Of a stretch of DNA of 64,000 nucleotides, positions 1-64,000 are shown one piece after another. Source of the DNA: Hyaloraphidium curvatum SAG 235-1. Taxonomy: Eukaryota; Fungi; Monoblepharomycota. The translations under genes and the position numbers were made by a program. The number at the start of each line of letters is the position of its first letter. Positions within the stretch are counted from its first letter, which is position 1. The DNA is taken from NCBI GenBank assembly GCA_025558095.1, contig JAIVFI010000014.1, positions 496,001-560,000 of the forward strand, written 5' to 3'. A model generated the notes under the pieces. It searched no databases and was not told the DNA's origin. It saw only the letters and a list, made by a program, of their open reading frames with translations.

Positions 1-1115
1 GAGCCCAACGGGGTCGATGTCGATCCCAAGCCGGTCGGAGAGAGCCCTGCGAGAGCGGAACCGTGTTTTGTGAGAAGGCACTTGCTTTTCGGTGAAACCG
101 AGCACTGACCCAAAGTCGAAACTGCAGGAGAGATTGCTGACGTCGTCGCCTTCGAGGTCGAGCTGGCCGAGACCCTGCATCAGCCCGCTGGACAGGATCC
201 AGTCGCCGGCGTCCTCGTCCTCGTCGCCGTCGGCAAAGTCGGCCGGATGCGGCGTCCCGGGTTGCGGAAACAACACGGGGTCGACGGGCTCGCCTGCGAG
301 AATGGCTCAGCACCCGAGCGTCCGAGGCCGAACCATCTGCCTACCTTGAACCGCGCCGGCTTCAAGGAGCGGGGCAGCCGGGAGGTGCCATGCCGTCGGG
401 AGGACGCCCACCGGGCCGGGAATCTGGTTGATGAGCGCCCATGTAAAGTCGAACAGAGGCTCGGCCGGGAGCGGGGCCTGCGGCATCTGGTGCTGCGCTG
501 CGCCTACAGGGAGGAGCTGCGGGTGCGGTCAGCAGCTGAACGGGTCCGCGGGCGCCCACAGCACCTGCTGGAGAAACGGGAACGGCACGTTGCCGGCGTT
601 GAAAGGCGGGTCGACGTCCATGAGGGTGCCGGGGTCGATGGGGATGCCGGGTTCGTTGGGGGGAGGCGGCTCGGCTCCTTCTGGGTGACGAGGGTGATCA
701 GCGCGGCTCCGGTCCGGACTCGCTCACCAAGCGAACCTTGCTCCGCGCCCTGCTCCGGCACGGCTTGCCCCGGGCCCGCGGGGCACGCTTGCATGAAGTG
801 CTTAATGAGGTTCGCCACCGTCGTCACCATTGCCCCGCAGTCGGCGCACCGCAGGTGCCGGTGCCTGCCCCGCTGCGCGCAGCGACTCATCAGGGCGGCC
901 TTCTCGTGATGACCTCTGCCGTGGAGGCGGGCCACCAGGCAGCAGAGCTCGTTCCACAGCCGGGCGCCCAAGGAGTCGTTTTCGAGGACGCGGCGGGCGA
1001 TGAACCTAGCCGCGTGCGGCCCTGTGTCGGGGTTCGGCACAACGCGCGCCCGGACCGGATCCGTCCGCGCGCACGCCTCGGCGTCGGCCAGAGCGCCGTC
1101 CGGGAGCGCCGCCAT
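1..1115 (-). CDS. Lineage-specific C2HC zinc-finger protein, copy A (spliced; runs off window start; 5' exon probably further upstream)
   Basis: ORF 504-1115 contains ARVVPNPDT..AARFIARRVL..SLG and CADCGAMVTTVANLIKHFMQAC (C-x2-C-x12-H-x4-C), clearly paralogous to ORF 15383-15958. Gene limits are uncertain. Confidence 0.5.
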
Positions 1116-1812
1116 CGTGTCCGATGACCTGTGGCGCAGTTGCCGCGCCCGCAGGCATTAGTCCCTCGCCAGAAGTGACTTTGGGAAAGTCACTTCCGCT
1201 CCCGCCGGTCTCACGGGGGTGAAACTTCCCGGGACGGCCGCCCTTCGCCGGCCCTCGAGGCGTCCGATCGGTCCATTCTAGCCAAGATGGCAGCGTCTCC
1301 GGCCCTCCGGGAACGCGCGGGGGGGCTCGGAGGCCCGCGGACCCCGGCGGGGCCGCGCGGCGCGCCCCACGCGGCGGGAACGCGCGGCCGCCGGCATCGC
1401 CCGCCGACGCGGCCGATCGCGAGGCAAAGACGGCAGAGCGGGGCCGAACACGGGGGAAGCGGCGGGATGCATGGTTTGCCGGCGTGGGCCGCCGACGGTT
1501 GTTTGGGCGCGAGTGGTAGTGCGCGATCATTGAGACGCGAGCGCACCTTGGAGCGCGCCCCGTCCAATCGCCACCCGCCCGGCGGCAGCACCGCCGCCGC
1601 GAGTCCGCTGCACGCGGCGGCAGCTGCCGATGCCGATCCACGCGATGCCCGCCGGGATTCGGTGTCGGACCGGGGCGGGGGTCCTTGAAACCTTGAGACC
1701 GTTGAGACGGCCCGGATTGGCCCGGATTCCGGCTCGGCGCCCTCCCTTCCCAGCCACAAGGACCAGACGAACACTGCGTTAGGCCGCCTCTGCAACGCAT
1801 TCAAGCCGAGCC

Positions 1813-2688
1813 ATGGGCAACCCGTTCTCCAAGCCCGCCAGCGACGTCCGCGACGGCATGCGCGGCGCCGGCAGCGAGGCCGCCGGCATCCTCGCGCCCG
1901 AAATCCGCGGCGCCGTATCCACCTTGGCCGCCGCCATGCGGGACGGCTTCGCCGCCCTCACAAGCTTCAGCACCGTTCTCGCCAAGATGGGCGGTGACGC
2001 GGCGAAAGTGCTGGGCAAGTCGGCGGTCCGCACCGGAGACGTCATCGGCGGACACATGGTAGAGGCCGTGAAGGAGGGGAGCAAGCAGCTCAAGTCCGCC
2101 TCCAAGCATGTCGGGCGCGCCGCCAAGGGAGCCGCGGACACTGTGCACCGCGCGGCGGTCAGCATGTGCCAAATCGCAGACTGGCAGACGTATGCTTTGC
2201 TGACCTTCGGCTACTGGATGCTCGTCTCGTTCGAAGGTACGCCTGCCGCGTCCTCTGTGCATCGCCTGACGGGCCTGCACCCCTTCCTCCCCATAGCGTG
2301 GCTGCGCACCGTCATCTTCTCCGTCATCTTCTGCATCATCGCTGTCACCGTCTTCTGCTGCTGGCGGCTCCTGGCCCGCCCGGCCACTGCGGCGATCTTC
2401 AAGAAGGCGCCCTCCTGCCACGCCCTGTGCAACATACTGAACCGGCCCTGGCACCCCCTCACCAGCCCTCTGGTCATTCTCGTGTGGGTCCTGTGGGGGC
2501 TATTCGCCGCGGACCAGTGGGGCGGCACGCGCCGGTCCTTCCGCTACTGGGCCGGGCCCAGGATGCCATCGCCTTGCGCCATCGCCCTGCACAAGCGAGC
2601 CGTCAATTCCATCGCCGCCATCGCCTACGAGTACCAGCAGGCTATCAACCCGCGCAGGCGAGCCCTCAAGTCCATCGCCTACGAGTGA
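1813..2688 (+). CDS. Hypothetical membrane protein (Ala/Gly-rich amphipathic N-terminus, 2-3 TM segments)
   Basis: Uninterrupted 291-aa ORF with C/G-ending codons; hydrophobic stretches TVIFSVIFCIIAVTVFCCW and PLVILVWVLWGLFAA; MGNPFSK start could be myristoylated. Confidence 0.65.
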   Translation: MGNPFSKPASDVRDGMRGAGSEAAGILAPEIRGAVSTLAAAMRDGFAALTSFSTVLAKMGGDAAKVLGKSAVRTGDVIGGHMVEAVKEGSKQLKSASKHVGRAAKGAADTVHRAAVSMCQIADWQTYALLTFGYWMLVSFEGTPAASSVHRLTGLHPFLPIAWLRTVIFSVIFCIIAVTVFCCWRLLARPATAAIFKKAPSCHALCNILNRPWHPLTSPLVILVWVLWGLFAADQWGGTRRSFRYWAGPRMPSPCAIALHKRAVNSIAAIAYEYQQAINPRRRALKSIAYE

Positions 2689-3239
2689 GTCTGAGGAGAC
2701 GAAGGTGGTCAACATGTCGCGCGCCGCGGCTCGTAGGCTAACGCTCCGCTTCCCACCAGAGGGCCCAGGAGGGCGATCGCACACGGCCGCGGCGACAAGC
2801 CGGAAGAGACGGCGATGAAGGTGGTCAAGAAGCGGCGGCCCTTGCCGAAGTAGCAGGTGTTTGCGTGAATGAGGTATCAACGTGTCAAGTTTTTCTCCCG
2901 TTCGCGAGCTGGTCCAGTCCGAGTTTCGGAAGCAGCAGAAAGGAGGGGCAGCTGGGTCTACTTCCCAGTGCTCGCCGATGCGGCGGCCGTTTCCACCAGC
3001 GCCAGTACATCGGAGGAAGCTCTTCCCCTTGCCTGCCATCTCCACGCAGCCCTCGTGCAGGGCCTGTACCACGTGCAGGCACGGCACCATCGCCTGGACC
3101 CCGTTGACGCAATCGTCACGCCGGGCCACCCCAGCTACCTCTGCAGGTGCCGCCGCCGCGAGTCCGGCCGGCCACTCTTCTGCGAGCACGTCTAGCTCTG
3201 GAAGCCCGTAACGCGCGGGAGTATCAACGCCCAGCACCG

Positions 3240-3827
3240 CTAGGGCGTCGGGGCATCGGCCCCAGGGCCGGCAGCTGGGCCATTGGGGTCACGCAGCAAG
3301 TCCGGGAAGGATTGCGGATTGCCTCGTGCGACCTGCTCGACAGCCGGACGCAAGCAACCGAGGGGATCCTGGCGAACCATCTCCCCATCGATCGGCACCT
3401 CGCGAAGGGCCGCGAGAATCGCGTTCCTCCAGTTCAACTTGTTGCGCGCATGCTTGTTCGTCTGCAGGTGGTTCCTCATGTTGGACAAATCCACTGTCGC
3501 ACTAAGTCAGTAAGCCAATAAGGCCAGTAAGCAAGCGGGCGAGGACCACTGACGGCTCGGCGGCGGCAGCCTGTTGGGGCAGAAGATGTCCCACACGCAC
3601 GGCCGCCGGCTCCCTTCCTCTCCAGGGAAGGGGACATAGTTGTTCCGGAAGAAGTCGAGCACCCTATCCGGTAAGCCGAAGGTCTCCGCATCGCGCGGAC
3701 GGCGCAGGTCCTCGGTCAGTTCGGGGCGGAGCGCCGCGGCGGCCGCAACCACCAGCTCCGCGAGCACGCCGTCGTCTTCAACGAATGGTAGAAGGACATC
3801 GTCGGGGATCTCCGGAGGCGCGGCCAT
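3240..3827 (-). CDS. U1/matrin-like zinc-finger protein, copy A (one intron about 3502-3549; may extend to about 2700)
   Basis: Splicing the 48-nt GT..CTGAC..AG intron joins CVWDIFC to DLSNMRNHLQTNKH (H-x5-H). Confidence 0.5.
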
Positions 3828-5252
3828 CGTCGCTTCCGCGGGCTGCGCCGGATTCGCGGCAGGGGAGCCCGATGTGGACGGAATGGGGGTGTTGCGGGCA
3901 CCGCAAGCGTCCGGGTCCCGCGCCACCTCACGGCCGCGCGTCGAGACAACCATTCCGCCACGCAACAAGGGCGTTTAACTGCAAAAACCTCTTTCGACGG
4001 AGAAAAAGTCGAGGAGCCTCCGTCAACGGGTACAGCCCTGGTGAAGCATGTAGCAAGCGTGCCAGAACAGAGCGAACACGTTGCCGAGAACCCGACCTAC
4101 CTCCAGCGACGGACCGGATCGAGATGGACAGGAAATGCATGGATGGACAAAGAACCGACGCGGATCGACCAGGCCCGCGGATCGATGCCCTTTCCTTCCC
4201 CGGCCCCAGCGTGCCCCGACCGCGCTCGGAGATGCCAACCAATCCGAGCCGTGGGTCCGCCCCCAGATCGAATCCGACGCGTTTTCAGCGCGGCATGCGG
4301 TGGAAACAGTCTGCCGTCCTGTCCGTTGCCTGATCGGACGTCGCGCAACGCACGGGTGCAGCGGCCCCGACGGCCAGGTGATTCGGCAGCTCCCCGCGAA
4401 CCGCGGCCGCCTACCCTCCTGTGCGCGATAGCGGCCCGTTTCCCCTCCTGCGACGCGCGGGGAAGGATGCCACGTCATCGCCGCTCCTCTCTCCCGGCGC
4501 ATGCCGCGGCGGCCGGACCCGGCGCTCACCTCCCCTCCGCCTTGCCGCTCCACCTCCCACCGTCCCCCGTCCCCCGATCCATCCTCCCCTCTCCAATCCC
4601 ACCCGGCCGCCATCCGCACAGCCCCCTTCCCAACCGGCCGCCGGATCCGCGGCTGCGGATCGTCTCACGGCAAAACCCCGCCCGGGTCGGTTGGGACGCG
4701 GTTTCAGGCTCCGTAGGCGCACCAGCCTGTGAGACGCGGCGGCTCGTGGGTGCTCCGGCCGGGAGGGGTGCGGCTCGGCGCGGAGGGAAGGGCGAGATGG
4801 CGGTGGATGGGTGGGGCATCGGGCTGGGGGGTTGGGTGCGGCGCGTGGGCCGCGAGGGGGGTGCGGGGAGACGGGGGGAAACAAGGTTTGCGTCCCAAGG
4901 GTGCGAAATGGGACGGGAGTACCGGGCGCGTTTCGCACGCGTTTCGGGGGGGGTGGGGTGCCGGAAACTCGCGTTGAGGCGCCGGGAATAAACGGGCAAG
5001 CAACGGAGGCATTTCATCCGCGGGGATGCGTGGATCGGACGCGCTCTGGCGCCGGCCGCACCTCCCAAAGCCTACCGAGGGCGGAAGCGGACCAGCCTCC
5101 GGCCGCGCCTGCAATCCTCCTCAGAGACTCCACCTCGAAAGGCCCCAACGTCTCTCCGACCGCCGCGGCGTGCCTCCCGCGCGCCGCCGCCCATCGCCTT
5201 TCGCCGTCGCGTCGGCGGCATCTCTCAGGGCGCCGATCTCTGCGCGCTGCCC

Positions 5253-6209
5253 TTGCGCGGGCCGATGGAAGCCGGTGGAACGACCCCGCGCGGCCCGCGC
5301 GCCCCGCCGCCCCCGCCGCCCCTCGGCGCCGTCCTCCCGCCATCGGACGCCCTTTCCGCGATGCCGCCGACCCCGCGCGCGGCCGCCGCGGCCCGCGCGC
5401 CGCCGGGGAAGCAGCCCGGCGCGCCGAACCCCCGCCCCGGTTCGCCGGTCCCGTCAGACGCCGGCGTGCCGCGCCCCGCAATCGACGGCCACGCGGCACC
5501 GGACTGCCCCGCGACGCCCCGCCGCCCGCCGCGCCTCTGCCGCCGCTGCCCGCGCTCGCACCCGCCGCCCGCGCGCCCGCGCTGCGCACTCTGCCGCTCG
5601 GCAGACTACCTGCTCGGCCAGCTGTCGCGCGTCATCGCCGACGCGCAGCACGACGCCGCCCTGCTCCTCCCCGAGCTGGCAGCCCTCCTCGCCCCCGCTG
5701 CCGCCTGCGGCGCCCTCGACCCGCACGAGATCCCCGCGTGGGACGCGCTCCTCGCACAGCTGGCACGCGTGCCGCGCAGCGCCGTGCTCCCCCTCGCTCG
5801 CGCCGTGCACGCACGCTGCGCCGCCGCCCTCCGCGGCGCCAAGCTCGTGCAGCGCACCCTGGACGACGACGACGGCGACGCCGACCCCCGCGTGCTCGCA
5901 GCCGCACGCGACGCCGCCGCATCCCTCGCATCGTGCATGCACCCCGCGACCCAGGCCCTCCTCGCTCTCCTCTCCCGCAGCCCTACCCCGGTCCCCGCAC
6001 CCGAACCCCCGCACGGCCTCCACGCGCTCGCATCGCACCTCCTCTCCCTCCTGCACGCCCTCGACCCCCCCGTCCTCCTCGCCCCGCACCCGGCGCTGGT
6101 CGCCGCCCCGCCCACCCCGCGCAGGTTCGCGCCCTACGCGCCGCCGCAGGCGTGCGGGGGGGTGCGGAGGAGGCTGTTTGCGGACGACGGGGAGGAAGGC
6201 GTGTGCTGA
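5253..6209 (+). CDS. Hypothetical protein (Pro-rich N-terminus, helical C-terminus)
   Basis: 318-aa ORF with strong C-ending codon bias and natural-looking helical sequence (YLLGQLSRVIADAQHDAALLLPELAALL). Confidence 0.55.
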   Translation: MRGPMEAGGTTPRGPRAPPPPPPLGAVLPPSDALSAMPPTPRAAAAARAPPGKQPGAPNPRPGSPVPSDAGVPRPAIDGHAAPDCPATPRRPPRLCRRCPRSHPPPARPRCALCRSADYLLGQLSRVIADAQHDAALLLPELAALLAPAAACGALDPHEIPAWDALLAQLARVPRSAVLPLARAVHARCAAALRGAKLVQRTLDDDDGDADPRVLAAARDAAASLASCMHPATQALLALLSRSPTPVPAPEPPHGLHALASHLLSLLHALDPPVLLAPHPALVAAPPTPRRFAPYAPPQACGGVRRRLFADDGEEGVC

Positions 6210-6664
6210 GCATGCGCATGCGCGGACCGCACGCGGATGCGCGTGCATCCGCGCTCGGACGATACCATCCTCCCTGCCCTGCCTATCGCGCTCTCGCGCA
6301 TACCCCCAACTTCCGCCTCCTTCCCTCGCTCGCACAATACCTGTACACCTAGACGCCGCCCCCGCGCGGCATGTACCCCTAGAACTCGCTCCCTCTTGCT
6401 TTTTGAACCTGTAGACTAGCGGTGGGGCCGTCTTTCGATTGATGGACGGTGGATGTAGTGTGACGCTCGGTCGTTTGTCGGGGGGTTTCCCGGGGATTTC
6501 GTCCGAAGAGGGATAGCACGTGCAATACCCTGTAGTCTAGCACTAATGCAACGGAGGCATGCTCACGATCTGCGTCGGGGATGCGCGGGGTTGGTGAGGA
6601 GGCAAGGCCGCCAGCGTCAAGGAACTCGCAAACAAGAAAATCCATCCATCCATCCATCAATCGA

Positions 6665-8091
6665 TTACAGCCTCTGCAGCCCGCCTCCCGCCCACAGGCT
6701 CGGTACCTTCGCCGCCAGCCAGCCCACCACCGCTGCCGCGCACTCGGCCGGCCGTTCCAGTGGCACCCAGTGCCCGCAGTCGACCGCGAACTCGGTAAGG
6801 TCCGGGCAGCTCGCCCGCATGGGGTCGGCGAGGCGGGTGCCGATCGTGGCCGCGACGACGTCCTGGGGGGCAAGGAGGGAGGTGAGGGAGCTCATGAAGG
6901 AGAAGGCAGCGACTTACGTAGCGTGCGTGAACGAGAAGCACGGGGAACAGGAGCTTGCCCCCGTTCTTTGCCGATTTGGTCCATTCCTTGTCCCTCCTCA
7001 AGCACCAATAGTAGGAGTCCGGGCCCAAGAAGCCGTTCCGGGTCAGCCCGTCCACGTACTCCTTGTAGTCCTCCTCCGACAACACCGAGGTATCGAGCGG
7101 TACGTCGGGTAAGTCTGGAGAGGCAAAGAATCAGCTGGACGTGCGTGCCGCGGAAGGCTCGCGTCCGATTACCTTTGCCCCGCTTCCCGCCAAAGAATCC
7201 ACCCTCCTTCCTGACCTTCGCGAACGCCGCGACCTTGCCCAAGGCGCTCGGCCCCGTCCTTCGGAAGAGCATCCTCACGATCTTGCCGGGATCCGAATCC
7301 ATCTGCGCCACCGCCTGTTCAAAGTTCTCGTAGTAGTACTCTGCAGGTGCGTCAGAAGGGCCGCCGATCCAGCGGCGAACGACCGCATACTGACGCTGAT
7401 ATTCCCACTGGCCGAATTCATATTGATCCTCCGGGTACAGCTTGCGGTCCACGAGCGGCGCCAGGGAGGTGACCTCCATGCAGTCGGGCATGTAGCTGCG
7501 GGTTTCGGCGGCGTGAGCAACCCGTCGTCCCGCCGCCGGGGAACGCGGAGACCAACGGTATGCAGATGAATCCGGCAGCGAGCACCCTCTCGGGGTAGTG
7601 CGCGACAAGGTTCCCGACGGCGGGGCTCCCGTGGTCGTGCCCAATCTGTCGTGCCGCACGCGGCGTGAGATCCCGGCCGCGGAAACGCGCCCGGCCGGCC
7701 ACCAACCCAGACTGCCTTCTCCGCCCCCAGGTGATCCAGCAGCTCCAGCAGGTCCTGAGCGATCTCCTCGTGTGAATAGCGATTCCTGTCCTTATAGACT
7801 GTCGACCGCCCGTAGCCCCTCATGTCCGGCGCGACCACGCGTAATCCCAGGGCGGCGAGCGCCGGCATCACTTTCTTCCACGAAATCGCGCGTTCGGGCC
7901 ATCCTGGACGCGGGCGGGAGGGAAACCGGGTGAGATGCGGCCCGGAGGGGAACTGGAACGCGTGCGGTCGGACCGTGGACGAGGATCACCGGCGTTCCCG
8001 AGGAGGGGCCGGCGGAGAGGAAGAAGGTCGTGTGGCCGGGATCGCCGTTGCGCGGCGGGCCCGTGAACGTGTGCTCGGAGAGGCGTTCCAT
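6665..8091 (-). CDS. Alpha/beta-fold (soluble) epoxide hydrolase, multi-exon
   Basis: Spliced HGWP oxyanion motif, VVAPDMRGYGRS, nucleophile motif GHDHGS and C-terminal catalytic-His motif DCGHWVPLERP, spread over several exons. Confidence 0.9.
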
Positions 8092-8736
8092 CGGGTGGAG
8101 GTCGTAAACAGCCGCGCGCTCTGGCTGGGAGACACCGTCGATCTTCTCGAATCTACATCGGACTTCGAACGTCAGATCCTCCACTTGTGTAACGTCCATG
8201 GTCCGCGCTACCTCTCGCATCGCTCAGCTCGCCGACAGCTCCTCCCAGACCCGCAGCGCGATCATCTCCGCGATCTCGGGCGGCAGCCCCGACCCCGCAC
8301 GCCACCCGAGTGATCTTCATTGACTTCAGCTTTCGCCAGGTACGATAGCAGCAATGGCCATCATTGGAGACTGGGCACTTCCGGACGGTGGCGCAAGCTG
8401 CTGTGCGGCCCCAGCAGGGCACCGTACGGGCCTGCGTCGCGGCTTCTTTTCTCGATCCACCCGCCACCATTTGACTTCGGCAGCGGCGGGAGCAGCCTCA
8501 TCTCCGCCCCTCATGTGGGGAGATTGGCATGACGGGCATGACTGCCTGCGGGCAATGCGCGTTGTCCGGGAAGGCCTCGTCGATCCAAAAGCCTGCTCTC
8601 CTCGATCCGGCGGGGCATCCATTTCGTTTCATCCTTCGAAGCTCGTCTGCGCTATTGCACGGCTCAGCCAGCTTGTCCGCACGAACGGGAGGAGGAAGAG
8701 GCGCCCGATCGTTGTTTCCGTGCGTCACTCGACGCG

Positions 8737-10254
8737 ATGGCGTCCTACGTGGACCCGGGGGGCCTGCCTGCCGAGCTGGACGCGCCGCCGCCCTCGCTGC
8801 CGCCGCCCCTGGTGCCTGCGCCGGCGGCGGGGGCGTCGGCCGCGTCGCTTCTGGACGCGGACGTGCCGCCGTCGGCGAACGCGCTGGCGCCGCTCCCGGC
8901 GCCTCTCGGGGCCGCGCTGCCCGTCCCGCTGGCGCCGGCACCGGCAGCACGTCCGCGCACGCCGTCTCAGCAGCCCGCGGCGCCCCCCGCGGCGGCGGTG
9001 GTGGGCGGGGCGGGCGACCGCCCTCTGCCCGCGACCCCGTCCCTTTGCCCGCTCTCCCCGCAACACGCGCCGTTCGCAGACGCGTCGGCACTGTACGCGC
9101 TGCCGGCCGCGGACCCCGGCAGGGACCTCGCCGCGCGCGTGCTCGGTGCCCCCGCGCGCCCCCCCGGCGACCCCAACCGCGACCCGGGCGACCTCGCGCG
9201 GGAGGGCGAGTGGCGCGCCTGCGCAGAGGCCTGCGCGCGGATAATCAGGTCGGCGCCCGCGGGCACCGCGCAGGACGGCTCGCCGCTCTCCTACGTGCCC
9301 CCGGCCGCGCTCATGGACGCGTGGCGGCTGCGCGTGCTCGCGCTGTGCAGGATGGGCATGCACCGTCTGGCTGACGCAGAGATGGAAAGGCTGGGCGACA
9401 TCGAATCGGACAGGTTCCGCGTGCCGCTCCCGGCGGGCAACGGCACGCGGTCGGCCGTCGCGTTCGGGCTGCGGCTGGCGGCGGCGCGGCTGCCCGCCCT
9501 CCTGGGCGACACGGACGGCTCCATCGCCGCCGTCGCCAAACTGGAGTGGGACTGCTGCAAGGAACTCCAGTACTTGAAGCGGAGCGACGCCCCGCCCCCG
9601 CGGGACGCCGAGGACGACCCGGCCACCTGGGCCGAGCGCATCCTCTCGTGCCGCACGGCGACCGCCGCCCTCCTCCTCTCGCCCACCGCCCCGCCCGGCT
9701 CCCCGGCACCCGCCGCCGACCATGCCGCCGCCGCCTCGGTCCTCTACTCGGTCCTCTCCTCCCCCCTCCTCGCCACGATCGACCCCACCGGGACGCGCGC
9801 CAAATCCGCCGGCACCCTCCTCGCCCGCGTACTCGCCCAGGCCGGGGACCTCCGCTCCGCCTCGCAGCTGCTCCCCCAGCTGGCCGCGATGGCCCCTCCC
9901 GACCCGCGCGGCGACGCCATCTCCCTCGCCCTGCTCCGCCTCGCCTCGGACGAACCCCTCGCCGCCGCGGACCTCCTCTCCCCCCTCGCCCGCGCGGGCG
10001 ACCCCGCGGCGGCCAACGCCCTCGCCGTCTCGTACCTGTACAGCCAACCCCCCTCGCTCCCCTCGGCCCTGGCCGCGCTGCACGCCGTCCCCCCGGACGT
10101 GCTCTCCAAGGAGCCGGCGGCGGTGCACAACCTGGCCACGCTGAGCGAGCTCGCCGACGCCGCGGCGAACAGGAAGGCCGGCGTGCTGAGGGCCGTGGCG
10201 GGGGCGAGGGCGCTGGACGACGTGGCACTGCTGGGGGCGCTCAAGATGGGCTAG
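8737..10254 (+). CDS. TRAPPC12: Trafficking protein particle complex subunit 12 (TPR)
   Basis: 505-aa ORF; EWRAC..W.LRVLAL..A..EME.LGD...AVAFGLRL..ARLP and C-terminal NALAVSYLY / HNLATLSEL match the TRAPPC12 pattern. Confidence 0.8.
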   Translation: MASYVDPGGLPAELDAPPPSLPPPLVPAPAAGASAASLLDADVPPSANALAPLPAPLGAALPVPLAPAPAARPRTPSQQPAAPPAAAVVGGAGDRPLPATPSLCPLSPQHAPFADASALYALPAADPGRDLAARVLGAPARPPGDPNRDPGDLAREGEWRACAEACARIIRSAPAGTAQDGSPLSYVPPAALMDAWRLRVLALCRMGMHRLADAEMERLGDIESDRFRVPLPAGNGTRSAVAFGLRLAAARLPALLGDTDGSIAAVAKLEWDCCKELQYLKRSDAPPPRDAEDDPATWAERILSCRTATAALLLSPTAPPGSPAPAADHAAAASVLYSVLSSPLLATIDPTGTRAKSAGTLLARVLAQAGDLRSASQLLPQLAAMAPPDPRGDAISLALLRLASDEPLAAADLLSPLARAGDPAAANALAVSYLYSQPPSLPSALAALHAVPPDVLSKEPAAVHNLATLSELADAAANRKAGVLRAVAGARALDDVALLGALKMG

Positions 10255-10593
10255 GCGTGCGGGGGAACGGGCTGCGGGAGGCGGGAGGCACGGCCGGGAG
10301 GCGTGACGGGGTTTGGCGGCGGGATGGGGCCGGGATGGCCGGGTGCCCGCGCTTGCGCACGCGGCAGTCGCCGCGCCGTGCTTTTCGGCCAAACTGAAGA
10401 AGGCGGCGGCGGTTGCGGGGACGCGGCAGGGGCAATCGTGCTGGCGACAGGGCTCATCTTTGTAGTCATGTCGCTGTCCGCCATCGCGGTCGCACTTGCA
10501 ACGCACACGGGTTGGTCTTGACCAACTTTGGGCACCCAGCCCGCGTCTTCCTCCCCTTCCCCCGCTCTCCCGAGTCGGCGAGCATGCCGGCCA

Positions 10594-10875
10594 TCAGCAC
10601 GTGCCCACCGTCGTTGGACACGCGTTCCCCGCCAGGGCGTAGGCAGCGATCCCGGCGGCCCAGCCGAAGCCCGGGCAGCTTCCAAAGAGGTTGCATTCGT
10701 AGTTGACACCAGACGTCAGCTCCTGTGTGAAGTACCGGCAGCCGTTGGTGGCCTTGCAGCTGGCGGCACATTCTTCCAAGGTGGTTGCCGCCGCGACGTA
10801 GCCTAGGCCTTGACCGCACGCGCAGTCCGGTCCCGCGTTGGCCGTGCGCGATCGCCGATCTTCCCGCTGCGCCAT
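10594..10875 (-). CDS. Possible PAN/apple-like Cys-rich domain exon
   Basis: TLEECAASCKATNGCRYFT..YECNLFGSC has PAN-type C-x3-C-x5-C spacing; full gene model unresolved. Confidence 0.45.
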   Translation of the reverse strand: MAQREDRRSRTANAGPDCACGQGLGYVAAATTLEECAASCKATNGCRYFTQELTSGVNYECNLFGSCPGFGWAAGIAAYALAGNACPTTVGTC

Positions 10876-11287
10876 TTCCGCGCCCGACGCCTCGCCGCCC
10901 GGCCACGGCCGCGCCCGCTCCGGGTCGCCGCCATTTCCCTACCTGTCTGCTCTGCACAGATTGGCACGGAACTGGCGACGCTGGTCTGCGGTGGTCGACG
11001 CAGGTGGCCGCTCCTCCGCGGCGGTCATCGCCGTCAGCGTCATCGGCCGCCGGGCGGGATCGCGCTTCAAGGCCCGGACGGGTGGAAGGCCGCGGAGTCG
11101 GACGTTAATGAGCCAGCTGTGCGATGCAAACAGGATCCCGCTGTCCGATTGCGGGCCCAGGCGCTGCGCAACTGCGAAATGTACACAAGTTCGCCGCACT
11201 CGCGATTCGAGGCGTGCCACTTCCAGAACGCGTGAGGCTGGTTGCAGTGAATCGGTTCTTGATCATGCAAGCGTGCTGCCGCATCCG

Positions 11288-11917
11288 TCACATCCGCGCC
11301 CCGGCCGAGGAGCCCAGCACAAAGTCCACCACCGCGTCCACATCTACGGCCCCGTGGCCGCCGGTGGTGTCCAGCACGAGGGTCCGCGGATGCGCCGCCA
11401 CCAGCTCCGGGCGCCTCGGAGCATAGAGCTCCCAGTTCGCCAGCTTGTACGCGTCCCTCGGATCCGCGCGCTCCGCCATCCTCCGCCGCGCCTCGGCCTC
11501 GTCGACGCGCATCCAGATCACCGAGACCGAAACCGCATCCCCGGGCTTCAACCCCAGCCATTCGCGGTCGTGGAGCAGCCCGCCCTTGACCTCCTTCGAC
11601 AGGGGCGCCACGACCACCGCGCCGACTCCCGCGGCGAGGTTGTCCCGCGCAGCGCCGACCAGGCAGCGGTATTCGAGGTCGCGGAAGGTGTCGAGGAAGA
11701 AGGCACTGTCGCGGTCGTCCGGATCGCGGCCCATCTTCTCGAGCACGCCGGCCGAGTAGTCGCCGTAGATCGCGTCCTTGTCCAGGATGCAGAAGGGCGC
11801 GCCGGAGCGCGCGGCGAGCGCGAGGACGAGGCGGCGCGCGAGGGTCGTCTTGCCGGCGCCGGCGTGGCCGCAGACAAAGACGAGGTGCCGCATCGCGGGA
11901 GCCGCGGCCGAATTCAT
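11288..11917 (-). CDS. AAA_33-family P-loop NTPase/kinase, bacterial-like, intronless
   Basis: LVFVCGHAGAGKTTLA Walker A, LDKD, DPDDRDS, D.EY and lid R...R.DPRDAYKL..W; resembles a proteobacterial AAA_33 family from recall. Confidence 0.85.
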   Translation of the reverse strand: MNSAAAPAMRHLVFVCGHAGAGKTTLARRLVLALAARSGAPFCILDKDAIYGDYSAGVLEKMGRDPDDRDSAFFLDTFRDLEYRCLVGAARDNLAAGVGAVVVAPLSKEVKGGLLHDREWLGLKPGDAVSVSVIWMRVDEAEARRRMAERADPRDAYKLANWELYAPRRPELVAAHPRTLVLDTTGGHGAVDVDAVVDFVLGSSAGARM

Positions 11918-12171
11918 GTTGGACCCCCGGGCCGCGGAGTCCGACGGGTCGGTTTCGATGGCTAGAAGTCAGCGGTGTTGCGGCGTTGCGCGACGCGCGC
12001 GGGATCGCGGGTTGAGAGCTGTGTTCCACTTCACTTCCCCCCGTGGCTCTGGGCCTTCAGCTACTTGCGACAGGGCCATCGCGACACAGAACCCCGCTTT
12101 TCACCGCGAATCGTCGTCTGCCGGGGCCGCCGGGCGCTCACGTGCCCGCTTGCGAGTTACCGCCCGCCGCG

Positions 12172-13935
12172 ATGCCGAGCTCGTCGTTCGCGACGGGAGA
12201 GGTCCCCGAAGCCCTTCCCTACGTCGACGTGGCACAGATGATCATGGTCTTTGCCGGCGTCTTGGGGATCGCGTTCGAGGCGTACCGCGTGGCGCCGCCG
12301 AGCCCGAGGGCGAATCAGAGCGAGAACGCCCGGCAGCTCGCGGAGGCACGCCGCCGTGCCTGCCCCCGGGCCGTCTTCGTGCAGCACCGAGGGAAGCCTT
12401 ACTGCGCAGTTTGCCCCAACTACCCCTGTTACAACCCCAACAACGGCGGGCCCGCAGGTGCGTCGTTTCACGTCTCCTCGCGCCCTGGCGGACTTCCCTT
12501 GACCCGAACTCAGCGCCTGCCGAGGTCCGCTCCACCTCCTTGCTCGACCATGCGGCGTCAAGAAACCATGATTGGTTCTATCAGGGCTGGGCCCGATACC
12601 TTCGCCAGTGGAGAGAGGCGTGCCATCGGGCTGGCCGAACGGTTTTGGACGTTGCCCTTCTGCCGGGTGAAGCGAAGCGGGACGTGTTGTCGCGCATGAA
12701 CATGCAGTTCTTCGGACTGCAATCGAGTTCTCCGGTTCCCGCAGGCAACTCGACGTCGTCTGGTGGGCCCCTTCGCCTTTCTTCGGAGCCCCGCAGGTGC
12801 GGTTCTGATTGGCAGCTCAGGCTCTTCCGCCGTTGCTCAAGCAAACGGTTTAACCGTTGGCACGCCACTCGAAAGCACCGTTTCGGATCTTGCAGCGAGT
12901 CCTGGCTCGAACACGGCCGGCAAGTGTTTAGCGGTCTGCTGGCAATCACGGTGCTGACCATTCTTCTGCGGGCCAGTCATCACGGAGCTGAACAACCACC
13001 TGGATGTCTGGCAAGCCGAGATGGAGCGCTTTGCTGTTGTGATCGACGGGTTCGGCGAACAATGGCGCCTTCCTTTCTTCTCGTGCGACTCGCTTCGCGG
13101 AGCCCTCGGTGCCATGAAGTTCGTTGCCCTGGTTCCGATCACGGGCGGCCGTCTGATTAGCGTTCCGCAGGAGCCACGGCCAGGAGCATTTCATGAAGGA
13201 CATGCGCAAAGCAGACGGGTCCTTCGACGTGGCACGGACCAGGTGCCGTGCCCATTTCGGCGGCTTCTCCTTCGAGCAGTACCTCGCGCTGGCCATTGCG
13301 CTGCTGCTGCTGGTCGAGTGGAGAACCCCGCTGTGGAACCTCGTGGCGGATTGCATCACCGACATCGTGTGCTCGTGGGTCGGCATCGTCTTCCGCGACG
13401 GGAAACCGGTGCCGGGGCCCCGTGACGGCGATCTCGAAGAGATGGTCCAACACCTCATTGGTAACGGCCTCGTAGTCTGCTGAAGGGACAACGCACTGAC
13501 TGACGGCGCTTTTGTGCTGCAGCAATTGTTGACCTTCAGCAGTATCATCAGACGCAGTTCTCTACGGTCTTTTCGCACGTCGTGCGGGCATTCAGCTCCT
13601 TCGAGGCGCGCCCCGTTCGGTACTCGGCAACGGATCAGCTTGAACTCCTGGAGGCCTTGCTGGCGCCTTCGGGCATTCTGGACCGCCAGACTTGGACCCT
13701 CGGGCGCCTCGGCGTGTTCTTGGGCCCCAACGCCGACCCTTCCCTCCGCCAGGCGTTCTGCATCTGCATCGCCGCCAAGTACGTCCGCGGCAAGGTCGGC
13801 AGGGACTTTGCCTGCGGTACGTGCGGGCACAGGAGGTGCAAGGGCTACGGCACCTGGATCTGCGACGATTGCCGGGACGGCAGGCCGTGCAAGGAGGCCG
13901 AGAAGTATTGCCGGCGTTTTGCTGCCAGCCAGTGA
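12172..13935 (+). CDS. U1/matrin-like zinc-finger protein, copy B, with possible Cys-rich C-terminus (multi-exon or degraded)
   Basis: Intron about 12458-12513 joins YCAVC to LLDHAASRNH (H-x5-H). Downstream fragments include CGTCGHRRC..CDDC. The 3' extent is uncertain. Confidence 0.4.
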
Positions 13936-15382
13936 CGCGGCGCCGGCCGGTCCGCCGCTGCACGTTGTGAGGTGGGTCAAGAGCTGGGGTGCCGCCGCGC
14001 TATAGAAGAAGTGACCGAGCCCACCAGGGTGCGGGACAAGATGCGTGCTCTGATTGCTGTACAAGCGTGTTGTTTGAATGCGTTCGTTGACCAATAGACA
14101 TTGTCATTGCTTCTGGCTCCGGCTCCGTCATTCCAACACCCGCTCGCCCTCGACTTCCCGCTCGGCTCTTGCCCGATCGATTGGATTACGGTGGATCGCG
14201 CAATTGAATCTGGTTCCTCAGGTCGCAAGACACCGGTGCCACCGAGAGAGACTCGGCGGCTTCGGCTCCTTGTTGGGCCGAGCAGTGTCCTTTCGAACCC
14301 GACTGGGGGCGGATTGCGGTCATGAGCCCGCGGCATCTTCGGCCGTGTTTTGTAAGCGGAGCTGCTGCTTGCCACCAGAGGCGGGTCGGAAAGGTCGGCC
14401 TGCGACCGCCACAGGGTGCAGGTGACGCCCCCAAACCCGCCGCGTCGGTTCCGGCCGCTGCATCACATTCCACCCTCCCATTCCGCATGCATGAGGAGGA
14501 CGACAGAGGGATGCACATGCATCTTTTGGTCCACGATGCACCGGTCCGGGGGAGGTTTGGCTGGTGGAGGGTCCGGACACCAGCCAAACTTGGTTGCCGC
14601 CCGGGCCCCACCGGGAGGACCGGGAGGACGGAAAAAGAAAGGTCGGCCATCCGCCGCAGAACTCAACCATCGCTTGAAACAGCATCAATCGCCCCGCGGC
14701 GATGGCAGACATGCCGCCGGACCGAGTGTGTGACGAGCTGCAAGAGCAGCCGCGGGCTCCGCGGTCGCGCGCCCGCGGCGAGGCTGCCTCCGCCGCCCTG
14801 CAATTCCCAGGTCAGTTGCCGGCGGGATCCGTGCGGCGGATCACTGACAAGGTTCTCCATCCAGGGTCGGACAGCAACGACAGCGTGACTGCGAGCATCC
14901 ACTCCGCGAGCCAGGCGGCGGCCGCCCGCCTGCCCGCGCTGCCGACGCCGCCCACCTCAAGCCCTGTCGCCCAGCCTCTCCCCCAGCTGCTCCAAGGCCA
15001 CGGGCACCGGCACGATCTCGCGCGCCCGCACGCAAACCATGATCACGCGGGCGGAGGGCCCGGCTCGCCCCGTGAGCCGCGTCTCCGCGTGTGTCTCTCA
15101 CGCGTCCTGACGCCGTCCTCCCGCAGCGGCGCGCCCTGCAGCCTTCCAAACCCCGCCACCCCGCGCCCATGTGCCGGGACACCATGGTCTCCCCGGAGCA
15201 GGCCGCGTCGGAGGGCCCGCTCCGGACGCGCAGACCGGCCTGGGGTGGCCGTTCCTCGGAGCAACCGGCGGCGTAAACTCGGCTCGGCAGCAGGCCGGGC
15301 GCCTGGCCACAGGAGCGAGCATCCTCGGCCCCTTCACTTCCGTGTCATGCGGTGCGTGGCGGCGCGCTGACATGCAGTTTTC

Positions 15383-17912
15383 GTGCTGACCTCTCCGCGG
15401 CCAGGTCAAGCAGTCACGCCCGGAGGGCTCTCGTGCGAGGCCCTGGAGGACGCTGCGGCATGCGCCAAAGAGCCAGTGCCCGGAACGCCGGGCGACGAGG
15501 ACAACGCCACCAAGCCCCATCGGCTCCCTCCGCCCGAAGCCGAGGAGGACGCGGAGGAGTGCGCCCGCAACAAGCCGGTCACGGCTCGCGTGGTGCCGAA
15601 CCCCGACACCACGACTCCGCGCGCGGCCAAGTTCATCGCCCGCCGCGTCCTCACGGACGGGTCTTTGGGCGACGAACTGGATATCGAGGACGTATGCCTG
15701 GTCGCGGCCGAGTACGCCATTAACTACCGCGAACGGGAGCGCTTCATCAGCTGGTGCAAACGGCAGTTCGGAAAACGCCACCTGAAGTGCTTCGACTGCG
15801 GAAAGTTGGTGGTCACGGTGGCGGAGCTCGTGAAACACTTCCGTACCTCGTGCAAAAAGAACCCGCTGAAGGAGAGACCAAAGAGGAAGGAGAGTAGGTA
15901 CCCGGAGCTTACTCAGGTCCGAAGCCGCCCTGATTGCACCCCATTTCAGAAGCGGTGAAACCCCGAGCGTCTCGAAAGAAGTCGGAGCAACCCCGATCCG
16001 AGCACGCCGTGAGCAAGACCGAATCTGCCTCCCCCAAGGAGGGTGCACGGGGACGGCAAAAGTTCTTCACGGACAGCCCCGACCAGCTCGCCACGGATCT
16101 CGCGGCAGCTCCCGCAGAGTGTTTCGCTGCGGACGGGGGCTTCCGTGCGGACTCCTCCGCCCCGTCGTCCCCGTTCCTGCTGCAGGTGCTGTGGCCACCT
16201 GCGATCCCATCCTCGTTGCTGACCGGCACCCGCAGCACGGCCCCGGCGGCGCGGCGCAGCACCAGATACAGAGTCTGCCCATCGTCGCACCGCAGCACGA
16301 CTTGCAGGGCCACCTCGCCTCCGCACGCAAGCTCGATTCGACAACGATCGACAGCTGGCTCTCCGATCCGCCGCGAACGGTTCCTGGATTCCCTGCGGAC
16401 CCTCGCGCAATGCCGTTCCTGTTCCCGCCGCAGGTGCTAGGGCCGCCTGCGACCCCAACCCCGTTGCTGATCGTCATCCGCAGCGCGTCCCAGGTTTCGA
16501 TGAAGAGCAGCAGATGCAGCAGGCCAACTTCGCCCTCGCAACCCAGTTCAACTTGCCCACGTTCGGCAACCGGATCCCCGACGGGATCCACTTTCAGCAT
16601 CTGTTGCAGCTTCCTCTGGCAGCCCCGTCCACCTCTGCCGGCGCCCGCCCGGAGAATGCTGTCTCGCACCCCGCCGGCGTTCCGAGCCGCCAGCACCCGG
16701 GCATTGTCCCTGAGCAAGGATTCCAGGACGATTCGGACCTAGGGCGTGACTGGGAAACCAGCGAATACGAAGGTGAGCAGCTCAACCGTTCTCTGCGTCG
16801 AACGTTTGAACGCTGACTCGGTTCGAAAGACGAGTTCGTCGAACTGCACGAAAGGCGGATTCGGACGGGGCTTGCCAGTCGCACGGTGGCCATGTTCTTC
16901 CCGACGGAGGCGCCAAGGCTTTCCCCGCCGAGCCCCACAGGGATCGACCTCTCCCTCGGCGGCACCGAATTCTCCGACGGCTCCGACCTCTCCGGTGGAT
17001 TTGACTCCTCCGACGGCGTCGGCTCCTTTGACGCCTACCCCGCATTCACGCAAGCCTCGCAGCAGGAGCAGCACTCCTCCGCCACCCTGTGCTTTCCGGG
17101 CGACGCGCAGCAAATCGCCGCTGCGACGGCGGCAGCGCTTGGTTTCTCCGTCGACAACCACATCCTCGGCGGCACAAACATGAATGGCCCAATCCCCGAC
17201 GGCTTCGGCCACTTCAGCGACTCTTCAGCGGCGTTGACCCCTTCGACGGCATCCAATCCTTCGACGGCATCGACCCTCTTCAGCGGCACCAACCGGGCTG
17301 ACATCCAACACCTACACCAAGCATCCCCGCAGCCCGCGCTTCAAGTGCTGCATCTCCCTGCCGCTGCTCCGTTCGAAGGAGACGTCATCCTCGGCCGCTT
17401 CGACCCCTTGCTCGGCATCGGCGCGGCATCGGTGCAGCCCGCGCATCAAGGTCAGCAAATCCTGACCACCCCGCTGGCCGACGCCAGCGCGGTACCCGCC
17501 CTGTGGCTCGACGCCGCCGTGAGAGCAGCTTCGGGGCTACCCTGGCCGGCTGGGCAAGCAATCCGGGGCTTCGTGGGTCTTTTGCCTTCTCAGGGGAACG
17601 GCAACCCGCAGCCGCACGAAGGTGAGAACTGACAGCTTTTGGCTACGAGCCCGAAGACTGAACCATTCTGCAGGCGAGGATGTTGGCTCAGCGGGGCTAG
17701 GAAATCCTCTTTCTGACTACGAAGACTTCACTGCTCAGAGCATGATGCCCTTGGGTGTACTAAACTTCATGTCGCCGGACCTCGCTGCGCAGCTGTCGGG
17801 CGGCGCGGAGCCCGACTATCTCGACGATTTCTTCTTATTCCTGCCGGCACAGGTGGATGGGGAAGACGATCTACCGGCGAGGTTGCCGAAGCAGCGGAAG
17901 GCGGCCCAGTGA
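15383..17912 (+). CDS. Lineage-specific C2HC zinc-finger protein, copy B (multi-exon, long low-complexity C-terminus)
   Basis: ARVVPNPDTTTPRAAKFIARRVL..SLG and CFDCGKLVVTVAELVKHFRTSC, paralogous to 504-1115, followed by S/P/Q/D-rich ORFs 16514-17912 on the same strand. Confidence 0.45.
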
Positions 17913-18409
17913 TCACCCCCGGCGAGGTGCGTGCTCGGTGCGAGATTGGGACGGGGCATGTCTGACGGGACGGACCACAACAGATCAAAGCGAACTTATT
18001 CTTTCCAAACACTTCCTGGGCTCGAGTGGCTCGGCAGCGGCCTCACGGACGGGGCTTTGTGGACATCTGGACCAGTTCTCCAAGTGTTTTCGCCAATGGA
18101 TGTTCGTGGTTCTTCTCATTGATGAAATTCAAAAAGACGTTGCGTCTCGTTCTTTCTTTCGATTGTAAATTGTGATATTCCAAATCGTTGTTTCGTTTTG
18201 CTTCATGCATCAGCGTCCTTGCGCGTCCGGCCACTTCCGAGCCTGGCATAGCCCAGAACTAAGGGAGCCGCAGGGCATGGTCATCGCGGGAGCAGGAAGC
18301 TGCGAGAATGGTCTTGATGACAGTTCGGTGCGTCTGAGTGTGCCAATGAGGCGTACTATTGCCGGTCCGCGAACTACATGTTGCCAACGATCGAAAGTCT
18401 CTCGCCACC

Positions 18410-20281
18410 CTACTGAGGGGGGGGCGGCGGGGGCACGTCCGAAGGCGGCGGGGGCGGCGGCGCGAAGCTCGGCGGCGGCGGGGGCGGCGCAAAGCTCGGC
18501 GCCGGGGGCGGCGGCGCGAAGCTCGGCAGCGGCGGGGGCGGCGCGAACGCCGGACCGCCCGGGTAGCCCATGCCCATGCCGGGGGGCATGCCCATTCCGG
18601 GCGGGGGAGGAGCGTTGGAGGGCGGCCAGCCGTAGCCGGCGCCGGGGGGCGGAGGAGCCATTCCCATGCCGGGCGGAGGCGGGGCCATGCCCATGCTGCC
18701 GGGCGGAGGGAGGCCGCCCCCAGCGGATTTCCAGGGCATCGCTTCCGCAGCCCACGGGGGGCGCGAGGCGCCAGGACCGCCAGGTGCCGAAGGTCCATAG
18801 TGTCCCTGTGGATAGCAAGACACACACGGAGAGTCAGTTTGCGAAACCGACGTTCGAGCCGCACCACCAACGCTCGGCGCGGGTCCGCCCCCGCCTCCCT
18901 GTCCGAGCTCGGCCATGAGCCTGCCGTACTCGGTGTCCAGCTCCTTGTTCTTTTCCTGCAGCTTCTCCATCATCTCCGGGTCATTCTTGACCATGCAGTC
19001 GCGCGCGGTGTGACCGGCGCTGCCGCAAATGCGGCACACAAGGTTGATGGTGAAGTTGCGCTGCTCGGGGCAGTCGTATTTGCGGTGGCCTCTGCGAGTT
19101 CAAAGACGGCCACAGTTAGCGACCCGAGCCGCGAACACGCCACCAAAACAACCCACATCCCGCCGCAGTTGAGGCACACTTGGTTCTCGTCGTCCCTCAG
19201 GGTACCGTTAAGCGCCGCTAGCTCCCGCAGCTGCATCCTCTTGAGCTCGTTCTCCCCCTCGGGCACCGACGCCGCGGTCTCGATGACCTTTTCGATGAGC
19301 TGCATCGCCTTCCGGACCTTTTCCTCCGAGTCCGCCGTGACCAGGCAGTGCAACTCGTCCTCCTCCCCGGCCTGCATCGAGCTCCCCTGCTTGCCCTCCT
19401 TGACCGAGCCCTTGCCACGGATCGACACCTTGGCCCCGCTGTCGGCCTCGAGCTTCTTGAGCGTGTTGCCGCGGGGTCCGATCAGCAGCCCGATGAAGTT
19501 GATGTCGGGGTACTCCTTGGCCGGGATGTACACCTTGTCCTGCATCTTCGTCGGGCGGCGGTAGTCTGCCGGCGGCCGGAAGAGCGGGTCCAGCTTGGTC
19601 GCGCGCTCGATGAGGCGGTGACGCTCCTTCTCGAGCTTCTCGCGGTAGCGGACCTCGCGGGTGTTGGTACGCTTGCCGTCGGCGCCGTAGATAGGTTGGG
19701 GAGAGGGGGATCTGCGGAGCGGGTGTCAGCGCCGGCAACGGGGGAGCCGGAAGGTCCCACCTCTCGTGTTCGGGCGGAACGACGTCGCCAGTCCTCAATT
19801 TCCGGCCGATCTCTTCGAGACGCAAGTGAACTGTAAAGCAGATTGGAGATCCTCCGGTCAGCAAAGGCCGCGCGTCCGGGACGGCGTTCCGCGACCCACT
19901 TGCGTACATGTCCATCTGCTCCTTTGTCAGGTTCGACGGCAGCGTCGTCGGCAGCCCGGGAATGTTGACTTTGGCCTCGGAGTCGCCCCATCGGTTCTTG
20001 CGCTTCCGCGGCCGGCCCTCGCGGTCGCCTGGGAAAGAAACGGGCGGTGAGGACGCGCACCCCCACCGCACAGCGCAGCGCCCACCTCCGTTCTCGTCCG
20101 CGCCGGGCGTCCGTCCGCGCTCCTCGCGCTCGCGCTTTTCGGCCGGCGGCGGCGGCGGGGGCGGCTGCCACCCGCCTTCCTCGGGCGGCGGCGGCGGGGT
20201 GCCGTCGCCGCGCCCGAACACTCGGCGGTTCGTTAGCGGCATCGTGTTGGCGCCCGTGACGGCGCGGCCGCGGTTCATCAT
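18410..20281 (-). CDS. SF1: Splicing factor 1 / branchpoint-bridging protein (BBP/Msl5), multi-exon
   Basis: RKRKNRW ULM motif, KH domain [28 protein letters not shown]2 [14 protein letters not shown], two CCHC knuckles and a Pro-rich tail. Confidence 0.97.
18418..18550 (-). repeat. Coding repeats encoding FAPPPPxPS units in the SF1 Pro-rich tail
   Basis: Recurrent ggcggcggcgcgaagctcggc units on the + strand. Confidence 0.7.
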
Positions 20282-20481
20282 CGCGGCAGAGGGCGGACTG
20301 GGCCAGGAAAGGCCGGGTTGTCTGCCGCGCGAGACGATTGGCCCACTCACTCTGACTGACGCGCTGACAACTCCCAAAGAAAAGCTACTTCCTGCTTCGA
20401 GTCCCATCTTCTGTTGCGTTCCATGATGATCTGAGTCCTTCCACCGCCCATTGTAGCCCGGCACGTCCCTTCCACAGAGAA

Positions 20482-21759
20482 TCATTCGTCCTGGGCCTCG
20501 GAATCGTGCGCCTTGGCCTCTCCCTGCTCGGCCGCCACCTCCTCGTGGTCGTGCAGCTTCTCCAGGGACACGGAAGTTGGCGACCTCGACCCGTGGTCCG
20601 AAGCTGGCGACCTGTTGCCCGCCGAAGGCGACTCGGGCGAATCCGGCAGCGTCGCGTGCACGATCGGGGCGTGCGGCTGCATCTGGGGCGCGGGAGCCGG
20701 GCTCGGCGATCGCATCCTCTTCCTGCCGCCGCCAGCACTCCCGCTGCGGCCGAAGGTCTTGGCGAGGTTGTCGGTGCGCAGCGCCGCGAAGCAGACGGAG
20801 ACGGTCGAGTGGCGGGCGAAGGTGAGCATGTTGCGACCCCACACCTGGGCGTCGTGCGTTCTAACGGCGAGATCGGCGGCCGAGGCGTGCGAGTACAGTG
20901 CGTACCCGGTTCCGTGGCCATCGCTGTCGACCGAGAGGAGGTGCGGCGACTCGGAGAGCAGGGATCGCAGGTCCTTCGAAGCGAGCAAGCGAGCAGATCG
21001 TCATCAGGCCGGAGCACTCGCTCGATCGCCGACGTGCCGCGCACCTCCTTCGTCATCTTGGACGGCATGTTCGAGATGCGCACGATCGCTCGGGTGCTCT
21101 CTTCGCCCGCCAGCGTCCGGTTCGTGTCGAGGCGTTCGACGGCGATGGGAGGAGGCGGCGGCGGCGAAGGCGCAAGCTTGGCTACGACCGGCGATTCGTG
21201 GGCACGGATGCGCGCCGGCGACTCGATCACCTCACCCGGCTCGGCCCTTGCGTGGCTCGAGATGGTCAGGGCCGAAGGGGGCCGGGACAGATCAGCCCTG
21301 CTCGTCGATTGCTGGTAGCTGCTCCCGTTGCGGTCGCGAACGTCGTGCTCCATCGTCTGCGAGCTCCTGCGGTCCGGCTTTGGGTAGGCGTATTCAATGC
21401 TGACCGCGCCCTCTCGGTTCCTGCGAAACGCTCGGTCACTGCGCTGCAACAATCCCGACGTTTGCAGAGCGACCAACATGTGCCAGTGGAGCTTCCTCCT
21501 GTCGAAGGTCTCGAAGAATCGCTTGTTGTCTTCGGGGTACGCGAACTCCTTTCGTGCCGGTGAGTCAGCGAGCGGGACGCCGGGCCGCCGATGCCCCGAC
21601 ACGAACGAGGAACGCGTAGCCCTTGTGCTGAAGATAGTCGAGTTCCGCGACTTTGCCGCAGGAACGGATGATTTCGTGGATTTCATCTCTAGTTATCCCG
21701 TAAGGCAAGTTTCCGACGAAGATCCTCCGCGGCTGCATCTCGTGAGCGTAGCGCGACAT
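20482..21759 (-). CDS. RRM-domain RNA-binding protein (probably two RRMs), spliced
   Basis: RNP2 RIFVGNLP and RNP1 KGYAFL, then a second degenerate RRM (IVRISNMP..GTGYALY). Confidence 0.7.
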
Positions 21760-22049
21760 TGAGGACGCGCAGGAAATGGGCAACTTTCTCTGAGTGCTGG
21801 CAGCGGCGCCGGGCTCGGTGTGCCGAGTTGACGGGGACTCAGTCGACCGAGAAGCCGGTGGAGCGATGATGTGGATGAGGGCGTGCGCCGCCAGCGGCAT
21901 CGGGACAGGACATCCGCTCGCCTCCCAATTATTCACAATTTGTTTGAACAGCACAAACGAGTAAAGAGGCAAAATAACTGCCTTACGACGCCTTCTTTGC
22001 GGGGACTGGCGGGCTCATTTGAACCGGGCCCCGTCCGATCGCGGCCCAA

Positions 22050-23810
22050 ATGACGCAACCGGCCAGGACCGAGGCCGACAAATCGTACGCCAGCGACATG
22101 AGCTGGAGCGTCCTATCTGCACCTGGAGGATGTAGATGCGAGAGGTGTGAGTCTGATGGGATTGTGCCAGGCCCCAGGATGAACGTTACCCTCGTACAAC
22201 GACTGCCGCGCAAGCACCTGCGGGACGCCCCCAAGCGACAGGACTGCCGAGATAATGGCCGCGGGCACCAACGGCGGAAAATGTGCCATCCTGAGCGACA
22301 CCGCGATGAGATAGCACTGGAACGAGAGATCTTTAGAACAACGACAACGCGAGGAGATATCGGAGCCAACCTTCAGCAGATCAAGCAGGAGGTTCAAGCT
22401 AAGCAGCGTTTGGTCCAGTCCCTGCGGTTCCCAGCCGGGTTTCAGCTGTTGCATACCAGCACAGTGAGCGCTCCGAGATCAGTGTCTCCCTCGCGCATGA
22501 ACAGACCTCCTTCATCCTGGCGACCCAGGGATCCCGGACAAGGTATCCATAGAAGAGTACTCCATAGAGCTGCAGCACAAAGGTCCCCACAATCGCCCCG
22601 AGGAGCTCCTTTTGCCGCGAAGACATCTCGTAGTTCCGACGCGGCGCGTCGATTCCGGCAAGGGGGCAGAGGGGTTTCCGTTTCGACGCAAGTGCCTATC
22701 GGAGGATGTCCCGTGGCAGGTACAGAAAACAAGACTCTGCCTGGACCTGCGCAACTTCGTTTTCGACTTGTTGGTGCGAGGGCGCCGCGGGGGCATCAGC
22801 ACGACGGATATAATAGCCGCGGAGCCCATGCACGCGGAGCCCTCCAAATCAAACCGCGAATCACAGTCGGCTCGTCCTCTTCTTCTCCTCTTTTTGGGCC
22901 GAAATGTCGCGGGCTCCACCGCCGAAATCGTTGCGCGGCGTGCGAGACTCCCGCAACCCCCAGTCGGCGCAGCGCGAGATGCACCTCTCTGCCGCTGCCG
23001 ACTTGCTCTCGGGATTATTGCCGCCGAACACCGTGGGGCCGGGTCGTCCAAAACTCTTCTTCAACTCCTGGTGACCAGAAGCCTGCCAGGACCTTGGACC
23101 GGACGCGTCTTTCGACGAAGTGGAGGGGCTCGTCAGGGGTTTGACGCGGAGCACCGGGGAGCTTCACGAAGTGAGGCTTCTGGAGGCCACTACCGGGAGC
23201 AATTCCTGAGCCGCTTCTTAGCTGGAGTTGGAGAATGCCGCCGCGCGTCACGAGCTCAGGCACTACCCCCACGCGGGTGCGGGACCCATCGGTTTGTCAG
23301 CCCCGCCGTCCAATCTCGACGAGCATCGTTCTCATGGAGCACGACAGCGGAAAGCGCGCGGCATGCTGAGGAGCTCCTGGATCATCTGTCGAATCTCAAC
23401 GATCAGCTCCCCGCCGCTGCCAAGAAGATGAGGAACAAGCCGAAGGGTGACTTTATCGCCCTGGAGCCCGAAGTCCACGCGTGGGTATGGCGCTATGCCG
23501 GCAGCCCGGTTTTTTTATCGTGCTGCTTCCGTACAGCGACTTCTACAACCTGTGCAAGGGCATCTTCAACGATTTGGCGTGGGCAGACCGGGACATCGAG
23601 GCATTCCGGCATGTCCGAATCTTGGGCCAAGCTAGGCCGGCCGAGGTGCTGCAACCGGGCTTGGTTTCCGCTTCTTTGACCACTGACTTCCTTTTGCAGC
23701 TCGTGAACAGGTATTCAAAGGATCCCGTGAAAAGGCTGGCAGCGATCATCGATCGGGGCAGAAACAAGGTGGCGGCCGCTGAAAGCAAGCTCGGCCCGCT
23801 GTCATTCTAG
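22050..23810 (+). CDS. Hypothetical spliced protein or pseudogene
   Basis: Consecutive protein-like segments joined by plausible GT-AG introns near 23481-23536 and about 23646-23699; no recognisable domain. Confidence 0.35.
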
Positions 23811-23986
23811 GATCTGGGACGAGCGGTTTAGTCCTGCTGGCGACATGATGGTCGTGTTTCAAGAATCGCTCATTTGGTGTTGCTGGTTGGTCATTCGATT
23901 GTCGATTGCGTGGGATTGCAAATTGACGAGCGTTTCCATTCAGCGCGGCAGCTTTTGCTATCGTTCCTAGCACAAACATGTGTACA

Positions 23987-25174
23987 CTAGCTGCTTGGCT
24001 GAAGGACCTCGCCATCAACTACCAACATCTCCGCTTGGTCTCCAGATGACACCTCGTGGAGCCCAACGTCCAGCAGCAGGAGTCTTTTGGAGCCATCTTT
24101 CGCCTCTCTGAGCCCAGAGACCAGCCTCGGTTCTGAGCTCCCAAAGTACAGCGTGTGCGCCTTGCCAGCCTTCGCTTCCTCCCCCTCGGTCCACGGCACG
24201 AGCTCGCGCGCCAGTGTCCTGTGCCCGGTGTGCCCGGCGATCTGGTCGAATCCCTGCGGCAACCAATCTGGTGCGTACCTCCTGGGTGTCGACTCGTTCC
24301 ACTCCCAGTGCCGATCAGCAATCTTGGGGCGGTTCGGATTCGACGGCCTGTGAGCTAACAATCCCCCGGCTTCCTCCCCCACAGTGCCGGAAATGTGGAG
24401 AGGCGAGAGATCCAGCGCATACTGCGCGTCGCCCGACGTCCAGCGAACCGCAGCGGCCGAAACGGCTCGGGCTAGGTGCTTTTCCAGGGCCCGTGACACT
24501 TCGGTCGCCGACGCGTCAAGCGGCAGGCCCAGAAGCCGGAGTTCCCGATTCGTCACGGCCGCATGAGTGGCAAGAAAGTCTGCTCCTTGGTGCCTGATAA
24601 CGCAGGAGAGTCGGTAACGGCCGCGGAGGAGCAAGCCCTGTACGAGCGCCCTCTGGGCCTCGGTCCAGGTGAAGAAATCCCGCCGCAGCATCCCAGCGTT
24701 GGGCACCGCGTGCCTCTTTGCGAAAGCGCCCTCCAAGTCCGGGTTTCCCTTCGCCGCATAGGCCTCCGCCCTCGCCGCACGGAAACGTTCGTCATTCCAC
24801 CCAGCAAACTCCATGACACGGACCGCATCATGGTTCCCCAACAGCATTACGGTTTGCGCCGGCGGATGTGCCGCAAGCCACGCCAGCACGGCCTCCCCCT
24901 CGCGGCCCCTTTCGGCGGCCACCGCGGGATCGTCGCGCGGCGGCGAGTCGAAGTCAAAGTGGTCTCCTATGGAGACGACGCCAACATCCTGGCGGAGCCA
25001 ACCCGTGTCCGCAAGCGCGCCATGTGCATCCAACGCCTCGGCGAGGGTCTGGAAAGGCGCCTGCGGGTCGCCGAAAGCCAGCCAACGGCGGACGGGAGAC
25101 GTAACAGCGGGCGCCAACGCGCCGCGAAGAGCGTCCAAGGCGCGGGCCCGGGCCAACGGTACCCGAGCTGCCAT
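23987..25174 (-). CDS. Calcineurin-like metallophosphoesterase, bacterial-like, intronless
   Basis: Metal-binding motifs GDPQ, GDHFD, GNHD, THA and GHT in canonical order in a 395-aa ORF. Confidence 0.85.
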   Translation of the reverse strand: MAARVPLARARALDALRGALAPAVTSPVRRWLAFGDPQAPFQTLAEALDAHGALADTGWLRQDVGVVSIGDHFDFDSPPRDDPAVAAERGREGEAVLAWLAAHPPAQTVMLLGNHDAVRVMEFAGWNDERFRAARAEAYAAKGNPDLEGAFAKRHAVPNAGMLRRDFFTWTEAQRALVQGLLLRGRYRLSCVIRHQGADFLATHAAVTNRELRLLGLPLDASATEVSRALEKHLARAVSAAAVRWTSGDAQYALDLSPLHISGTVGEEAGGLLAHRPSNPNRPKIADRHWEWNESTPRRYAPDWLPQGFDQIAGHTGHRTLARELVPWTEGEEAKAGKAHTLYFGSSEPRLVSGLREAKDGSKRLLLLDVGLHEVSSGDQAEMLVVDGEVLQPSS

Positions 25175-25508
25175 CTTGAAGGGTCTGCGACCCCTGGGAC
25201 GCGCGATTGGTCCGGCCGGAGCGCGGGGAAACGATCGTCAACCGATGCAACTCGTCCGTTGCTGTTGGGGCGTCCGATACTGGGCCTTCGTGCTCAGGAG
25301 GTAATGCGTTGACCTCGAGCAACGCGGCACTGTTCGCTTTGGGGCGCGTTGTTTTCTTCGCGCGAACTGTCGGCGACCTGCTCCGTCTGACGATTCGCCG
25401 CCGCTCAAATGAAGCTCGTGCTCTTCCAATCTACATTCTTACACTTGCCATCTTGGTTTACACTTCTCCATTTCTTTGTACAGTTTCTTTTGTTGACGAT
25501 TCCGCCGT

Positions 25509-26582
25509 TCAAAGCTTCATGTTGGCAAGGCTTCGCAGGTTGTCCCAGTTGCCCGAGGTGTCGATCATCTGGCACATTTCCAGGACGGGCTCACTATCGT
25601 CGCCGTTGGACACGTGAGCCACGAAATGAACCAGAGGGGTGAGAATTTGGAGCGAGCGATCGACGCCTTCGAGGCCCTCCTTGATGACCTCGGGCGGGAC
25701 GGAGCGGCCCGTCTTCTTCGCTCTAGCCTCGATCCTCTGGCGCAGTACTTCCTCGGGGGCAGAGATTTTGATGAGGCAGATCCGATAGTGGGGGTAATCA
25801 ACCGCGAACTGCTTGAAGAGCGTAGTAAAGTAGTTTGCATCCTTGAGGGTGCCGTCGACCCAGATGTTCTGCCTCTCCTCCATGGCGACGTGCTGAACAA
25901 GCTCAGCTATGAGCCCCGATTCGCGATGGCAGAGCGCTGCTGCCTTTTCGCCGACTTGCTTCAGGTAGTGCGGCCACTCGGGCATAGCCGCCTTAATGCG
26001 ATCGGGGTCGATTTGCACAACGTTCTCGAGAGGCAAATACCCTTTCTCGCTCATCCACGAGAGGACATAGCTTTTGCCGGCTCCCGGGGGGCCCGCGGTG
26101 TAGATCAAGAAAGGAGCATCCACCGGCGGGCTGCGAGCGCTGATTGATTGAACCAGGGAGTCCTGCCAGTGCTGCCGCAATTCGGCAAAATGAGCATGAT
26201 AGTCGTAGTCGCGCTTCTGGCGGGCATCGAGCAGCTGGCCGGCAAATGCGAATGGTTCGCCGGCGTAGTTCGTATGCGTAGGCTCGGTCCACTTGTAATC
26301 CTCCGGAACATCAAAAGCGGCGGGGCTCGAGTAGTCCGACACGATGGCACGGAGCAGAGTGCTCTCGGCAAAGCCGCGCCGGAACTCCTCGAAGTCTAGT
26401 TCGCCGGAGCCATCCGTGTCGAGAGCTCGAACCAGGCGAGTGACTTCGGCCGATGATAGCTGAATCTGCGTGCGGGCGACGATGGTTGCGAACTCGCTGG
26501 TCGAGATCGTTCCATTCTTGTCGGTGTCGGCCGCTTCGAACAGCGTGCGGAGCTCGGTTTCGGACAGTTTTGCGGCTAGCAT
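25509..26582 (-). CDS. EF-hand pair fused to a zeta-toxin-like P-loop kinase
   Basis: EF loops DTDKNGTISTSE and DTDGSGELDFEE, then YTAGPPGAGKS, IDPDRIK, HRES, VDGT and R...TGR.VP as in zeta toxin/PezT-type kinases. Confidence 0.85.
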   Translation of the reverse strand: MLAAKLSETELRTLFEAADTDKNGTISTSEFATIVARTQIQLSSAEVTRLVRALDTDGSGELDFEEFRRGFAESTLLRAIVSDYSSPAAFDVPEDYKWTEPTHTNYAGEPFAFAGQLLDARQKRDYDYHAHFAELRQHWQDSLVQSISARSPPVDAPFLIYTAGPPGAGKSYVLSWMSEKGYLPLENVVQIDPDRIKAAMPEWPHYLKQVGEKAAALCHRESGLIAELVQHVAMEERQNIWVDGTLKDANYFTTLFKQFAVDYPHYRICLIKISAPEEVLRQRIEARAKKTGRSVPPEVIKEGLEGVDRSLQILTPLVHFVAHVSNGDDSEPVLEMCQMIDTSGNWDNLRSLANMKL

Positions 26583-26789
26583 CCTGGTCGTCCCGCGTGC
26601 TATGCGCCGGCAGTGTCAGGGCGATTCTTTACAATTGCATGCGGCGTCTTTGCTCACTTTGATTATGCTCTCGGGGAGAAGCTTTTCTTTCGAGAAGACC
26701 CTGATGCGGTCGGCACGGCGGGCGGGCCCTGGGTTGCCCCGCGGCTCTCGATCACCACCGGCGTCGATCGAATCCCGCGTCATCCACCA

Positions 26790-29700
26790 ATGGCCGTGAA
26801 ATGGGGCGCGGCGATCAAGAAACCTACGGCATCTTCCGATGGACCCTCCTCGACACCTGCCGCGCGCGTGGAACCTGCCCAAGCAGCTTCTGTTCCGATC
26901 CCGACCTTGTCTCCCGTGGTCTTCGCGTCCCAGACATCTCCTCAAGTCCATGCGGCCCATGACGGAAAGGAAATCCCGAATGCGAAGCAAGATGTTCCGA
27001 AAGAGGCTAAACGGGACGCTGCGGGGGCGACGACGCGTCCAGGGGCCCTGAGCATTGTTGCAGAGGCGCAGCGCGAACGTCTCCGACGCGAACAGGAGAG
27101 GCTTACGGCAGCGGAGAAAAAGGAGAGGGAAGACACCGCCCGGAAGATCCAGCGATGGTACACGTCTCACCGGTTGCGCAAACGGGAACTGGAATCGTTG
27201 AGGCGGCAATGGGACGACGCGTCCGCGGAGATGGGCGCGAGCGCGGCTCCTTCGACGCCGCAAGGGGCTACTGCTGCCATTCTCCGAACTTTGCGCTCTG
27301 CCCAGCTGCTTTTGATCTTCTACGATCCGGCAAAAGATTCAGAGCGCCTCGCGAAGATGGCGCAGGTGCTCGCCGATGGAACTCCTTCGGTTCGGACAAG
27401 CATCACGACGCTATTGCTCAACCGTTCCTACGTGGCCGGTGTCATCAATGTGCTGAAACGGATTTGTCGGCTCTGTTACATCCAGCTGGGGAACAGCAGC
27501 CCCAAATCTAGCACTGTAGGATCGTGTCTTCGTTTCGTATTGCTCTTCCTGGACGCCAAGACCTACAAGCTGCCAAATGTCGGAACTGCCGGATCAAATG
27601 CCGCTGTTGAAATGAAGGCGCGTGACGATGTTCTCTCCTTTCTTTTCAGCGGACCGAACGGCGGCGGGAACGTGACCGAGTTCTACGCTTGCCTCGGCGC
27701 TACCCTGAACCAACAAGTGCCCCTGGCCGTCAGCACGAAAACAGCCACAAAGGGCCAAGGACCCGAAGCTGCTGAGAACCACAGCGTTTTTGTTTCGGCG
27801 CTACTTCTTATCGTGTCGCTGGTGGCATCGTGGCTGCAAAGCCGCCAGGGATCGCCCGCCGACGGTGAGGCTGCCAGCCACCTGCTCGAGTTTACTATCA
27901 ACATTCTCGGAGGTGTTCCCTTGGTAATCTTTCTGTCAAGCGGCGAATCGGTGGCAAAGCTGCAGCAAACGCAGCTTTTGGAGAGGGTGGTCGCACTTCT
28001 GACGTCGAAGGACTCTGAGAAGCTACGTGAAGGGGTCTTGTCGCGCCTGGGACCCGACGGACTGCTTGTTCTCCTGGAGAACATAGTCACCTTGTATCGC
28101 AGGACTCGATCAGCCGGGTTCCCGTCTCACGCGGACGCGAGCACCACAGACTCGTTGCAGCACCCTGATCTTCTCCGCTGCTTGACCGCGATTGTGCAAT
28201 CCGCCGAGTCTTTTGTTCTGGTTTCGACGAAGCAGAGCACGAGATCTGCCCAGACGACGACGTTTCACCATTTGCTCGGGTTCGTCAGTACTGCGACAGC
28301 TCTGTCGATCCCCGGCTCGGCCGGCACAAACGCGGCTTTTCGGCGTGTTCTGCAGCAGATTTCTTGGATTTGGTCCGCCACCGCACTGCGCGCAGGCTTC
28401 GGAAAGCTCCTTGGAGCGCGGTCTCCCATCACACCGGCGGGGTCGGGCATCGGTTCCAACTTGGCCCTGCTGGCAATTGACGTCAAGGACTGCTGCGAGT
28501 TTTACATCCAGCTAGCGGGCTTGCTGAAGCCTCATCGTACCGAGATCTATCAGTCGCTTGCTTTCTCTATTCCGGAGCTGTTGCCGTGCCTCTGGACGTT
28601 CATGAAGATGGTTTCTCGAGGCCCAGAATCCTGGGCCCAGTCAAGCCGAACCGCGGTGCAGTCGCTCACTACTGCCGTCCAAAACCTGAAGACTTCTGCC
28701 GCGGCAAAGCTGTCGTCGAAGTCGGACCGCATTTCGGAATCGGGATCCGGCGAACCTCCAGCGGCCAAGGCCGGGGCGCCAACTGGCATCCAAATGGACG
28801 TTTTCATTAGTGCCGTCAGAGCGGGTGACCCCAAGAGGGAGCCGCTCGTCTGGATTTTGGAGCTTTTCTGCGAAGGCACCGTCCTTCTCCTGTTGACGTC
28901 GGACGACGAGGAAGTTTACGTAAAGCAGAGACCGTTCAGCTTGGCCGAGCTAGCCGACATTTCGCTCTTCCTCAACAGCCTCCTGTTCCGAATCTACTTT
29001 AGCAACCTCGATTCGGTGCCCAAGCACGCGCAGCTCATAGACATTGCCAAGCGTCTTCTGGGTCTGCTGCACGATCGGAATGACCGCCGTGCTTTCCTCC
29101 GGGAGGAAGATTGGATCATCAAGGAAACGGCAATGATCGAGGCGTTCGATCCCAAGCGACTGGAAAGCGGCCTGAAGGGCGGTGTGAACAGGATCCTCGC
29201 TTCCGCGGCTCAGCTTTTCCGGCCGGAGTCCGCGGATGGGTTGACGGCTGCCGCGCGATCTGGGGCCGGACCGTTGCCGAGTCCGACGACCGTGCTGGAC
29301 AACCTGCCTCAGACCGTGCCTTTCCACGTGCGGGTGGCGCTTTTGCGGGACACCATCCGCGCCGAGAAGAACTCCGTCTCGACCGCGTCCTTTGCGCCGG
29401 TCAAGATTCGGAGGCGTTCCGTTCTCGAAGACGGCTTCCAGCATCTCGGACGTCTTTCGCCCTTTCAGCTCAAACAGCGCGTGACCATCAAGTTTGTCAA
29501 CGAGTTCGGGATGGACGAAATCGGAATCGATCAGAGCGGTGTGTTCAAGGAGTTCCTCGAGCAGCTCTGCAAGCGTGCTTTTTCGCCGGACGCCGGCCTT
29601 TTCCGTTCAATCCCCGGAACCGAAACAATAGTGCCCAATCCGCTGAGCGGGATGGTGCACGAGAACCACCTCCAGCTGTTCGAGTTCCTGGGCCGGATAC

Positions 29701-30721
29701 TCGGCAAGGCTCTGTATGAGGGCATCGTGATCGACGTTCCGTTCGGGCTGTTCTTCTATGCCAAGGTCCTCAACCGGTTCAACACCTTTGACGACCTGCC
29801 GTCGCTGGATCCGGACCTCTACAAGCAGCTTACGTTTGTCAAGCACTACGACGGCGACGTCGCCGACCTGGGCTTGACATTCAGCTTCGACGAGGAGGTC
29901 TTTGGCAAGTACGAGACCAGAGGTGAGCTACGAAACAGCAAGAGCATAAGAGCAGCATCCCTCATGTCGTTGGTTGCGCAGAGATCAAGCCTGGCGGTGT
30001 TGCCATCGACGTTACGAATGACAACAAGTTCGCTTACATCTACTTGCTCTCGGACTTCCACCTCAACCGGAAAGCCCGGGACCAGACCCTGGCGTTTATC
30101 AAGGGCTTCAAGTCGCTCATTCCGGACAGCTGGCTCCGCTTCTTTTCGCCGCTGGAGCTACAGCGCCTGCTCTCGGGCGAGGGAACGGACTTCGATGTGG
30201 CGGAGCTGCGCGCATGCGCCGCGTACGAAGGCGGGTACTCGGATGCGCATCCTACGATACGCGCGCTGTGGGAAGTGGTGGACTCGTACGACTCGGAGGA
30301 CAGGAAGCGATTCCTGCGCTTTGTCACGTCGTGCTCACGGCCGCCTGTCGGCGGCTTCGGATACCTGAACCCGAAGTTCACCATCCGCTACCTGCCTGAC
30401 GACGGTGCGGGAGATGCGGCGCCGGTGAACCCTCTCAAGGTGGTCGGCACGTACTTTGGCAGCGTGATCGGTGGCAAGGACATCGGGCGCCTGCCGACAA
30501 GCGCAACTTGCTTCAACCGCCTACTGCTGCCGTGGGTTATTTTGCGGGTCCATGCTGTCTGTTGTCTAATGGACCCGTAGGGCCTTCAAGAAGAAATCGA
30601 CACTGAAAGACCGGCTTACCTTTGCGGTTGGTGTGGTGTGCCAGTCGTCATCTCGTTGCTGACCTGGATCATCGCACTCCGCAACCAGATACGCAGCGGT
30701 GCCGGGTTTGAGCTTTCATGA
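26790..30721 (+). CDS. UBE3B: HECT E3 ubiquitin ligase, UBE3B/UBE3C(Hul5) type, with N-terminal IQ-like motif
   Basis: IQ-like KIQRWYTSHRLRK; EIGIDQSGVFKEF; GRILGKALYEGI; FVTSCSRPP; catalytic LPTSATCFN; ends GFELS after three short introns. Confidence 0.92.
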
Positions 30722-30921
30722 CTGGTTGACTGGGGGCCGAATCCTTCTTTCACGCCGATCAGCTTCCGGGGCGGGATTCGCAGGATCACCATTGTAGCTG
30801 AGGAGTAAGCTTCAATCGGTCATGATCAGACTCTGCAAGGCAAATGGCCGAGGAAATGAATCACGCTCCCCGCCATGCATGGTGTGCGGAAGTCGAAAGT
30901 GACCGTCGTCCCCGACGCACC

Positions 30922-33900
30922 ATGACGAACGCGACGAGGCCGGCCGCGGTCTATGGCCGGAAGGGCGCAGCGCCCAAGAAAGCGTACTCCTTTTCCTTCG
31001 ACACGCCGGAGAAAGGCGGTGCCGGCGCTCGTTCGGGAGGAGCCCCGGCCCCCGGGTCGGACCCGTTTGACTTTGACGAATCCGAGCCGCATACAGCGCC
31101 AACGCGCTCGATTCCGACACCGACAAAGCGTGGCGCTGCGCCAGCTGCGGACGGGAAGAAGGACGCGCCCGCACCCTCGCATTCTCAGGCTTCGGCGTCG
31201 TCGCGTTCGTCGCGCGGATCCAATGGCCAGAAATCGGCGGTTCCCGCTGCGAAGCCGGCCAGTGCCTCGGCGGCAGAAAAACCGTCAAAAGGCGCGCGGA
31301 AAACGCAGGATGCAAAGTCTGCAGGGACTGGCACATCGCTGAACCGGGCGCCGACATTGGACGCCTTCGATTTTCCCGACGACGACGATGCCGGGCCGGC
31401 TGCCCTTCGCAAGCCGCCGCCGGCAAAGGTGCCCCCGGCAAAAGCGTTGCCAGTTAAAGCGACGCGGCAGCCGGCTCGTGGGAAACCAAAGCCCCGCGAA
31501 CCGTCGCCAGATCCAGAGGAATTGGACCCCTGGATGCGCCCGGACTCATCGACGAACCGGGAGCACCCACCATCGCAGCCTTCCTCGCCGCCGGCGCGCC
31601 GGACACCGAAGAAGCCGAAGCCACCGAGCTTCACGGAACGGCTTTTGAGTTCTCCGCGCAGCGAAGGAGACGACTATTTCGAAGTTGCTTATGTGCCTTC
31701 GCGCCCAGCCTCGAAATCGGCACCCGCTGTGCCGATGCAGTCTTCTGGATCCGCACAGGTGGACGATGGTTCCGAGGACGAGCTATCCCAACCATCTCAG
31801 TTCTCGCAGGCTTCCCGAGGTCCGAAGCGGAACCTGTTCCGCGATATGCCGCGGCCTTCGGACCCGTTTTCTCTCATTGACTCGTTGGATGCCTTCTCGG
31901 CCTCCGAAGCTGCGGACCGGAAGCGCGCCGGCCTGGCCAAGAGGATGCGCGATGCAGTTGGGAGGGAGGTGGATCCGCTTCGCGATCCCCCGCCAGAACA
32001 GGATCCCGAACTGGAGCGGTCGCCGAAGAAGCGATCCCCGACGAAACCTCCACCGGCAGGGCGAAGTGCGCCGCCGCCTCGGGCTTCACCTCCGGGAAAG
32101 CTGCGTGCCGCGGAACCGGAGGCCACGGGACGAGACGTAGAGATGCAGATGGCCATTCGAGCTGTCCTCTCTGCCGACGATGGTGGTGCCGGAAAGGCCA
32201 TTGTTGGCATCAGCAAGATGGTTGGCAGCTTAGTCGGCGCCGAGAGTATGCTTCAGGGGGACGAAGCAGTCCAGCAGGACAGTCAGGAGAGCCAGCCTGG
32301 TGTCGGCAGCCAGCAGGACGGTGGTCAACGGTCGTCCCAGGCACGTGGAGCGAGAACATACGGCCGAGGCAGGGGCCGGGGAGGGATGGCGGGTGCCGCC
32401 TCGGCACCAGGGCCCATGGACTTGGCGGCAGTTGCGGACATGGGTCGAGAAAAGGAACCCCAACCCGCGGAAGATTCGGACGAAGACGTAAGTGTCCACT
32501 GACCGGAGCATGATCACCGATACTCAACTTACCCCAATAGCAACGGACCCGTGTCCAATCCAAGCACGCCTTGACCCATTCTGGTGCCTCGCGCATCTTC
32601 CTTGATGGAATCGAGTACCTCTTGTCTGGTCTACGCGAACCTTTGGGTCCCAGACGGACCGCTTCGATAGAGCTCGTGCGCCGTCTCGGTAACGAGGCTT
32701 TTCGCGCCGACGTTCGGCTCCACGGCGTCGGGGGGAGACTTGTGGAAGCTTTCGTTGCTCAGGAAGATCCCATCGTGCTGGCCGGTGCGGCTGCTGTGCT
32801 GGCGCACCTCATGACGGACAGGAGGATCGCGGAGCCACTGGTGGCGGAGGAGGGCTGTCCTGCGCTGGAAATCGCGGTCAGGTGCTTCAAGGTTCAAGAC
32901 CCGCTTGCAGGCTGGGGCGGGAAAGCGGAAAAGTCGAAGCTGAAAGAGCTCAAGGATGTGCTTTCGCAGCCTGGGACTCCCTGGGATCCAATCCGGGATG
33001 AGGTAGGACGCTGTCGCTTCCTCACGCAATCGCCATTGACGGTTGTTGTAGCTCTCTCTGCCTGCTCTTGCGGTGTTATCCCTTGACCGCATCCTGTCGC
33101 ACGCCCACCGTGATGCAGCTACCCAACTTGCCTCCTTGGACGGCCTCGGTCCCCTCCTTTCCCTCCTGCACCTGGTTTCCCGGGTCGGAAAGCACGCTAG
33201 CCTCTTCATCGCCGAAAGAGCGCTTCGGGCGTTGGAAGCCGCGACTATGCTTCACCAGGACAACCAACGCACGGCCCTGGAAGCACCCGGTGCCTTGGAG
33301 TCGGTGGTCTCGATCATGCGGGCTGCTGAAGGGGCGGCCTCGGACGCAGCTCTATCCAATGACGAGAAGCGGCAAGGTTTGTCGCAGTGGTCCTTGTGCC
33401 GATGTCTAGCATTGACATCTGTCGATTGGCAAGCCACCGACACTCGTATCGCCGCTCTCAAGTCCCTGGTCAACCTTTCCAACGACCATGCTCCTTGCGC
33501 ACTGCGATTGCGCGGCCTCGGGGCCATTCCTCCACTCATGCGCGCCGTGCTCACCCCGCCGACATCGGACGATCCTGCTAGAGCTTACGACACCGTCGTT
33601 CTCGCGACTGGCCTATTGATTAACCTTACCGGCTTGGATCCCCAGGCTGGAGAGGAAGTGCGCGCAGTCTCGATCGGGAGCAAGGGTGGCATCGAGGGTC
33701 TGGTGGACCTCTTTCGGAAAGGAAGGGTGGAGAAATTTGTCGGTGGCGAAGGCAGCGCGGTACGTCTGTCGATCGAGGCTCTATGCGAATCTCTCCTGAT
33801 GTCCCGGACATGCTTCAGGAGGATGCCGAGCGCGACCGCAACGTGCTCCTTTCGTACATCGCCTTGCTGCTGGGCTGCCTCGTGCGTCACTCGGACACAT

Positions 33901-34097
33901 GCCTCGCCACCGTCCGACCGCTGCTACCCGGCGGGGACCTTTCGTCGCTCCGGCGGCAGCTCGAGGACTTTGCTGCTTACCAGCGTGCCATTGTCTATGC
34001 CCGGGAGGGCTCCGGGGAGCACGTGGCGGCGGGGGAGCAGGTCGAAAGGGACGTCATCGAGATGGTCGAGATCCTTCGCGAAAGAGATGGATTGTAG
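30922..34097 (+). CDS. WAPL: Cohesin release factor WAPL (Wpl1/Rad61), multi-exon
   Basis: Long disordered N-terminus with YGR motifs, then FLDGIEYLLSGL..RRTASIEL..FR..VR.HG (WAPL domain start) and HEAT-like repeats (LVNLSND, GLLINL). Confidence 0.8.
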
Positions 34098-34172
34098 ACA
34101 CAGGATGGCCTAATACAATGGGCCACGGCATACCAGGTATCATCTGCACGAGTGTATAGTCGTTCTTCGGTA

Positions 34173-37100
34173 TCAGCCGGCCGGCGTGGGATCGAAGCGT
34201 TCGATCGCAATGCGGATCTTGGACTTTCGGAAAGAGTCGCACATTGCCATGCAATGCGCAAAGAGGCGAGTCTTCTCTTTCGCCGTGAGAGCAGAAAGGA
34301 GGGACGCGCGAATGGTGCGGACGAGCAGGTCTTCGTCAAAGGCTGCGATGTCAATCAGCGAGGAATCGAAGCGGGCCGGGCACAAGAGCTCTCACTTCGG
34401 CCGTCTCTCTGGAACAGCTTCGTGATTTCGTAGCGCCAGTCAACGAACGTCTTGCCCGCGTCCGCCTCGACATCGGCGGCCTCTCCCAGCATCCGGGCGG
34501 CGACCTCGGGCACGTCGATCGGGCCCGCCGGCGACGTGGGCCACTTGACGTTCTCGTCCGGCTCGATCGGCGAGGCCGGTTGCGAGGACCTACGCTCCGC
34601 GACCACCGCGTCCGACGGGCCGTAGAGTTCCTCCTCGTCGTCGAGCTCGATCTCCTCGATCTTGCGCTTCCGTCCGGCCTGCTCCGGCGATTTCGGAGGG
34701 GCGGGGCTTTCCACGACCTGCTCCATCCAGTCCTCGTCCTTCCACTCGCGGTCGATCTTCACCTCCAGCGGGGTGGCGGGCGGCGATGAGGGCCGCGCAT
34801 AAGCAGCGTCGTGCGCGTGAAGCCCGTCCTCGTCGCAGTTGAAGCCCAGGGCTCGCCTCTGCTCCGGGGACGGCGGCACGAGGCGCGACGGATCGAATGG
34901 CCGCTCGGGCTTCCAGCTCCGGCGCATCTTGTGCTTCCGCCGCACGGGGATCCCAGACAGCGAGACCTGCGACGACCGCGACGAGGCGGTGCTTCTGCTC
35001 GCGGCGTCCGAGTCGTCCACGACGTAGTTGAACGCCTGCGCCTCGTTGTCGATCTCGTTCGACTCGTCCGGCGGCGGGGATTCTTCCAACTCGGGAGTCC
35101 GTTCGTGGAGGAGCTTGTACGGGTTCCCGAAAGCCTGCCGCCTCCACCTGTCCAGCTGCTCCTCGTCCATGTGCGGATCGCGCAGCTGGTGCCGGTTCAT
35201 GGCGGCGGAAAAGTCCCCCATCTCCGAAATCGGCACATCGTGCTTCCCCCCCGGCGGATCGTGCGACGGATCCGACGGCACCAGCCCCCTCCGGCCCGCG
35301 GAGGTTGGCAGCGAGAGGCCAAAGGCCTGGAAGATGGCCAGCCGCATGTCCTGCAGTCGGACAAAGAGCTCCGGGCCGGGCACGCTTGCGGGATCCTTGA
35401 CCAGGCGCGCTCGGATGGATTCGGCTGACGGTTCTGTGCGGGAAGAGGGCTTGGTGGGTGCCTTGGGGAGCTGGACGGGGGCGAGCTTTTCGAACTCGGC
35501 CTTGGCCTGTGGGCGAAAAGCATGTACACGTCAGAACTTCAATCCAGACGAGCAGCTGTCCGACCCACCTCGTTCTTGATCTTTCCGTTCAGGGACGCCA
35601 CCCTCCTGTCCACGTAGGCGCGCCAGAGGTCGTCCGGGAAGAGCTTCCCCTGCTCCACCTTCTTGAGCAGGTTCCGGATCGGTTGCCACTCGTAGATGGG
35701 CACCGACTTGAGGTAGTTGCGGAACTCGCCGTGCCACTTCTTCGGCGGCGCGATGGGTGCCACGCGGTAGCACCCGACTGGCAGCCCCCGTCAGCAAAAA
35801 GACCCCACCTCGGAATGTCAGAGGACCCACCAAACAGCACAAAGAACCTCTTGGGATCGTACGGCAGCACGTGCAGATGCACCGTGGACCCCGTCGAGTT
35901 CATCCTCAGGAACCCGAACGGCTCCCCGATCCCCGGCTCCCTGCCGCTGCCCCTGACGTGCACCATCCAGCACGTCCCCGCCGGCCGCGCGGCGAGCTTC
36001 TCGGTGAGGGGGGAGTAGGCGACGGCGAACTTGTCGGCCTGGACGCCGTTGGGGAGGGAGAGGGAGGTGTCGATGAGCGAGACGGAGATGAGGGGGACGG
36101 CGGAGGCGCTGGGCTGCGGGCGTAGGGCGGGTGAGCGGGTCTGCAGCGCGAGGGGGCGAGGCGACGCGACGCACGATGTTCTTGAGCCCGACGTCGCACC
36201 AGAAGGGCTCGGGGATGGGCCAGTTGGCGAAGCCCTGCTTGGCCTTGTCGTGGAATATCGTCGCCTTGAACAGGCCCCCCGCCGGGGACCCGTCCGCTGC
36301 CGCACCATCGCTCGAGACGGTCGCGACCCCGCCGCACGGGACGACCCACCGTCCATCAGCTCCCACGTCGCGTTCATCCCCACCTCGAACAGCACCGGCC
36401 TCTCGGGCCTCACCCCCGCGTGCAGACCCCTCCTGTCCCCGCCGACAATGTTCTCGACGGTCCAGAGCATCGCCCGCGCCGACGGGACGAAGTACGCGTC
36501 GCCGCCCATGTCGCCGGCCATCGCGGTCGCCTGGGCGAGGAGGTTGGGGGGCGCGGTGGGGGGTTCGGATTGCAGGAGGAGGGTGGAGAGGCGCTGGTCC
36601 CAGCGGAAGGGCTCGAGGAAGTGATTCGCACCCGGGGTGCGGAGGCCGGGGATCGAGATCTGCGGGCATGGACGAGTCTTGTCAGCCCACAGGCAGACGG
36701 CGGCCCCGCTCGGTTGCCCACCGTTTCGCCCTCGGCGCCCGGCGCCGACGACGCCCGCTCCGCGCACGTGTACCAAAAGACGAAGCACATCTCGTACCAC
36801 CCCACGAACCTCCCCTGCCCCCACGACCCCGATCAGCACCCCCTCATGATGGACACACACGAACGACCCACGAATCCGGCCGTGTCGTAGCCACCCGCGA
36901 CCCAGTTCAGGTTCAAATGCTCGAACAGCGCGTTGAACGCCCTGCCGACGTCGAACGCCTCGGATTCCGCGCGGAGGTTCTTGACCTGGGAGAGGAAGAA
37001 GGGGCGGGAGTCCTTGAGGTTGCACTTTGCGGGCCCGGAGGAGGTGAGCCGGGGGTACGGGGGGCAGGCGGTGCGGGTACCTTGAGCGCGCCGGGGCCGG

Positions 37101-37348
37101 GGTCGTAGGTGACCAGGACCAGCCTGTCCTCCTCGCGGAACCGGTTCTGCTGCTCCATCAGCTGCTCCGGCCTCCGATGATCAGCTCCAATGGCCTCGGC
37201 GGGGGACGGGAAGGCGGACCTTGTAGAAGTGCTCGATGCCGGCCTTGGCCACCTCGAGCGACGACAGCGGCGACGCGCCGAGGCCCACGGGCTCCAGCGG
37301 CTGCTTCATCGGCGGCGAGGTGTCGACGACGAACGCGTAGATTGGCAT
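34173..37348 (-). CDS. INTS6: Integrator complex subunit 6-like (VWA domain), multi-exon
   Basis: MPIYAFVVDTS..M.Q..LEVAKAGIE.F.K (VWA start), EPFRWDQRL, WPIPE.FW, PFGFLR..LHVLPY, HDVPISEMGDF..FGNPYK are INTS6 hallmarks. Confidence 0.88.
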
Positions 37349-37468
37349 CCCGGCGGCCTCCCGGCGCCCCGGGACGGTCCGCGTCCCCACGCGTCGCGGG
37401 TTGTTTGGCTTAGGGAATTCCGGTATCTGGCCTCCACTACCTCCACAATCTGCGCGAGGAGTCGGGCG

Positions 37469-38158
37469 ATGGCGGCCCCCGCGCAGGACCTCCCGCCCAA
37501 GGGCGGCTTCCCCACGCCGGTGCGGTACGCGCGCAACCTACCGCGGCGCGGCCCGTCGGGCGCCGTCATCCTCGTCGTCGGGCTCGGCGCGATGGCGTAC
37601 GGCTTCGCGCAGGTCGGGAAGCTGAACGAGGAGAAGAGGTGCGCACCGCCGGGGCAGTGCTGAGAGGGGGAGGGGGTAGGGCGGGGGCAGGAGGCGGGAT
37701 GGGATGCCGGACGCCGTGGACACGCGTTCCCGGGGACGGAGGCCCGCCGCCCCCACCGCCCATCCGCCGCCTGCCGCCCCCGATCGCACGCCGCTGACCT
37801 CCTTCCTTTCACCAGAGAACTCCGTCGCGAAAAGACGTGGGCCCGCATCCACCTCGTGCCCCTCCTGCAGGCCGAATCCGACCGCGACGCCGTGCGCCGG
37901 GAGGAGGCCATGCGCGCGCGCGAGGCCGAGGTGATGAAGTCCGTCGAAGGCTGGGTGCCCGGGTCGCTCAAGGACCCCGTGCCCGGGCTGGGGAAGGACG
38001 GGAGCGTGGCCGTGGGGGAGCACGGCCCGCACGAGGGCGGGGCGGCCGTGTACCACACCAAGCGGTACGTGGGGCCGGTGGCGGGGCTGTTTGAGGAGGG
38101 GACGGAGGGGGTGAGCAAGGCCAAGTGGGACGCGGGCGTTAAGGTGGCCAAGGTGTGA
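37469..38158 (+). CDS. NDUFA13: NADH dehydrogenase complex I subunit A13 (GRIM-19); intron 37639-37815
   Basis: QDLPPKGGF..VRYARNLPRRGPSG, TM helix, then ELRREKTWARIHLVPLLQAESDR. Confidence 0.96.
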
Positions 38159-38429
38159 GGCAACCTGGGCGGAATGGACCGCCAGTGCATCCCGAGGGGT
38201 GCCCGGACTCGTTGCCTCCATGCCGGACGGACTCGTCGGCCTCGGATACCTTGCCAGAGCTATCTACCGCCGTGTACGTGGGATAGAACAGGCTTGGACT
38301 CTCTCATTTTGGGCTCTCTCATTTTGGTGCCGTGCCGCGTCGACCTGCCTCCCTTGCCCATTGCCGCCGACCCGCCCGCCCTTGCCATCCTACCCGCCCT
38401 TGTCGAAGCACTCCCTCCGTCCCTCCCCA

Positions 38430-39215
38430 TCAATCGTCCAGATCGAGCCCGTACCGCTCGTACATGACCCTCGTCGTGGTCTGCTCCGCCGTCCTTCCCA
38501 GAACCGCGCCGTTAGCCAACCCGCACAACCAGCACGACAGGCAACCCACCCCAGCAGCCCCAGCAGCACCTGTCCCAGATCCCTCGTCTCGTTGTACGCG
38601 TGCAGCCTTTTTATGTAGCCCCTGTAGGCGGCGTCGAGGTCCAGCGGGGCGGAGGAGGGGTCCGGGAGGTCGGGGTGCAGCACGCGCGCGAGGGCGAGCT
38701 CGGCGTCGGCGCAGGAGGCGCGGGCGGAGGAGAGGTCGGCGGTGAGGGAGGAGATTTCGGCGCGGAGGCGGGACTGCGTGCGGGGAGGGCGGTGAGTTGT
38801 CTGTACCGGGCACGGCGGCACGGAACGCGCCTTGCGCTCCTCGAGCAGCTTCTCCTTGTCCGCGATAGGCGCCGAAGGGGTCGCCGGGGCGGCCTGCATG
38901 GCGGGAGCGCCCGCGTGGGGCCGCCTCGGGAGCCAGTAGAGCTTCTCCTGCTTTCCGTGCACGGGCACCTCCACTCTGCGGCTCCGAATCAGCCCACGCG
39001 TGCGGTATGAGGGGTGAGCGCACAACGAACAGCCTGCCCTGTGCCACCAGGTCGGCCAGCAGCGCGGGGAGCGGGTCGTCCGCGGTGTGTCCGGGCGCGA
39101 GCTGCGTGTCGAGGAGGGGCCGCAGCTCCGCCGCCTGCGCGGGCCTGCCGGAGGGGAGCGAGGCGATGTGGGCGACGATGCGGTCTTCCGCTGAAGACGG
39201 CTGCGCGGACAGCAT
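38430..39215 (-). CDS. SWI5: Swi5/Sae3 DNA-repair protein with N-terminal extension, multi-exon
   Basis: YIKRLHAYNETRDLGQVLLG..VMYERYGLDLDD is the Swi5 domain signature. Confidence 0.82.
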   Translation of the reverse strand: MLSAQPSSAEDRIVAHIASLPSGRPAQAAELRPLLDTQLAPGHTADDPLPALLADLVAQGRLFVVRSPLIPHAWADSEPQSGGARARKAGEALLAPEAAPRGRSRHAGRPGDPFGAYRGQGEAARGAQGAFRAAVPGTDNSPPSPHAVPPPRRNLLPHRRPLLRPRLLRRRRARPRARAAPRPPGPLLRPAGPRRRLQGLHKKAARVQRDEGSGTGAAGAAGVGCLSCWLCGLANGAVLGRTAEQTTTRVMYERYGLDLDD

Positions 39216-39313
39216 GTCGGGGGAGGTTAAGGGGAAGGGAGCGGGACCGCGGTCGCAGCGGGGAGGGCGGGGCGCGGTTCGGGCACCCGAACTGCCGCGT
39301 GGCCGCCGCCCCC

Positions 39314-41027
39314 ATGTCGCGCCCGCGCCCGCCGGGCCTGTTGGGCCCCGAGCTCGGCGATTCCGGGGACGAAATGGACGTCGAGATGGAGTCGGACCCG
39401 CCCGCGCCCCCGACCGCTCCCGACGACGACTTTGACGCGCTCATCGCCGCAAACGCGTTCCCCGTCGAGTCGACCCCGCCCAAAGTCACGCCGCCCAAGC
39501 CCAAGCCCGCCGTGCAGCCGGCGACCACCGGCGCCACGTCGTCGGCCAAGGCCGCCGCCGCACGCGCAAAGGCGACCAAGCGCGCACGGCTGGAGGACTC
39601 GGACGAGGAGGACGAGGAGGTGGATTTCGAGGACGAGGGCAGCGCGGGGAGCCCAGAGAGCGACTTCTCGGCGGGGGACGACGACGACGACGAGCCGGTG
39701 GGGAGGGGGAGGAAGGGGGCCGCGGCGAAGAAGGCGCCCGCGAAGCCGGCGGCGGGGAGGGGCCGGCCGAGGGGAAGGCCTAGGGGATCGAGGGCGAGGG
39801 GGGGCAGGGGGCGGGGGGCGGCTGCTGCTCCGGTGGAGGGTGTTGCGGCGGCCGACGGCGGAGGGATCGCGTCGGCACCGCCGGCTCCGACACGGGGCAG
39901 GGGCCGCGGACGGGGCCGCGGGCGCGGGCACGCAGCCGCGCTGGCCGCCGCGGGGCACGAATCCGCTTCCCCTGCACTTTCCCTGGACGGATCTCCAGCT
40001 ACGGCACCGCCCGCCGCGTACAGGGGCAGGGGCCGCGCGTCGTCTCCCCCTTCGGTGCCGCGCGGCCGCGGCGGGCGCGGGGGAGGCAGGGGCCGTGGCG
40101 GTGCAGCCGCCGCCGCCAGGTTCGTCCCCGCCGCCGACGCCCGTTCTCCGACTAACGGTCTCCGCAGACGCGCGGGAAGCGACGACGAATCCTCCGCCTC
40201 GGGCTCCGCCTCGGCCTCGGACGACCTCGACCTCGACATCCCCGAGGACCCGCTGCTCGCCGAACCGACCTCGGACGAAGAGGCGGGAACGGATTCCGAC
40301 TCGGGCTCGGGCCTGACGGAATCGGAATCCGACGACGAGGGGTCGGCGGCGCCGCCCGAGGAGGCGCGCAAGGTGCCGCTGCCCGGGGTGCCGATGACGG
40401 CGCGGCAGAGGCGCAAGCTCGAGGCCGAGGAGGCTGGGAGCAATGCGGGGGAGTGGGACGAGAGCCTGCTCGCGCTGCCGATGGACGGTGGGTCGCTTTG
40501 CCCGCCTTGCCGCGTCGGGGTCGGTGACGTCGGCCTGCCCCGGACCAGGCATGGGCTCCAAGCGCAAGAAAAAGTACACGGCCGAGGAGGAAGCCCTGCG
40601 GCGCATCGAGCAGCGCCAAAAGCGCAAGAACCTGAGCAGCAAGAAGGACGAGGCGATCAAGCGGCAGACGATCGAGAAGCTGCTGCGGCGGCAGACCGCG
40701 GACGACAAGGTGCTTCCCCGCCGCCGTTTGCGCGCCGATCGCGCGGAGCTGACGCGTTCCCGTCCCGCGCGCGTGCAGGCAAAGGAGGACTCGGCGCCCC
40801 CCGACGCACCGCCCCCCCCTCCCACAGCCATCCGCCACCTCTACACCGCGGCGGGGATCACCGTCTCGGTCCCCCCCGGCACGCCCGACCCGTTCCCCCC
40901 CGCGCAGTTGGCAAGGTACCCCGAGCCGAGGGCGTGCTGCGTGTGCGGCGCGAGGAGGGGCGGCGAGGTGCGCGGGAGGAGCGTGTGCGGGGGCGTGGCA
41001 TGCTATAGGGCCGTGGTGGGGGCGTGA
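39314..41027 (+). CDS. INO80B: INO80 complex subunit B / Ies2 (PAPA-1 domain, degenerate HIT zinc finger)
   Basis: MTARQR, LLALPM, TAEEEALRR.E..KRK..S.KK.E..K.QTIEKLL, C-terminal CCVCG..CGGVACY; GRGR/AT-hook-like N-terminus. Confidence 0.82.
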
Positions 41028-41257
41028 AGGGGGCAATGTGCCCGGATGGTGGTGCAGGAATATGATGCGGTACCCTTTTTGCGAAGATGCGTCCATGGAT
41101 CGGTGTTGCGGGCGGCGGAGGGAGGTGGGCGGGACGGGTTGAGGCGTCGGTTGCCTCGGGCGACGCCAAAAGAGCGGCAGCGAAAACGTGCCACCTCCCC
41201 GCCACGTGACCGACGCGTCCGCGGACCACACGCCGCCGCAAAATCTGCGGGAGAAAC

Positions 41258-42432
41258 ATGTCCTGGAGCTCGTTCGACGAGGGCGCGTTCGTGGCCGAGC
41301 TCGAGCGCATCCTCGACGCCGCGAGCGGGGCTTCCGATGCCCTGCTGGCCCTCGTCCGGGCGGGCCCGACGAGGCCCGAGCGCATCTCCGGCGGTTTCTG
41401 GGAACCGGAAGCGGAGCCGGCGAGCGAGGCGGCCGAAATGGCGAAGGTCGCGCTCGGCCAGGCAAATGTCCTCTTGAGAGGTTTGGACAAAGAGGACGAC
41501 GAGGACAGCCCGGCCCCCCTCCGTGCCAAGCTGGGGCCTTTCTTTGCTGACGGTCGTCATGCCGTCGAGAGCGGCCAGCCGCCGCCGGAGCTGGTGCAGC
41601 GCATCTACGGGCGGGTCTTCCACCGGGTTCTGCTCCTGGGGCGTAGCTACATGGAGGCGTACCCCGATCCGGCCTCCGGAGGAAGTGGTCGTTTCCTACT
41701 ATGGATCAGCTGCTGGATCAGATCGTAGGGGACGAGTTTGCTTCCCCCCTGAGTCCCGGCTTCAGGATCGAGCCGTTCGAATCCCTCGTTTGGAGCCCAT
41801 TGCTCTGCGCCAGGTCGCTGATGAGGGCCGCAGGAATGGCGTCATCCCCGCCTCTGAAACGTCGCCTGGCGGAGGACACGGATCTGCTCGAATCCGGACC
41901 TTCTGGAACTGCTTTCGATCGAGCCGTGGCCTTCGGAGGCGCCAAACGAAGCGAACGGTGCGGCTTTCGACTTCACTTGGGACATGATGACGGATCCCCT
42001 TGCTGTGGCCCTGGAGCGGTCCGGTCCTTGGAGGCGGCGGTTGCATGCGCAGATGATGGAGGGCATCGCTGGGACCCGCCGCGAGATCCCGTCACTGTGG
42101 CTCGAGGAAATGGTGCGGAAGCTGCTGGACTCGGTGACGGCGGCAAAACGGCGGCACGAAGTGGGCACCCCCATTACCAACCTCTGGGGGATTGCCGCGT
42201 ACCTGTTCAAAGCTGTGATGCACAGCGAGCGGGAAGCGTGCTTCAGGATCACCTTCGACAGCCTCACCCCCGCAACGGATTGCTGCGATCGGTGCGGGAG
42301 GGCGGAGGGGGACGTGCAGTTGAAGCGGTGCGGGCGGTGCCGATGGCGAGGTACTGCAGCACCGACTGCCAGCGCGCGCATTGGCCGGAGCAGGAGCACA
42401 AGGCCACCTGCGTGCCGAGGGAAGACAAGTAA
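41258..42432 (+). pseudogene. MYND zinc-finger protein gene, frameshifted
   Basis: MYND motif CDRCG..LKRCGRC / RYCSTDCQRAHW..HKATC is split across frames near 42343; further frame changes near 41700 and 41950 lack obvious intron signals. Confidence 0.65.
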
Positions 42433-42662
42433 TCTATCTGGGGAGCAATGGGGACGGAAAATCGCATCCACTATTGGAAAGCGATGTGTTGATCGTTGAC
42501 AGCTCCTTCCTGCGTGCCGCCTCCAACGCCAGAGGAACGACCCCACGGAAGCTAAAGCGCCAAAAAGTGTCGAAACGACACCGCACGCCCTCTAAGAGAT
42601 AGAGTCTGTTAAAGCGGGGCTTGTCCAGGGTATGTTTCCACGGGGACAACCCCATTTTCGCA

Positions 42663-42955
42663 CCATCACCCACCTCCGACGCCGATCACCTCCCAAACCC
42701 ACCCACTGCACGATTCCAAGACCCTAGGTGTTGCGGACGGAGCAACGAGGTGTGGATTAGGTTAGGGCAGCGTCGGCACGAGGGCGACGGTGGCCGATCG
42801 CACCCCCGGCCAACCCCTCTGCAGAGCGGCCCCAGCCCCCCCGAGGTGCCCATCCACCCTCTAAAGCATCGCCAAACTGTCGGAATGGCGCAGTGGTCTA
42901 CCGCGGGAGAATTTTGCCTGAATTTAGGCTTCGGCCGGTCCTAGCTACCCACCAT
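42663..42955 (+). repeat. Left arm of inverted repeat (tRNA-Ser upstream flank, 5' half and degenerate intron)
   Basis: 42663-42910 is the reverse complement of 49049-49296 (no mismatch seen by eye); 42911-42955 is a diverged copy of the tRNA intron. Confidence 0.95.
42879..42955 (+). pseudogene. Truncated tRNA-Ser pseudogene (5' half; anticodon deleted; no T-arm or B-box)
   Basis: GTCGGAATGGCGCAGTGGTCTACCGCGGGAGA is identical to the tRNA 5' half; TTAGA is missing; homology stops at the intron end. Confidence 0.85.
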
Positions 42956-43081
42956 TTTGCCTTCTGATCGGTGACTAGATGGACTCGCGATGTTGGCTCC
43001 ACCGAACCGCCAACGACGCGTCGAACTGTCGCTCGCGAACCTCCCCGACTCTCACCTTTCTGCCACCGTGACCCCGCGTCA

Positions 43082-44266
43082 ATGGAGCCCACCGCAGTCG
43101 CCGTGCCTGCCCCCACGCGCTGGCGGGACGCGTCGCCGCGGGCCGGGGCAGGCGACGCCTCCTCGGACGGACCGAAGCTGCCGCCAGAGATCCTCCTGCT
43201 CGTCATGGAAAACCTACGGGCCCGCGGACTGAAGCGCTCGCTTTCGAACTGCTCTCCACGTGCTGGGATGTGCTGCGCCTGGGCATCGGGGTGCTCATGC
43301 GCGCGGTCGGTATTCCTGGTGCACGGGAAGGAAGGGCTTACGAGGCACTCGACGGGCTTCTCTCGGACTCTTTGAGACTCGACAAGCTGCGGAAAGTCAT
43401 GAAGCTGACCATTACCGTAGGTGGAGGTCCTGCGCAGGTCCGCACCCCACTTGCAGGAGCTGTCGATGGAGCTGCTGGAGCCGAGCGAATTTGACCTCAG
43501 ACTATTGTGGACGGCTCTCCGAGGCGCTAGAGGCCTGATCAGCTTCCATCTCCTTCATCACTGTGATCTCCGCACGATGTCTCATTTCGGACTCGATGCA
43601 GGCCCATATCTCCCCCTTTTAAGGCACCTGGACTCATTGGACTCTCTGAGGGAGATCAGCCTCGCCACCAAATACGCTTGGATCTGGCGGTTACCCGATG
43701 AGTCGCAGCTTTTTAGCTGGCCAGATGCGCTTCTCCGCTTCTCTCGGCTCCCAAGTCTCCTCGTTCGGCTCACGACCAGCCACAAACTCGACCCCTGGCT
43801 GCGCACGAACAGGTTCTGCAACGTCGAGGATCTTCACTTTTTCAACGAGGAGGTCGAGGACATGGACAAGCTTCGCCGGATCTGCGCCTCCTTCCCTCGG
43901 CTCCGGTCTCTGGAATTCTCGCAGACCGAACAGCCTGCAGGCACGGCGATTCTGGCGGACTTCTCTTCCATTCGGTTTCATTGCCTCGAGCAGCTCACCA
44001 TCCGATACTGCTATCTGGGACTGAATCCGATGCTCTTCCCCGCGGTCAAAACCGCGATCGAAGAATCGGGAGTACGGATCACGCTGGAGCCCCTATGGGA
44101 GTGTTTGAACTGGGAAACGCTCGAGTCGGCCCAGGCTCTCAAGGCGGAGGAAGACTTCTGGCTTGGAGTCCCAGGCGTCCACTTTGATGCATACGGTGCG
44201 CACAGCAGAGAAGGTTTCGACCCTTGGCAGGAGGAGTTTGAGCGCTATGCCAGCACTTCTGAATAG
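43082..44266 (+). pseudogene. F-box-like/LRR-like protein paralog 1, two apparent frameshifts
   Basis: KLPPEILLLVMENL F-box-like start; frames switch near 43243 and 43420; aligns with paralog 46048-47207 (LLSTC, LFP.V..AI...G..., E..FW). Confidence 0.65.
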
Positions 44267-44375
44267 ATTGAGCCGCCCATTCGGTCGATTCTTTTGCATA
44301 GATCGGATTCACGGGGCCGGAGTACCGGTCGAGCGGACTGTCTCCCAACTTGCGACCCATACCAGCATTCCGCCA

Positions 44376-45962
44376 ATGCCAGACCTCATCACGGTCCGCG
44401 AAGCGACGTGGTCCGTCATGCGCCAGTACGGCATGACCACCGTCTTCGGCAACCCGGGCTCGACAGAGCTCGGCCTGTTCCTGGGATGGCCAGCCGATTT
44501 CCGCTACGTTCTCGGCCTCCAGGAGAGCGTAGCAGTCGGCATGGCGGACGGATACGCGCAGGCGACCGGCAACGCGAGCTTCGTCAACCTGCATTCCGCC
44601 GCGGGGGTCGGACACGCGATGGGCAATATATTCACCGCCTTCAAGAACAAGACCCCAATGGTGGTCACGGCCGGACAGCAGGCCCGCTCCCTTCTTCCTT
44701 TCGACCCGTTCCTCTACAGTGCGCAGGCCACGGAGCTCCCTCGCCCTTACGTAAAGTGGAGCGTGGAGCCGGCGCGCGCCGAGGACGTTCCGCTTGCGAT
44801 TGCGCGCGCGTATCACCTTGCCATGACGCCGCCGCGCGGGCCGGTGCTCGTTTCCGTTCCTGCGGATGATTGGTCGGCAATGACCGAGCCCGTGGAACCT
44901 CGCAAAGTCAGCCGGCACCTGCGGCCCGATCCCGCTCTCCTGGCAGAGATTGGAGACGCGCTCGACAGCTCCCTGCGGCCGGCCTTCGTCGTCGGGGCGG
45001 CCGTCGATCGCGATGGTGCCTTCGACCAGGCGGTCGCGCTCGCGGAACGCCACCAGGCGCGGGTTTGGACGGCCCCGCTGAGCGGACGCTGCAGCTTCCC
45101 CGAAGGCCATTCCCTGTTTGCCGGATTCCTGCCGGCGATGCGGGAGCGCATTGTTGCGCTCTTGGACGGGCACGACCTCATCGTCGTTCTCGGGGCTCCG
45201 GCATTCACCTACCATGTCGAAGGATTCGGGCCTCACGTGCCCCCTGGCGCCCGGCTCGTGCAGATCACGGACGATCCGCAGGTGGCAGCTTGGGCACCCG
45301 TCGGGACCTCGGTGGTCTCCAGCTTGCGACTCGCACTGGAAGACCTGCTGGCGCGGCCTGCGCCAACGAAGCGCACCCCCCCTTCAGCGCCCGAACCTCC
45401 TCCCGAGGTGCCATTGCCCACGGGCACGCAACCCATTCCGACAGAATACCTCATGCAGACCCTGGCGAGGGTGCGTGGCCGGGACTCGGTCGTGGTTGAG
45501 GAGGCACCGAGCTCGCGGCCGATCATGCAGAAGCACCTGCCTTTCTTCGCCTCGGGGACCTTCTACACGATGTGCAGCGGCGGACTGGGCCACGGCCTTC
45601 CGGCCGCCGTCGGCGTGGCACTCGCGCGGCCGGGCGTCAAGGTGGTTGCGCTCGTGGGCGACGGTTCCATCATGTACGCGATCCAAGCGCTGTGGAATGC
45701 AGCACAACTGCGGCTGCCCATCACTGTGGTCGTCGTCAACAACGGGAACTATGCAGCCCTGCACCAGTTTGCACCGGTCTTTGGATTCAAGCCTGGCGAC
45801 GAGCTGCCCGGGACCACACTACCGGGGCTCGATTTTGTGGCGCTGGCCGCGGGCCACGGCATGCGGGGCCGGAGGGTGACGGAAGCGGGGGAGTTGGCTG
45901 ACGCGCTGCGCGAGGCGATCGAGTCGAAGGAGCCGGAGCTCGTGGAGGTCGTGGTGGCGTGA
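44376..45962 (+). CDS. mdlC: Benzoylformate decarboxylase (ThDP-dependent), bacterial-like, intronless
   Basis: VFGNPGSTEL, LQE, NLHSAAGVG, TAGQQ, SGGLG and ThDP motif GDGS..Y..QALW..NN are BFD family signatures. Confidence 0.92.
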   Translation: MPDLITVREATWSVMRQYGMTTVFGNPGSTELGLFLGWPADFRYVLGLQESVAVGMADGYAQATGNASFVNLHSAAGVGHAMGNIFTAFKNKTPMVVTAGQQARSLLPFDPFLYSAQATELPRPYVKWSVEPARAEDVPLAIARAYHLAMTPPRGPVLVSVPADDWSAMTEPVEPRKVSRHLRPDPALLAEIGDALDSSLRPAFVVGAAVDRDGAFDQAVALAERHQARVWTAPLSGRCSFPEGHSLFAGFLPAMRERIVALLDGHDLIVVLGAPAFTYHVEGFGPHVPPGARLVQITDDPQVAAWAPVGTSVVSSLRLALEDLLARPAPTKRTPPSAPEPPPEVPLPTGTQPIPTEYLMQTLARVRGRDSVVVEEAPSSRPIMQKHLPFFASGTFYTMCSGGLGHGLPAAVGVALARPGVKVVALVGDGSIMYAIQALWNAAQLRLPITVVVVNNGNYAALHQFAPVFGFKPGDELPGTTLPGLDFVALAAGHGMRGRRVTEAGELADALREAIESKEPELVEVVVA

Positions 45963-46047
45963 GCGACTACAGCGCCGCGTTCAAAGATGTTGGCATGACT
46001 ACAGCTCTCGCGCCACCATTTGTCTGTTGGAGTTCGAGCTAGTTGTC

Positions 46048-47207
46048 CTAGGTCTCACTCGCGGCCCGCCACGAGTTCTCCCACTTCTCCAGCGCCTCGA
46101 AAGCTTTGTCCGCATCTTCCACTTCGGCACCTATTTCCACCCAGAACTGCAGCTCGCTTCTGAGCGCCCGATAGCCTTCGATACGATCTTTGCCAGAGGG
46201 CAGGACGCAGACAAGATCGGTGCCTCCCATGAGACGCACTTTTGTGCCGGCCGCTGCAATTGCCTGCACAACGAGCGGGAACAACTCTGCTTCCAAGTCA
46301 AGCCCGCATCGCAATTCGACGAACTGCAGGCCATTCCATTGAAACCCGACCAAAGCTGAGGTCTCGATTCCGTACTGAACAAAAAGCTCTTTGACCCCGG
46401 GGAAAGTGCTGCGAATGATACCGAGGTCCTCTGCTGAGGAAGGTAGATTGATGTAGTCGTCGTTGCATGCCAGACCCAGGACCTCCACACTCGGGAACGA
46501 TGCTATAGCCCAATCGCTCAGGCTAACTCTCGGGTCCATCAGAGGGTGCGCAGGTGGTTGAAGACGTTGGGAAAAGCAAGGATGGCCTCGGGCCAGGTCG
46601 AGGACCCGCAATCTTCGTAAAAAGACAGCTCGAACGACTCAAAAGTTGGTAAACTCTCCAAGTGCTCCAGTAACTGCACGAAGTCGTCCGCGTCAGTCTC
46701 CTCCGCGGTAGGAGAGTCAACGCTGACCACGCGGAGCTTCGTTGCTCGACAAATGCCCCGCAAGAAACCTGGCACGGAGTCCGGATCCAAAACGCACATA
46801 TGAAGTTCAGCCAGCGAAGGCGCAGCGTTGTCCAGCAGCGCCGCCAAGAGCGGATCCCTCGAGGCGATGGAAACGCGAAACTCGGTGAGGTACTCCAGCT
46901 TGTGAAGTTCGAGTCCGTCCATGAGCAGTCCGCGCCACTTCTCCAGCGGACGGTGTTCGTCAGGGTCGACAACCAGGCGACGGAGCAGGACCTCGATCCC
47001 TAGCGTGAGCAAGCCGCGGCACGTCGAGAGCAGGTTCAGCAGCGAGCGCTTCCGTCCCGCTGGGTTCTCCATGACCAACAGAAGGACTTCCGGAGGCAGG
47101 GACGCGAGAGATGCGATCTTGGGAACAGAGACCTCGTCGCGCCGTGAGGCCAAGGGCGGAGCCCCGGGCGCCTGCTGGGCCGCCACTTTGATGGCGGGCT
47201 CGATCAT
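46048..47207 (-). pseudogene. F-box-like/LRR-like protein paralog 2, one apparent frameshift near 46540
   Basis: SLPPEVLLLVMENP..KRSLLNLLSTC; the C-terminal part in ORF 46048-46611 matches paralog 1. Confidence 0.65.
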
Positions 47208-48286
47208 TTCGAAACGGCACGGCAGAATCGAGGCGACGAGGGCGGCGCAGCGGGCGACAGGCAGTTGTTTTCTCAGTGGAATGCTGGGGGACGTGCGTCC
47301 ATCACAGAAACTCCGATTCGACAACAATTCTCGGCTCGCGAGTCGCAGGTTGGACCACAGGTAATGATTGGCTAGAGTGTAAGGTGCCGTCCCTTTACGG
47401 TCTCGTGGACGGACCACGGTGTGGAGATCGCAACATCGGAGGGCAGTGCCCAAAGCCCAACCATCGTTGGGAGACGGATCCATGCGTCTGGAGAGCGACT
47501 AGACGCCTCGACAATCTTTCGCGGCAGGAGGCACCACATGGCACGGGAATCGGACGTAAACTCGGGGAAAGGGTGCCTGCCGCGTTAGAGTGGAGACAGG
47601 GGCTACCGCGAGGTAGGGTCCCCGTGTCCGCGCGGCCTTCCGGCGCGGCACGCGAACGCGTCTGCGCTAGCGCAGGGCCAGGTAGAGGGAGTATTGAGGC
47701 GGTCCGTCCGGCAACGCGACAAGCGGCCCACGGTGCTCCCGGGCAGGAAGCGGGCTGCATGCTGGGGGACGGACTTCTGCCTCGCGGCCATCGATGCTGG
47801 GCTGGCTTGACCTGCTCGTTTCCGAGCCCATCACTGCAGCTCTCGACCGCAAAGATGTTCTTGAGACAAGTCAAGCATGCTAGTACGGCGGAGCTGCGGA
47901 TCCATCATCGGATTCGAAGTGGTGCTGGACAGCCGCTTACTGTGATCCTTCACTGGCCTTGCCTGGCAGGACCTGCCCTCACCAAACCAGCTGGCACCGA
48001 TAAGGGATCATTACTAGAAAAGGATGACAGAGACAACGATAAAGACCGCCAGATCGTTACCAATCAATGTCACGACTGGATGTGGGGACAATGGCCGGCC
48101 GGCAGCGCTTCGATCGTTCTCGCAGGAGATCGAGATCGACAGGCCGGCCGATCTTTGCCGCAAGCATCCAAAGCACCATCGAGAATTGAAAGAAACGGGC
48201 ATCCGATGTTGGTGCAGTATCGGGGTGCATGTACAAGCAGAGCCGTCTCTTGAGCTGTGAGGCCGGGTGCGTGGGCTAGGTATTGC

Positions 48287-48982
48287 CCCCGGCGCTCGGA
48301 GGGTGCCGTGCGGCCGGCGCCGCGAACGTGGTGCAAAACAGCAAGGAAGGCAAAAGGAACCATTTCGTCGGAAGCAGGATTCGGAACCTGCTGCCCGAGG
48401 AGAGGTCGCATCGGCGCACAGGTGGAGGTGATGGCCCCGGCGCTCGGAGGGTGCCGTGCGGCCGGCGCCGCGAACGTGGTGCAAAACAGCAAGGAAGGCA
48501 AAAGGAACCATTTCGTCGGAAGCAGGATTCGGAACCTGCTGCCCGAGGAGAGGTCGCATCGGCGCACAGGTGGAGGTGATGGCCCCGGCGCTCGGAGGGT
48601 GCCGTGCGGCCGGCGCCGCGAACGTGGTGCAAAACAGCAAGGAAGGCAAAAGGAACCATTTCGTCGGAAGCAGGATTCGGAACCTGCTGCCCGAGGAGAG
48701 GTCGCATCGGCGCACAGGTGGAGGTGATGGCCCCGGCGCTCGGAGGGTGCCGTGCGGCCGGCGCCGCGAACGTGGTGCAAAACAGCAAGGAAGGCAAAAG
48801 GAACCATTTCGTCGGAAGCAGGATTCGGAACCTGCTGCCCGAGGAGAGGTCGCATCGGCGCACAGGTGGAGGTGATGGCCCCGGCGCTCGGAGGGTGCCG
48901 TGCGGCCGGCGCCGCGAACGTGGTGCAAAACAGCAAGGAAGGCAAAAGGAACCACTTCGTCGGAAGCAGGATTCGAACCTGC
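48287..48982. repeat. Tandem array of 148-bp units (4 full plus about 0.7) derived from the tRNA-Ser 3' end and downstream flank
   Basis: Units start at 48287, 48435, 48583, 48731 and 48879; each full unit contains cgtcggaagcaggattcggaacctgc (reverse complement of T-arm plus acceptor strand); the last partial unit runs into the real tRNA. Confidence 0.97.
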
Positions 48983-49080
48983 GCCCTCAGAGAGGAGGAG
49001 ATGGTGGGTAGCTAGGATCGGCCGACGCCAAATTCAGGCTAATTCTAATCTCCCGCGGTAGACCACTGCGCCATTCCGAC
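48958..49080 (-). tRNA. tRNA-Ser(AGA) with a 40-nt intron (49003-49042)
   Basis: Acceptor GTCGGAA/TTCCGAC; anticodon stem GGAGA/TCTCC; TT-AGA-A then intron at 37/38; long variable arm CCTC/GAGG; T-arm GCAGG-TTCGAAT-CCTGC; discriminator G; downstream TTTT. Confidence 0.93.
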
Positions 49081-49296
49081 AGTTTGGCGATGCTTTAGAG
49101 GGTGGATGGGCACCTCGGGGGGGCTGGGGCCGCTCTGCAGAGGGGTTGGCCGGGGGTGCGATCGGCCACCGTCGCCCTCGTGCCGACGCTGCCCTAACCT
49201 AATCCACACCTCGTTGCTCCGTCCGCAACACCTAGGGTCTTGGAATCGTGCAGTGGGTGGGTTTGGGAGGTGATCGGCGTCGGAGGTGGGTGATGG
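49049..49296 (-). repeat. Right arm of the 248-bp inverted repeat
   Basis: Reverse complement of 42663-42910. Confidence 0.95.
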
Positions 49297-49789
49297 GAAG
49301 ATTGAAAGCCTCCCGAGGACAAAACCCCCAGTTCAGCCGCCAAAGTAGGCATACTGTATCTCTCAGGGGCCTATGCAGTTTCATCACGATGTTCGCGCGA
49401 TGCGCAGAAGCGTGTTGGGGCGTTTCGACTTTTCGGACAGGGGGCCTTCCTTCGAAGGGCAGGGACGAGGCGGATATGGGTCCTTTGGCCTGCGGCAGCC
49501 CCACCAGCCGACGCATCTCACGTAGTATCAGCTTCCCAATTTTGTCCGCAGCACCTGAATCTCGACAGCATGCGCTAATGGGGCCGAAAGCCTACTTCCG
49601 TGACTGCGCATGACACCTGGAGATGAAGAAGCCACCGCCGCCGGACAGCGAGAACCCGTCCTACCAGCGCATCCAAAGCTCAGCGGCTCTTGATTTGCGT
49701 AAAAGTACTTCGGATTCACGGGGTCAGGCCCCGTCCGCAAGCGCGGTCTTTGGAACGGCGATTCATCACCGTCCACCAACGAAGTCACG

Positions 49790-51445
49790 ATGTCGTTCGA
49801 CGCGCCTTCGGAGCCTCCCGCGCCGACCGGAGGGGACAGCGACGCGCCGTCGCAGCAGCCTTCATCGGCACCTTCGCGTCCCGCGGACCCGCTGCACTAT
49901 GCAAACGTGCTGTCGCTCGCGGAGAGGGCCCTGGGAAGCGCGCCGCAGGACGCCCTTCCGAGGACCCAGACGGAGCTCGTGGCCGCTGTGCTTCATGCAG
50001 CCATGGTCGCGCTTGGGTTCCGCTGCATCGGCATTGGCGAGGAGGGCGAGCCCGGAGCGGCTGGGGCTGCTGCTGCGCAAGCGGGAGACAGCGGCGCCGA
50101 GCAAGGTCGGGTCGCCTTCTCGCCCCATCTCCCGCCAGATCCACCATCTGACGCGTCCTTTAACCTCCCCTGTCACGTCGCAATGCCGTTATCCGGCCAA
50201 CCTAGACCCAACGATGCCCGCAGGATGGAACACTCAGGCGGCCTACGCGTTTCGGTACCGGCATCCCCAGTCCTCGCTGACATTCCTCGTCAAGTCGTTG
50301 CGGATGGCCGACAGGATCCTCGTTCACGGCATGGCGGTCGAGGTAGGCTTGATCTATGTGCCGGCTCTCTTTGGACATGTCCACAGCTCCACTTTCTGCC
50401 AGGACGGGAAGCTCCGGTCCTTCGAGATCCCGATCTCTACCCACCTCGTTCCTCCTCTTGCGGCAACGTACCCTGTCACGCCCTCCGTACTCTCGGCGCC
50501 TCGCGCTCCGGGCTCCGACTCTCCGCTTCTCGCCTACTTCCGTTCCGCTCAGTCGCTGCAGGACATGCTCAACCTCTTCAAGATCCAGATTGTGCAGCGC
50601 ATCGCACCGGGCCTCCAGAAGGAAGGATACGAGGAAACCGCGGTCGAGTGGGCATTCTCTTCTCTTGGTTTTGGCCCTCTTGGCTCGCTAATGATGATGT
50701 CGCCATTCAGACCACCTGCGACCGGTACGTCCAGCAGCGCGCAACCGCGGCCGCGGCCTGTGGCTCCTCCCTACCCGATCGGCGGTGGCATCCCCGACTA
50801 CCCTCGCAGACCCCCGCCGTACCTACCCGGCCCTGCCTACGGTCCGCGGTTCGGCGGCATCGGCTCACGCGATCTCGATCCTTTCGCGGGAGGATACCCC
50901 GGACCCGGCGGCCTGCGGCTTCCCGGCGGCGGATATGGCCCCATGGGCGGCGGTCCGCCGGGTTTCGGGGGCGGAGGCATGTTCGTCGGCCCCAACGATC
51001 CCATGTTCGGCCGGCGCGACCCGATGGGCGGCAGCTTCGGCTACCCGGAGCCCGGATTCCCGTACCCGGAGCCGGGTCCGCTCGCGGGGCCCGGAGGGAC
51101 GAGGCTGCCGCCGGGAGCGGTCCCGCCGGGCGCGAGGTTCGATCCCATCGTGCCTGGGGCTCCGCCTGGGACGGAAGGTGGAAGCGGGGGAAGGCCGATG
51201 CCTCCGGGATCTTTCCCCGGACCGGGTCGTAGCCTCGGCGGGACGGGACCGGGGCCGGGAAGGACTTTGCCGTGAGTGCCTTTGCATGAGGGAGCCGTTG
51301 TGTCGCGAGGCTGATTGGACGGCAAGTGGGGAGCCGGACAATGATGACGCGCCGCCGCCAGGTGAGCGTGCGCCGCGTTCTCGCCGGACGCCTGGTTTCT
51401 GATCCCCGGCCCCTGACACCAGAATTCGACAACATGTTCACGTGA
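49790..51445 (+). CDS. PSMF1: Proteasome inhibitor PI31 (PSMF1/Fub1), multi-exon
   Basis: ELVAAVLHAAMVALGFR, P.GWN..YAFRY.HPQSSLTFLVK (FP domain), IGSRDLDP, GGGMFVGPNDPMF, PPGARFDP, EPDND. Confidence 0.92.
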
Positions 51446-52117
51446 TGAGCCGATCGTCTTTTGCTCTTCTGTACAGCTTCTTCAACACGGTGTCAAGATA
51501 GAGGATGGAACATAGCAAAGATCAAGGATCAAAATGGCACTCGTTTCTACGCCAGCAGGTCGTGCTCAATCTTCGACCTTTCTCTGAATAGAGCTCCCCT
51601 TGTAGCTGGTTGTAGAATGGAAGATCAGTTGCAATCGCTACAACTTGTGCACCGAACTTGCGTAGTCTCCTTGCCAGTGTTGTCATTCTTGATGGTGAAG
51701 CGCAACTCGGAATCGTCATCGCCCTTCGTCGTGACTGGTTCACCAAAGAGCGTCAGGTCCGACCGGCTCAAGATCTCCGATGCAGCGTTGCGCGGTAGGA
51801 AGCACCTTGCGTTATGGTTCCCGTGCTCTTCGAGCCCTCGGCTTCGCGAACGTGGGCTCAGTCAGGGAGCAGGGGAGGGCGGCAAGGCCTCAATCGCCCA
51901 CCTCCACCGACGGCTACGTACTCGACCTTGTCGCCCTCCTTATAGTCTTGGTTGCTCATCGTTTCTGCGGTTCGAGGTGCAGGCAAAGTTTCGTTTTCAT
52001 CTCAGAGTGATGACGTGTCCCGGCGGAAGGAACTGGCAACCCCGACAATCGGATCAGAACCAAACAATCGTATCAGCATGTAGGCGAGCCCAGCATAGTT
52101 CTATCATGTACAGCATT

Positions 52118-54187
52118 CTAGTTCACGCTCATGTTCTTCACGCCGTCTGCAACCTTTGCCACGTTCGGCTGGCGCATGAGGTCAGCTCCAGTCCACATGG
52201 CGCCGCAACTCCGCCCACACACCTTTTTCGCGCCCCCTGCCTGGGTCGCGGCCTTCAGCTCCGCCGACGTTGCCGTCCTCACGTACGGCACGAACTCCTT
52301 CCCACCCATGAACGGCCGCAGCGGCTCGGGGATCACGAGCCCTTCCGGCGTCTGGTAGTTCTCCACCAGGCAGCACAGCGCGCGCTCCGTCGCCGTCAGT
52401 GTCGAGTTGAGCATGTGGACGAACTTGCGGGAGCCGTCGGCGGCCTGCAGAAGCTGGGTTCAGTCGAGCACAGCGCGGAGCAGGAGATGGCACGAACCGG
52501 CTTCGTCCCGCAGCGGATGTCAAGGCTCCTGCTCTGGTAGTCGGTGCAGTTGGAGCACGACACGAGCTCCTTGTACTCGCACTGGAAGGGGAACCATGCC
52601 TCTAGGTCGTACTTTTTCGCCGCGGCGTTGTTGAGCGCCCCCGACACGATCGCCACGACCCTGTAGGGGATCTTGAGCTTACAAGAGGTGAGCACTAGTT
52701 CCACCAACATCGCCGCCGGCCGGGATGCTCACCGATTTGTAGAATTCCTCGCTGTTGCCAATCATCCTGTCAAACTCCTCCCACGACTTTTCCGGCTCCG
52801 TGATGCAGAACTGCTCCACCTTCTCGAACTGGTGCACCCGGAAAATGCCCCACGTGTCCTTGCCGTGGGCACCTGCCTCTTTCCGGAAGCAGGTCGAGAT
52901 GCCGGCGTACCTGAACGGGTGCGTGAGATCGTGTATCGGCGGTCAGGGCTCGGCGAAACGCACCGCTTCGGGAGCTCCTTGGCCGGGTCGGCAAACACTT
53001 CGTTTGCGTGGAACGCGCTGACGGGCTGCTCCGAGGTCGCAATGAGGTACTTTGCGTCCGCGTCCACGTCGTCCGGGTCCGCCTTGCCGCCCTCGCCGAC
53101 CTTGTAAAGCTCCTCGTCAAACTGCTCCAGCTGCGCCGTCCGCGACATCATCTCGCGCCGCATGAAGAAGGGCGTCCAGAGCTTGGTGTAGCCCTTGGAC
53201 TCGAGGAAACTGAGGCCGTACTGGATCAGGGCGAGGTTGAGGTCCACGCCGATCCCGGTGAGGAAGTAGGCGCGGTGGCCTGCGACCTTGGATCCTGGTT
53301 GCGAAACTCCAATGAGAGGAGATTCCGGCCATTCGGCCAACTGTCCGCCCACCTCGGATGTTGTCGAAGCCGTCCAGCATGTCAAACACCTCGTGGTGGC
53401 TCCTGAGCCCCGTCACGCCCTTGGCGCCGTCCTTGACGGACGCCGAGCCCACGAGCTCCAGTCTCCGCTGCCGTTCCGCCTCCTCCGAACGCCCCTCGGG
53501 CCACCACATCCGGATCAGCGCGTTATCGTCCTCCGTCATCGAGTCCGGCACGGTCTCGTGGACCAGGTTGCCGATCTGCGTGGCCTTTTTGTACAGCTCG
53601 GCCTCGCGCGCGTCGGCGTCCTTGTTCAGCTGGATCTTCTGCTCCTCCAGCGCGTTCTTCTCGGCCTTCAGGTCCCCGGTCTCGTCGGCCCTTTTCTGCT
53701 TCATGAGCTCGCCGATTTGCTTCTGGATGGCGTTGATTTTGCGGTTGACCTGATCGGCCTCGTACCGGGCTGCGGATTGACAAGGGGAGCAGTTAGAGAG
53801 GTCCAAGTTGGAAATCTCCCATGGGTAGCAGAAGGCCGGCGCCGTCCACAGGTGGCGAGGAGTAACCGGCCTTCGGCTTGTCCGGGAGGGAGTCCCCGGC
53901 GTAGACCGAGTGGCACGGTCAATGATCCCCGTCCTCCACCCCTCCAGAAGAGCTCACGGGGCACCAATTCACGCCCAGTCAAGCACTTCTGCGCGCTCGA
54001 ATAGATTCATGGGCCTCCACCGGGCCCCCACGTGCCGCCACTCCTTCCTCAGCTACCGACCTTTCCGCCATTCCTCGTCCATCGTCTTGACGGCATCGAC
54101 GAGTTCCGGCGGGGCGCCACGCTTCCTCTGCGACTCAATGACGGCCTTCAGGCCCTCGGGGTCCCGAATGAGCCCGATGTCGATCAT
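52118..54187 (-). CDS. SES1: Cytosolic seryl-tRNA synthetase, multi-exon
   Basis: N-terminal coiled-coil arm, [78 protein letters not shown]. Confidence 0.97.
53770..54060 (-). other. Long (291 nt), highly base-paired first intron of SerRS; candidate structured RNA
   Basis: GT..CTAAC..CAG intron whose removal restores WRK-ARYE; several nested complementary segments (see findings). Confidence 0.6.
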
Positions 54188-54432
54188 CGTGCGGGCGCGC
54201 GCGGGGAACGCGGGCGGCGCGGGGCGCGCAAAGAGCGGGGCGAACGGGGCGGCGCGGCGCGCGAGCAGCCGCGGGCGAATCGTCGTGGAGCGCGACGCGG
54301 AAAGCGGCTCGCAACGTCGGCAGAGCCACGGGGCGCCGAAGTGCTTTGTTTCTGGCAACGCGGTGGACGCGCTCGCCGTCACCAACAATCACGGGCCCGG
54401 GGTCCCGGAGTCAGGGCCAGGAAACGAACGAA

Positions 54433-55536
54433 ATGGCGAATCCGCGGTTGGCGATGGCCGCGGGATGGACCGCTGCTTTCGCTGCCGGGTACGCAGTCTC
54501 GTCCTGGGGCTGGGGACGTCCGGGACGCGTGTTCGCAGAGGGCCGCAACGACGGTCCTCCTGAGGTCATCAGTGGGCCCGCTGCCGACGCAGCCTGCCAA
54601 AATGCGAAGCGGATCTTTGCTCTGGGCAACCCGGGACCCACAAGCGACAAGCTTATGCGGTCGGATCGCGTTCCCCTCGCTACAGAAGCCGCGTGAGCTC
54701 AGACTTCCCACCCCCTGGTCTCCAGGAGCGGTTTTGTCGTTGCATACGACCGACAGAAGCGGCTGCCACACTATGTGGCCCAGGTGTTCTCGTCGAACGC
54801 GTCTGGATCGGCCGACGACAAGGATCGGACGCGCTGCAACTTCGCGGAGGACAGCGCAGTGCCCAAGATGTTTCGTTCGCGGCTCAACGACTACCGGAAC
54901 GCGCCGGACTATGACCGCGGCCACCTCGCGCCGGCGCACGACATGTCCTCCCTCGCCGCCCAGAAAGAGAGCTTCTTGCTGACGAACATCGCGCCCCAAG
55001 TGAGACAGCTGCTGCTGCGGGCACCCGTTGGCGAGCTCATCCTCTTCAAAGCACAAAGGGCTGAACCGTGGATTCTGGAGCGACCTCGAATCCTGGATCC
55101 GGAAGATGTCCAAGGACTTTGACCAGGTGGTCGTGTACACTGGCCCCCTCTTCCTGCCTCGCTACGACGCGGCCGACCGCAAAACGTACATCAAGTACGA
55201 GGTCCTCGGCAGCCCGCCAAACACTCCCGTTCCGTGGGCTCCCGAGCCGACGCCGGCGCGATCACGCTTCACACGTCCGCCCGCAGGAACGCCTTCTTCA
55301 AAGTGATCCTCGCCCTCCGCGGCCCCGTCCTCCATGCCACGGCCTTCATGCTCCCCAACGAACCGATACCGGCGACGACACCGCTGACACAGTTCGAGGT
55401 GCCGCTGGACGCGGTGGAGTCGGCGACGGGGCTCGAGTTCCTCCGTGACGTCGACAGGAGGGCGGTGAAGAAGCTGTGCAACGAGTACCTATGCGAGATC
55501 ACCAACTTCAACCGCATTCGGAATCAGATCAAGTGA
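54433..55536 (+). CDS. NUC1: Mitochondrial nuclease Nuc1 / endonuclease G, multi-exon
   Basis: YDRGHLAPA (DRGH active site), [40 protein letters not shown]. Confidence 0.93.
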
Positions 55537-55612
55537 TGAATGAGGAAGCAAGACGGGCTTTAGTGGTTGCTCTGTGAATGAGGAAGCAAGGCGGGCTTTA
55601 GTGGTTGCTCTG
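55537..55612. repeat. 38-bp tandem duplication between the convergent NUC1 and macrodomain gene ends
   Basis: tgaatgaggaagcaag(a/g)cgggctttagtggttgctctg occurs twice with one mismatch. Confidence 0.9.
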
Positions 55613-56349
55613 GGGCGCGGGAGCTGGCGGAAAGTAGCTGTAGACAAGGCGATTGTATATCTCGAGGTCCGTGTCAAGGAAGATGCAGAAGATGACGCGG
55701 TCGAGGTCGCCTCGGTTCTCCTCGAGCGTCCGCCGCACGGTCTCGAGGGCCACGTGCGCGGCCGGCTCATTAGGATACCCGTAGACCTGCCAGACAGGTC
55801 AGCATCGAGTCGGCAGTCCGAGTCGGCGAAGCCCACCCCGGTAGAAATGCAGGGGAAGGCAATGCTCCGGACCCCGTTCTCCTTGGCGACCTCCAAGGAC
55901 CTCCTGTAGCACGAAGCCAGCTTCCCCGGCTTCTCCCCCACGGGCCCGACGGTGTGTATGACGTGCTTGGCCGGCAGCCTGTACCCGGCCGTGATCTTGG
56001 CGTCCCCCGTCTCGCAGCCCCCGAGCGTGCGGCACTCGGCGAGCAGTTCCCTGCCCGCGGCGCGGTGGATCGCGCCGTCGACGCCGCCGCCGCCGAGCAG
56101 GCTGTTTTTGGCGGCGTTGCAAATGGCGTCGCAGTCCAGACGCGTTACGTCGCCTTGCCAGATCGAGACCTTTCGATTTAGCTCCGCGTCGGCGGGGAAG
56201 GAGGGTTCTAAGGCAGGTGCGGGCCGGCCCGTCTTCGCACGGTGCCAGTAATTGAACTCCAGGGTGGGGAGCGTCGACCAGAACGGTCCTTCAGGCGCTT
56301 TGGGCGCATCGGGCGCGTTGGCCGCGTCTGGCGCGTCGGAGCTGGCCAT
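55598..56349 (-). CDS. MacroD-type macrodomain protein (ADP-ribose/O-acetyl-ADP-ribose hydrolase)
   Basis: [47 protein letters not shown]-(intron)-YGYP. Confidence 0.93.
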
Positions 56350-56686
56350 TGGGCGTCGGGCCCCCAGAGAGAGGCCTGGGCGGACGCCGAGCGCGGCAAA
56401 GGTTCGGAGCGAAGAAAGAAGAGCTAGAGCCGGAATCTTGGAGGAGGTTCTCGGACACCGGTTGGAGACTGAGTGTTTGCGCGACGCGTCAATGACTCCA
56501 ATGCTCATCACGGCTTCCCAAAAGCTCGCCCAGCGAGCTGTCCGATCGTGTCTGAGCAGCACCGCGCCGCTAATGGTACATCCTTTCGCGTCCCGTACAT
56601 TCCGATGGTGTCTAAGAATGCGCACGCGCTAATCAAAATACGACAAAGCTTCCAACTCCCTGCCAAAGATCGCCCCGCCGGGGCGC

Positions 56687-58336
56687 CTAGTCCTCGAGCA
56701 CGTGGTACGGGCTCTTGTTGTTGACGAGCGCCTGGTCGTCGGTCTCGTACCCGCTCAGCCCCGCCGGTGCCGCCGCCGGCGCCGGCTTCTTGGGGTCCAG
56801 CTTGGCGATCGTCTCCTCCACCTTGCGCCCCAGCGAGTCGGTCAGCGAGGTGATGGTGCCCATGTTGATCTCGGGCGCCTTGGCGCGCCGCTTGAGGTAC
56901 CGCTCCCCGACGAAGAGGAGGCCCAGGGTCAGCAGGGTGATGTAGATGGAGAAGATGACGATGGCGGCGGTCATGAGGCTCGTGTCGCCGTAGCGTACAG
57001 CGAACTGCTTGATGCCCGTGCCGACGGCGACGTAGGCCAGGGTCAGGAGGAGGGCGAGGAGGATCGTGTGCGCGAGCCGGGCGATGCGGCCGGGCCGGCC
57101 GGCGCTGCCCTCGGCGAGCTCGGGCTGGAGCTCCGCGGTTTTGGAGGCGACCGCGACGCCGGGGGTGCTCGCGGGGGGTGCTCGGAAGACGACGTAGGCG
57201 TTGAGGCCGATCTCGACGAACATCAGGAGGAAGACGATGAGGCCGATGACCTGGGTTCTTTCGGTCAGCGACGTGGACCCGTCGACCCGCACAGCAGTAC
57301 GCACCGAGTGCGCGTCGTTGAAGTGGGCCGCCGGGCTGACGGCGTACACGGCGATGCCAAAGGCCGCGATGGTCATGCAGCCGACCAGCACCACGTGCGA
57401 GGCGTAGTGCACCGTGTCCCACATCTTGCTCGTGCCAGGGATGTAGCGCTGGCTGAAGGCCCACAGCGGGGCCACGATGCCCCACGAGATGAACATCATC
57501 CAGCCGTGCGCGGTGAGCATGGTCTTGTCCTGGAACCACTCGGCAGTGAAGACCGAGGGCCGGCGCGGGGCGGCGTTGTTGTAGAGCGAGAACAGGGGGA
57601 TGACGCCGAACATGTCGTGCCGCATGATGTGGGCCTGGTAGTCGGTCGACTTGGGCGAGTACATACCCTCGGTCTGCAGCGGGCGCGCCTGTTAGCCGGG
57701 CTCGCCCCGGGAGAAATACTCCGAGCGACGAACCTGCATGGCGTACATGTACGTCTGCGGCCCCGGGTACAGCGTCTTGTCCTTGTTCGTCACGGCCTGC
57801 TTCCGCCGCTGCACGTGCACCCGGAAGGTGTCGTTCACCACGCGCGAGTCGGGGAACACGATGATCTGCTGGTTGGACAGGATGGTGGCGTCGTACTCGG
57901 GCTCGACGTAGTCGCGCGAGTAGCGCGGCGACACGATGGTGACGCCGTCCGCCAACCATGCGACCTGTAAGGGTGGGAGGCACCGGACGGGGGCGCGATG
58001 GCGTGATGAGCACTTCGGGTGACGCGGAACTGCCGCGGCGGCCGACGCACCAGGATGTCGGCGTCCTTATGCGACTCGCCGATGCCGAACGCCATCCAGC
58101 TGCGGCGGGCGAGGCGTCAGCACTGCCGACGGGGGGCCCACCGGGGGCCGCGGGGTCACCCACCCGAGCGTCGACGGGCCGACCATGACGATGTCGACCC
58201 ACTCGCCGGCGTCGGTGCCGGTCACGCAGAACGACTCGTTCGCCGGCCGGCCGTTGCACCACGTGTCGGCGGCGGCGGGCAGCGCGGCGAGGCCGGCGGC
58301 GGCGGCGACCGCGAGCGCGCGGAGCAGCGGGCGCAT
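56687..58336 (-). CDS. Secreted-membrane DOMON plus cytochrome b561 domain protein, multi-exon
   Basis: Signal peptide, W.AFG.G..H..AD DOMON motif, AHGWMMFISWG, VH, AH.. and several TM helices with His ligands. Confidence 0.82.
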
Positions 58337-59069
58337 GCTGTCTCCCCGGGGCGGACGGCGCAGGGGCGGCGGCGGGGAGGCCGGAGGTGGCCGCAAAAAA
58401 GGCCGGAGGGCGGCGGCGCGGGGTGGAAGTGCGCTTCGCGGCCGGTTTCGGCTGACTGCTGCGGCTGCGGAAGGACGAGATTGGTGGGAGGGGTGCAGGG
58501 CGCAAAGCGCTAAACCGGATCCCTAAGGTCCCCCAAGGCCCGCTAACCGACGCCTGACGAGGGTCGCGCACGGGCATCGGCGGCGAAACAAAGGGGCAAT
58601 CATGATGTCGGATGGAGGGGCGGCTTCGCCGCATTTCATTCGCAATAGGACGGCATGGAGGGCTGTATCTGTCCCGCACCGTGGTCGGTCCGATACCACC
58701 GATGAGTGGCCGAATGGGGACCGCCACCACGGCTCCCGTTACTCTATGCCAATGGTTTACGTCAGTGCATTGTCAGATTGTAGAAGACGTGTTCTTGGGT
58801 GGCCGTGGAGTGGAAGTGGGAATGCAAGCACACCGTGCCCTCGGCAGACCCACATCCGACGATCGTGTCCCCGCAGTAGCTTCACAGTATCCACCAGTTG
58901 AAGAATGAATTGTTCTCCGGGGTTTCGGAGGCGAGCGGCGTCCAGGGGGTGCCTGCGGAGCGGCTTTGCGGAGCGGCTTTGCCCGTTTTGGCTGATTGCT
59001 CGATGTTTGGCGGGCGGACCCACTTCACCCAAGTGCCACTCTGGACTCGGGGCCCTCCCGCGCGGCGCC

Positions 59070-62000
59070 ATGGCTGACGGCAAGGCGTGCCGGCGGGTCA
59101 GCCTGCTGCGGCTGCTGTGCGGCGGGCTGGCGGCGGTGTTTGCGCTGTCGCTGTTGGCGTGCAACGTGGGCGGCGGCCGCAAGCCGCTGCCGTCGGCGGT
59201 GCAGCTCGAGATCAAGCTGAGCGTCGGCGACTCGGTGGTCGCCGGCGGCGGCTACGCGCGGCTCGGCCGCAAGGACGCCGAGGCGCCGCCGCCGCCGCCG
59301 CCGCCCGACGCGGCCCGCAAGCCGCCGCCGCCCGCGCCGCCCGCAATGTTCGTGCGCGGCGAGGTGTTCGAGCTGCGCGAGGCGGCAGCCGTGCGGAGGG
59401 CCGACCGGCGCCCACGCACCGGCCAGCCGCTGTCGGTGTGCATCCTGTCGATGGACGTCTACGGCCTGCAGAACGTCGGCGGCACCGCGATCGCATACTG
59501 GCAGCTGGCCCGCCAGCTGGCCTCCGCCGCTGCGCCCCCGGTGGCCGGCAAGCCCGCCGCGGACAGGCCCTTTGCAGTCAAGGTGCTGGCGCTGGTGTCG
59601 TCAAACACCTGCGACAAGCTGCGGCCGCTCTACACGCGCCAGAACATCCGGCTCGAGTGCATCGACCCGGACCAGACCAGCGAGCAGAAGTGGGAGTTCG
59701 CCAACCCGTACCTGGTTTCGGGCGCCACCGTGCTCGAGTGGCTGCGCGACCCGGCCGAGGGCCAGCAGAAAAAGTGCGACGTGCTGCACGCGCACGAGTG
59801 GGGCGGCGTGCTGGCCCCCATCATCGCCGGCAGGCTGCTGCCCGGCACGTGGAGCAAGCAGCTGCCGGACTGGATCGCCGTCGAGTCGCACGGCGGCCAC
59901 ATGTGGTCGCTCCTGACGCACGCGCCGCACCGGCCAACCGACCTGATCGCCTGCGAGGTCGACTACTACGAGCGCGCGTCGCTCGAGAACGCCGACACCG
60001 TCATTTCCCCGACGAAGTACATGCTGCGGTAAGTTTCTCGCGGGTTGGAATACGGGGATACAGCTGACGCCACGGTTGTAGGTACTTCCACGAGCGCGGC
60101 TGGCAGCCGGCCAACCCGGTCGTCATCTCCCACATCACCACCAAGCCTGAGAAACCCCGCCCCCTGGACCCTACCGGCGCGCTCTCCAAGCCCCCCACGC
60201 GCTTGGTCTTCTACTCGCGCAAGGAGGACCGCAAGGGCCTGCACGTCTTTGTCCGCGGCCTGGACATGATCACCAACGGCACCTCGCTCAAGCAGTCCCT
60301 CGCCGTCGAGATCATGGCCCCCGACGACTCGGCCGAGATCCAGCACCGCATCAACCGCTGGAAGGAGAGCTGGAACGTGCACATCCGCTCGCAGGACTCG
60401 CGCACCGCGGCCATGGACATCCTCACCACCGACCCCGCGCGCACGCTGGCCGTCATGACCAGCTTCGTCGAGAACCCGGCCGAGGTGCTGGCCGACTGCG
60501 AGAACGCGGGCATCCGCACCCTGGCCCTGGACATGGGCGGCATCGCCGAGCTGCTCAAGTCGGGCACGGTCATCAAGGACATGCACCCCAACGTGCTGGG
60601 GCAGCTCATGTCCGACATCATCCAGGGGAAGCAGAAGGCCGACGTGCCGGAGCTGAGCATCACCGTCAAGGAGGCGGGGCAGCTGTGGGTGCAGTGGCAC
60701 AGCATGGTCAAGGAGAACGGGGAGCTGCCGCGGCAGGAGGACATGGCGGAGCTGGCGAAGAAGCTGGTGCCGTCCAAGCCGGGGACCGCGCTCGTGGCCA
60801 AGAGCGCGCTCGCGGCGCCCAAGCCGGCGTCCGCCGTTCCGGCGGCGGCCGAGGCCAAGGAGGCCGACGAGGCGGACGACGAGGGCGAGGGCAAGGCGGC
60901 CGAGCCGCCGCGGCCCAGGCGCCTCTTCAAGAGGCAGGCGCTGCACAAGGCGCCGACGCTCGTGTCGCAGCGCGGGTCGTCGCAGCCGGGCCTGCTGTCG
61001 GAGGAGGAGCGCATTCGGATCCGCACCATCTCATTCACCGACTCGAACCCCAACGCGCTCTCGCTGCACGAGACCCTGTGCCTCAACCCCTCCGAAACCG
61101 CCAACGCATTCCTCCTCCTCCCCGACGGGTTCAACCTTATCGACGACAAGAAGGCGCTCCAGACGCTGGCGTCGGTGCTCTACGCCAACCAGCACTTTGA
61201 CGCCCTCACCGCCGGCATCGAGTACCTCGCCGCCGACGGTTCCGTGGCCGTGACCCTCCCCCACGGCCCCTTCTTCTTTGCCCGGACCTCGAACAGCAGG
61301 TGCATGAAGACGTACCCCGTCCTCATCCGCCGCGAATCGCTGTGCCTCGACTACACCGCCGAGGCGCGGTCCTTCTCCCTCTACGAGTCGTGGCACATGC
61401 TCATGCTCGTGGAGCAGGCCGGCGGGCGGATAGGCACCCTGCCCATCTCGCTCTTCGACATCGACGACGAGGTCATGGGCGTGTGGGACGAGTGCTCTGA
61501 GGAGATGGACCCGCTCCTGCGGATGGCCAAGCAGGGCGACTACGTGGTCGTCAACATGGCCAACCAGCTCGCCAAGTGGCGCATCGGCAACTTCATCGAG
61601 CAGCAGAGCAAGCAGGTTGTGCAGGTGGAGGAGAACATCATCGCCGACAACCTCAAGGACTTTGGCGGGTGGCAGGGGCACAACGGCTGGTCCTACTTCT
61701 ACCGCGCACAGCCCGCGGGCCAGGTCCGCGCGGACGCGGACCTGGCCGAGGACGACGCGCTGCCGCTGACTTGGAACCAGGACGAGGAGCGGTGGATCTG
61801 CCCGTCCAAGACCAAGAACAAGAAGAAGGCGCCGCAATTCCCCTTCATCACCCGGACGGGCCTGCATCCTTGCATCGGCAAGCACAAGGGGTGCTGCGTC
61901 GACGGGTCCGCCAACTCGGTCGTGCTCCGCTGGACGTCGCACAAGTACATCGAGCGCGTCAAGGCGCGGCTGCACCTGCAGCTCGTCGACACGTGCGGCG

Positions 62001-62352
62001 ACGGCATCGACGCGCAGGTGCGCGCGGGCCTGGACCTCAAGCGCCGCGGCAAGGGCACGCTGGCGCAAGTGGACGTGGTCCGACTGGACCGGGGACGGAA
62101 CAAGTCCAACGGCCGCCTGAGGAACCGGGTGCAGCGGACGTACGAGATCGGCACGGTGTGGCCGGGGGACGTGATCGAGGTGCAGGTGGATCCGCGGGAC
62201 AACGTGCACTGCGATACGTTGCGCGCACAGGTGGGTTTCGGCGCGGGCATCCGTTTCGGCGGCTGCGGGCGGCTTCTGACTTTGGCCCCGCGCAGTTTGT
62301 CATCTTCAGCTCGAGCAAGCCCGAGGCCGTCGGGGCGGAGAAGGAAGATTAA
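59070..62352 (+). CDS. Type II membrane GT4-like (GT-B) glycosyltransferase with extra C-terminal domains
   Basis: N-terminal TM, VGGTAIAY, DVLHAHEWGG, ISPTKYM, VFYSRKEDRKG, TSFVEN, D.GGIAEL; introns about 60029-60081 and 62231-62295. Confidence 0.75.
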
Positions 62353-62934
62353 TCTCTTGTCCTATGTATGCGCTCTGCACACCCGGTCCTGCTGACAAAC
62401 CGTGGTTTTGCTTCGTGCTTTGCGTTGAGTCAGTTCGAGGGCCCTGGGTGCCTCGGAACGCAAGGGCTCGGGTGTTGTTTGGCTCCCCAAATCTTCAAAG
62501 ACAAACCGGACAGACGGCCAGCTCCTTCCGAGCGAAGAATTTTGAGGTCCTGCGGGAGTTTTGCCAGGCAGCAGCGCCTTCCTGCGGCGCGCGGACCGGC
62601 CGGAGCCTGTTACGGCACGGACAAACAGCGGTGCCCGCGTCGCCACAAGCCCCGCGGCTGCCGCACCCCGAATCCGCGCCGGACCACCCGCCGGCATTCG
62701 GTCCCGTCTCTCGGAGGAGCATTTAGCTACCTGACAGCGACGGCGCCCCGTTCGGCACGGAAGCGAGCCGCTCGCGCTGGGGATGCTGTGCTGAGCGTCC
62801 TAAACACACCACCACCCGGAGCCCGCGCCGCCCGACGAGCCGACAGGCCCGGGCCAGCAGTGCTCAACAACTCTCTACCACCGGCTGGCAGGTCTCCGGG
62901 TCCACCGGACGCCTGCGGAACCGGACACACGGAC

Positions 62935-64000
62935 ATGGCCGACGGGGATTTTCCGCCCGAGGTTCACCCGCGGCGACGGGAGGGCCGGAGGACCGGCTCG
63001 CGGAGATGGCTCGGCCTTTCCAGCCTTGTATGCTTGTTTGCAGCAGCTCTTGCGGGTAGCGGGCTGCCGCGCGGGGCGGTGGCGTATCCGTCGGAGCTTC
63101 CCGAGGGATTCTTCTCGACTGACATCGTCAACAACCTGGGGTGAGATTTGGGCTCGGCTCCGACGCGTACCCGGCTTCTCGCCCTAATTCTGCGTTCTAG
63201 CACGTCCGTATCGGACTTTTGTGTCCTTGATGCCAACCGGGTCGTCGTCCTGCAGCGCATGGGGGTCATGCTGATGGTGCGTCCGCGTTGCGAGCACCTG
63301 TTTTACAGACAACCATATAACTTCTATTCGCTACCTGCGAACAGGTGAAGAACGGCGAGCTTATCTGGGATCCCGTGCTCGACCTGACGGACGTGCTCGG
63401 CGCTGCCCTTGGTGATCGCGGTTTGACATCCTGCACCCTCCACCCCGACTTCGCCGAGAACGGCTGGATATACCTGGGCTACGTCTTCGATGACAACCCT
63501 ACCAATCCTACAGGGACCAAAAAGAACCGCATCTCGCGCTTCACCATCGTGGGCGACAAGATTGACCGCGTGACCGAGCAGGTCATCCTTGGGTCCTGTG
63601 CGGTGCTGCGTGCGGGAGCCAACGATCCCCTCGAGGGAGACGGTCAGTAACATTGGTGTTGCAAGGGCGGTCTGTGGGCTCACGAAGCTACCTTCGCCAG
63701 ACTGCATGCCGACGTTTGGCATCACCCACAACATTGGCTGGCTCAACATCGGGCCCGACAACATGCTTTGGGCGGCCGTTGGGGAAGGCATTGCCTGGGA
63801 GGGTGAGGATTGGGTCAAGTCGGGCTTCCCGCAGAACTGGCTCGGTCCCATGGACCCCGACTACCTCAGTGGCAAGATCCTCAGGATGGACTGGGAGGGT
63901 GAGGACCCCGTGACGCGCCAGCAGACAGCCGGGCTTCAACTCGCGTTCCTTCAGGCAACGGTCTGCCGGACAACCCATGGTACGACGGGAAGCCGCTCTC
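62935..64000 (+). CDS. GSDH-type (PQQ-dependent glucose/sorbosone dehydrogenase-like) beta-propeller protein, partial, multi-exon
   Basis: GDRGL..LHPDFAENGWIY..Y, RISRFT, H..G.L..GPD.MLW...GEG, LSGKILR; hydrophobic N-terminal segment. Confidence 0.8.

Follow-up and report, generated by a model that had tools for sequence, protein, structure and literature searches.

A tRNA-Ser-anchored inverted repeat in Hyaloraphidium curvatum as a probable old duplication with a recently refreshed core

The perfect inverted repeat that encloses a bacterial-type decarboxylase gene in the fungus Hyaloraphidium curvatum SAG 235-1 is probably best explained by an ancient pair of facing tRNA-Ser genes, a duplication of the block that carried them, and later gene conversion accompanied by turnover of the genes in the interior. 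The locus does not represent a new element. It offers a dated natural experiment within a genome-wide habit: perfect inverted repeats anchored at tRNA genes in this genome need not be young inversions but can be old pairs that conversion has refreshed, and the same refreshing appears to have happened in parallel in a sister block. The data come from one strain and a single assembly (31.9 Mb, 55 contigs). The window, that is, the whole stretch of 64,000 nucleotides analyzed in this work, corresponds to C14:496001-560000; C14 coordinates are those of contig JAIVFI010000014.1, and coordinates without a prefix are those of the window.

Layers of identity at the tRNA-Ser(AGA) locus

The features of the arms and of the tRNA gene are as follows.

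42663..42910, forward strand: left arm, identical core (upstream flank of 216 nt, then tRNA positions 1-32)
49049..49296, reverse strand: right arm, identical core, perfect complement to the left arm
42523..42662, no strand: old outer homology of the left arm, 59% identical to 49297-49436
49297..49436, no strand: old outer homology of the right arm, counterpart of 42523..42662
42879..42964, forward strand: tRNA-Ser pseudogene (left copy), from sequence comparison with the intact gene
48958..49080, reverse strand: complete tRNA-Ser(AGA) gene (Rfam E 1.6e-6; ARAGORN with introns)
48287..48986, reverse strand: 148-bp tandem array of 4.7 copies
47484..48277, no strand: 3' flank common to the tRNA-Ser(CGA) locus, from a sequence match

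The two 248-nt arms (42663-42910 and 49049-49296), for which identity had been predicted, are 100% complementary and lie 6138 nt apart. Both consist of 216 nt of upstream flank and tRNA positions 1-32 and point inward, as stated in the original prediction, which had described each of them as a flank plus the 5' half of a tRNA; the right arm, however, enters a complete tRNA-Ser(AGA) gene. A search over the 31.9-Mb genome found the arm sequence at this locus and no further copy elsewhere, which rules out a dispersed repeat.

The arms are embedded in homology of different ages. Outward of the core, where some similarity had already been noted, homology continues for about 140 nt at 59% identity, with a score that was reached by 0 of 300 shuffles (lengths of 100-150 nt were tested). 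Inward, it continues through the intron at 83% (42911-42955 versus 49001-49048). The core contains 0 differences in 248 positions, corresponding to a divergence below 1.2% at 95%, and the intron part 6 in 48 (Fisher p 1e-5), so the repeat has not aged uniformly. These layers of 59%, 100%, and 83% point to an old duplication whose 248-nt core was homogenized recently, and the inverted pair is, as judged from its sequence, an old duplication with a recently overwritten core. The finding of an identical tract inside older, diverged homology agrees with concerted evolution, and tRNA genes are known to evolve in concert via intergenic conversion (PMC4981973).

The left copy corresponds to the intact gene over the first 32 bases and has then lost about 4 nt of its anticodon loop. 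Its intron is of the AGA type (88% identity with the intron of the intact gene versus 46% with the CGA intron), and a clean 54-nt deletion brings the end of this intron next to a 10-nt terminator stretch that is identical in the intact gene. Since the intron end and the terminator are retained around this clean deletion, the left copy was formerly a full-length gene.

The intact gene is composed of a 5' exon (49080-49043), a 40-nt intron (49042-49003), and a 3' exon (49002-48958); ARAGORN detects it in the intron setting and misses it otherwise. It is apparently the sole AGA gene within its sequence family. Next to the right arm, the predicted tandem array derived from the tRNA 3' part was recovered, and its 148-bp unit comprises an altered tRNA 3' exon, with two 1-nt insertions of which one is in the B box, and the trailer. 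The shared 3' flank is 98% identical to the tRNA-Ser(CGA) locus in the first 225 nt past the array and about 86-88% identical farther out. No coding signal was found in this flank, and the candidate of an orphan gene at this site was rejected for that reason.

The tRNA-Ser(AGA) gene is a mosaic. Its 5' side is identical to the left relic through position 32, and its 3' side is 96-99% identical to the CGA locus over a stretch that comprises the 3' exon, the array, and the 225 nt following the array. In a comparison of the AGA and CGA loci, identity amounts to 57% upstream, about 48-50% in the intron, 95-96% in the exons, and 99% in the first 148 nt downstream; conserved homology of the upstream flanks was rejected, with 16 of 300 shuffles reaching the score. 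Only the anticodon loop and the intron match neither partner. Given that the AGA gene is seemingly present in single copy, selection against loss or change of its anticodon accounts for this unshared segment, for which breaks starting in the anticodon arm would provide an alternative account.

A related case is that of the serine tRNA genes of Schizosaccharomyces pombe, for which intergenic conversion has been reported (Amstutz et al. 1985, cited in PMC4981973). As this case is summarized there, paralogs with different anticodons exchange non-reciprocally, with near-identical exons and diverging introns, which resembles the present locus. Unlike in the case so summarized, the tracts in H. curvatum run hundreds of bases into the flanks and involve inverted relics, and the exchange spares only the anticodon loop and the intron.

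The sister block at C14:468-482 kb

Two genes of the window have counterparts in a paralogous block, which beyond C14:472221 is known from match coordinates alone.

41258..42432, forward strand: MYND-finger gene (zf-MYND E 2.4e-5), frameshifted, outside the left arm
43082..44266, forward strand: F-box/LRR-like gene F1, two frameshifts; its nearest paralog is at C14:479103-480194 and is not F2

The block contains a tRNA-Ser(CGA) gene at C14:468589, which has the same tRNA exons and is located 76 kb away in inverted orientation. Behind this gene come about 21 copies of the 148-bp unit and then the shared flank, which extends to C14:472637. The paralogs of F1 (C14:479103-480194) and of the MYND gene (C14:480753-481953, with matches at C14:480753-480892 and 481843-481953) are found 10-13 kb past tRNA-Ser(CGA); their position, order, and orientation with respect to the tRNA match those of the window genes. 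Between them, at the place that the left arm occupies in the window, is an inverted tRNA relic (C14:480641-480696) that is 89% identical to positions 40-93 of tRNA-Ser(CGA) and has a CGA-type intron. A tandem partial tRNA copy with a small anticodon-loop deletion is also present in this block, at C14:468304.

Each relic thus has the intron type of the gene in its own block, and AGA and CGA introns are about 50% alike; copies within a block resemble each other more than they resemble their positional counterparts in the other block, as is the case in concerted evolution. The two relics are complementary in that the 5' part and the terminator are preserved in the window, and the intron and part of the 3' exon in the sister block. 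By its sequence, the sister-block relic appears to be a second, parallel case of local concerted evolution. Together with the layered identity and the Fisher p of 1e-5, this parallel supports the prediction of an old inverted duplication with arms kept identical by conversion.

The MYND-relic-F-box order common to both blocks indicates that the MYND and F-box genes were already neighbors across the left arm before the arms became perfect; a recent inversion, or acquisition of the interior in a single step, is therefore disfavored. It is in this context that a single recent event has to be considered, in which template switching or a staggered break would have flipped the 6.1-kb interior and left a 248-bp duplication at its ends. 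The perfect identity, the location of the inner end within the tRNA, and the similar arms of 91-97% at tRNA-iMet and tRNA-Thr would be in agreement with such an event. It is nevertheless very unlikely, since older homology flanks the core on both sides, the left copy has a diverged intron and terminator, and the shared gene order implies that the junction between the interior and the MYND side is not new.

The duplication-and-conversion history that we favor would start from an ancestral block with two complete, facing tRNA-Ser genes, arranged as MYND > tRNA > F-box ... < tRNA. An ancient duplication would have placed an inverted copy of the whole block 57-70 kb away, and the two genes that survived would have given rise to the isoacceptors AGA and CGA. 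On the MYND side of each block, the tRNA copy may have decayed by deletion while still exchanging with its local partner. This exchange would be a non-reciprocal recombination, or gene conversion, that was probably triggered when forks stalled or the DNA broke at the tRNA gene; replication forks have been found to pause at tRNA genes (PMC8194067). The latest exchange would have covered the 216-nt flank and the 5' exon and ended at the anticodon loop, generating the perfect 248-bp arms, and the CGA locus may have been the partner in another recent, separate exchange that homogenized the array together with the 3' exon and no less than 225 nt past the array. Any conversion tract spanning the anticodon of this single-copy tRNA would have been removed by selection or blocked by heterology.

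Interior genes and the origin of mdlC

The remaining genes of the interior and the gene that delimits the block are the following.

44376..45962, forward strand: mdlC, benzoylformate-decarboxylase-like, 528 aa, intact, intronless, single copy
46048..47207, reverse strand: F-box/LRR-like gene F2, one frameshift; best paralog at C12:134482, on another contig
49790..51275, forward strand: PI31 proteasome-regulator gene, a single-copy host gene that bounds the block

The interior had been described as an intact mdlC-like gene between two paralogous F-box genes. This holds for mdlC, which is intact and intronless, but both F-box genes are frameshifted and they are not sister paralogs. Translated across the frameshifts with X, and with spliced models left unjoined, F1 and F2 are 27% identical, and each has closer paralogs elsewhere in the genome, where the family comprises at least 20 F-box/LRR-like genes. 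The mirror arrangement therefore does not date from the arms, and the view of F1 and F2 as mirror products of the inverted duplication had to be abandoned. A word search with a 281-aa piece of F1, for which length limits apply, found no F1 homolog outside its own genome. Clustering of F-box genes by tRNA genes was not significant when the two ascertained loci were left out (2/15, p 0.07).

The mdlC product gives a full-length match (E 1e-127) and has three TPP domains. It shares these domains with MdlC of the PDB 1BFD family, and the aligned residues are kept, at positions that we take to be S26, E28, E47, H70, and H281 of the Pseudomonas putida enzyme. It differs from MdlC in being encoded on a eukaryotic chromosome and in belonging to a clade of uncharacterized Burkholderiales-like proteins. 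The product is accordingly termed benzoylformate-decarboxylase-like, with a substrate that is predicted.

Clear signs of a bacterial origin emerge for this gene. Its product is 80% identical to bacterial proteins and is nested among bacterial homologs (SH-aLRT 97-98), with wider relatives mostly from Burkholderiales; on bacterial contigs, the checked members of the clade adjoin LysR and TctC genes in operons. At the DNA level, the similarity to donor-like relatives is 76% and confined to the coding sequence, and no bacterial DNA was found at the locus beyond it. The GC3 of mdlC, 0.79, equals the host value, that of its bacterial kin being 0.94, and the gene is located on a 752-kb contig among intron-bearing genes; neighboring host genes include those for PI31 and a seryl-tRNA synthetase. 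The host-like GC3 and the restriction of donor similarity to the coding sequence indicate a real and not very recent transfer, and bacterial nesting, embedding in host DNA, and the lack of close eukaryotic kin are in line with this. The sequence data identify mdlC as a genuine, ameliorated transfer from a Burkholderiales-like bacterium. Such a transfer suggests that this aquatic fungus may use aromatic 2-keto acids. No paper on it was found in the literature.

According to the match coordinates, mdlC and F2 are absent from the sister block, where other DNA is found in that place, so they were either gained in the window block or lost from the sister block. Neither gene shows a sign of connection to the arm ends, and in the proposed history this gain or loss would have been independent of the arms. 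The interior is a turnover zone for decaying accessory genes.

The frameshifts in three neighboring genes are possibly sequencing errors, and the 100% identity, or the left arm, might be an artefact of assembly or polishing, perhaps in part. This is highly improbable, as the left copy extends into a diverged intron, a terminator, and outer homology, unlike a collapsed or misplaced copy, and as mdlC is intact over 1.6 kb between frameshifted genes. Moreover, the paralogous relic and the arms of 85-97% at other tRNAs represent a range of ages.

Mobile elements and partial tRNA copies across the genome

As had been predicted, no recombinase is visible: neither a recombinase nor a transposase was found in the block ORFs, and there is no PF00589 match to a tyrosine integrase genome-wide. 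No target-site duplication was detected around the arms or mdlC, the best match being 6 nt. A TIR transposon or Pack-type element was ruled out by the unique arm, the absence of a target-site duplication, and the homology that continues outside the arms. Dada transposons are also tied to split tRNA genes and occur in a fungus, but they part the 5' and 3' pieces of one tRNA gene in direct orientation, and have a DDE transposase and a 6-7 bp target-site duplication without long inverted arms (PMC3706591). This candidate was ruled out given that the ORFs contain no transposase and the right tRNA is intact.

Long perfect inverted repeats are a substrate for ordinary homologous crossing over, and the 248-bp perfect inverted identity 6 kb apart is such a substrate. 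Ordinary homologous recombination may thus, on rare occasions, invert the interior. An invertible cassette that flips appreciably often, as suggested in the original prediction, is however most improbable: besides the lack of a recombinase in the block ORFs and of a PF00589 match in the genome, the arms are host flank and not short recombinase sites, and mdlC lies wholly inside, so flipping brings no promoter onto it. The orientation is also the same as that frozen in the paralogous block, which is weak evidence with a 50% probability of arising by chance.

In bacterial tRNA islands, a foreign gene likewise lies between terminal copies of a tRNA, one intact and one partial. Their att repeats, in contrast, are direct and derived from the tRNA 3' end; direct attL/attR copies of the tRNA end are absent here, where the repeats are inverted and 216 of 248 nt are upstream flank. 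As there is also no integrase, target-site duplication, or bacterial DNA beyond mdlC, the proposed resemblance to such islands is not supported. The notion of a tRNA capture site survives loosely, inasmuch as transferred and accessory genes accumulate next to tRNA genes. The locus appears to be an old rearrangement hot spot and not a mobile or switchable cassette.

Links between tRNA genes and duplication extend to the whole genome. A partial copy within 1.5 kb was identified at 15 of 30 other tRNA genes, 11 of them direct and 4 inverted. The control frequencies, from positions not matched for intergenic DNA, were 1 of 102 for positions in the window and 20 of 240 for shifted positions at those loci. 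With these unmatched controls, the enrichment has p values of 1e-10 (versus window positions) and 1e-7 (versus shifted positions). To our knowledge, partial self-copies at half of the sampled tRNA genes are far above anything known from yeasts. No description of the locus or of this habit was found in the literature, and no relative sharing the tRNA 5' half was detected in JGI metagenomes. With half of its tRNA genes shedding partial copies, this eukaryote is well suited to tests of tRNA-driven gene gain. Yeast tRNA genes are enriched for breakpoints, ends of segmental duplications, and gene gains (Gordon et al. 2009, PMC2675101), and, as in yeast (PMC2675101; PMC8194067), accessory or gained genes adjoin tRNA genes and duplications end there. 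The present locus differs in lacking LTR retrotransposon involvement and in the frequency of partial self-copies.

The ends of the partial copies genome-wide fall between the A box and the B box. This is compatible with a nuclease of a selfish locus that cuts the anticodon arm of tRNA-Ser, with repair from the relic on the 5' side and from the CGA locus on the 3' side, and with relics that bear end-joining scars. Both homogenized tracts stop at the anticodon/intron, and small anticodon-loop deletions are present in the left copy and in the copy at C14:468304. Such a nuclease is unlikely, considering that the block has no nuclease-like ORF, that no coding signal is seen in the flank common to the two Ser loci, and that selection on the single-copy anticodon accounts for the same tract ends. 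It is similarly doubtful that the tRNA genes of this fungus, most of them present in one copy, are cut in the anticodon arm by a dedicated, possibly selfish isoacceptor-specific nuclease, with nearby partial copies serving as repair templates and with the breaks admitting bacterial genes like mdlC. Among the inverted partial copies, that at tRNA-iMet extends over 364 nt at 97% identity and that at tRNA-Thr over 304 nt at 91%.

Partial copies beside tRNA genes

The 31 tRNA genes recovered genome-wide are nearly all different isoacceptors, suggesting a mostly single-copy tRNA set. The tRNA-Ser(CGA) gene has, in addition, a direct partial copy 285 nt upstream (positions 468178-468359 of contig C14 in the genome assembly, G000; L038:1375-1556), which comprises 126 nt of flank and 58 nt of the gene at 98% identity and has lost 1 nt of its anticodon loop. 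At the tRNA-iMet locus (L010, G000:C18:269664-272735), a 364-nt inverted repeat (97%) starts from tRNA position 41 and has a 303-aa orphan ORF inside it. Inverted partial copies of tRNA-Thr(AGT), tRNA-Lys(CTT), and tRNA-Cys were also observed (loci L012, L013, and L020; 91%, 86%, and 85%, respectively), each 0.2-1.3 kb from its gene.

F-box genes and the paralogous blocks

F-box family members lie in the vicinity of three tRNA-Ser genes, and the enrichment of this family near tRNA genes was not significant once the two ascertained loci were removed (2/15; p 0.07). Members other than F1 and F2 were noted at G000:C22:73770-76377, 9 kb away from tRNA-Ser(GCT), and at C11:315743-316890, 14 kb away from a tRNA-Gly. 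The two paralogous blocks (C14:468589-481953 and window 41258-49296) face each other across some 55 kb of host genes, an arrangement resembling a large, old inversion whose ends were duplicated.

Neighbouring genes and other possible duplications or acquisitions

Only 109 nt (window 44267-44375) separate the stop of the frameshifted F-box/LRR-like gene F1 from the start of the benzoylformate-decarboxylase-like gene mdlC on the same strand, and a promoter within F1, or the F1 transcript, may serve mdlC. A second TPP-enzyme gene (L034, G000:C22:204111-205616), apparently intronless, with an open frame of 580 codons and 29% identity to mdlC, could be another bacterial acquisition. Upstream of tRNA-Ser(AGA), at a distance of about 2.5 kb and with the same strand orientation, is the seryl-tRNA synthetase gene (window 51600-54000). 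Elsewhere in the window, several collinear inverted matches (485-1085 versus 15548-16267; 73-83%) point to an older pair of inverted genes separated by 15 kb.
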